From Bacilli bacterium (GTDB taxonomy: Bacteria > Bacillota_I > Bacilli_A > RF39 > UBA660), in contig SKGN01000068.1 in assembly GCA_007117415.1 (NCBI GenBank), positions 1 through 34,693 on the forward strand: a stretch of DNA of 34,693 bases, given 5' to 3'. The notes below the pieces were generated by a model that did no database searches, was not told the origin of the DNA, and saw only the letters and a program-made list of their open reading frames with translations. This document shows positions 1 through 34,693 of this stretch, piece by piece. The stretch's first letter is position 1. The number at the start of each line of letters is the position of its first letter. The position numbers and the translations under genes are program-made.

Positions 1-118
1 CTTTGCATATATTTAATTTATCTTGCATTGTTAATTTCATTAAAAAACAGCTCCCTTCAGTTTGTGAAGTTGTACCTTTATTATACAACTCACATTCCAA
101 CTTTTGGAAGCCATTTCA
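1..118 (-). mobile_element. IS3-family (IS150/IS861-like) element: left end and start of orfA, runs off the window
   Basis: Minus strand begins TGAAATGGCTTCCAAAAGTTGGA (TG-terminal, IS3-type end), then SD AAGGGAG and ATG AAA TTA ACA ATG CAA GAT AAA (MKLTMQDKLNICK), resembling IS150-group OrfA N-termini. A second copy lies at 9828-9942. Confidence 0.65.
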
Positions 119-126
119 TTTCTTAT

Positions 127-200
127 TGGAGCGGATGATGGGAATCGAACCCACGTAGTCAGCTTGGAAGGCTGAGGTTCTACCATTAAACTACATCCGC
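127..200 (-). tRNA. tRNA-Gly (TCC)
   Basis: GCGGATGTAGTTTAATGGTAGAACCTCAGCCTTCCAAGCTGACTACGTGGGTTCGATTCCCATCATCCGCTCCA: cloverleaf, anticodon TCC, encoded CCA. Confidence 0.97.
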
Positions 201-219
201 AATTAAATGATGCTTTTTA

Positions 220-248
220 ATTATACTTATTTTTACTATAATTGTCAA
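220..248 (-). promoter_or_regulatory. sigmaA promoter of tRNA-Gly
   Basis: TTGACA-17 nt-TATAAT, perfect consensus, about 20 nt upstream of the tRNA. Confidence 0.85.
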
Positions 249-333
249 CGTCAAACAAACCTTTTGTTATAAATTCCATAAAATAATAATGCATCATATT
301 TAATTATATGATAAAATTTGAGAAGGTGATGAT

Positions 334-1035
334 ATGAATAAATTATTAGTAAGTGATTTTGATAATACTTTTTATAATAACAATGTTGATTACTTAAAAA
401 ATATTGAGTACGTTAATAAATTTGTTGACAAAGGTAATTACTTTGTAATTGCGACAGGCCGTCATATCGGTATTTTACTACCCGCTATTAAGCCTTTTAA
501 CATAAAGTATAATTATTTAATATGCAATGATGGTGGAATAATCTTTGATAAAAATTTAAAAATTATTTATCAGAAAGATATTCCAAACGAAATTATTGCA
601 CCAATTGCTAAAATAATAGATAAAAATATAGGTATAGGTGTTTGGTATATTGATACGGGAACTTATATAACAACTAATACCAACAGCAACGCTAACGGGA
701 TTATTGGAAAAATTTTGAACTTTAATAACGCGGAAGAACTTTTAAATTATATAACTTCTAATTATAAAGAGGTTCACGGGTATTTAAGCACCGGTTGGAT
801 TAATATTACCGAAAAAACTGTTACTAAACAAAGTGTTATTGAATTATTAAGCACTTCCTTAAAAATAGATAACCAAAGCATTTATACAATCGGTGATAAT
901 ATTAATGATGTTTCTATGTCCGTTTATAATAGTTACTGTATGACAAACAGCGTTCCTGAATTAAAAGCTGTTTGCCAAAAAGAATACGATGCTGTTTATC
1001 TTTTAATTCAAGATATATTAGACGGAAAAATTTAA
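334..1035 (+). CDS. HAD-superfamily (Cof-like, IIB) hydrolase
   Basis: Motif I SDFDNT, motif II ATGR, CNDGG, motif IV GDNIND. Confidence 0.9.
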   Translation: MNKLLVSDFDNTFYNNNVDYLKNIEYVNKFVDKGNYFVIATGRHIGILLPAIKPFNIKYNYLICNDGGIIFDKNLKIIYQKDIPNEIIAPIAKIIDKNIGIGVWYIDTGTYITTNTNSNANGIIGKILNFNNAEELLNYITSNYKEVHGYLSTGWINITEKTVTKQSVIELLSTSLKIDNQSIYTIGDNINDVSMSVYNSYCMTNSVPELKAVCQKEYDAVYLLIQDILDGKI

Positions 1036-1080
1036 TGACTTTTAGCAAATATGATAAGAATTTTTTATTGGGAGTTGAAA

Positions 1081-2133
1081 ATGATGAAAACTTGTATGAA
1101 AGTTAAAAACAATTATGTTTCTATAAATGCTATTTTTAAAGAACTCGGTTATATCGTTTTTTATAATGAACAAAAAAAGATGATAATTTCCATTTCTAAA
1201 GAAGGTAATTATATAAGTCATCAAATAGGAACTAATGTTATGAATATAAATAAAAAAAACTATGAATTTAATAAGTCCTCTATTTTTGAAAAGGGCACCA
1301 TAATGATTCCAACCAACTATATTGATAAAGTTTTAAATTTAAGGTTTAAACTTAATGAAAGCGGCAAAGATTTGAAAACAGAAAAAAATAATAAGTCCTA
1401 CATATTTCAATTTATTGCTGAACCTTATTTCAATCCCGAAAAGTTTTATCAATACATAAAATATAATAAAGATAATGAATTACCTATTAATGAAATCGTT
1501 ATTCATGTAAATATCGGCTTAGATCAGCCTTTTTACACTAATATTAAAACAATTAATGATCCCCATAATTTTTTAGTATTATGTAATAAATATCGTCAAT
1601 TACCAAAGTCTTTTCGCCCCCTAAATTTAGTAAAAATACCCTCAACCTATTTTTTAGGCGATAGAGATGCAAAAATTGACGCTACTGCGCTTGAGCATTT
1701 AATATTAATGCGCAATGATGCTCAAAAAAAAGGGCTAGAGTTAATCATTGTTTCTGGCTATCGAACCAATTCTTACCAAAGAATGTTATACAATAATTCT
1801 AAAGAAACAAAGGGTATTGAACACGCTGATACGTATTCAGCTAGACCAGGTCATTCAGAACATGAAACAGGGTTTGCAATCGATATTAATAGCGTTGAAA
1901 CAACCTTTGAAAACACAAAAGAATTTGAATGGTTAGTAAAAAATTCTTATAAGTATGGCTATATTTTAAGATATCCTAAAGGCAAAGAGCATATTACGGG
2001 TTATGGTTATGAACCATGGCATTATCGTTTTCTTGGTATATTAACAGCAACTGCTGTATATAAAAGCGGGCTTACTTATGATGAGTATTACGTCCAAAAC
2101 ATTTATAAAAATAACTATACTACTAATTTTTAA
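1081..2133 (+). CDS. M15B (VanY/LdcB-like) Zn carboxypeptidase with N-terminal copper-amine-oxidase-N-like (stalk) domain
   Basis: SGYR, SARPGHSEHETGFAID (SxHxxGxAxD) and EPWH motifs. Start moved from 1051 to ATG 1081, which follows GGAG. Confidence 0.85.
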   Translation: MMKTCMKVKNNYVSINAIFKELGYIVFYNEQKKMIISISKEGNYISHQIGTNVMNINKKNYEFNKSSIFEKGTIMIPTNYIDKVLNLRFKLNESGKDLKTEKNNKSYIFQFIAEPYFNPEKFYQYIKYNKDNELPINEIVIHVNIGLDQPFYTNIKTINDPHNFLVLCNKYRQLPKSFRPLNLVKIPSTYFLGDRDAKIDATALEHLILMRNDAQKKGLELIIVSGYRTNSYQRMLYNNSKETKGIEHADTYSARPGHSEHETGFAIDINSVETTFENTKEFEWLVKNSYKYGYILRYPKGKEHITGYGYEPWHYRFLGILTATAVYKSGLTYDEYYVQNIYKNNYTTNF

Positions 2134-2152
2134 ATTAATAGTATAGTTTCAA

Positions 2153-2173
2153 AAAAATCTCTTAGAGATTTTT
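2153..2173. terminator. Bidirectional intrinsic terminator between convergent genes
   Basis: AAAAATCTC-TTA-GAGATTTTT; a second inverted repeat AACTATACTA...TAGTATAGTT lies at 2113-2148. Confidence 0.6.
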
Positions 2174-4322
2174 ATTTTGGTTCAATCATTGTTAAACTTA
2201 CCCTTTTTTTATCATATAAAATATCTTCAACATAACAATAAACTATATCACCAACATTAATTACTTCTAAAGGATGATTTATATATCTATCAGTAATTTT
2301 AGATATATGAACTAAACCATCATTTTTTAAACCAATATCAATAAAAGCCCCAAAATCAACTACGTTTCTAATTGTTCCTTGTAATTTCATACCTTTTTTT
2401 AAATCTTCTAATTTTAAAACATCACTTTTTAATATCGGTTTATCTAACTCATCTCTAGGATCTCTATTAGGTTGTTTTAAACTTTTAATTATATCTTCTA
2501 AAGTATATATATCAATCTGTAATAGTTCAGAAAACTCTTCTTTATTTATACTGTTTAAAACATCATTCATAACTTGACTACCTACATCTTCTATTTTTAA
2601 ATTAAGTTTACTTAATAACTCGTTAGTTGCCTTATAACTTTCAGGATGAATTGGTGTCTTATCTAACGGATTATCTCCATCTGATATCCTAATAAATCCA
2701 ATTGATTGCTCAAAAACTTTTTCATTACAAAGTTTTTCTTTTTTTAATTGCTCCCTTGAATCTATTCTTCCTGCTTTATCACGGTATTTTAATATTTTAT
2801 CAATTACGGTTTTTGTCATACCAGAAACATACTTTAATAATGATTTGCTAGCGGTATTGATATTAACACCAACATTATTAACGGTTTTTGTCACCGTGAA
2901 ATCTAAAGCTTCTTCTAACTTAGTAGATGATACATCATGTTGATATTGCCCAATTCCTATACTTTTAGAATCTATTTTAACTAATTCGCTAAGTGGATCT
3001 TGTAATCTCCTAGCAATACTAATAGCACTTCTTTCTTCAACATTAAGATTGGGAAACTCTTCTATAGCTACTTTACTAGCCGAATAAACACTAGCTCCTG
3101 CTTCATTAACGATGATAAATGAAACGTTTCTTTTTGCATCTTTAATAATATCAGCAATAAAGGTTTCACTTTCTCTGGAAGCTGTACCGTTACCTATTGC
3201 TATAATATCAATGTTATATTTATTAATTAACTTTATTATATGATCTTTACTTTTCTCTTTTTCATTCCTAGGCTCATGCGGATATATAACGGATATATCT
3301 AAAACCTTTCCTGTATTATCTACAACTGCTAATTTGCACCCTGTTCTGTAGGCAGGATCAAGGCCTAAAACAACCATTTCTTTAATGGGTGGTTGCAATA
3401 ATAGTTTTTCTAAATTTTTTCCAAAAACATCAATTGATGCATTATCTGCTTGTTCAGTAAGTTCGCTCCTAATTTCCCTTTCAATACTAGGACTTATCAA
3501 CCGTTTATAACTATCTTTTATAGCGTCAATTATTATCTCATACGTATTACTTTTTTTATTTATAATAATATTAGATTCTAAATACTCAAGAAAATTTGAT
3601 TCATCTATTTCTATTTTAGCTGTTAAAATTTTTTCTTTTTCACCACGATTAATCGCTAAAACTCGGTGTGGTTTAGCATACCTTATTTGTTCTTGATACT
3701 CATAATACATCTCGTATGTTTTTTTTTCATCAATCGCATCTTTCTTAATTTTCGTTTTAAGATAACCATTTAAATAAGTATTCCTTCTTATCCATTTTCG
3801 ATACTCAGCATTATCGCTTATCCATTCCGCTATAATATATTTAACTCCCATTAATACTTCTTCTTTTGTTTTCACGTTATCATTAATATATTCCTTTATT
3901 AATTCCTCTAAATCATTAATGTGATTATTATTTATAATTACTTTAGCTAAAGGTTCTAAACCATTTTTAATCGCTTCCGTTGCTTTTGTCTTTTTCTTCT
4001 CCTTATAAGGTCGGTACAAATCATCAACCTCAACTATTTTTTTGCAGTTTATAATATTAATTCTTAATTCTTCTGTCATTAATCCTTTTTCTTCTATTAA
4101 CCTAATAACATCTTCTTTTCTTTTAGATAAATTAACCTGATATTCATAAACCTCATTTATATTTCGAATAACTTCTTCATCTAAATTACCAGTCGCTTCT
4201 TTTCGATATCTAGCAATAAAAGGAATGGTATTACCATCACTTAACATTTTTAAAGTGTTTTCCACTTGATATATTTTTATATTTAAATTAGCACTAATTT
4301 CATTAATAATTTTTTGATTCAT
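2172..4322 (-). CDS. tex: Tex-family RNA-binding transcription accessory protein
   Basis: GNTIPFIARYRKEATG, GLDPAYRTGCK, VNEAGASVYSAS, GQYQHD and a C-terminal S1 domain. Confidence 0.97.
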   Translation of the reverse strand: MNQKIINEISANLNIKIYQVENTLKMLSDGNTIPFIARYRKEATGNLDEEVIRNINEVYEYQVNLSKRKEDVIRLIEEKGLMTEELRINIINCKKIVEVDDLYRPYKEKKKTKATEAIKNGLEPLAKVIINNNHINDLEELIKEYINDNVKTKEEVLMGVKYIIAEWISDNAEYRKWIRRNTYLNGYLKTKIKKDAIDEKKTYEMYYEYQEQIRYAKPHRVLAINRGEKEKILTAKIEIDESNFLEYLESNIIINKKSNTYEIIIDAIKDSYKRLISPSIEREIRSELTEQADNASIDVFGKNLEKLLLQPPIKEMVVLGLDPAYRTGCKLAVVDNTGKVLDISVIYPHEPRNEKEKSKDHIIKLINKYNIDIIAIGNGTASRESETFIADIIKDAKRNVSFIIVNEAGASVYSASKVAIEEFPNLNVEERSAISIARRLQDPLSELVKIDSKSIGIGQYQHDVSSTKLEEALDFTVTKTVNNVGVNINTASKSLLKYVSGMTKTVIDKILKYRDKAGRIDSREQLKKEKLCNEKVFEQSIGFIRISDGDNPLDKTPIHPESYKATNELLSKLNLKIEDVGSQVMNDVLNSINKEEFSELLQIDIYTLEDIIKSLKQPNRDPRDELDKPILKSDVLKLEDLKKGMKLQGTIRNVVDFGAFIDIGLKNDGLVHISKITDRYINHPLEVINVGDIVYCYVEDILYDKKRVSLTMIEPK

Positions 4323-4353
4323 GTTGCCTCCTACTAAAGATAATTATAAATTT

Positions 4354-5301
4354 CTAATATTTTTCAAAAGATTTAATTACTTTTTGAATAAAGTTACCTA
4401 TTACTATAATTATAATTACAACCAAAATAGAAATAATAATAATTTTAATTATTTCGTTGTTATTGGCTTCTCCTATTTCAATACCCTCATCTTTTACCGT
4501 TACAATTTTATTAGGATTAATATCTCCTGTTTTTTCAACTACAGTATATATTCCAGGTTCTGTAATTAAAAAATGAAATTCATTGTTATCAATATTATAA
4601 TACCCTTCACTTTCACTAATCAAAAAAGCATTGTTTCCTTTGTCATCGATTCTAATTGGAATAAGGTTTTCTAAATCATTTATCCCATTATTATTTACAG
4701 AAATAATTAATTCAACTGGATCATCATAATTATTTATCTTTATTTCATCCCTCATAAAATATGATTCTTGCTTAGCTAAAAACGAATCTAACATGATAAT
4801 AGGATTATCAATATAATTAACAGGCTGATTATCAAAAACTTTTTTCAGCACCGAGTATTCTTTATTATATATTTCATTATCAATATTAGTTACTTGAAGA
4901 ATATAAAAAAGATAGACCGTATCCTTCGTTACTTTTCTAAGACTTTCTTTGTATGTGTTTTCAACCGGAACAATTAATTTATAATAATCATTTTCTAAAA
5001 ATAATTTTTGGACGCCCTCTACTGTTAAGGGACTATTATCATCCGGGAAAACTTGATAAATATTAAATTCTTGATGGATGTATATCTCATATTGATCATA
5101 TAACATATCGCCATTAAAATTATAAAAATATAACCTATTATAATAATCTCGAGGATATAATATTATTGTATTTTCAAAATTTTTATCATCCGGAAATAAA
5201 AAATAAACATTTCCGTTTTCATCAAAATGAGGACAACTATTAACTTTGATAGGGATGATAAAAATTATAATAAAGATGATTAACCTTAATATTTTCATCA
5301 T
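4354..5301 (-). CDS. Hypothetical exported protein with C-terminal membrane anchor
   Basis: N-terminal signal peptide, C-terminal hydrophobic helix with basic tail; ATGA overlap with the upstream gene. Confidence 0.75.
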   Translation of the reverse strand: MMKILRLIIFIIIFIIPIKVNSCPHFDENGNVYFLFPDDKNFENTIILYPRDYYNRLYFYNFNGDMLYDQYEIYIHQEFNIYQVFPDDNSPLTVEGVQKLFLENDYYKLIVPVENTYKESLRKVTKDTVYLFYILQVTNIDNEIYNKEYSVLKKVFDNQPVNYIDNPIIMLDSFLAKQESYFMRDEIKINNYDDPVELIISVNNNGINDLENLIPIRIDDKGNNAFLISESEGYYNIDNNEFHFLITEPGIYTVVEKTGDINPNKIVTVKDEGIEIGEANNNEIIKIIIISILVVIIIIVIGNFIQKVIKSFEKY

Positions 5302-6446
5302 TCTTTAATCCCTCTTTCATTTATTAATTGTCTTTTGTTTAAAATACAAAAAGCAAAAATAGTTATAGGAATAGCGCAGATTAAACCAATACTTCCGGTT
5401 ATAGCTCTAACTATTTCGGTTGCTACAGAATCTAAATTAACAATTTCATTTAATGTTTTTTGATAACCAATAAAAATAATAATAGTCGATAAAGTTCCTC
5501 CCGTATACGCTAAAATAAGGGTGTTTACCATTGTTCCCATTATATCTTTACCGATATTAAAACCTGATTGAATTAATTTTTTTAACGATATATTAGGGTT
5601 TTCCTTTTGAATTTCCGTTAGCGCTGAAGAAATAGATATAGCCACATCCATAGACGCCCCTAATGCTCCTATAATAATACCGGCAAATAATAATCCTCTA
5701 AAATCAAAAGGAATATTACCAGGTAAATACAATAACATTCCGGCATCGGAAGTACTAAAACCTGTTAATTTAGCAATGATGCCATAAGAATACGCGATTA
5801 AACCACCAATAATTAAACCACCAATCGTCCCTATTATAGCGGCCCCTGATTTTTTGTTGAAGCCAGCTGTTATAGTAAGTGTTATTATGGTTGATAATGT
5901 GCATACCATAACGGAAACTAAAATAGGACTATAGCCTTTTAGTAACAAAGGAATTAAAACGTATAAAATTAATAATATAATTACTGATAACGCCATTATA
6001 GCCTTTAATCCTTTAAATCTACCAATTAAAATCAAAAGGAATAAAAAAAGAGCAATTAAATGAAGCATATAACCGCTTCTTTCATAATTCATAACATAAA
6101 AAGAAACCTTACCATCATTATCTTCTTCAGCATGAACCGAAATCTTTAATCCTTTTCTTAACTCTATATCATATAAAGGATTTCCTGATAATGTATTTCT
6201 AACTTCTGTTATCATTCCTTTATAATCTTTATTTAATATTTCTATTTCAGCTATTTGAATAGTCTGTTGTTTATTTTCATCAATATTAATTATCGTAGTG
6301 TCTTTTATATCTAGTACTTTAGCTCTATATAAATTCAATTGATATTCTTCGGGAGTAAACGGAATATCAGTAGTAGCAATAACCTCTGGTCTAAAGATAA
6401 ATAAAGTTACAAATAATAAACTAATAATTAATAATTTTTTTATCAT
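5298..6446 (-). CDS. YibE/F family membrane protein
   Basis: GIIIGALGASMDVAISI, GKDIMGTMVNTLILAYTG and EIVRAITGSIG motifs; multiple TM helices. Confidence 0.92.
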   Translation of the reverse strand: MIKKLLIISLLFVTLFIFRPEVIATTDIPFTPEEYQLNLYRAKVLDIKDTTIINIDENKQQTIQIAEIEILNKDYKGMITEVRNTLSGNPLYDIELRKGLKISVHAEEDNDGKVSFYVMNYERSGYMLHLIALFLFLLILIGRFKGLKAIMALSVIILLILYVLIPLLLKGYSPILVSVMVCTLSTIITLTITAGFNKKSGAAIIGTIGGLIIGGLIAYSYGIIAKLTGFSTSDAGMLLYLPGNIPFDFRGLLFAGIIIGALGASMDVAISISSALTEIQKENPNISLKKLIQSGFNIGKDIMGTMVNTLILAYTGGTLSTIIIFIGYQKTLNEIVNLDSVATEIVRAITGSIGLICAIPITIFAFCILNKRQLINERGIKE

Positions 6447-6460
6447 CTTTTACCTCCTTT

Positions 6461-7393
6461 TTATCGCTGACTACTAGCAGCTTTTAAAATCATCAATTGA
6501 TGCCTCTCATCAATTTTATTAACCCCAGGAATTAAACTATTGTAAAAAAAGATATCAACGACGCCAACCATATTATTATCGCGAATACTATTCAAGTTAA
6601 TTCCCCGGCGTGTACCACCACTTCTATTATCAACAATCACCCCAAAAGGAGCATCATCTCTTCCTGAATGAGGATAAGGCGCTATAGAAGCCGCTATATC
6701 AATACCATCAATCGTAACAATAACAGCCCTTCTTTTAAAGGTCCAGTTACCGCCAGCTGCTTCTAATAACTTTTCAGTATCAGCCGCTGTCAAAGGTTCC
6801 ACATCTGCAAGATAAGTATACCCACCTATTACTCTTTTAACTTCATAAGTTATTCCTGTTTCAACATCTGTTACAGTAGCCGTCTTACCTTCTGCAAATA
6901 TTTTTAAGGCTTCCGTATAAGGAACTAATAATTCATTAACTGTTTCTAAACCAATCGTTTTAACCCCTTCTCTAATATTAATATACACATTATAATTTAA
7001 CCTCTTAGCTAAAAAATCTAGTGATATAAATAAATTATCTTCTTTCTCGATTATAGTGTTATTAATTATTTTCGTTTCTTTAATAGACTCATAATCTCTT
7101 TTAATTAGAGTTATTTCTTGTTCTTCTAAAGTTAATATATATTGCTCATTTTCACTCTCTAATTCAGCCTCAAAAAAATTTACTACCGCATTTATTAAAA
7201 TTAAATAATCATCAAAATGATTAATAGGGTTTATTTCCGTATTAACCTCTATATTATCAATTTTTATTATTAATTCATCATAATCTTCTAATACATCCCT
7301 ATTCAAAAATCTAAACAGATTATTAAATGGACTCAATAAAAATAATATTATTAAAACCATTATTAAAATGATAGATAAAATAATTTTGTTCAT
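6461..7393 (-). CDS. Membrane-anchored cell-envelope protein (stalk-like domain plus uncharacterised C-terminal domain)
   Basis: N-terminal TM helix; LFISLDFLAKRLNYNV stalk-like segment; C-terminal ATVTDVETG...ADVEPLT...RRAVIV...IAASI..YPH domain I recall from Bacillota peptidoglycan-binding proteins. Confidence 0.65.
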   Translation of the reverse strand: MNKIILSIILIMVLIILFLLSPFNNLFRFLNRDVLEDYDELIIKIDNIEVNTEINPINHFDDYLILINAVVNFFEAELESENEQYILTLEEQEITLIKRDYESIKETKIINNTIIEKEDNLFISLDFLAKRLNYNVYINIREGVKTIGLETVNELLVPYTEALKIFAEGKTATVTDVETGITYEVKRVIGGYTYLADVEPLTAADTEKLLEAAGGNWTFKRRAVIVTIDGIDIAASIAPYPHSGRDDAPFGVIVDNRSGGTRRGINLNSIRDNNMVGVVDIFFYNSLIPGVNKIDERHQLMILKAASSQR

Positions 7394-7506
7394 AAAACCT
7401 CCATAAAATATCCTAATAAAGATACTAAACCATTATATCATATTTATATTATTACTTCTATTCATTATACTAACAATTTTAATCGAGCATAAAAATTATA
7501 TAATAT

Positions 7507-7537
7507 ATAAAAAACCTTATAAAATAAGGTTTTTTAT
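7507..7537 (-). terminator. Intrinsic terminator
   Basis: ATAAAAAACCTTAT-AAA-ATAAGGTTTTTTAT downstream of the 7589 stop. Confidence 0.75.
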
Positions 7538-7588
7538 CAAATTTAGTCTGTATTTATTTTAATACTTTTAATTTTAACTTTAATTATT

Positions 7589-8607
7589 CTATCTACTTCT
7601 TCCATCATCTTGATTATTTCTCATCATTGAAACCTCTTTAACAGTTTTCATAAAGTTCTTTTTGAATTCTGGGACAGTTAAATATGTCGATATTTTTTGA
7701 TAGTTTGCAACTATATAATCAGGTTCATTATTGGCAATGAAGCTAGCGGCCAATTCTCTCTCGATATTATTAATTATTTTTTCTTGTCTTTTTAAGTTGC
7801 CCTCAAATTCTTGTCCATTTTGCATGGTTATTTTTCGAGGTTCTCCTTCTAATTGATTACCATATCCATAAAGCAATAATTTATCAATTGAATAAATTTT
7901 TTCGAGTTCAAACATAAACTCTTCAAATTTTCCTTCATTCCCAGGAAATGCTTCATATAGTTCCTTCAAATGTTTTCGGCCTTCTTTTTTATAACCTAAC
8001 GCTAACATTTGATTTAATGGTATTCCTAAACTATTTGATAATAACATTAATATATTCCCATTTAATTGATATTCTGATAACGGACTGTATGGTACATGAT
8101 TTTTTTGGCCTCTTACACTATTTGGTTGTTCTTTATAACTTATATTCGTTCCATTAGACACATGATATAAAATCTCAGCAGTAAGTTGAGTTGCTCCTTC
8201 AGTTAAGAACATTCCTGTTTTACCATCATAGAATGAGCATTCTTCATAATTATTAACTTTTCTAGTTTGAAGCACATGAGTAAGTTCGTGAAAAAAATAT
8301 AATTTATTTGTTTCATAATTCGCCTTCATATTCATTGTAATTTTATTTTTATCTGTTCTTCCATAAACCCCACCTAAATTAGCTTCAGTAATAGAATGTA
8401 ACAGATAAGGTAATTGTTTTACTATTTCAATTGGATCTAAATATAATCCTTCTTCCTTATCTAATTGATCAATTGCATTAATATAGTCGGCAATTAGAAG
8501 AAAATATTTATCGGGAATATGATGTTGTATGTTTCTATATTGCGATTTAACGGCTGCAAATAAACCACTAGTGATTAAATTTTTTCTCTTTGAGATCTAC
8601 TAATCAT
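7589..8607 (-). pseudogene. Frameshifted HEXXH (gluzincin-like) metallopeptidase-domain protein
   Basis: SD AAGGAG plus ATG at 8607 gives MISRSQREKI*. One extra A in the A6 run (8580-8585) would join it to the open frame containing FHELTH...EGATQ, giving 339 aa. The ORF track shows only 7589-8335. Confidence 0.65.
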
Positions 8608-8677
8608 TATTTATAAACTCCTTAATTATTATTTTCATTATATGAAAAGTTTCTATCATAAATATTTTAGCAAATTT

Positions 8678-9538
8678 TTAGTTAATAAACGGAATATAAG
8701 TATATTTATATTGATGTTCTTCTCCTGAGCCTCCAACATTAGACGTCCAATCATAAGTCCCCTCATAAATTTCACTATTACCATCAATGAGATGATTAAT
8801 TTCAATGATTTCTCCTAAATAAACTATATCTACTTCCCAAACATCGTGGTAAAAATGGACAGAAAATCTCCCTAACTCACCTATTTTAGGAACAAAGATA
8901 CCTTTCAAATCATTTGAAATTTCTATAATGTTTATAACATCTCCGGTCGCTTCAATCAATTGATCTTGGTGTTCTATAATATGATTATTCCCATCAATGT
9001 CTATTGCATCGATTATCAATTTTTGAAAATCAGGGCCAGATGAACCATTAATATACCTGGTTTCCATATAGTAACTATGATTTAGAATAACATTATTATT
9101 AATTACGAATTTAGCGTTAGAAATAATGTCATAGAAGTAACTTTCAATATCAACAACTTCTTCATTGACTTCCTTAACTATATCGTTTTCTCTTTTTTCA
9201 AATATATAATTTCCATCAGTAATAACCATTGTTATGTTACCGTTTTTTTCAAGTAATATAAATCCTTCTTTTGGAGCGTTACTAGCCAAATCTAATTTAT
9301 TTTCTCCTATTTGATTGCCATCATTAAATACAAATAGTTTATCTTTAGGAGAAACATGTAGCGATGACATTGCGTAATCAGTTTCAACCGCTTTTATTAT
9401 CATTAAAACGCTACTCTCAAATGCATTTTTTCTAACCTGGCTTATTAGTCCCGTTATTGATGGTATTGCTATTGATAAAATTATTGCTAGTATTACTAAT
9501 ACGGACAATAATTCTACTAGCGTAAATCCCTTTTTTAT
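8678..9538 (-). CDS. Type IV pilin-like protein (prepilin N-terminal cleavage/methylation motif)
   Basis: In-frame extension gives (ATA)KKG|FTLVELLSVLVILAIILSIAIP, after SD AAAGGAGG; extended -10 TGATATAAT at 9580-9572. Confidence 0.85.
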   Translation of the reverse strand: MKKGFTLVELLSVLVILAIILSIAIPSITGLISQVRKNAFESSVLMIIKAVETDYAMSSLHVSPKDKLFVFNDGNQIGENKLDLASNAPKEGFILLEKNGNITMVITDGNYIFEKRENDIVKEVNEEVVDIESYFYDIISNAKFVINNNVILNHSYYMETRYINGSSGPDFQKLIIDAIDIDGNNHIIEHQDQLIEATGDVINIIEISNDLKGIFVPKIGELGRFSVHFYHDVWEVDIVYLGEIIEINHLIDGNSEIYEGTYDWTSNVGGSGEEHQYKYTYIPFIN

Positions 9539-9779
9539 TTTACCTCCTTTGGTTTTGTATCTTATAATTTTATTATATCATATACTAATCAGTATATCTC
9601 TCGCAAAAATAAAAAAAATTAAACCTTTTTCTGATTCTTCGTGTGCTTTCTTATTTTTTAAAATACCCTTTGAAAACGACCTAACAACCAAAAATTAAAT
9701 AATTTTACCAAATTGATTTTAAATTAATGCCGAAGCTTTAGATGGTCAACGTTTTTTTTGAACTAAATTTAAAAATTTA

Positions 9780-9942
9780 TTATATCTTTTATTTATATGA
9801 GATAATTTTCTTCTTCTAATATATGTTCTTTGCAGAATTTAATTTATCCTGCATTGTTAATTTCGTAAAAAAAGCTCCCTTCAGTTTGTGAAGTTGTATC
9901 TTTATTATACAACTCACATTCCAATTTTTGGAAGCTGTTTCA
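9780..9942 (-). mobile_element. Decayed IS3-family left-end remnant with orfA pseudogene
   Basis: 9828-9942 matches 1-118 (roughly 90% by eye). orfA start is ATG>ACG with frameshifts; residual CKEHILE...LSHINKRYN. The 9780 boundary is approximate. Confidence 0.6.
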
Positions 9943-9950
9943 TTTTTATT

Positions 9951-10025
9951 TGGAGCAAGTGACGGGAATCGAACCCGTATCTCAACCTTGGCAAGGTTGC
10001 ATAATAGCCTTTATACTACACCTGC
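9951..10025 (-). tRNA. tRNA-Gly (GCC)
   Basis: GCAGGTGTAGTATAAAGGCTATTATGCAACCTTGCCAAGGTTGAGATACGGGTTCGATTCCCGTCACTTGCTCCA. Confidence 0.96.
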
Positions 10026-10033
10026 AACAATAT

Positions 10034-10107
10034 TGGAGGGGCTAGTCGGATTTGAACCAACGCTCAGGGAGTTGCAGTCCCACGCCTTACCACTTGGCTA
10101 TAGCCCC
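10034..10107 (-). tRNA. tRNA-Cys (GCA)
   Basis: GGGGCTATAGCCAAGTGGTAAGGCGTGGGACTGCAACTCCCTGAGCGTTGGTTCAAATCCGACTAGCCCCTCCA. Confidence 0.96.
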
Positions 10108-10121
10108 ATATGAGTATTAGT

Positions 10122-10150
10122 ATTATAACAAAAAAAATGATTTGAGGCAA
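10122..10150 (-). promoter_or_regulatory. sigmaA promoter of the tRNA-Cys/Gly pair
   Basis: TTGCCT-17 nt-TATAAT with TG extension. Confidence 0.75.
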
Positions 10151-10190
10151 TGGTTTTATCTTTTTTTCCTCTTTTACCTTATTATATGAT

Positions 10191-11072
10191 TTAGTTAATA
10201 TTATTATTTCGTTGTTGTCGACCAAAAGAAGATTTCTTCCAACATGATACTAAGAAAACTACTAGAAATATAATTCCGGCTACGGTAGCCATAGAACCTG
10301 CTATCGAGACATCAAAAACATAGGCCATTTGATATCCAACGATTCCAATTAACACACCAATAAAACAACTTATAAAGATCATATTAGATAAATTATCTGT
10401 TATTAAATACGCTGTTAAAGGCGGAACAACCATTAATGCTACCACCAAAATAAAGCCAACCGCTTCAAAGGCTCCAACAGCAGTAATAGAAACAACTCCC
10501 ATTAAACTGTAATGAATAATAACTGGTGAAAAACCTAACATAGTTGCTAAGGTTGGATCAAAAGTTACTAGTTTTAACTCTTTATAAAATAAATATATAT
10601 ATGTAATATTCAAACTAAGAATAGCGGTTATTATATAGATTGCCTTGGGTCCAAAATCAATATTGGCAATTATTAAACGATTAAAAGGGGTGAAGGCTAT
10701 TTCACCTAATAAAACAGCATCGATATCCAAATGAACATTACCAGCATAACGAGATATAATAATTACGCCAACACTAAATAAAAAAGTAAAAACTAACCCA
10801 ATTGAGGCTTCTTCGCTAACTAAATGAGTTTGCTTTAATAGTTCAACTAGAAAAACAGTTACCACCCCTGTTAGAGCTGCTCCAATAATTAATAAAGGCG
10901 AATTAATGTCGCCTACATATAAGAAAGCAATTGCAATGCCCGCTAAAATAGAATGACTAATAGCGTCACTCATCATCGCCATTTTTCGAAGGACTAAAAA
11001 TACTCCTGATAAGGTGCAACTTACAGCTACTAAAACTGCTAAAATTTGAATTTCTATAGCCGGATTAAGCAC
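10191..11072 (-). CDS. mntD: Mn/Zn/Fe ABC transporter permease
   Basis: RKMAMMSDAISHSILAG, HLDIDAVLLGE, TFDPTLA. Probable GTG start at 11072 after AAAGGGG (ORF track start 11081). Confidence 0.88.
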   Translation of the reverse strand: MLNPAIEIQILAVLVAVSCTLSGVFLVLRKMAMMSDAISHSILAGIAIAFLYVGDINSPLLIIGAALTGVVTVFLVELLKQTHLVSEEASIGLVFTFLFSVGVIIISRYAGNVHLDIDAVLLGEIAFTPFNRLIIANIDFGPKAIYIITAILSLNITYIYLFYKELKLVTFDPTLATMLGFSPVIIHYSLMGVVSITAVGAFEAVGFILVVALMVVPPLTAYLITDNLSNMIFISCFIGVLIGIVGYQMAYVFDVSIAGSMATVAGIIFLVVFLVSCWKKSSFGRQQRNNNIN

Positions 11073-12156
11073 ATAAAACACCCCTTTCTAATATTTCTTC
11101 TAATCCTTTTTTTGTTATTTCCGTCTTATCATTAGTTATTAATAGCCATCCTTTTTTTAATAAGTAATATCGTAATTGTTTTTTCTTTTTAGCTGATAAT
11201 AGAATCAAATTATCCATTATTTGTTTTATACTAATTATTTCCTCTTTTTTAAAAGATTTATAACAATCAAATAAAATTTGTTTGGCTAAAATAGAATTAA
11301 TTTTTTGCTTCCTTCTTATTATTCTAGATAACAAGCCTCTTTCAAACGCTAACACAAGAGATATTAAAACAATAATAAAATTCATTATAACAATAGTAGG
11401 ACCAGTAGGCATTCTAGGTACTATACTACTAATAAAGGAACCACCAACGCCTGCTAAAGCACCTATAAATCCGGCTAATAATATCATTTTATTTAACTTA
11501 TTAGTCCACTGTCTGGCTGCTACTGGGGGGGCTATAATCATTACGCTCATTAATATAACTCCTACCATTTGTAATCCAATTATAATTGAAATAACTAATA
11601 AAGAGGTTAAGATAATATCAAAAAACATCATGGGTAACCCCAGGCTTTCACCAAAATCATTATTAAAGCATAACAATTTGAATTCCTTCCAAAATAAAAT
11701 AATAATAAATAAAACTAAAATACCTAGCCCTAGCATCATTATTACATCAGCATATAAGATAGAAGCAGCTCTTCCAAATAAAAACTTATTTAAACCAGCT
11801 TGACTAGCGCCAGGTAGTTTTTGCGCCACACTCAGTAAGACCATTCCCATTCCAAAGAAAACAGACAAAATAATAGCTAAAGCGCCATCGTACGTTATAT
11901 TACTATATTTGACGATTAACATCATTATAAAAGTAGACAACAAACTCGCTGCAAAGGCTCCTATTAATAAAATATACGATGCGCTTTGACTGGTTAATAA
12001 AAACGCTATAACCAAGCCTGGCAAAGCCGAGTGCGATATAGCGTCACCCATTAAACTCTGTTTTCTTAAAACAGCAAAGGTGCCAACCATACCACTTGTA
12101 ATCCCTAAAATTATAGATCCTAATAAAACCATTTGCAAAGTATAATCATTTAACAT
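11065..12156 (-). CDS. mntC: Mn/Zn/Fe ABC transporter permease with C-terminal extension
   Basis: RKQSLMGDAISHSALPG, FLFGRAAS, AARQWT, PTGP. ATG 12156 follows GGGG (ORF track start 12174). Confidence 0.88.
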   Translation of the reverse strand: MLNDYTLQMVLLGSIILGITSGMVGTFAVLRKQSLMGDAISHSALPGLVIAFLLTSQSASYILLIGAFAASLLSTFIMMLIVKYSNITYDGALAIILSVFFGMGMVLLSVAQKLPGASQAGLNKFLFGRAASILYADVIMMLGLGILVLFIIILFWKEFKLLCFNNDFGESLGLPMMFFDIILTSLLVISIIIGLQMVGVILMSVMIIAPPVAARQWTNKLNKMILLAGFIGALAGVGGSFISSIVPRMPTGPTIVIMNFIIVLISLVLAFERGLLSRIIRRKQKINSILAKQILFDCYKSFKKEEIISIKQIMDNLILLSAKKKKQLRYYLLKKGWLLITNDKTEITKKGLEEILERGVLCA

Positions 12157-12160
12157 ATAA

Positions 12161-12952
12161 CTACCCCATAACACTTATTTTTTTAGTCATTAATTTGTTT
12201 TTATCTTCCTCTAAACCATTTTGCTCATCTATTCTTATTGCCTCTTTTTCATATGTTTCTTTTAAGTTTTGTTTATTAAAAACTTCTTCTTTAGGACCAT
12301 AGACAATACATTTTACATTTAATAGAATAAGCCAATCAAAATATTCAGTAACAGTTTGTAAATCATGATGAACAACAATAACTGTTTTTCCTTGCTTTTT
12401 TAGTTCATTTAATAGCGCTATTATAGCTTTTTCTGTTACAGCATCAACGCCTTGTAATGGTTCATCCATTATATATAAATCAGCTTCTTGAACCAAAGCT
12501 CTAGCTAAAAAAACCCGCTGTTGCTCTCCTCCTGATAATTGATCGATTTGACGATGAGAATATTTTTCCATTCCTAACTTTTTTAAAGCCTCCATTGCTA
12601 TGGTTTTATCTTTAGTGTTGGGACGTTTAAACCAACCTATTTTTTTGTATAACCCCATCATAACTACCTCTAAAACACTAATAGGAAAATTCCAATCAAT
12701 GATCCTCCGTTGAGGCACATATGCTACTCTTTTCCGGTTGGCTTTATTATTTTTACCAAATAGTAATATCCGTCCTGTTAAAGGTTTAATTATACCTAAT
12801 ATTGATTTAAGCAAAGTGCTCTTCCCCGCCCCATTAGGGCCTATAATACCAATTATATGACCAGCTGGGACCTTAATATTAAGATCCCATAGAACTGGTT
12901 TTTCATTATAAATCATTGTTACTTTTTGAATATCTAGTACTATTTCAGTCAT
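12161..12952 (-). CDS. mntB: Mn/Zn/Fe ABC transporter ATP-binding protein
   Basis: Walker A GPNGAGKST, YVPQR, LSGGEQQR, MDEP, VHHDL. Confidence 0.92.
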   Translation of the reverse strand: MTEIVLDIQKVTMIYNEKPVLWDLNIKVPAGHIIGIIGPNGAGKSTLLKSILGIIKPLTGRILLFGKNNKANRKRVAYVPQRRIIDWNFPISVLEVVMMGLYKKIGWFKRPNTKDKTIAMEALKKLGMEKYSHRQIDQLSGGEQQRVFLARALVQEADLYIMDEPLQGVDAVTEKAIIALLNELKKQGKTVIVVHHDLQTVTEYFDWLILLNVKCIVYGPKEEVFNKQNLKETYEKEAIRIDEQNGLEEDKNKLMTKKISVMG

Positions 12953-12971
12953 TATTTTCCTCCCCTTTTTA

Positions 12972-13889
12972 TTATTTTAACGCTTGAACAATAGTTGTAA
13001 TATTATATTTCATCATGCCTATGTAAGTACCTTCATCTTTTCCTTTTTCACCCATAGCATCTGAATATAAATCGCCACCAATATTAACATCAAAGCCTCT
13101 TGCCTTAACTGCTTGTTGTAACGCTTTTGCATTGCGCGTTGATACCGACGTTTCAACAAATATAGCCTTAATTTCATTTTGAACAATATAATCAGCTAAT
13201 TTTCTAATATCCGCAATACCTACTTCAGACTCTGGACTAAGCCCTTCTATTCCTAAAACAATAAATTCATAAGCTCTCCCAAAATATTGAAAAGCATCAT
13301 GCGCAGTAATTAAAACCCGTTTTTGAGGAGGGATTTCCATCGCTTTATTATATACAAACTCATGCACTTCTCTTACTTCTTCTAAATATTTTTCTGTATT
13401 AATAACATATATATCTTTATTTTTAGGATCATGTTCAATTAAAATATTACTAACATATGTAATTACTTCTAACCATAAATTAGCATCAAACCAAATATGG
13501 GGATCATAACTGCCCTCATAATCATCTTCTCCCGCCATTAATTTTGAATTCAAAACAGCATCACTAATGGCGTATGTAGGAATCTTTTGTTTGGCCATAT
13601 TAGCTAATAAATCAGTCATTTTCCCCTCTAAATGTAAACCATTATAAATAATAATATCCGCTTGTTGTAAAGATCTAACATCACTTTCCGTCGCTTGGTA
13701 TGAATGCGGATCTATTCCTGATCCCATCAAACCTTTCACTTCAACGACATCGCCCCCTATGATTGATACTAAATCAGTAATCTGAGTCGTAGTGGCAACA
13801 ATCGATAATTTATCACTCTTATCATATGTTTCCGTATTAGATAAAATAATACCAACTATAATAATCATCAAACCAGTGATAAATAACAT
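12972..13889 (-). CDS. mntA: Mn/Zn ABC transporter substrate-binding protein (TroA/MntA family)
   Basis: DPHSY, NGLHLEG, YDPHIW, TAHDAFQYF, LYSDAMG. The start may be the in-frame ATT at 13901. Confidence 0.92.
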   Translation of the reverse strand: MLFITGLMIIIVGIILSNTETYDKSDKLSIVATTTQITDLVSIIGGDVVEVKGLMGSGIDPHSYQATESDVRSLQQADIIIYNGLHLEGKMTDLLANMAKQKIPTYAISDAVLNSKLMAGEDDYEGSYDPHIWFDANLWLEVITYVSNILIEHDPKNKDIYVINTEKYLEEVREVHEFVYNKAMEIPPQKRVLITAHDAFQYFGRAYEFIVLGIEGLSPESEVGIADIRKLADYIVQNEIKAIFVETSVSTRNAKALQQAVKARGFDVNIGGDLYSDAMGEKGKDEGTYIGMMKYNITTIVQALK

Positions 13890-13922
13890 TATTTTATTAA
13901 TAATTTTATCCTCCTTTTATTT

Positions 13923-13967
13923 GTTAACTGAAGATAATTTTGTTTCCGTCAGCTAACTTTCATTATA
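13923..13967 (-). promoter_or_regulatory. Putative MntR operator pair just downstream of the mntA -10 element
   Basis: GTTAGCTGACGGAAAC (13957-13942, minus) and the inverted related GTTAACTGAAGATAAT (13923-13938, plus); TATAAT at 13967-13962. Confidence 0.45.
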
Positions 13968-14099
13968 AAAAGAATAAACATCGCATATTGGCTTATTCTT
14001 CTAGCTAATTATATGTTATTAACTATGGTAGGTGTCTGTCCAATAATAAATCATATATTTTATTTTTTTTTATATATATAAAGTAGGGGATGATTTAAA

Positions 14100-14579
14100 A
14101 TGAAACCAAAAAAAAGACACCAAATAATGGAATCATTTGAGGTTCGAAGGGAACTGACTGATCTTTTATCAGCTAGTATGGAAGATTATATAGAGAGCAT
14201 CTTTATCGAGCAAGAAAAAAAAGGTTACGCTAGAACGAATGAAGTAGCTGAAAAATTAAATGTTCAAATTCCTTCAGCTACCAAAATGATAAAAAAACTA
14301 GCTTCCTTAAATTTATTAAAACATGAAAAATATGGGGTTGTTTGTTTAACTGAAAAAGGAATGAAAATAGGTACCTTTTTATGGGAAAGACATCAAATTG
14401 TAGAAACTTTTCTTAAATCATTGGGCATTAAAAAAGATTTATATCAATTCACAGAAGCAATGGAACACAGCGTTAACGAAGAAATATTAATTAATATTGA
14501 AGTATTAAATAATTTTTTTAAATATTACCCTAAATATAAAAGAGAGCTAGATAACTTTAAAAAAGATTATATCCTTTAA
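14100..14579 (+). CDS. mntR: DtxR/MntR-family metal-dependent repressor
   Basis: SASMEDYIESI, GYART, PSATKMIKKL, EKYG, RHQIVETFL, EAMEH; divergent from mntABCD. Confidence 0.9.
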   Translation: MKPKKRHQIMESFEVRRELTDLLSASMEDYIESIFIEQEKKGYARTNEVAEKLNVQIPSATKMIKKLASLNLLKHEKYGVVCLTEKGMKIGTFLWERHQIVETFLKSLGIKKDLYQFTEAMEHSVNEEILINIEVLNNFFKYYPKYKRELDNFKKDYIL

Positions 14580-15220
14580 CTTAATATAATTAGTAACCCA
14601 AATAACATTAATAAAAAAGGAGGTATAAATACTAATTGTTGTAATAATTTTATTTTAGCGATAACAAACCCAAACTTTATTCCAAAACAAATAAAAAAAC
14701 CACTCATTAACGCTACTAAAGAAGCAGTTAGAAAAGGAGAATACCCAATCATAGCTGCCCCAAGACCAGCTCCAAACGAATCAAATGCTAATGCAAAACC
14801 TAACAATATCGATTCTTTTAAGGACATAACCTTCAATGCTTTATTTTTAAAATGACTAGTTTCAACTACAAACATATAATTTTCTAACAAATTAGAAAAA
14901 GGCTTATTATCACTTGAAAAAGGTAAGTTATTTAATGATGTTTTTGGTTTTTTTATGCCTATTACATTATACAAACTAAACAAACCAAGCATAGTTAAAA
15001 TAATACCGCCCATATACTTAGTTGATTCAACATTAATAAAAGAAATTAGCCATTCGCCAAACATCATTGATATTAATACGACCAGTCCATTACATAACAT
15101 TATAATTAATAAAGGCCTTAAAGAAACATTTATTTTACGCATACCATAAGTTATACCTACGCCAAAACTATCTAGACTAACAGCCAATATTAAAATAATT
15201 AAACCAGGGTAAAACAACAT
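14576..15220 (-). CDS. ytaF: YtaF/MntP-family membrane protein
   Basis: Two repeats AVSLDSFGVGITYG and ALAFDSFGAGLGAA. ATG 15220 follows SD AGGTGA (ORF track start 15241). Confidence 0.8.
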   Translation of the reverse strand: MLFYPGLIILILAVSLDSFGVGITYGMRKINVSLRPLLIIMLCNGLVVLISMMFGEWLISFINVESTKYMGGIILTMLGLFSLYNVIGIKKPKTSLNNLPFSSDNKPFSNLLENYMFVVETSHFKNKALKVMSLKESILLGFALAFDSFGAGLGAAMIGYSPFLTASLVALMSGFFICFGIKFGFVIAKIKLLQQLVFIPPFLLMLFGLLIILS

Positions 15221-15239
15221 ATAAAACTCACCTAACTTC

Positions 15240-15265
15240 ATAATATGACTTTTTATTTGATATGT
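15240..15265 (-). promoter_or_regulatory. sigmaK/sigmaE-like sporulation promoter of ytaF
   Basis: AC-16 nt-CATATTAT directly upstream of the SD. Confidence 0.45.
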
Positions 15266-15306
15266 TAATTATCAAAAAAGAAGAATATTAAGCAAATATT
15301 CTCTTT

Positions 15307-16158
15307 TTATTCAATCGCATTAATACTTCTATTATTTATACTTCTTGCTTCTTCGGCCTCTTTTCTTATCGCTTCTTTTCTTACTTCTAATAATTCTCTT
15401 ATTCTTTGCTCACGCTCTTCTAAATCAACATTATCTAGTTTGTTATCATTATCATTTATTATTTGTTGCTTTAAATCATTTAGGCGGTTAGCATTCTCAG
15501 TAATTCTTTCCTCTCTTTCCTCACGAAAGAAAGTTCTTAACTCTGCAACTTTATCACTGATTTTATTTCTTCGTTGAAGAACCGCTTCTTTAATTTTCAG
15601 TTGAATTTCTCTAATGCTACTATTAACAAGTTCCTCTCTACTTAATTCAGCATTCAATCTTAACGCTCTTTCAATAAGTAACATCTTCCCATAATTAATA
15701 TCGTATTCATCTGCTAACTCTTTTATCTCTGCGGTAACATCACTTGCCATAATTCTGGCATAAATATTTTTTTCTTCTAAAAAAGATTGCATTTTTTCTC
15801 TAACTCTTTTTTCATTACGTTCCTTTTCTTCAACATCATCTGAATAAGAAGTTATAAGAATATCATTTTCAGCGCTAAATTCATCAATATATCCTGTTTC
15901 AACAGCAGTTGATACCAATTTCGCTATCCCTTCTTCTAAAGTTTCATTTTCAAGCGTTAAATCGGATAATAAAATATCCCCCTCATCATTTAAAGCTAAA
16001 ATCTCTACTATTTTTGCTTGTTTATCAATCCCTAATTGGATACTAGGATTAATATCAATTGTTATATATTGTAATTCTGTTTGTAAATTTTGATTATAAA
16101 TAAAATACGCAAAAACTACCACTATAATTGCCATCACCACAATAAAACCTTTTTTCAT
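15307..16158 (-). CDS. RsgI-like extracytoplasmic-domain protein lacking the cytoplasmic anti-sigma domain
   Basis: YITIDINPSIQLGID...ALNDEG and INYGKMLL motifs, N-terminal TM helix, charged coiled-coil C-terminus. Confidence 0.75.
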   Translation of the reverse strand: MKKGFIVVMAIIVVVFAYFIYNQNLQTELQYITIDINPSIQLGIDKQAKIVEILALNDEGDILLSDLTLENETLEEGIAKLVSTAVETGYIDEFSAENDILITSYSDDVEEKERNEKRVREKMQSFLEEKNIYARIMASDVTAEIKELADEYDINYGKMLLIERALRLNAELSREELVNSSIREIQLKIKEAVLQRRNKISDKVAELRTFFREEREERITENANRLNDLKQQIINDNDNKLDNVDLEEREQRIRELLEVRKEAIRKEAEEARSINNRSINAIE

Positions 16159-16350
16159 ATCTTTTCTCCTTTCATATTTTTATAACATAAATATTATATC
16201 ATAGAAAATATGACTACTTTCTATTTTTTTAATCATTCTGAAACTATTTTACACTAACATTACACCATAAAAAACGGAACAAACTTTTTTTAATTTGCAA
16301 GTTTAAGTTTACTTTCATCTTTTTATAACATTAATCCAATTTAATTAAAA

Positions 16351-16380
16351 AATAGAATAAAACCGAAGTTTTATTCTATT
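16351..16380 (-). terminator. Intrinsic terminator of hsp20
   Basis: AATAGAATAAAAC-CGAA-GTTTTATTCTATT overlapping the stop codon. Confidence 0.75.
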
Positions 16381-16769
16381 TCAATTAATTTTTTATTTGT
16401 TTCTTCTAATTGTTTTTTAGGGAAAGTTACTTTTAAGGTTCCATCGTTGAAATTAGCTTTTATTAATGAATCATCGATTTCACCAACATAGAAACTTCTT
16501 TTATATTCTCCATAATATCTTTCTTTACGAATATAATTTTTAGTTTCTTCTTTTAATTCTTCCTTTTTCGCATTTACATTTAGATAGCCTTTTTTATATT
16601 CAATACTTACATCTTCTTTTTTGAATCCAGGGACATCTATTTCAACTACATAATTGTCTCCTTCTTCATAAATATCTGATCTCATAATATCAGTTGTTTT
16701 AACGATAGAAGCATCAAAAAAGTCATCAAATATTTCCCTAAAAAAAGCATTTTTTGGAATTAAATCCAT
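16371..16769 (-). CDS. Hsp20/alpha-crystallin small heat-shock protein
   Basis: MRSDIYE, DVPGFKKEDV, ERYYGEYKRSF, ANFNDGTLKVTFPK. Confidence 0.95.
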   Translation of the reverse strand: MDLIPKNAFFREIFDDFFDASIVKTTDIMRSDIYEEGDNYVVEIDVPGFKKEDVSIEYKKGYLNVNAKKEELKEETKNYIRKERYYGEYKRSFYVGEIDDSLIKANFNDGTLKVTFPKKQLEETNKKLIEIE

Positions 16770-16790
16770 TTATATCCCTCCTTAATTATT

Positions 16791-16818
16791 ATTATATTTT
16801 TTTCTTTTTATTTGTCAA
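16791..16818 (-). promoter_or_regulatory. sigmaA promoter of hsp20
   Basis: TTGACA-16 nt-TATAAT. Confidence 0.75.
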
Positions 16819-16825
16819 TACTTTT

Positions 16826-16852
16826 TTAGCACTTTGTTAAACAAAGTGCTAA
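16826..16852. promoter_or_regulatory. CIRCE element (HrcA operator)
   Basis: TTAGCACTT-N9-AAGTGCTAA versus consensus TTAGCACTC-N9-GAGTGCTAA, upstream of hsp20. Confidence 0.85.
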
Positions 16853-18195
16853 AAATTGTTTTTTAAGGCATAATTTATTTTAGCATAATTACTTATTTCT
16901 TTATCTAACGATACTAAATCATCCCTGCTTAACTCTTTAAAATTTTTTTTACCTAAAGCTTGTAACGCTAATTTCATTTCTTCATTACAAGATTTCAAAA
17001 AGTTTGAAAGCGATTTAGCCGATAAATTAATATTAAGTTTATCTTTATATACACCCGTATTTAACGCTAATTGGGTTGGCGGTAAGTTTGGCAATGTTTT
17101 AGCAGCTTGATTATGAACAGCGGCAAATAACGCAATTGAGCCTATATAAACAGCATCTGCTCCTAAAGCTATTGCTTTTAGAAAGTGTCCAGGAGTAGTT
17201 AAACCACCAGCTATAATTAAATCAAATTGATCTTTTAAACCTTTTTTTTCTAAATAATTTACCGCCCTTATTAAAGCATAAAGAGTAGGTAATCCCAAAT
17301 TATCTTCTAAAGTAGGAGGAGCTACCGCCGTACCGCCCTCACATCCATCAATAACGATATAATCACATTCGGTACTAGTTATAACATCAAGTTCTTTTTC
17401 AATATAATTAGAACCGGCTATTTTTATCCCAATTGGTACATCATGTTGCTTTTTTAATTTTTTTACTAATTTAATTAAGTCTTCTTTTGATTCAATTCCT
17501 TTCATTCTAGCGTAGAATGGCTTATCCTCGCCTTCTTTTAAACGCCAATCTTTTCTTAGTCTCTCATCTATATCTTTAGCGTAAGTTATTGATTCAACCC
17601 CGCCACCCCATGCGCCCTGACCCATTTGTATTTCGATTGCATCTAACTGTTTTAAATCTTCTTCTTTCATTAAATTAGCCCTATTTAATTGCCCAACTAC
17701 ATATAAACTATTTTCCTTTACTTCTTTAACTATCGTAGATTCTCCGGTATTAGTCGATATACCCGCCCTTTTAGAACCCTTAGCTAAAGCTACTTTCATT
17801 CTTAAACTTAAACTGCCTCCATACGACATACCAGTTATCATGATTGGCATTTCTAATGTTATTGGTTTTTTGGTCTTTTTACCAATTATTACCTCAGTAT
17901 TGATTTCGGTTAAACTTTTAGTCGGTAACTCAAATAATTGTTTAGGACTAAGTAAAACTTTTTCCCACGGCGAAAAATTAATATTACTACCATAAGGGAG
18001 ACTCAACGCTTTCCCTGTTTGAGCTCTGAGTTGAGCATCTATTATATTCTTAGCCCCTAGTTTTTGAACCGAAGTAATTCCTATATAAGGATTCTTAGCA
18101 TATTCTTGGCTAAACATTTCATAAACATACTCATCAATTACAGGATTCATTAATTTTAACATTATTTTTTTTAATATAAGTAACACCTCCATCAA
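16849..18195 (-). CDS. FMN-binding glutamate synthase family protein (stand-alone GltB FMN domain)
   Basis: MSYGGSLS, NTGE, IEIQMGQGA, DGCEGGT, KAIALGADAV. The true start may be ATA at 18177. Confidence 0.9.
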   Translation of the reverse strand: MMEVLLILKKIMLKLMNPVIDEYVYEMFSQEYAKNPYIGITSVQKLGAKNIIDAQLRAQTGKALSLPYGSNINFSPWEKVLLSPKQLFELPTKSLTEINTEVIIGKKTKKPITLEMPIMITGMSYGGSLSLRMKVALAKGSKRAGISTNTGESTIVKEVKENSLYVVGQLNRANLMKEEDLKQLDAIEIQMGQGAWGGGVESITYAKDIDERLRKDWRLKEGEDKPFYARMKGIESKEDLIKLVKKLKKQHDVPIGIKIAGSNYIEKELDVITSTECDYIVIDGCEGGTAVAPPTLEDNLGLPTLYALIRAVNYLEKKGLKDQFDLIIAGGLTTPGHFLKAIALGADAVYIGSIALFAAVHNQAAKTLPNLPPTQLALNTGVYKDKLNINLSAKSLSNFLKSCNEEMKLALQALGKKNFKELSRDDLVSLDKEISNYAKINYALKNNF

Positions 18196-18241
18196 TTAAG
18201 GTCAATATTAGTGTTATCTTTTTTACAAATATTATTACAAT

Positions 18242-18943
18242 TTATTTATATGTTATTTCAGCTTGAGCGTAACCAAAAAGAAAATCTTCTTCTATTAAAT
18301 CTCTATCTATATCAATTTTATAAATAGCCATAGTATTAGAAAAACTAACCAAACCTTTTCCTTCTTCATAAACCCTTTCTTCCATATATTTATTGTTAAA
18401 ATAACCTTCAATATTATCTATCTCTAATTTGGTTTTATATTGTTTTTTGCCATCATTTAAAAGATTTATTTCCACAATAGTTGTTTTAACTACATATGAA
18501 TTATTATTTATTACTAATTCTTGTTCCCAAGAATGATTAACTCTAAGGGGCGTTTTTAAGATTATTTGATTTGGAACAAGTGAATTCAACTTATTATCAT
18601 AACCCTCTTTTCTATATTCATCGTTATTAATAATCTTTTCAACAATCCTATTTTGATCAATGATATATTCAATCTTAAACTGCCGTTTTTCTATTTCATC
18701 AGAAATACCATTGATCATATAACCATTTATATTATAAATAGTTTTATTCTTATCTTTAGTAATATTAGTTATTTCAACTTTGTGAGCATACTCAGCCATT
18801 CCCACATATCTTGCTTGAACACCAATTTGATCTGGAAATATCTTTAATAATTCTTCACTTTTATTTATCATACAACTTGAAAAACCAAATAATCCCATTA
18901 CTACACAAATTAAGCTTATTCTAAAAAACATTTTATCACTCAC
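18242..18943 (-). CDS. Putative lipoprotein of unknown function
   Basis: Signal peptide ending LFGFSSC (lipobox-like); start at GTG 18943 or ATG 18931. Confidence 0.65.
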   Translation of the reverse strand: MSDKMFFRISLICVVMGLFGFSSCMINKSEELLKIFPDQIGVQARYVGMAEYAHKVEITNITKDKNKTIYNINGYMINGISDEIEKRQFKIEYIIDQNRIVEKIINNDEYRKEGYDNKLNSLVPNQIILKTPLRVNHSWEQELVINNNSYVVKTTIVEINLLNDGKKQYKTKLEIDNIEGYFNNKYMEERVYEEGKGLVSFSNTMAIYKIDIDRDLIEEDFLFGYAQAEITYK

Positions 18944-18982
18944 TTTCTAATATATTATATATTCATTAGCGAGAGAAAATTA

Positions 18983-20059
18983 TCACTTAATCTTATTTTC
19001 GTATATTATATAACGATAAATTATTTTACCCTTTATTATAAAAAACCAGGTTTGTAAATCATTATTAACATTATTTTCATAACATAATATGGGGCCACTC
19101 GCTTCATCAGCAAAATCTAATAATTCATCAAAAGCAGAAACTTCTATAAATTTAAATTCTGGCAAATCAATAAAATTAAGAATATTTACAATTCTAAAAT
19201 CGTAATCTTTTTTTATTCTTTTTATTTTTGATTGATATACACTATAACTTTCTTCAACCCATTTTCGTTTTAAATAAATGAAAATAATGAAGATAGCGCC
19301 TAAAACTAACAACAAATTATAGATAAGGAAAAAGTACCCCACCTCTTTCTCTTTGGTTTCTTCTTTCGTTATTTCCTTTAATTGATTCTCTTCTACCATT
19401 TTATTTATATGAAACGTTTTAACACCAAGTGGGATATTGATAATAACATTATCAGTTTCTTTAAAATATTCATCATTTACAATGCCCTCTATATTAACAA
19501 TCATATTTATTTTTAAAAAGGCATCAATTGGAATGCCTAACGTTTGTCTGAATCTATTAACCATCTCATTATAGTCCCTTAAATCAATTTTAATATTTTC
19601 ATTAATACTAAACCGAGATCCATATAAATCGTTATTTTTTTCGGCAATTAACTCAACATCTATTTTCCAAATATCATGATAATTACTACTTGATAAACCG
19701 CTCAAATTTCCTATTAAACTACCCTTTACCTTATAATGGTAAATTAAATTTATATCGCCCACCCCAGAAAACTCATAACCTATATTTAAATTTATATAAT
19801 CAACTAATTCCGTAATATAATGACGATTCATTTCAATATAAGGTTTATTAATAAATTCATTTTCAACAATAAACACTTGATAATCCAAATTCCTAAAAGC
19901 GTTATATTTATATATCAATGTATTATTCATATCATTTCTAATAAAAAAGCGCCAAACATTAATTGAAGCATTACCTAAAATAAAAAACATAATCACAAAA
20001 AAGAATAGAATTATTATTCCTTTAATCTTTTTTTTTAATTTTTGTTTTTTAATTTTCAT
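18983..20059 (-). CDS. DUF5305-like membrane protein
   Basis: TM helix, large external domain, second TM, then a tail IEVSAFDELLDFADEASGPILCY...IYRY; ATGA-coupled to the signal peptidase gene. Confidence 0.75.
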   Translation of the reverse strand: MKIKKQKLKKKIKGIIILFFFVIMFFILGNASINVWRFFIRNDMNNTLIYKYNAFRNLDYQVFIVENEFINKPYIEMNRHYITELVDYINLNIGYEFSGVGDINLIYHYKVKGSLIGNLSGLSSSNYHDIWKIDVELIAEKNNDLYGSRFSINENIKIDLRDYNEMVNRFRQTLGIPIDAFLKINMIVNIEGIVNDEYFKETDNVIINIPLGVKTFHINKMVEENQLKEITKEETKEKEVGYFFLIYNLLLVLGAIFIIFIYLKRKWVEESYSVYQSKIKRIKKDYDFRIVNILNFIDLPEFKFIEVSAFDELLDFADEASGPILCYENNVNNDLQTWFFIIKGKIIYRYIIYENKIK

Positions 20060-21243
20060 ATAATAACCTCGTTTCTATTATTAATGGAAACGGTAACATC
20101 AATATAATTAAAAAGTTTTCTAAACCATATTGAGGGATAACCTATTTTAGGTATTACATAAATAACTTTTCCTATAACCTGTTCTTTATTTATGCTCTTT
20201 TGATCAACATTAGGGTTATTATCACCCTTAGTTATAAAAACTATATTACCTCTTTGATTGTTTTTTTGAATTACCCTATGAACTATTATATTTTTATTAC
20301 TTATGTACCCTATTACATCTCCTATTTCTATTTTGTCAATTTTTTCTTTTTTCATTAACACTATGTCCCCAACTCTAAATGAAGGTTTCATACTATCACT
20401 ATAAACAACAAGTGGATACGTTGGAAAAAGACCAATTATAAATGCAATCATAATAAATAACAAAAGAAAACTAGGTATCCATTTAAGAGGATTCATGCTT
20501 GATATATCTTTTGGTTTAACCTTTTTTTCTTTTTTATTAATTTTATAATATATAATCCAAAACCCAAAAAGAGGAATAAAAAAGTCAAAAAATCGCTTCA
20601 CTAACCAAGAATGATTAGGAAGAATAGGTGATAACCAATAAATAGATGTAGTAATTAACCGATATATGATAGTCGGCACATAACCTCCTATCATAGCGAT
20701 ATAATTTAAAAAAAGATTTTCAATTGCAACAGGCAATAAAAAACCTACCAAAAAACTAATTTTTTGGTTACCGTTTTCTACATTTTCAAAAAGATAATTA
20801 AAATTAATGGCTATTAAAATATAGATAACATATATTAAAAGAAAGACTTTCTTTTTATTGTTTCCACCTTTATTAATTAAAACAGCTCTAACATATTCCT
20901 GCGTTATTATAATTGTCCCAATAGTCCAAAAATTAATTAACAATCCTTTAAAAGAGTTATCATAAGGATTATGACCGTAACCATCTATTAATCCTAATAC
21001 AAAGTATAAAATTATATAAAATAAACTTATTATAATAACCCATTCAAAAACTTTTTTTTTATATTTCCATCTTATCTTTAAGTCAAAATCTAACCACAAA
21101 TAAGTTATAATTGCTACTACTAACAAATAAAAAGGATTAAACACGTTAAAAGCAAAAACTTCTCTACCTACCCGATCAAAGAAGTGATTAGTAATTACCA
21201 AAAAAAAGATTAATCCTAATATAACTATTAAACTTCTTCTCAT
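20056..21243 (-). CDS. sipW: SipW/archaeal-type signal peptidase I (S26) fused to an N-terminal multi-TM domain
   Basis: VYSDSMKPSFRVGD (Ser), IVHRV (His), FITKGDNN...D, GKVIYVIPKIG; about 270-aa hydrophobic N-terminus. Confidence 0.85.
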   Translation of the reverse strand: MRRSLIVILGLIFFLVITNHFFDRVGREVFAFNVFNPFYLLVVAIITYLWLDFDLKIRWKYKKKVFEWVIIISLFYIILYFVLGLIDGYGHNPYDNSFKGLLINFWTIGTIIITQEYVRAVLINKGGNNKKKVFLLIYVIYILIAINFNYLFENVENGNQKISFLVGFLLPVAIENLFLNYIAMIGGYVPTIIYRLITTSIYWLSPILPNHSWLVKRFFDFFIPLFGFWIIYYKINKKEKKVKPKDISSMNPLKWIPSFLLLFIMIAFIIGLFPTYPLVVYSDSMKPSFRVGDIVLMKKEKIDKIEIGDVIGYISNKNIIVHRVIQKNNQRGNIVFITKGDNNPNVDQKSINKEQVIGKVIYVIPKIGYPSIWFRKLFNYIDVTVSINNRNEVII

Positions 21244-21258
21244 TATTATTTCTTCTTT

Positions 21259-21849
21259 CTATAACATTGGTAAAAGAATAATATGAAAATAAAAATATTT
21301 ATGGCACTCGTTAACAATATATTCAATTTTTATAGTTGTTGAAACTTCTTCAGATAAGTTATTTAATCTTGTATTAAAACTAACGGAAACGGTAACATCT
21401 GAGCCTATTGGAACTGTATTTAAACTTAAATAACTATTAACATTAAACAAATTATTGTTTTGACTACTATAAGTAACATATGTCTCTCCTTCACTAAGAA
21501 CAAACGGATAAGTATTATTTAATTTAAAACTTAAATTAGTAACCCTATTAGCGGGAGAGTTACGATGAATAGCTCTATACACCAAGAACAATTCGTTTTC
21601 AACTAAATACTCATCTTCAATTATAACTCGAGGAGGAATATCTCCTATTGTATAACGATTATTTTCTAAATCTAATTTAGTTAAAGTGACATTTAAACTT
21701 TCATCACATTCATATGTTAAAGTATTAGCCGTTCCTTCAATATGAATATTTTCAGAAAAAAGCGCTAAACCTATCCCTAATGTGATAGTATATACTAGCA
21801 CTAAAAAGATAATTGTTTTTGTTTTTTTGAATACAGGTCTTTTTCTCAT
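21259..21849 (-). CDS. SipW-type signal peptide protein, putative minor TasA/CalY-like subunit
   Basis: Basic N-terminus, TM helix, GLA|LFSENIHIEGTA; beta-rich body with two Cys. Confidence 0.7.
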   Translation of the reverse strand: MRKRPVFKKTKTIIFLVLVYTITLGIGLALFSENIHIEGTANTLTYECDESLNVTLTKLDLENNRYTIGDIPPRVIIEDEYLVENELFLVYRAIHRNSPANRVTNLSFKLNNTYPFVLSEGETYVTYSSQNNNLFNVNSYLSLNTVPIGSDVTVSVSFNTRLNNLSEEVSTTIKIEYIVNECHKYFYFHIILLPML

Positions 21850-21876
21850 TAATATTTACCATATTCTATTCAACAA

Positions 21877-22383
21877 TTAATATCCAACGCCCGTATTTTG
21901 TTCATATCCCAATTCGACCGTAAAGTTGATACTTTTATCACCAGTAGTCGATTGAGAACTCCAGTAAACTCTTATGGCAAAAGGATACTCTTCTCCGGCA
22001 TCAATTGGGATATCTTCTTCAACTCCAATAAGTTCAACTACTATATCAGGGTCATCATTACCCGTAATAGTTATCGTTCTTAATATTGCTGAAATGGTTC
22101 CAACATTTTTTACTACTATATCAATTTGAGCTCCAGCTCCTGGATATTCTAAATCTTCAACATTAATCGTTAGTGTTTTTCTATCAACTGATATCGTAGC
22201 CGTAGGATTAGAGCCAACCACATCACTAGTAGAAGCTGTTAAAAATTGAATATCAAATTCACCAGTTGTACCTGCTGTTCCTCCAATATAAAGAACTTCA
22301 CCAAACAAAGCATAAGCTCCAATCAACCCGATAATAGCCAAAACTAACCCTGGTATTAAGATGTTAAATCGTCTTTCTCTCAT
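21877..22383 (-). CDS. TasA/CalY(camelysin)-like putative fibre subunit with SipW-type signal
   Basis: AYA|LFGEVLYIGGTA, LEYPG...VKNVG motif, C-terminal FTVELGYEQ strand. Confidence 0.75.
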   Translation of the reverse strand: MRERRFNILIPGLVLAIIGLIGAYALFGEVLYIGGTAGTTGEFDIQFLTASTSDVVGSNPTATISVDRKTLTINVEDLEYPGAGAQIDIVVKNVGTISAILRTITITGNDDPDIVVELIGVEEDIPIDAGEEYPFAIRVYWSSQSTTGDKSINFTVELGYEQNTGVGY

Positions 22384-22410
22384 ATCTATATTTCCCTTCT
22401 TGTTTATTTA

Positions 22411-22439
22411 TAGAATGTTCTTTTTTGCTTATTTTATAC
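22411..22439 (-). promoter_or_regulatory. sigmaG-like promoter of the SipW operon
   Basis: GTATA-17 nt-CATTCTA, matching the B. subtilis sigmaG pattern GHATR-N17/18-CATWHTA. Confidence 0.55.
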
Positions 22440-22445
22440 ATTTAA

Positions 22446-22467
22446 AAACATGCTCTTAGGCATGTTT
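22446..22467 (-). terminator. Intrinsic terminator
   Basis: AAACATGC-TCTTAG-GCATGTTT after the 22477 stop, with a T-run on the minus strand. Confidence 0.6.
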
Positions 22468-22476
22468 AATAATCTT

Positions 22477-22674
22477 TTAATGATCATCTTTTTTTGACTT
22501 ATACATATGAAAACTTTCTATAGCCTTTTCACCCTTTATATTATGTTCACCTTCTTTAGATGTAGGATACATTCTAAAATTTTCTACTTCCACTTCATTT
22601 TCATGTACATTTTCATCAATATGATCATCCTCTTTATTAACAGACACTACTATTTCACCACCTTTTCTTTTCAT
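22477..22674 (-). CDS. Small charged hypothetical protein
   Basis: Own terminator; probable GTG start at 22647 after AAGGTGGTGA; GTTTA-17 nt-CATAATA upstream. Confidence 0.6.
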   Translation of the reverse strand: MKRKGGEIVVSVNKEDDHIDENVHENEVEVENFRMYPTSKEGEHNIKGEKAIESFHMYKSKKDDH

Positions 22675-22795
22675 CCTACCTATATTATGGATATTTTAAT
22701 TAATTTTAAACATGTATTAAATAATTATTTTTTTATCATTATTCCTTTATTTATATACTCATGGTATAATATATAGACATAGGAAGTGATTCAGT

Positions 22796-23800
22796 ATGAA
22801 AATCGATCGAAAAAAAAGTATTAAAAATAAAAAAATAAGTTCTTTAAAAATTATCAATAAATTTGCTTTTAGAATATCTATGGGAATTGTTATTATAGCC
22901 AGCATGGCTTTATTACAAACTTCTTCCTATGAATATTCAAACATTGAACCTAGTGAAAAAGTTATTAGTTTTAATTTTCCCAAAAACAACGAAGTTAATC
23001 TAGAGGATTTAATATTTATAAACAATGATTATGATAACAATGATAATAACCAAGCATTAATTAACGAACCCCTAAATACTAATGAGAAAATGGAAAAAGG
23101 CGAAGTTAATAATGATGCTAAACCAGAAGAAAATCAAGAAAAAAAACAAGAAGTAAATTATATTGTTCCCGATTTAACTAATGATGAAATTGAAAAAAGG
23201 GGATTTGTTAGTTTAAGCTTTGATGACGGACCTTCTAAAGAAGTTACACCTATAATATTAGAAATTCTAAAGAATAATAATGTTAAAGCGACCTTTTTTG
23301 TGTTAGGGTGTAATGTCAAATACCACCATGATACAATTCTACAAATGTATCATGGTGGTCATGAGATTGCCAATCACGGATATGATCACACGTCTTTTAC
23401 CAATTTAACTAAGGAACAGATTAATAATCAAATAGAAAAAACAAATGATTATATTTATAATATTACTGGCGAAAAAACACTACTAGTTAGACCTCCGTAC
23501 GGGGCCATAAATAAAAATATTGCTTCTAAAATAGACTATCCTATTATTTTATGGTCTATCGACCCCACTGATTGGAGAAGCATAACCGTTGACACTATTA
23601 TTGATACTGTAATCGCAAACTTAACCGATGGAAGCATCATTCTCCTTCATGATATTCACGATAGAACCATTGAAGCGACTAAACTATTGATACCTAGAAT
23701 TATTGATAAAGGTTATGATATAGTCCCTATCAGCGAATTATTTAAAATAAATGAAATTGAACTAAACCCCGGAAAAATATATGCTAAAGCAAAAAAATAA
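22796..23800 (+). CDS. Polysaccharide/peptidoglycan deacetylase (CE4, NodB domain)
   Basis: SFDDGP, ATFFVLG, NHGYDH, RPPYG, WSIDPTDW, ILLHD; N-terminal TM helix. Confidence 0.95.
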   Translation: MKIDRKKSIKNKKISSLKIINKFAFRISMGIVIIASMALLQTSSYEYSNIEPSEKVISFNFPKNNEVNLEDLIFINNDYDNNDNNQALINEPLNTNEKMEKGEVNNDAKPEENQEKKQEVNYIVPDLTNDEIEKRGFVSLSFDDGPSKEVTPIILEILKNNNVKATFFVLGCNVKYHHDTILQMYHGGHEIANHGYDHTSFTNLTKEQINNQIEKTNDYIYNITGEKTLLVRPPYGAINKNIASKIDYPIILWSIDPTDWRSITVDTIIDTVIANLTDGSIILLHDIHDRTIEATKLLIPRIIDKGYDIVPISELFKINEIELNPGKIYAKAKK

Positions 23801-23820
23801 AGGATAAATCCTTTATTTTT
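23793..23820. terminator. Bidirectional terminator between convergent genes
   Basis: AAAAATAAAGGAT-AA-ATCCTTTATTTTT. Confidence 0.7.
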
Positions 23821-25738
23821 ATTTTATTACCTGTTGATAGTAATCATGATCAAGTATTAATTGAGACATATAAAATCTATTATAAACAATCATGTTAATT
23901 CGCTCTATATAATTACTATCGACCTCTTGATTATTATGAGGATGAAAAATTTTTTTAATATTATCATATTTTCCTTTTTCAGTTATCCAACTCCTATTAG
24001 CAAAGATAACAATTGGTTCAGTGTTAGAGAATATATCTTTTCCGATTAATAATCTTGAATCGTATTCTAAACCAAATAAATTGGAGATAGTAGGGAGAAC
24101 ATCTATACTACTACCTAGTTTTTTCACCTCTTCTCCTTCTATTCCCTTATGCCATATAATGAATGGTAGTCTATCTCTTTCAAAAAAATCATCACGATTT
24201 ATAGTAGCCTTTTCATTCAACTCATCTAAAGTTAAACCATACGGCCAATGATCAGAACTTATGGCAATAACCGTATCTTCTGCTACTCCTGCTTCTTCTA
24301 AATAATCAATTAATTTTTCAATCGCTTTATCCAATTCAACATGTTGAGCCATATAACACTTTACCGGTTCAGAATATGGTAAATCCTTAACAGTAGTCCA
24401 ATGTCTTTTAGCCATTGTATTAAATAAATTATATCTTAAATGCCCGCTTATAGTAAGGTAATAGGTCATAAAAGGTGTTTCAATATTTATATAATCAGAA
24501 GCGGTAACTTCAATCATTTCCAAATCACTTTGAGGCCATAGACGACAATTTATGTTAAGTTCCCTACCACATGCATAATAATCATAGCCTAAATTGGGAT
24601 GAGATAAATGTCTTCTATAATAAGTTGCCCAACCATTATGATAGGCAGTTGTTTTATAGCCTATATTTCTAAAATGATTGCCCAATACAAAAGGCATATA
24701 ATTATAACTAGTACGGTACATACTCCAAACTCCAGACTTAGGCAGTAATCCCGTTTTAGTAATATATTCTCCATCAATCGTACTTAAAAAAATGGGTGTA
24801 TAAAAATTAGTGAAATTTAAGCCTTCACTAGCTATTTTATAAAGAGTTGGAGTAATTTCCTCATCAATAGCAATATGATCAAAACTTTCAGCAATAATCA
24901 ACACTAAATTTTTTCCCGCAAATTTTCCCGTCCAATCATTTTTATTAGTAGGATTTTTATCACTAAAATATTGATGCATCATCAAAAGGGTGTCATTTGT
25001 TTCATTTTGAATTAAATCATCCCAATCTATATTCATTGTATTATATTCTATAACTTCTTCTTGAAAATCCTCAACATCCGTTTTAGGCGGAATATAAAAC
25101 AATTGTTCATTAGCTTCAAAACCCAATAGAGACCTTTGAATGTCCAATCTCATCGTCGTTAACAAACCAAATTTGTTAGTCATTAAAGTCGGTGAATGCA
25201 CATTGTGATATAAATCATAATCAGAATATAATTCATTTTCTGATAAATTTTTTATTGCCAAAAATTGAATAATAATTATTACAATAACAAGAATTATTTT
25301 TAATTTATATTTTAACGGATTTAAATCGAATAATTTATTTTTAAAAACAAAAAATAGTATCAACGGGATTAATAATATTAATATACCAACAATATTTTCT
25401 GTTAATATTTTTAAAACAAATCCAAAATAGGTCATTACCGCCTGAGCATTTCTAGTTGCCGAAAAAGAAAAAACGGAATCATATATTTTAAAATATATAG
25501 TCTGACTAATACAAATAAAGGTTATAGCTGATAAAATTATAGCAACTATAATTCGATTTACTCTTGGTTTGAAAAAATTCCCAATTAAATATATAAAAAA
25601 GCCTACAGGAAGGGAAAATAAAACTATATTAAACAATGAACTATTCCACCATTCTTTAAAAAAGATAATCTTAATAACAACTTCCATGTAAAGAATAAAA
25701 AGAAACAAAAATAAAATATAAGTTATTTTTTTATTCAT
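23819..25738 (-). CDS. LTA synthase family / sulfatase-like membrane protein
   Basis: About 5 TM helices, then NLVLIIAESF, TPTLYK, STIDGE, YHNG, TISGH, SSDHWPYG, DVLPT. ATG 25738 follows AGGTGG (ORF track start 25753). Confidence 0.9.
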   Translation of the reverse strand: MNKKITYILFLFLFILYMEVVIKIIFFKEWWNSSLFNIVLFSLPVGFFIYLIGNFFKPRVNRIIVAIILSAITFICISQTIYFKIYDSVFSFSATRNAQAVMTYFGFVLKILTENIVGILILLIPLILFFVFKNKLFDLNPLKYKLKIILVIVIIIIQFLAIKNLSENELYSDYDLYHNVHSPTLMTNKFGLLTTMRLDIQRSLLGFEANEQLFYIPPKTDVEDFQEEVIEYNTMNIDWDDLIQNETNDTLLMMHQYFSDKNPTNKNDWTGKFAGKNLVLIIAESFDHIAIDEEITPTLYKIASEGLNFTNFYTPIFLSTIDGEYITKTGLLPKSGVWSMYRTSYNYMPFVLGNHFRNIGYKTTAYHNGWATYYRRHLSHPNLGYDYYACGRELNINCRLWPQSDLEMIEVTASDYINIETPFMTYYLTISGHLRYNLFNTMAKRHWTTVKDLPYSEPVKCYMAQHVELDKAIEKLIDYLEEAGVAEDTVIAISSDHWPYGLTLDELNEKATINRDDFFERDRLPFIIWHKGIEGEEVKKLGSSIDVLPTISNLFGLEYDSRLLIGKDIFSNTEPIVIFANRSWITEKGKYDNIKKIFHPHNNQEVDSNYIERINMIVYNRFYMSQLILDHDYYQQVIK

Positions 25739-25868
25739 ACTACCACCTATCACACAACATAATTATATCACATTCATAATACATAAAAAAGAAATATTAA
25801 TAAAGGATATTTTGTTTATTATAAAACAAAATAAAAATGTACGCTAGATTATTAAGGAGGGTTGATAA

Positions 25869-26022
25869 ATAATCTCAAACAGAGTTATATCTGAACATAC
25901 CTTTATAAGGAATTAGGGATATATACTATCGTACAAAAAGAAGGCTGGGGAGTAGTGTCATTAAGAAACTGTGGCAATCTAGTTAAAAAGCAATTGCAAG
26001 AGCTGATAAAAACTATAATTAA
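25869..26022 (+). pseudogene. sspF: SspF-like small acid-soluble spore protein pseudogene
   Basis: After SD AAGGAGG: SNRVISEH / frameshift / KELGIYTIVQKEGWGVVSLRNCGNLVK / frameshift / AIARADKNYN*, matching the SspF pattern ELG.Y..V...GWG....R..GN.VK.AI..A. Confidence 0.65.
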
Positions 26023-26168
26023 TAATTAGCCGTACAAATAAAACAGGAATTTGTTTTCCTGTTTTTCAATGCTAAAAAAATATTTTAACTTTTTAGGTTA
26101 GTTTTATAACCGTTTTTAAGAATGTTTAATACACTATACTATAACTTAATAAAAGGGAGGGGTTAAAT

Positions 26169-26309
26169 ATGTACGGTTATGGTTATAGTCAAGGTTGTGC
26201 TCCTGTACAAGGTAGTGGGTTTGGAACAAATTATGCATCTATTTTAGTTATTTTCATTCTTTTAGTAATTATTCTATGCGCAGCTTGCCCACCAGCTAGA
26301 GGCTGCTAA
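26169..26309 (+). CDS. YjcZ/SscA-family sporulation microprotein (46 aa)
   Basis: MYGYGYSQGCAPVQGSGFGTNYASILVIFILLVIILCAACPPARGC; SD AGGGAGG. Confidence 0.85.
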   Translation: MYGYGYSQGCAPVQGSGFGTNYASILVIFILLVIILCAACPPARGC

Positions 26310-26345
26310 CAATCCTTATTTTATAAAAAGAAAGGAGGAATAGAC

Positions 26346-26432
26346 ATGGGTGGATATACTGGCGGTTTTGCTTTCATATTAGTACTGTTTATCCTTTTAG
26401 CAATAATTGCTTGCGGATGCGGACTATGGTAA
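26346..26432 (+). CDS. YjcZ/SscA-family sporulation microprotein (28 aa)
   Basis: MGGYTGGFAFILVLFILLAIIACGCGLW; SD AAGGAGG; hairpin with T-run at about 26435-26462. Confidence 0.88.
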   Translation: MGGYTGGFAFILVLFILLAIIACGCGLW

Positions 26433-26596
26433 AAAAAAGGAAGGATTAATCTTTCCTCTTTTACATTATAAATAATTATATAATGCAAAATATTTTTATG
26501 CGTTTAAGTTCTTCTCTAATAAAGTTAGTTTTTTCTAATCAATAATTTAACTTTTATCAATGTCTAGAAAAAACAACTATGAAAGGAGGGGAAACT

Positions 26597-26701
26597 ATGT
26601 GTGTATCAAGAGGTCCCGTAATGTCTTCTACTAATCCAGCTTTTATATTAGTATTATTTATCTTATTAGTATTAATAGTATGCGGAGTATGTACGTTTTA
26701 A
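26597..26701 (+). CDS. YjcZ/SscA-family sporulation microprotein (34 aa)
   Basis: MCVSRGPVMSSTNPAFILVLFILLVLIVCGVCTF; SD AAGGAGG. Confidence 0.82.
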   Translation: MCVSRGPVMSSTNPAFILVLFILLVLIVCGVCTF

Positions 26702-26704
26702 TTT

Positions 26705-26730
26705 AAAAGAGAAGATTTTCTTCTCTTTTT
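26705..26730. terminator. Bidirectional terminator
   Basis: AAAAGAGAAGA-TTT-TCTTCTCTTTT between the third microprotein and tspO. Confidence 0.75.
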
Positions 26731-26742
26731 CGTTGCAGACAT

Positions 26743-27204
26743 TTAATTTAAAAGATATATAACAAAATTCAAATATGCCGCCAAAAATAACCACAATAAA
26801 TAAGGGATTTGCAAATATGCCGCTTTTTTATTAACATGATAAAATTTGACTATCATTATAATAACCAGAAGAATTAATAATATTATCCATAAAAAAGAAA
26901 AGAAATAGGTTTTATATTCAAAAAAGAAAAAACTCCATGAAAAATTAACCATTAACTGAACAGCGTATATTATTAAACCCTTGTTACTTTTAGCCTCGTA
27001 TATAATAGCGGCTCCAATACTCATCAAGACATATAATTTAATCCATATAATAAAAAATAAATAATGGGGCGGAGTAAAAATAGATTTCTCAAGTTTGTTA
27101 TAGGTATCAATGTTATTTTCAACTACTAACCCTGCTAAAAAACCAATAATTATAGTTATTAATACAAAAATAACATAGACTTTATACTTATTTATTAATT
27201 TCAT
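26743..27204 (-). CDS. tspO: TspO/MBR family tryptophan-rich sensory protein
   Basis: YNKLEKSIFTPP..LF.IIW..LY, QLMVNFSWSFFFF, AAYLQIPYLLW..LAAYLN. Confidence 0.92.
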   Translation of the reverse strand: MKLINKYKVYVIFVLITIIIGFLAGLVVENNIDTYNKLEKSIFTPPHYLFFIIWIKLYVLMSIGAAIIYEAKSNKGLIIYAVQLMVNFSWSFFFFEYKTYFFSFLWIILLILLVIIMIVKFYHVNKKAAYLQIPYLLWLFLAAYLNFVIYLLN

Positions 27205-27245
27205 ATTACCTCCATATTAAAATATATGATATATAATGAAAGTTA

Positions 27246-27809
27246 TCAAATATATTTCTTGGGCTTAAAATAAAAAAACAAAAACAATATCGTTCCGGTC
27301 ATGGCCATAACAACATCTAACATGGTATCTAGACCACCTTTTTGAGAGTTTAGTCCCAATAAATTATCACCTAAATACTCTAATATTTCCCAATATAAAG
27401 CGATTGAAAAATTTATCATTAAAATTAAAATAACTACCTGTTTAGTACTATATTTTTTATGCTTTTGATTTAGTAAATCAATAATATAAACGGAAATAAA
27501 AACACCTGAAATAAAGTGAACAAACTTATCAAAGATAAAATTAAAGTCAAACACTCGAACAATAATACCTAATACCAGACTTAAAAAAAGAAAAAGACAC
27601 ATAAAAAACTTTATATGTACTTTTAAATCATATTTTTTAGATAAATACTTATAAACAAACGGAAATAAAAGAACGAAAGAACAAGCTAAAACTAAAGAAT
27701 AATTTCTCTCTTTTAAATAAAGAAAAAAGTAAATAAAACTTATAAAGACCGATATAATTATTATTCCTCTATTTATTATTGGAATATATTTATATATTCT
27801 TTTTATCAT
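27246..27809 (-). CDS. Membrane protein, DUF2238/VanZ-like
   Basis: Multi-TM with FDKFVHFISG, WEILEY and DTMLD motifs. Confidence 0.7.
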   Translation of the reverse strand: MIKRIYKYIPIINRGIIIISVFISFIYFFLYLKERNYSLVLACSFVLLFPFVYKYLSKKYDLKVHIKFFMCLFLFLSLVLGIIVRVFDFNFIFDKFVHFISGVFISVYIIDLLNQKHKKYSTKQVVILILMINFSIALYWEILEYLGDNLLGLNSQKGGLDTMLDVVMAMTGTILFLFFYFKPKKYI

Positions 27810-27903
27810 AACTCACCTATACCTTTCTCATGTATAACCTATTTATATAATTAAAAATACGCTACATAAAATTAGTTTATACGCAAGAATTATTTTAATC
27901 TAC

Positions 27904-28797
27904 CTAATACCTTTTTCCATAGACCTTATCCATAAAATGTTTTTCAGCATTCTTTAAACTTATTCCTTTTATCCTTATTTTATTTATATCGGTCTCCTTA
28001 AATCCTTTTTTTTCTAATTCATATAAATACCGAACGCCTTGAGGCTTAAACCCCAATAATCCAGCACATATTGTATCTACACATATAGGATTATTACCAA
28101 CCACCACTAATCCGGTATGTTTAGCAATACCATTAGTTGGGCCTGTCGCGACCATTACGGGGTTTAAGCTGACGATAGATAAATCAATTTTTATTTTCTC
28201 AGCCATCGCTATTATAAATCCATGTAAATCATTGTGAATTCCCTTATCCTTTTTAGGAGCACCATGTTCTTCAGTAGAAGGAAATGATAACGCAATATTT
28301 TTTATAGCACTAGACATTGTTGCTTCTTCATGAATTTTTAACTGCGTAAATGAAATTACTTTAGTCATTTCATTATATAACTCATTAACCTTTATTTTTC
28401 TTGGTCGATAATGATTTAATTCTATTACCGTGTAAGGCCCTTGGTTAAAATCAATAAAAGAAACTTTTTCTTCGGCTAAAACTTTATCATACCCCACCGT
28501 TTTCATAACCTCTCTTGTATCTCCACCGCCAGAACCACTAGCAACTATTATTTTTTTTGGATTTTGCTCTTTAACCCATTTAATTATTGCCCTTAAGGTT
28601 TCATCACCTACAACCACACCATACCTAGGATCAGGTTTTTCCTTATTAACAAAATTAGGTACTATTACAACTACATCACCACTATTAATCAAATTAGAAG
28701 CTTTAATTAAATTAAGCCCCTTTAAAACAGCCTTAATCTCCTTTTTACTTAAACATCTCGTTATTGCCACATCATTATTACTAATCATCATTATCAT
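27904..28797 (-). CDS. DUF362 domain protein
   Basis: VVIVPNFV, QLKIHEEATMSSAIKN, GPTNG, NPICVDTICAGLLG. Confidence 0.85.
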   Translation of the reverse strand: MIMMISNNDVAITRCLSKKEIKAVLKGLNLIKASNLINSGDVVVIVPNFVNKEKPDPRYGVVVGDETLRAIIKWVKEQNPKKIIVASGSGGGDTREVMKTVGYDKVLAEEKVSFIDFNQGPYTVIELNHYRPRKIKVNELYNEMTKVISFTQLKIHEEATMSSAIKNIALSFPSTEEHGAPKKDKGIHNDLHGFIIAMAEKIKIDLSIVSLNPVMVATGPTNGIAKHTGLVVVGNNPICVDTICAGLLGFKPQGVRYLYELEKKGFKETDINKIRIKGISLKNAEKHFMDKVYGKRY

Positions 28798-28879
28798 CCT
28801 TTCATAATTATTATTAATAAATCTTTAGTATTTAAACAAAAAATATTACAGAATAATAACATTATAAAAAAAATGATAA

Positions 28880-29584
28880 TTATGCTTGATTATATAAAAC
28901 AATATTATCATCATATCTAATAAATTGATTATCCCTATAGCGTAACCTAGTATATAGTTCTCCCAACATATCCGAACTATAATAACCAATTATTCTTTGC
29001 AATGCCTGTAATTCATAATAGTTATTGTTTGCACTCATAATTGGAAACAATCTAATAAGAGGTGAAATTTCTCCTTTAACTATCTTTTTCAATTGCCCAT
29101 CATCATTATATAAATATTGTTTATATTCGCTACTCTTGTCTTCTAAACTTATTACATATTGCTTATCATTTATAATTCTAACCTTATAATTATCTTCGAA
29201 AATAATATTATAAGGTTTTAGCAAATTGAATTTTTCAAAATCAAATAATATATCTTTTTGATTATCAACAAAGGAATAAATATAATAATAACTTTTTAAA
29301 TCCGTGTTGCCAGAAAAAATTCCAATCATTATATCCGATACGCCATCATTATTAAAATCACCCAAAAAAATATTAGGATTATAACCGCTGTTATAGTTAG
29401 GTATTATTTCATAAACTTTATTATCTTTCCCATCTATAATAATTATTATAATGTCTTCGATTAAAAGAGTTTCAGGGATTGTTTTTTTTCCTAACAAATA
29501 TATGGTGTCCGCTATATTATCACCATTGACATCACCCTTTTTATATTCAATAACAAAATCATTTTGTTCTTCTTGTCTTTTCAT
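28880..29584 (-). CDS. VCBS/FG-GAP-repeat protein
   Basis: GDVNGDNIAD and GDFNNDGVSDI Ca-binding-type loops; ATG 29584 follows AAGGGAG (ORF track start 29653). Confidence 0.75.
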   Translation of the reverse strand: MKRQEEQNDFVIEYKKGDVNGDNIADTIYLLGKKTIPETLLIEDIIIIIIDGKDNKVYEIIPNYNSGYNPNIFLGDFNNDGVSDIMIGIFSGNTDLKSYYYIYSFVDNQKDILFDFEKFNLLKPYNIIFEDNYKVRIINDKQYVISLEDKSSEYKQYLYNDDGQLKKIVKGEISPLIRLFPIMSANNNYYELQALQRIIGYYSSDMLGELYTRLRYRDNQFIRYDDNIVLYNQA

Positions 29585-29798
29585 ATATAACTCCCTTCTG
29601 TTGAAATATATGAAATCTAACATTTTATTATTAAAAAAAGAAACAACGAGCAATTGTTTCTTTTTTCATTTTGGTTTAAGCCCCTCTAATTTGTTACTAT
29701 AAATTTAATAAGCATTACTATACATTGATAATTATTCAAGGGCTTATTCTTTTTATAAAAACATTAAAAACCTGCCCTTAAAAAAATTATTAATAGGT

Positions 29799-29915
29799 TT
29801 ACCAATAATATCTTCTACGCGGATAATAGCGCGGACCATATCGGCCATAACCATAAAACCAAGGCGCTATTGCGACACCCGTCACACCGCCTAATAAAAA
29901 CGGTCCTAAAAACAT
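29799..29915 (-). CDS. 38-aa Gly/Tyr/Arg/Pro-rich microprotein, spore-coat-like composition
   Basis: MFLGPFLLGGVTGVAIAPWFYGYGRYGPRYYPRRRYYW; SD AAGGGAG; GC-rich coding island in AT-rich DNA. Confidence 0.75.
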   Translation of the reverse strand: MFLGPFLLGGVTGVAIAPWFYGYGRYGPRYYPRRRYYW

Positions 29916-30026
29916 AACTCACTACTCCCTTCATAGTAATTTATGAATTACTACGAAGAGTGATTAATATCAATTAATTAATTTAGAAGAAATAATTCTT
30001 TAAATTGTCATTCTATTGTTTCCATA

Positions 30027-30058
30027 TAAAAACTTGGTATTTTTATACCAAGTTTTAT
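30027..30058 (-). terminator. Intrinsic terminator
   Basis: AAAACTTGGTAT-TTTT-ATACCAAGTTTT downstream of the 30092 stop. Confidence 0.75.
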
Positions 30059-30091
30059 GTTTTTTATATTTTTTTGTTTAATTCTTTACTA

Positions 30092-31516
30092 CTACTCTTC
30101 TACAACATTAACTGTTCTAGTTTTTGTAGCAGTGTTACCTGCAAAGTCTGAAACTGTAAACGTAACCGTATAAGTTCCTATGGTGTTAGTATCAACTTCA
30201 CTATCATCAATAATAATATTAGCGGTTACATCCCCATCAACATCATCCGTTGCTGTCGCTCCCGGATCTGTATATTCACTTCCTTGAGTAACAGTGTATG
30301 GATTATCTCCTAAAAGAGTAATTACGGGTTTAGTTATATCAATAGGTGGACCAGTATAATTAATATCATCTTCGGTAAATCTTTGTTTAGTAAACCCAAA
30401 ATTAACTGCTATTCTTTTACCAATTGAGGCAAAATCATAATTATCAATATCTTGCCCTTCAAGATAAACATATATTCTAACTTTAGTAATACTATTTGGC
30501 GCTAAATTCATAAAAGCCGGACGATCAATTCCTTCTAAAAATTTCTTAGTATCTGTAAAAGTTGGAAATGCCACTAATAATTCATCAAGTCGATCATAAC
30601 CATTATACTCGGCGCCATCATAAACATCAACGTGATCAGCCGAAGATATGGGTGCCGCTACAACATATGTAGGATATGACTCGCCATCTAAGATGATTCC
30701 GCAAGGTCCCGCATAAGATCCAGGGTCAGTAACATCTAAACCTGTTCTAGATAAGCAAGAAGCCTCATAATATCTAATAGCATTCTCATTATGTGCCATG
30801 TCATTTGGCTCCCATATTTGAGCAGCTCTACAAATACCAGTTACTACTCCCTCTGTTACACAAGTAATAGCTGTAATCACTGCTGGATCAGTAGTGTTCC
30901 CACTAACACGTCCAATTTGACCAAATGCTACTCTAACAGAATTTTCAATACCAGTATCAGCAACACCACCTTCAGCTACAACCACTTCTGAATCAGTCGT
31001 TAAATATATTGCTTCTTCATCCAACTCATTTAATTCTTGAATATATTGCGTTCCTGAAATGTTTTTAATAAACAAATCAAATGCTACATAACCATCTTGT
31101 TCCGCTTCACCAGGACTATAATTATCAATACGACTTGATAAAAGTCTATAACCTCCCGGGGTAGCTGTCAAACTGGTTTTACCAAACAAAATCATTCTTG
31201 ATACAGCCGGATCCATTTCGGCTATAGTTGAAATAGGAATCAAACCTTCTCCGCCCCAACTATTTGTATGACCTATATATGAAACTTCATCCACCGTTTC
31301 TTTAGAAATACTTACTTCTGTATCCCATTTTACTCCATCTAAAGATAACAGTAAACTTTCGGTTGAGGCAATCTCAATATCAAAACTAGATACATGAACT
31401 GTTTGCATACCAATAAACCATGCATACGTTGATATGGACAACACAACAGCACTAAACAGGGAAATAATAATAAGATTTTTAGCCTGCATCATCCTTTTTT
31501 TTGTTTTTTTCATCAT
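30092..31516 (-). CDS. Exported acidic protein with SipW-type signal and C-terminal Ig-like (DUF5011-type) domain
   Basis: STYA|WF signal; C-terminal DITKPVITLLGDNP...DPGATATDDVDGD...GTYTVTFTVSDFAGN...RTVNV. Confidence 0.8.
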   Translation of the reverse strand: MMKKTKKRMMQAKNLIIISLFSAVVLSISTYAWFIGMQTVHVSSFDIEIASTESLLLSLDGVKWDTEVSISKETVDEVSYIGHTNSWGGEGLIPISTIAEMDPAVSRMILFGKTSLTATPGGYRLLSSRIDNYSPGEAEQDGYVAFDLFIKNISGTQYIQELNELDEEAIYLTTDSEVVVAEGGVADTGIENSVRVAFGQIGRVSGNTTDPAVITAITCVTEGVVTGICRAAQIWEPNDMAHNENAIRYYEASCLSRTGLDVTDPGSYAGPCGIILDGESYPTYVVAAPISSADHVDVYDGAEYNGYDRLDELLVAFPTFTDTKKFLEGIDRPAFMNLAPNSITKVRIYVYLEGQDIDNYDFASIGKRIAVNFGFTKQRFTEDDINYTGPPIDITKPVITLLGDNPYTVTQGSEYTDPGATATDDVDGDVTANIIIDDSEVDTNTIGTYTVTFTVSDFAGNTATKTRTVNVVEE

Positions 31517-31586
31517 GAATATTAATCTCCTTCTAAACTAACTTAATATTTAAGCAAACGCTTATTAATATCCTACTATACATTAA

Positions 31587-31614
31587 ATTGTAACACGAAT
31601 CGACAATTTGTCAA
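31587..31614 (-). promoter_or_regulatory. sigmaA promoter with a Spo0A-box-like site in its spacer
   Basis: TTGACA-16 nt-TACAAT with TG extension; TGTCGAT (31605-31599) differs by one base from TGNCGAA. Confidence 0.5.
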
Positions 31615-31731
31615 TATAATTTATGCTATTTAGCGCTCTTTATAAATTAAAAGAGTAACTATGGAAGAGGTTATAATATTAGACTTGAAAAAAATTGATA
31701 AATCGTTTAAACTAAAAGAAAGGAGGTAAAT

Positions 31732-32175
31732 ATGGGAACAGAAGCAAAAAATTCAAAATCAAAATCAGGCATTAAACTAATCACATTTGCTCTAATCGGA
31801 TATATCTTTTGTTATTTTGGCTATTATCAATTTTTACTATTATTACTAGGGTATGTTGTTTTAGTAGAAAAAAATAATTGGCTAATATATCAATTAACAC
31901 AAGCCTTAATATTAAGATTAAGTTATGATGTTATTCGTAGTATTTGGAATTTTATTCATCAAAGTTTACACAAATTTTTTAATTATTTAGAAGTAAAATA
32001 CGAAACTATGAGTTCATTATCTTCATTTAATGATACCGTTATTGACCTTTTACTTTATGCTTTCCTTATCTTATTAATTATTGGCATTATAAGACTATTA
32101 ATAAGTAAAGAAGTTAAAATACCTTTTATTAGTAATTTAACTAAAAAAGCCGTAGAATTTGATCCGACGAAGTAG
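31732..32175 (+). CDS. Hypothetical membrane protein (DUF4870-like topology)
   Basis: SD AAGGAGG; 3-4 TM helices; C-terminal KIPFIS motif. Confidence 0.7.
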   Translation: MGTEAKNSKSKSGIKLITFALIGYIFCYFGYYQFLLLLLGYVVLVEKNNWLIYQLTQALILRLSYDVIRSIWNFIHQSLHKFFNYLEVKYETMSSLSSFNDTVIDLLLYAFLILLIIGIIRLLISKEVKIPFISNLTKKAVEFDPTK

Positions 32176-32183
32176 CAAATAAA

Positions 32184-32222
32184 ATAAAAAACCAATTTAT
32201 ACTATATAAATTGGTTTTTTAT
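32184..32222. terminator. Bidirectional terminator
   Basis: ATAAAAAACCAATTTATA-CTA-TATAAATTGGTTTTTTAT. Confidence 0.8.
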
Positions 32223-32337
32223 TGCTCGCATAACTTTTCAAACTCTTTCATTATTTATTTGAAATCTTTACTCATATCTAATCTGTTATATTTAAACTTT
32301 AGTATTTACTTACAATATTTAGTGTCCTTTATAAAAT

Positions 32338-32598
32338 CTAAATATTTTTTATAACATTCTCAATGTCATCACTATTAAACCCTATTATAGTAATGTTATT
32401 TTTTCTAATCACTTCTTCTAGTCTCTCTTTTATATTATTTTTAGTTCCTATCAAAGCCTCTTCTAATTTATTTATTCCATCCTCTGGATACATAAAAAAA
32501 TCACCATATATTTTAATCGCTTTAATTTCATCATTTATCGCTTCATAATCAATTCTTAAAAGTTTTCCGTTAGGGGCCTTATAATCAATACTTTTCAT
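32338..32598 (-). CDS. Lipoate-protein ligase accessory (C-terminal domain) subunit, LplB-like
   Basis: YKAPNGKLLRI, IKIYGDFFMYPE..I..LEEALIG; TAATG coupling to the upstream ligase. Confidence 0.85.
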   Translation of the reverse strand: MKSIDYKAPNGKLLRIDYEAINDEIKAIKIYGDFFMYPEDGINKLEEALIGTKNNIKERLEEVIRKNNITIIGFNSDDIENVIKNI

Positions 32599-33356
32599 TA
32601 TCTGCAACAACTCCACTCTTCAGTAGAATACTTTTCTTTATATAGTTTTTGCGCTAATTCTTCTTCCTCTTTAGTCAAATTATCATAAATAAATGTAACC
32701 TTAAACACTTCTTCTAATCCTTGTTTCAAAACGTCTTCTAGCTCTTTTATACTAACTTCTTTTTCTGATTCTTTATTAATACAAGTAACTCTTTCAGCGG
32801 CTATTTTAATTATTTTATCTTTTAACTTTTCATCGGGAACCTTTAAAACCGAAAACATTTTTTCAATATTAACATCTATTAATATTGTCCCGTGTTGCAA
32901 TACTATCCCATTTTTTCTTGTTTGAGCATTACCTGATATTTTTTTGCCGTTTACTATAATATCGTTTATAGGTTTAAATTCGCCATTTAAATTTAACTTA
33001 CCTAACCCTCTGATAATGCCCGAACATATTTTTTCATATGATTTGATAATATCACTAGGAACATCACTATCTGATAATATTATTGAATACGTAATCTCTT
33101 TATCATGCAATACCGCTCCACCACCCGTATATCTTCTTACCACATCATAACCATATTCTTTTAATTTTTGCTTATCTACCTCTTTTTCTAAACTTTGAAA
33201 GAAACCAATCGAAACAGCTGCTGGTTTCCAAGTATAAAAACGTAATGTATTAACAACTTTATTCATAGATCTAGTCATCATTATAGCTTCATCAATTGCC
33301 ATTTGCATAGCAGCACAATCTTCCCTAATTTTTAAAATACGCCATTTTTTAATCAT
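32598..33356 (-). CDS. lplA: Lipoate/octanoyl-protein ligase catalytic subunit (LplA-N/LipM-like)
   Basis: QMAIDEA, LRFYTW, RRYTGGGAVLHD, NDIIVNGKKISGNAQ, LQHGT. Confidence 0.88.
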   Translation of the reverse strand: MIKKWRILKIREDCAAMQMAIDEAIMMTRSMNKVVNTLRFYTWKPAAVSIGFFQSLEKEVDKQKLKEYGYDVVRRYTGGGAVLHDKEITYSIILSDSDVPSDIIKSYEKICSGIIRGLGKLNLNGEFKPINDIIVNGKKISGNAQTRKNGIVLQHGTILIDVNIEKMFSVLKVPDEKLKDKIIKIAAERVTCINKESEKEVSIKELEDVLKQGLEEVFKVTFIYDNLTKEEEELAQKLYKEKYSTEEWSCCR

Positions 33357-34167
33357 TTAAACACTCCTTTGCTCTATAAGAACTTCTAACATTAGAGCCA
33401 GATACCACCTTTTCAAACCCTATTTCAAGGGCTTTATCTTTTAATAATTTAAATTCATCTTTAGTGTAATGTTTCATAACCTTATGTTTTTTTATATTAG
33501 GCTGTAAATATTGACCAATTGTCAGTATATCTACACCACTCTTTTTCAAATCCTTAAATGTTAGTAAAATTTCTGCTATCGTCTCCCCTAATCCAACCAT
33601 TAACCCGGTTTTTATTTTTATCCCTTTTTCATAATTGGCAACCAAGTTCAATAACTCTAAGGATCTATTATAATCACCTTTAGGTCTTAATTTAGGGAAA
33701 AGGCTCTTAACCACCTCTATATTATGATTTAACACATCTGGTTTAGCATCTAATATTTTTAGTAACGCTTCTTTATTTCCATTCAAATCAGAAATTAATA
33801 CCTCAATTTTTATTTCAGGATACCTAGATTTAATTTGCGTAATTATTCCGGCAATATAAGATGCTCCACCATCTTCTAAGTCATCTCTTGTTACCTGGGT
33901 TAAAACAACATACTTTAACTTTAATTCTTCTATCGCTAACAAAATATAATTAATGTCATTATTATAATTATCGTTAGGTATTCCTTGCTTAACATTACAA
34001 TAATGACAATCTCTAGTACAAATATCACCTAACAGTAAAAATGTTACCGTTTTTTTAGCAAAACAATAATAGCGATTAGGGCAATTACCCTCTAAACATA
34101 TTGTTTTTAACCCTAATTCTTTAACTCTAGATAATATTTTCAAATAATCCAATCGATTAAATTCCAT
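33349..34167 (-). CDS. lipA: Lipoyl synthase (radical SAM)
   Basis: CLEGNCPNRYYC (CX4CX5C), CTRDCHYC, TRDDLEDGGA, NHNIE, GQYLQP, VRSSYRA. The start may be ATC at 34179. Confidence 0.95.
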   Translation of the reverse strand: MEFNRLDYLKILSRVKELGLKTICLEGNCPNRYYCFAKKTVTFLLLGDICTRDCHYCNVKQGIPNDNYNNDINYILLAIEELKLKYVVLTQVTRDDLEDGGASYIAGIITQIKSRYPEIKIEVLISDLNGNKEALLKILDAKPDVLNHNIEVVKSLFPKLRPKGDYNRSLELLNLVANYEKGIKIKTGLMVGLGETIAEILLTFKDLKKSGVDILTIGQYLQPNIKKHKVMKHYTKDEFKLLKDKALEIGFEKVVSGSNVRSSYRAKECLND

Positions 34168-34190
34168 TACTTTGGCGATAATTATCCCTC

Positions 34191-34693
34191 CTAGTTATTA
34201 CTAATTAAAATTTTTATTTTTTTATTAAGAATTGAGGCGGTTAATATTAAAGGATCAAATATAGGTGCTGAAGCAGGATTGTAACAAGTCTCTATATTAA
34301 CAAAATCAGCTATGCTCATTTTCTTTTGAATAGCTAAAGACATTAAATCTAATCGACCAACTACTTCCCTATGACCAATAATTTGACTCCCAATAATTTT
34401 TCCCCTATCATCACTTATAATTTTAATTGTTATTTTTTCTTCCTTACAATAATATTCAGCTCTAACTGTTACGGTATAACGAGCCGAAATAGTTTTTATA
34501 TTTAACTCCTTTGCTCTTTCTTCTATCAAACCCACTGTCCCAACATATACATTGTTTATTTTAGAAATAGTGTTGTTTAAAACGTTAGGGAATACCAACT
34601 TTTCTTGCAATATATTTTGAGCTATAACTTGAGCTTGTTTAACCGCTGTCGTCCCCAATTGACTTAATACTTTTTCATTTGTATTAAATTCAA
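34191..34693 (-). CDS. FAD-dependent pyridine nucleotide-disulfide oxidoreductase (CoA-disulfide reductase/NADH oxidase family), partial; 5' end outside the window
   Basis: LGTTAVKQA, GKIIGSQIIG, ETCYNPASAPIFDPL dimerisation domain; the frame is open to the window edge. Confidence 0.85.
   Translation of the reverse strand, partial: EFNTNEKVLSQLGTTAVKQAQVIAQNILQEKLVFPNVLNNTISKINNVYVGTVGLIEERAKELNIKTISARYTVTVRAEYYCKEEKITIKIISDDRGKIIGSQIIGHREVVGRLDLMSLAIQKKMSIADFVNIETCYNPASAPIFDPLILTASILNKKIKILISNN

Follow-up and report, generated by a model that had tools for sequence, protein, structure and literature searches.

The window analysed here is a 34,693-nucleotide stretch of contig SKGN01000068.1 from a Bacilli bacterium whose genome is reduced to about 0.9 Mb (assembly size 833,750 bases). 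Of the sequencing runs listed, one DNA run, which may be the source sample, contains the stretch, and no RNA run does. Its ORF list contains four tightly packed genes on the minus strand. These encode, in gene order, a 168-aa AbpX-like fibre subunit, putatively the major one (21877..22383), recognised by its profile match to AbpX; a 196-aa divergent AbpX-like paralogue, the putative minor subunit (21259..21849), recognised by hhalign; a 395-aa polytopic signal peptidase I of the ER/archaeal type (20056..21243), assigned by its matches to TIGR02228 and SEC11A; and a 358-aa DUF5305 protein (18983..20059), assigned by its match to PF17231 and its two hydrophobic segments. Direct reading of the sequence gave intergenic spacings of 27 nt and 15 nt, then a 4-nt ATGA overlap between the stop of the peptidase gene and the start of the DUF5305 gene. 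The first-pass annotation had described four tightly spaced minus-strand genes, the fourth encoding a two-TM protein coupled to the third by ATGA, and both descriptions held.

A palindromic hairpin (22446..22467, no strand assigned), a terminator-like site, separates the fibre genes from a 65-aa ORF upstream of them; two such sites were found, against 0.6 expected in shuffled sequences. The hairpin probably ends transcription from upstream, in which case the start of the fibre operon would fall within 22384-22445. A promoter scan was uninformative (31 sites versus 36.9 expected in shuffles). On the other side of the cluster, a downstream 233-aa lipoprotein-like gene was rejected as a fifth member since it is missing from the closest locus (L001) and turned up in none of the 24 same-family genomes. 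The locus contains no LPXTG or SLH gene, and sortase-based anchoring was rejected because no sortase match was found in the 89.5%-complete genome.

The four-gene arrangement is not due to chance. The order subunit(s)-peptidase-DUF5305, all on one strand, recurred in 20 of 22 loci, with contig ends truncating the two exceptions, and in three of the four loci of a species-wide scan, a Clostridia genome included. Of the 24 same-family genomes, 14 had all three components (AbpX-like genes, the full-length polytopic peptidase, and DUF5305); the remaining ten had no AbpX-like or DUF5305 match, and five of these matched only the catalytic part of the peptidase. Among 16 genomes from other families, one had a weak AbpX-like match and none had DUF5305 or the full-length peptidase. 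The strict co-occurrence in the same 14 genomes lends independent support to the three genes acting as one functional unit, and the gene linkage that the first-pass annotation had proposed to survey is conserved.

The two small proteins each start with a basic N-terminus; a hydrophobic helix comes next and leads into YA|LFGEVLYIGGTA in the 168-aa protein and LA|LFSENIHIEGTA in the 196-aa protein. They have the N-terminus A|LF-x-E in common. Only this N-terminal stretch aligned in a BLASTP comparison of the two (12/21 identical, E = 0.004). The A|LF signals first read in these small beta-rich proteins are present. In the 168-aa protein, a signal peptide (residues 1-25; 22309-22383) with predicted cleavage at A25|L26 is followed by a putative donor strand, LFGEVLYIGGTA (residues 26-37; 22273-22308), and by a beta core (residues ~41-165). 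In the 196-aa protein, cleavage is predicted at A29|L30, ahead of the putative donor strand LFSENIHIEGTA. The signal-plus-donor-strand motif occurred in no ORFs of the assembly other than these two.

Neither small protein matched a Pfam or NCBIfam family at E ≤ 0.1. A profile of 81 sequences from the family of the 168-aa protein, however, matched the AbpX fibril chain 9sj2_C in the PDB (E = 2.1e-6, 30.8 bits) and the AbpX crystal chain 9rhp_A (E = 1.7e-5); with smaller queries, the match to AbpX weakened to E = 0.0038 (6-sequence profile) and to only E = 0.07 (single sequence). The profile alignment begins within the donor strand and pairs AbpX S3-E4 with residues 28-29, which makes Phe27 the equivalent of Trp2 and places the cleavage at A25|L26. 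Phe at position +2 and Glu at +4 are found in LFGEVLYIGGTA and likewise in the 196-aa protein; across the family, position +2 is F or Y in 68/81 members and position +4 is D/E in 50/81 and Q in 14. The mature 168-aa protein has a pI of 4.05 and 15.4% Asp/Glu, and 75 of the 81 members likewise fall below pI 5. An aromatic residue at +2, an acidic one at +4, a pI of about 4, and about 15% Asp/Glu are the family marks given in the AbpX preprint (10.64898/2026.01.04.697558). Based on the size of its family (4409 representatives at E ≤ 0.001) and on the AbpX match, the 168-aa protein is likely the main fibre subunit, the role that it had been given at first.

An AF2 model of the 168-aa protein (mean pLDDT 81.9) contains eight strands, with a pLDDT of about 90 in the beta core and below 50 for donor-strand residues 31-38. 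The preprint's description of the AbpX monomer gives the same picture, a folded core with a low-confidence donor strand (10.64898/2026.01.04.697558). A Foldseek search of our model against the PDB returned no match at E ≤ 0.001, and structural matches were generic Ig-like sandwiches. Such matches, and the weak CARDB matches in 11/81 family members, would also suit monomeric secreted or surface beta-sandwiches (CARDB/Ig-like adhesins or matrix-binding proteins) that have a dedicated peptidase but form no polymer. We consider this quite improbable: the conserved, disordered amphipathic strand lines up with the donor strand of AbpX, whose insertion is visible in the cryo-EM fibril, and many large proteins of related genomes begin with the same N-terminal module, as one would predict for tip or anchor proteins docking through a donated strand.

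Next in the cluster, the 395-aa protein scored 96.5 bits against TIGR02228 (sigpep_I_arch; cut-off 51.85) and matched human SEC11A (7p2p_A, E = 1.4e-10). Its Ser284, His322, and Asp341 are invariant among four homologues and align with the SEC11A motifs, in agreement with the Ser/His-type S26 peptidase noted by the first-pass annotation. The same annotation had also called it a multi-TM SipW fusion; eight extra membrane helices are present, and the score against the SipW equivalog NF046067 (62.3 bits) is below the cut-off of 190. The nine hydrophobic segments, with K/R-rich loops on alternate sides, comprise an eight-helix N-terminal membrane domain (residues 1-235) and an anchor helix (250-282); the catalytic domain (283-395) is outside the cell in the predicted topology. 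The genome encodes four further type I signal peptidases, of which two are ER-type, hence exclusive processing of the fibre subunits by the 395-aa peptidase is only putative.

Residues 1-250 of the peptidase had no Pfam match. The eight-helix domain is also found as stand-alone proteins of 221-283 aa and has a weak structural likeness to Rce1/CAAX proteases in the Atlas (TM 0.62/0.56). An active CAAX (CPBP/Rce1-like) protease was nevertheless rejected because the four homologues share no invariant His in this domain, only Q115-E116-x-x-R119. The eukaryotic signal peptidase complex SEC11A/C (7p2p, 7p2q) resembles the present enzyme in its catalytic domain, with conserved SxSM, HR, and GDNN motifs. 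Accessory membrane subunits likewise belong to that enzyme. The putative accessory parts of the present one, the eight-helix domain and DUF5305, have no detectable sequence similarity to solved chains.

The first-pass annotation had taken the cluster for a TasA/CalY-like fibre operon. A self-contained locus for a secreted TasA-superfamily fibre, with a SipW-like peptidase of its own, is supported; the family assignment is not, since no Peptidase_M73 match was found and the small proteins belong, by sequence, to the AbpX clade and not to TasA/CalY (Peptidase_M73). A canonical TasA/CalY operon (camelysin, Peptidase_M73), equivalent to tapA-sipW-tasA, would fit the A|xF-type N-termini of the substrates, the partial similarity of the ER-type peptidase to the SipW model, weak PF12389 matches in 2/81 family members (best E = 0.0054), and the presence of PF12389 in 22% of the members of the Atlas cluster that, among clusters with any Pfam family, is nearest to the 196-aa protein (score 0.90). 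We regard this as very improbable indeed, given that the small proteins themselves match neither PF12389 nor NCBIfam models at E ≤ 0.1, that AbpX and not TasA is their best solved relative by sequence, that a TapA-like gene is absent from the locus, and that the peptidase scores far under the SipW cut-off and carries eight extra helices. The Bacillus subtilis TasA-SipW-TapA system, as described, is alike in placing a dedicated ER-type peptidase beside a donor-strand fibre subunit and in having a minor protein, TapA, which acts by strand complementation (PMC9674648, PMC10151520). It differs from the present locus, where there is no Peptidase_M73 match, the peptidase is polytopic and followed by DUF5305, and the minor protein is a paralogue of the subunit and not TapA-like.

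The 358-aa protein matched profile positions 1-217 of PF17231 (E = 9.7e-21, 74.6 bits, cut-off 29) and is encoded by a single-copy gene. It comprises TM1 (~15-36), an ectodomain of roughly 200 residues (~37-238), TM2 (~239-268), and a cytoplasmic C-terminal domain (~269-358), and it had no match to PDB sequences at E ≤ 10. The published proposal for DUF5305 is that of a signal-peptidase accessory subunit (10.64898/2026.01.04.697558, PMC11821415, PMC12337348). The first-pass annotation had instead suggested a membrane anchor or assembly platform for the fibre, an idea that is compatible with an AbpX-type reading of the other three genes. A two-TM protein with an ectodomain of this size would suit that role, no other anchor is evident in the locus or genome, and PMC11821415 reports no knockout of DUF5305 so far. 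Even so, an anchor seems rather unlikely: a motif search of the assembly ORFs found no donor-strand motif in DUF5305, the gene always lies directly after the polytopic peptidase gene in related loci (here with the ATGA overlap), fusions of DUF5305 to signal peptidases are on record (10.64898/2026.01.04.697558, PMC11821415), and taf clusters with DUF5305 have TafF as the proposed anchor (PMC11821415).

These haloarchaeal Tat-fimbriae (tafi) clusters, with TafA/TafE as pilins, TafD as peptidase, and TafG as the DUF5305 protein, likewise combine donor-strand pilins with a dedicated S26 peptidase and DUF5305 (PMC11821415, PMC12337348). Deletion of tafD in a DUF5305-containing taf cluster is described as blocking pilin processing (PMC11821415). 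According to the same descriptions, the pilins use the Tat pathway and TafD consists of four helices and a C-terminal Ig-like domain (PMC11821415, PMC12337348), unlike the present locus, whose translated proteins contain no twin-arginine motif.

Collectively, our results point, with good confidence, to a bacterial fibre module of the AbpX type, within the TasA superfamily, that would produce a donor-strand fibre with its own peptidase. In the mechanism that we propose, the 168-aa and 196-aa precursors would leave the cytoplasm by the Sec route, their signal helices keeping them in the membrane. The peptidase (Ser284/His322), probably assisted by the DUF5305 protein from the overlapping next gene, would cut after Ala25 of the 168-aa protein and Ala29 of the 196-aa protein. 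Cleavage would expose an N-terminus of the form L-F-x-E-x-hydrophobic-x-I-x-G-T-A, predicted to be disordered in the monomer, and the freed strand would slot into the groove left open in the beta-sandwich of the next subunit, by donor-strand complementation. The product would be an acidic fibre that assembles without a chaperone and consists mainly of the 168-aa protein; the 196-aa protein would enter it via the same donor strand.

A preprint of January 2026 described abpX loci of bacteria in which a many-TM signal peptidase I is accompanied by DUF5305 and minor subunits (bioRxiv 10.64898/2026.01.04.697558). The combination of peptidase, DUF5305, and minor subunit is already known for such loci, and the present locus is a further example: the subunit gene adjoins genes for a many-TM signal peptidase I, DUF5305, and a minor subunit resembling AbpX. 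Like Pyrodictium abyssi AbpX (9sj2, 9rhp) and the archaeal and bacterial homologues of that protein, the 168-aa protein is small and acidic and has an SPase I signal, a putative donor strand, and a predicted beta-sandwich core, at a local similarity of about 25-30% that is detectable only by profiles. Several differences from the preprint's account were noted. We counted nine membrane helices in the peptidase, versus the ten stated for abpX loci (10.64898/2026.01.04.697558); the minor subunit carries one more strand at its C-terminus; conservation of the calcium ligands is only partial; and the locus is without an SLH/LPXTG anchor, sortase, c-di-GMP, or kinase genes, in contrast to the bacterial examples that the preprint names. 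The locus adds a minimal, anchor-less bacterial case of the recently described module. With four genes and only two predicted substrates, it would be a handy system for studying the eight-helix domain, DUF5305, the metal requirement, and how the fibre starts and ends.

As to metal binding, AbpX is reported to form Ca-dependent donor-strand fibrils, with three calcium sites at the strand-groove interface (ligands D18, D46, D48, E52, E4, and E142; 10.64898/2026.01.04.697558). In our alignment, E4 pairs with Glu29 and D18 with Asp44 of the 168-aa protein; D46/D48 fall only near Asp67, within 1-3 columns, at a position that is D/E in 68/81 family members; the counterpart of E52 is Lys69, and the alignment does not reach E142. 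By analogy with P. abyssi AbpX, the conserved Glu at +4 may, together with Asp44, Asp67, and Asp111/113, coordinate a divalent cation where strand and groove meet.

Lastly, the 196-aa protein, previously proposed as the minor subunit, proved to be a divergent paralogue of the 168-aa protein. In hhalign, its 3-member family matched the 168-aa family (97.7%, E = 1.5e-12), pairing residues 1-179 with residues 1-162 of the 168-aa protein, which leaves the C-terminal tail outside the shared domain. This tail forms an extra strand (residues ~180-196; 21262-21312) that ends in YFYFHIILLPML and is conserved in all three family members. An AF2 model, poor overall (pLDDT 56.5), placed strand 182-193 beside strand 169-179. 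We tentatively raise the possibility, which we hold to be well short of probable, that self-complementation occurs naturally in the 196-aa protein: its C-terminal strand YFYFHIIL would fill its own groove while its N-terminal strand plugs a 168-aa subunit, capping the groove end of the fibre or nucleating it. The engineered sc-AbpX of the preprint, in which the donor strand is led back into its own groove (10.64898/2026.01.04.697558), provides a precedent for the proposed tail, and a nucleator role would parallel that of TapA, which nucleates TasA. If true, such a subunit would be a built-in terminator or initiator of chaperone-free donor-strand fibres, hitherto undescribed. The mature 196-aa protein has a pI of 4.72 and 11.9% D/E, as computed from Ala29, one residue ahead of the predicted cut.

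Reading of the ORFs and their spacings confirmed the four-gene locus described in the first-pass annotation: four consecutive ORFs at 18983–22383 on the minus strand (separated by 27 and 15 nt, with a 4-nt ATGA overlap at the last junction), which encode a putative 168-aa fibre subunit, a putative 196-aa minor subunit, a 395-aa polytopic signal peptidase and a 358-aa DUF5305 protein. The earlier reading of a TasA/CalY-like fibre operon stood in outline, but its family assignment did not, since an 81-row alignment of the 168-aa family matched the Pyrodictium abyssi fibril protein AbpX, and neither subunit matched any Pfam or NCBIfam family at E ≤ 0.1, Peptidase_M73 (TasA/CalY) included. The architecture of the locus is already described in a 2026 preprint on AbpX fibrils and abpX loci (bioRxiv 10.64898/2026.01.04.697558), and the present locus is a compact further example.

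In both subunits a basic N-terminal stretch leads into a hydrophobic helix, after which come YA and LFGEVLYIGGTA in the 168-aa protein and LA and LFSENIHIEGTA in the 196-aa protein; this signal/donor-strand stretch is the only part that BLASTP aligned between the two. A word-based search returned six relatives of the 168-aa protein, and an exhaustive profile search gave 4409 cluster representatives (E ≤ 0.001), of which 897 reach ≤ 1e-10 and 43 reach ≤ 1e-30. Among the 150 representatives listed of these 4409, 35 exceed 300 aa, all 35 with the AbpX-like domain at the N-terminus. The 81-row alignment comprised the 168-aa protein and 80 sequences of about 200 aa or less chosen from 156 relatives, longer relatives and the remainder of the 156 being left out. 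Its profile matched the AbpX fibril chain 9sj2_C (E 2.1e-6) and crystal chain 9rhp_A (E 1.7e-5) in the PDB, followed by unrelated chains at E ≥ 0.03. The alignment starts within the AbpX donor strand (S3-E4-T-L-S-L), which places Phe27 opposite AbpX Trp2 and the mature N-terminus at the Ala25–Leu26 junction.

The preprint defines AbpX-like proteins by four features: an N-terminal donor strand with an aromatic residue at +2 and an acidic residue at +4, a pI of around 4, an Asp/Glu content of roughly 15%, and a jelly-roll core with an N-terminal extension that lacks structure in the monomeric state (10.64898/2026.01.04.697558). The 168-aa protein has Phe at +2 and Glu at +4, a pI of 4.05 and 15.4% Asp/Glu. 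Across the alignment, +2 is Phe or Tyr in 68 of 81 rows, +4 is Asp or Glu in 50 and Gln in 14, and 75/81 have a mature pI under 5. An AF2 model built from a six-sequence alignment had a mean pLDDT of 81.9 (~90 in an eight-strand core, <50 at residues 31–38); Foldseek with this model found nothing in the PDB at E ≤ 0.001.

The calcium ligands of AbpX are given as D18, D46, D48, E52, E4 and E142 (10.64898/2026.01.04.697558). By alignment, Glu29 and Asp44 of the 168-aa protein correspond to E4 and D18, Asp67 lies near D46/D48, E52 is aligned with Lys69, and E142 falls outside the aligned part. Only one public run contains the stretch; its label is soda lake metagenome, and it may itself be the source sample. 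If that habitat applies, little free calcium would be available, a reason for caution on calcium dependence.

Only two relatives of the 196-aa protein were available for comparison, from the closest locus, L001 (51% identical), and from L010 (26%). In a profile-profile comparison, residues 1–179 of this family matched residues 1–162 of the 168-aa protein (97.7% probability, E 1.5e-12); the 196-aa protein is therefore a divergent paralogue. Residues 180–196 (..HKYFYFHIILLPML) extend beyond the shared domain. This tail is kept by all three proteins of the 196-aa kind (FYF/FYY-x-x-II) and is absent from the other small subunits of the 22 compared loci, whose C-termini carry the usual Y-x-Q motif. 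For the 196-aa protein, the AF2 model is of poor quality overall (pLDDT 56.5); its best local confidence, about 71–75, falls on a hairpin between the last canonical strand (169–179) and a tail strand (182–193). In the engineered sc-AbpX, the donor strand fills its own acceptor groove (10.64898/2026.01.04.697558), and by analogy the natural tail may self-complement the 196-aa protein. Of the features of the locus, this additional strand is the one worth testing.

The peptidase matched TIGR02228 (96.5 bits) and human SEC11A (E 1.4e-10) over residues 259–373, and Ser284, His322 and Asp341 are invariant in four homologues. Against the SipW equivalog model it scored far under the cut-off. Alignment-averaged hydropathy gave nine membrane segments, whereas ten helices are stated in the preprint (10.64898/2026.01.04.697558); K/R-rich loops on alternate sides place the N-terminus inside and the catalytic domain outside. 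The eight-helix N-domain (residues 1–235; 20539–21243, minus strand) has free-standing homologues of 221–283 aa in bacteria and archaea (Atlas) and weakly resembles Rce1/CAAX proteases in structure (Atlas, TM 0.62/0.56). Its conserved motifs are P93-Y94, N104-x-W106, Q115-E116-x-x-R119, I185-G-G187 and P206-I-x-P209. An active CAAX-type protease is unlikely, because in this domain the four homologues conserve no His, only Q115-E116-x-x-R119.

The roughly 0.9-Mb genome encodes five type I signal peptidases overall: the locus enzyme, two of bacterial type and two further of ER type. One of the latter is a 198-aa two-TM protein (TIGR02228, 74.8 bits), with a 409-aa secreted protein directly downstream (3281–5139 of stretch L014 on contig C41 for both genes, minus strand) that weakly matched the AbpX-like profile (E 0.0034); the two are possibly a second, classical SipW/TasA-like pair. 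In a 735-aa protein (521–2728 of L015 on the same contig, minus strand), a SipW-type peptidase domain at the N-terminus is fused to a long and charged C-terminal part; relatives carry similar ORFs of about 680–840 aa. When all assembly ORFs were examined by a motif scan and two HMM searches, only the two window genes showed the signal-plus-donor-strand module. Processing of the two subunits solely by the locus enzyme, rather than by the other four peptidases, is plausible.

The DUF5305 protein (PF17231, 74.6 bits), single-copy in this genome, has a roughly 200-residue ectodomain between two hydrophobic segments. The first-pass annotation proposed it as a membrane anchor or assembly platform, whereas in print DUF5305 is proposed as a signal-peptidase helper (10.64898/2026.01.04.697558; PMC11821415; PMC12337348) because of peptidase fusions, paired duplication and resemblance to the eukaryotic complex.

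The assembly (833,750 bases, 71 contigs, 89.5% complete) carries the locus on contig C50, and the window has a low G+C content (about 0.23–0.35). Upstream lies an acidic ORF of 65 aa that contains two x-F-(R/H)-M-Y repeats (22477–22674, minus strand), followed by a palindromic hairpin (22446–22467) before the fibre ORFs; in L001 a partly conserved counterpart of the small ORF precedes the fibre genes (58% over 33 aa, E 2.7e-8). The flanking genes have unrelated housekeeping or envelope functions: a polysaccharide deacetylase and an LtaS-like sulfatase-family protein lie upstream, and a glutamate-synthase-like FMN protein, Hsp20 and an RsgI-like protein downstream.

The six-sequence alignment, used in a species-wide scan, found four loci; in three of them (two uncultured Bacilli, one Clostridia) the subunit(s) come first, then a roughly 380-aa peptidase and then DUF5305. 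The fourth, L003, encodes a 513-aa fusion in which BspA-type leucine-rich repeats follow an AbpX-like N-terminal domain (7989–9530), and neither peptidase nor DUF5305 was found among its scanned ORFs; a second LRR protein adjoins the fusion. We also searched 40 relatives (24 same-family, 16 others) and the window's own genome. AbpX-like matches, DUF5305 and the full-length polytopic peptidase each occurred in 14/24 same-family genomes, the identical set of 14, and in 1, 0 and 0 of the 16 others, respectively. A same-genus genome (94% complete) had no AbpX-like gene, DUF5305 or full-length peptidase, only catalytic-domain peptidase matches. Of 22 HMM-scored loci (19 stretches from the 14 genomes, the window, L002 and L004; L016 and L001 are one contig), 20 carry the complete set of three components on a single strand, and contig ends cut L032 and L033.

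The slot after DUF5305 differs between loci: in the window it holds a 233-aa lipoprotein-like gene (…LFGFSSC…; 18242–18943, minus strand, 39 nt after the DUF5305 gene), whereas in seven loci it holds a protein of 400–1000 aa with an AbpX-like N-terminus. The 233-aa gene, which has no Pfam family, was rejected as a module member because none of the 24 same-family genomes has a relative; its one match among the 40 relatives (E 4.9e-30) lies in a genome of the same class but a different family. G013, a 1.3-Mb same-family genome, has 45 AbpX-like domain matches, most of them N-terminal in ORFs around 600 aa long; this is a large expansion of donor-strand-module proteins, which are possibly variable tip adhesins.
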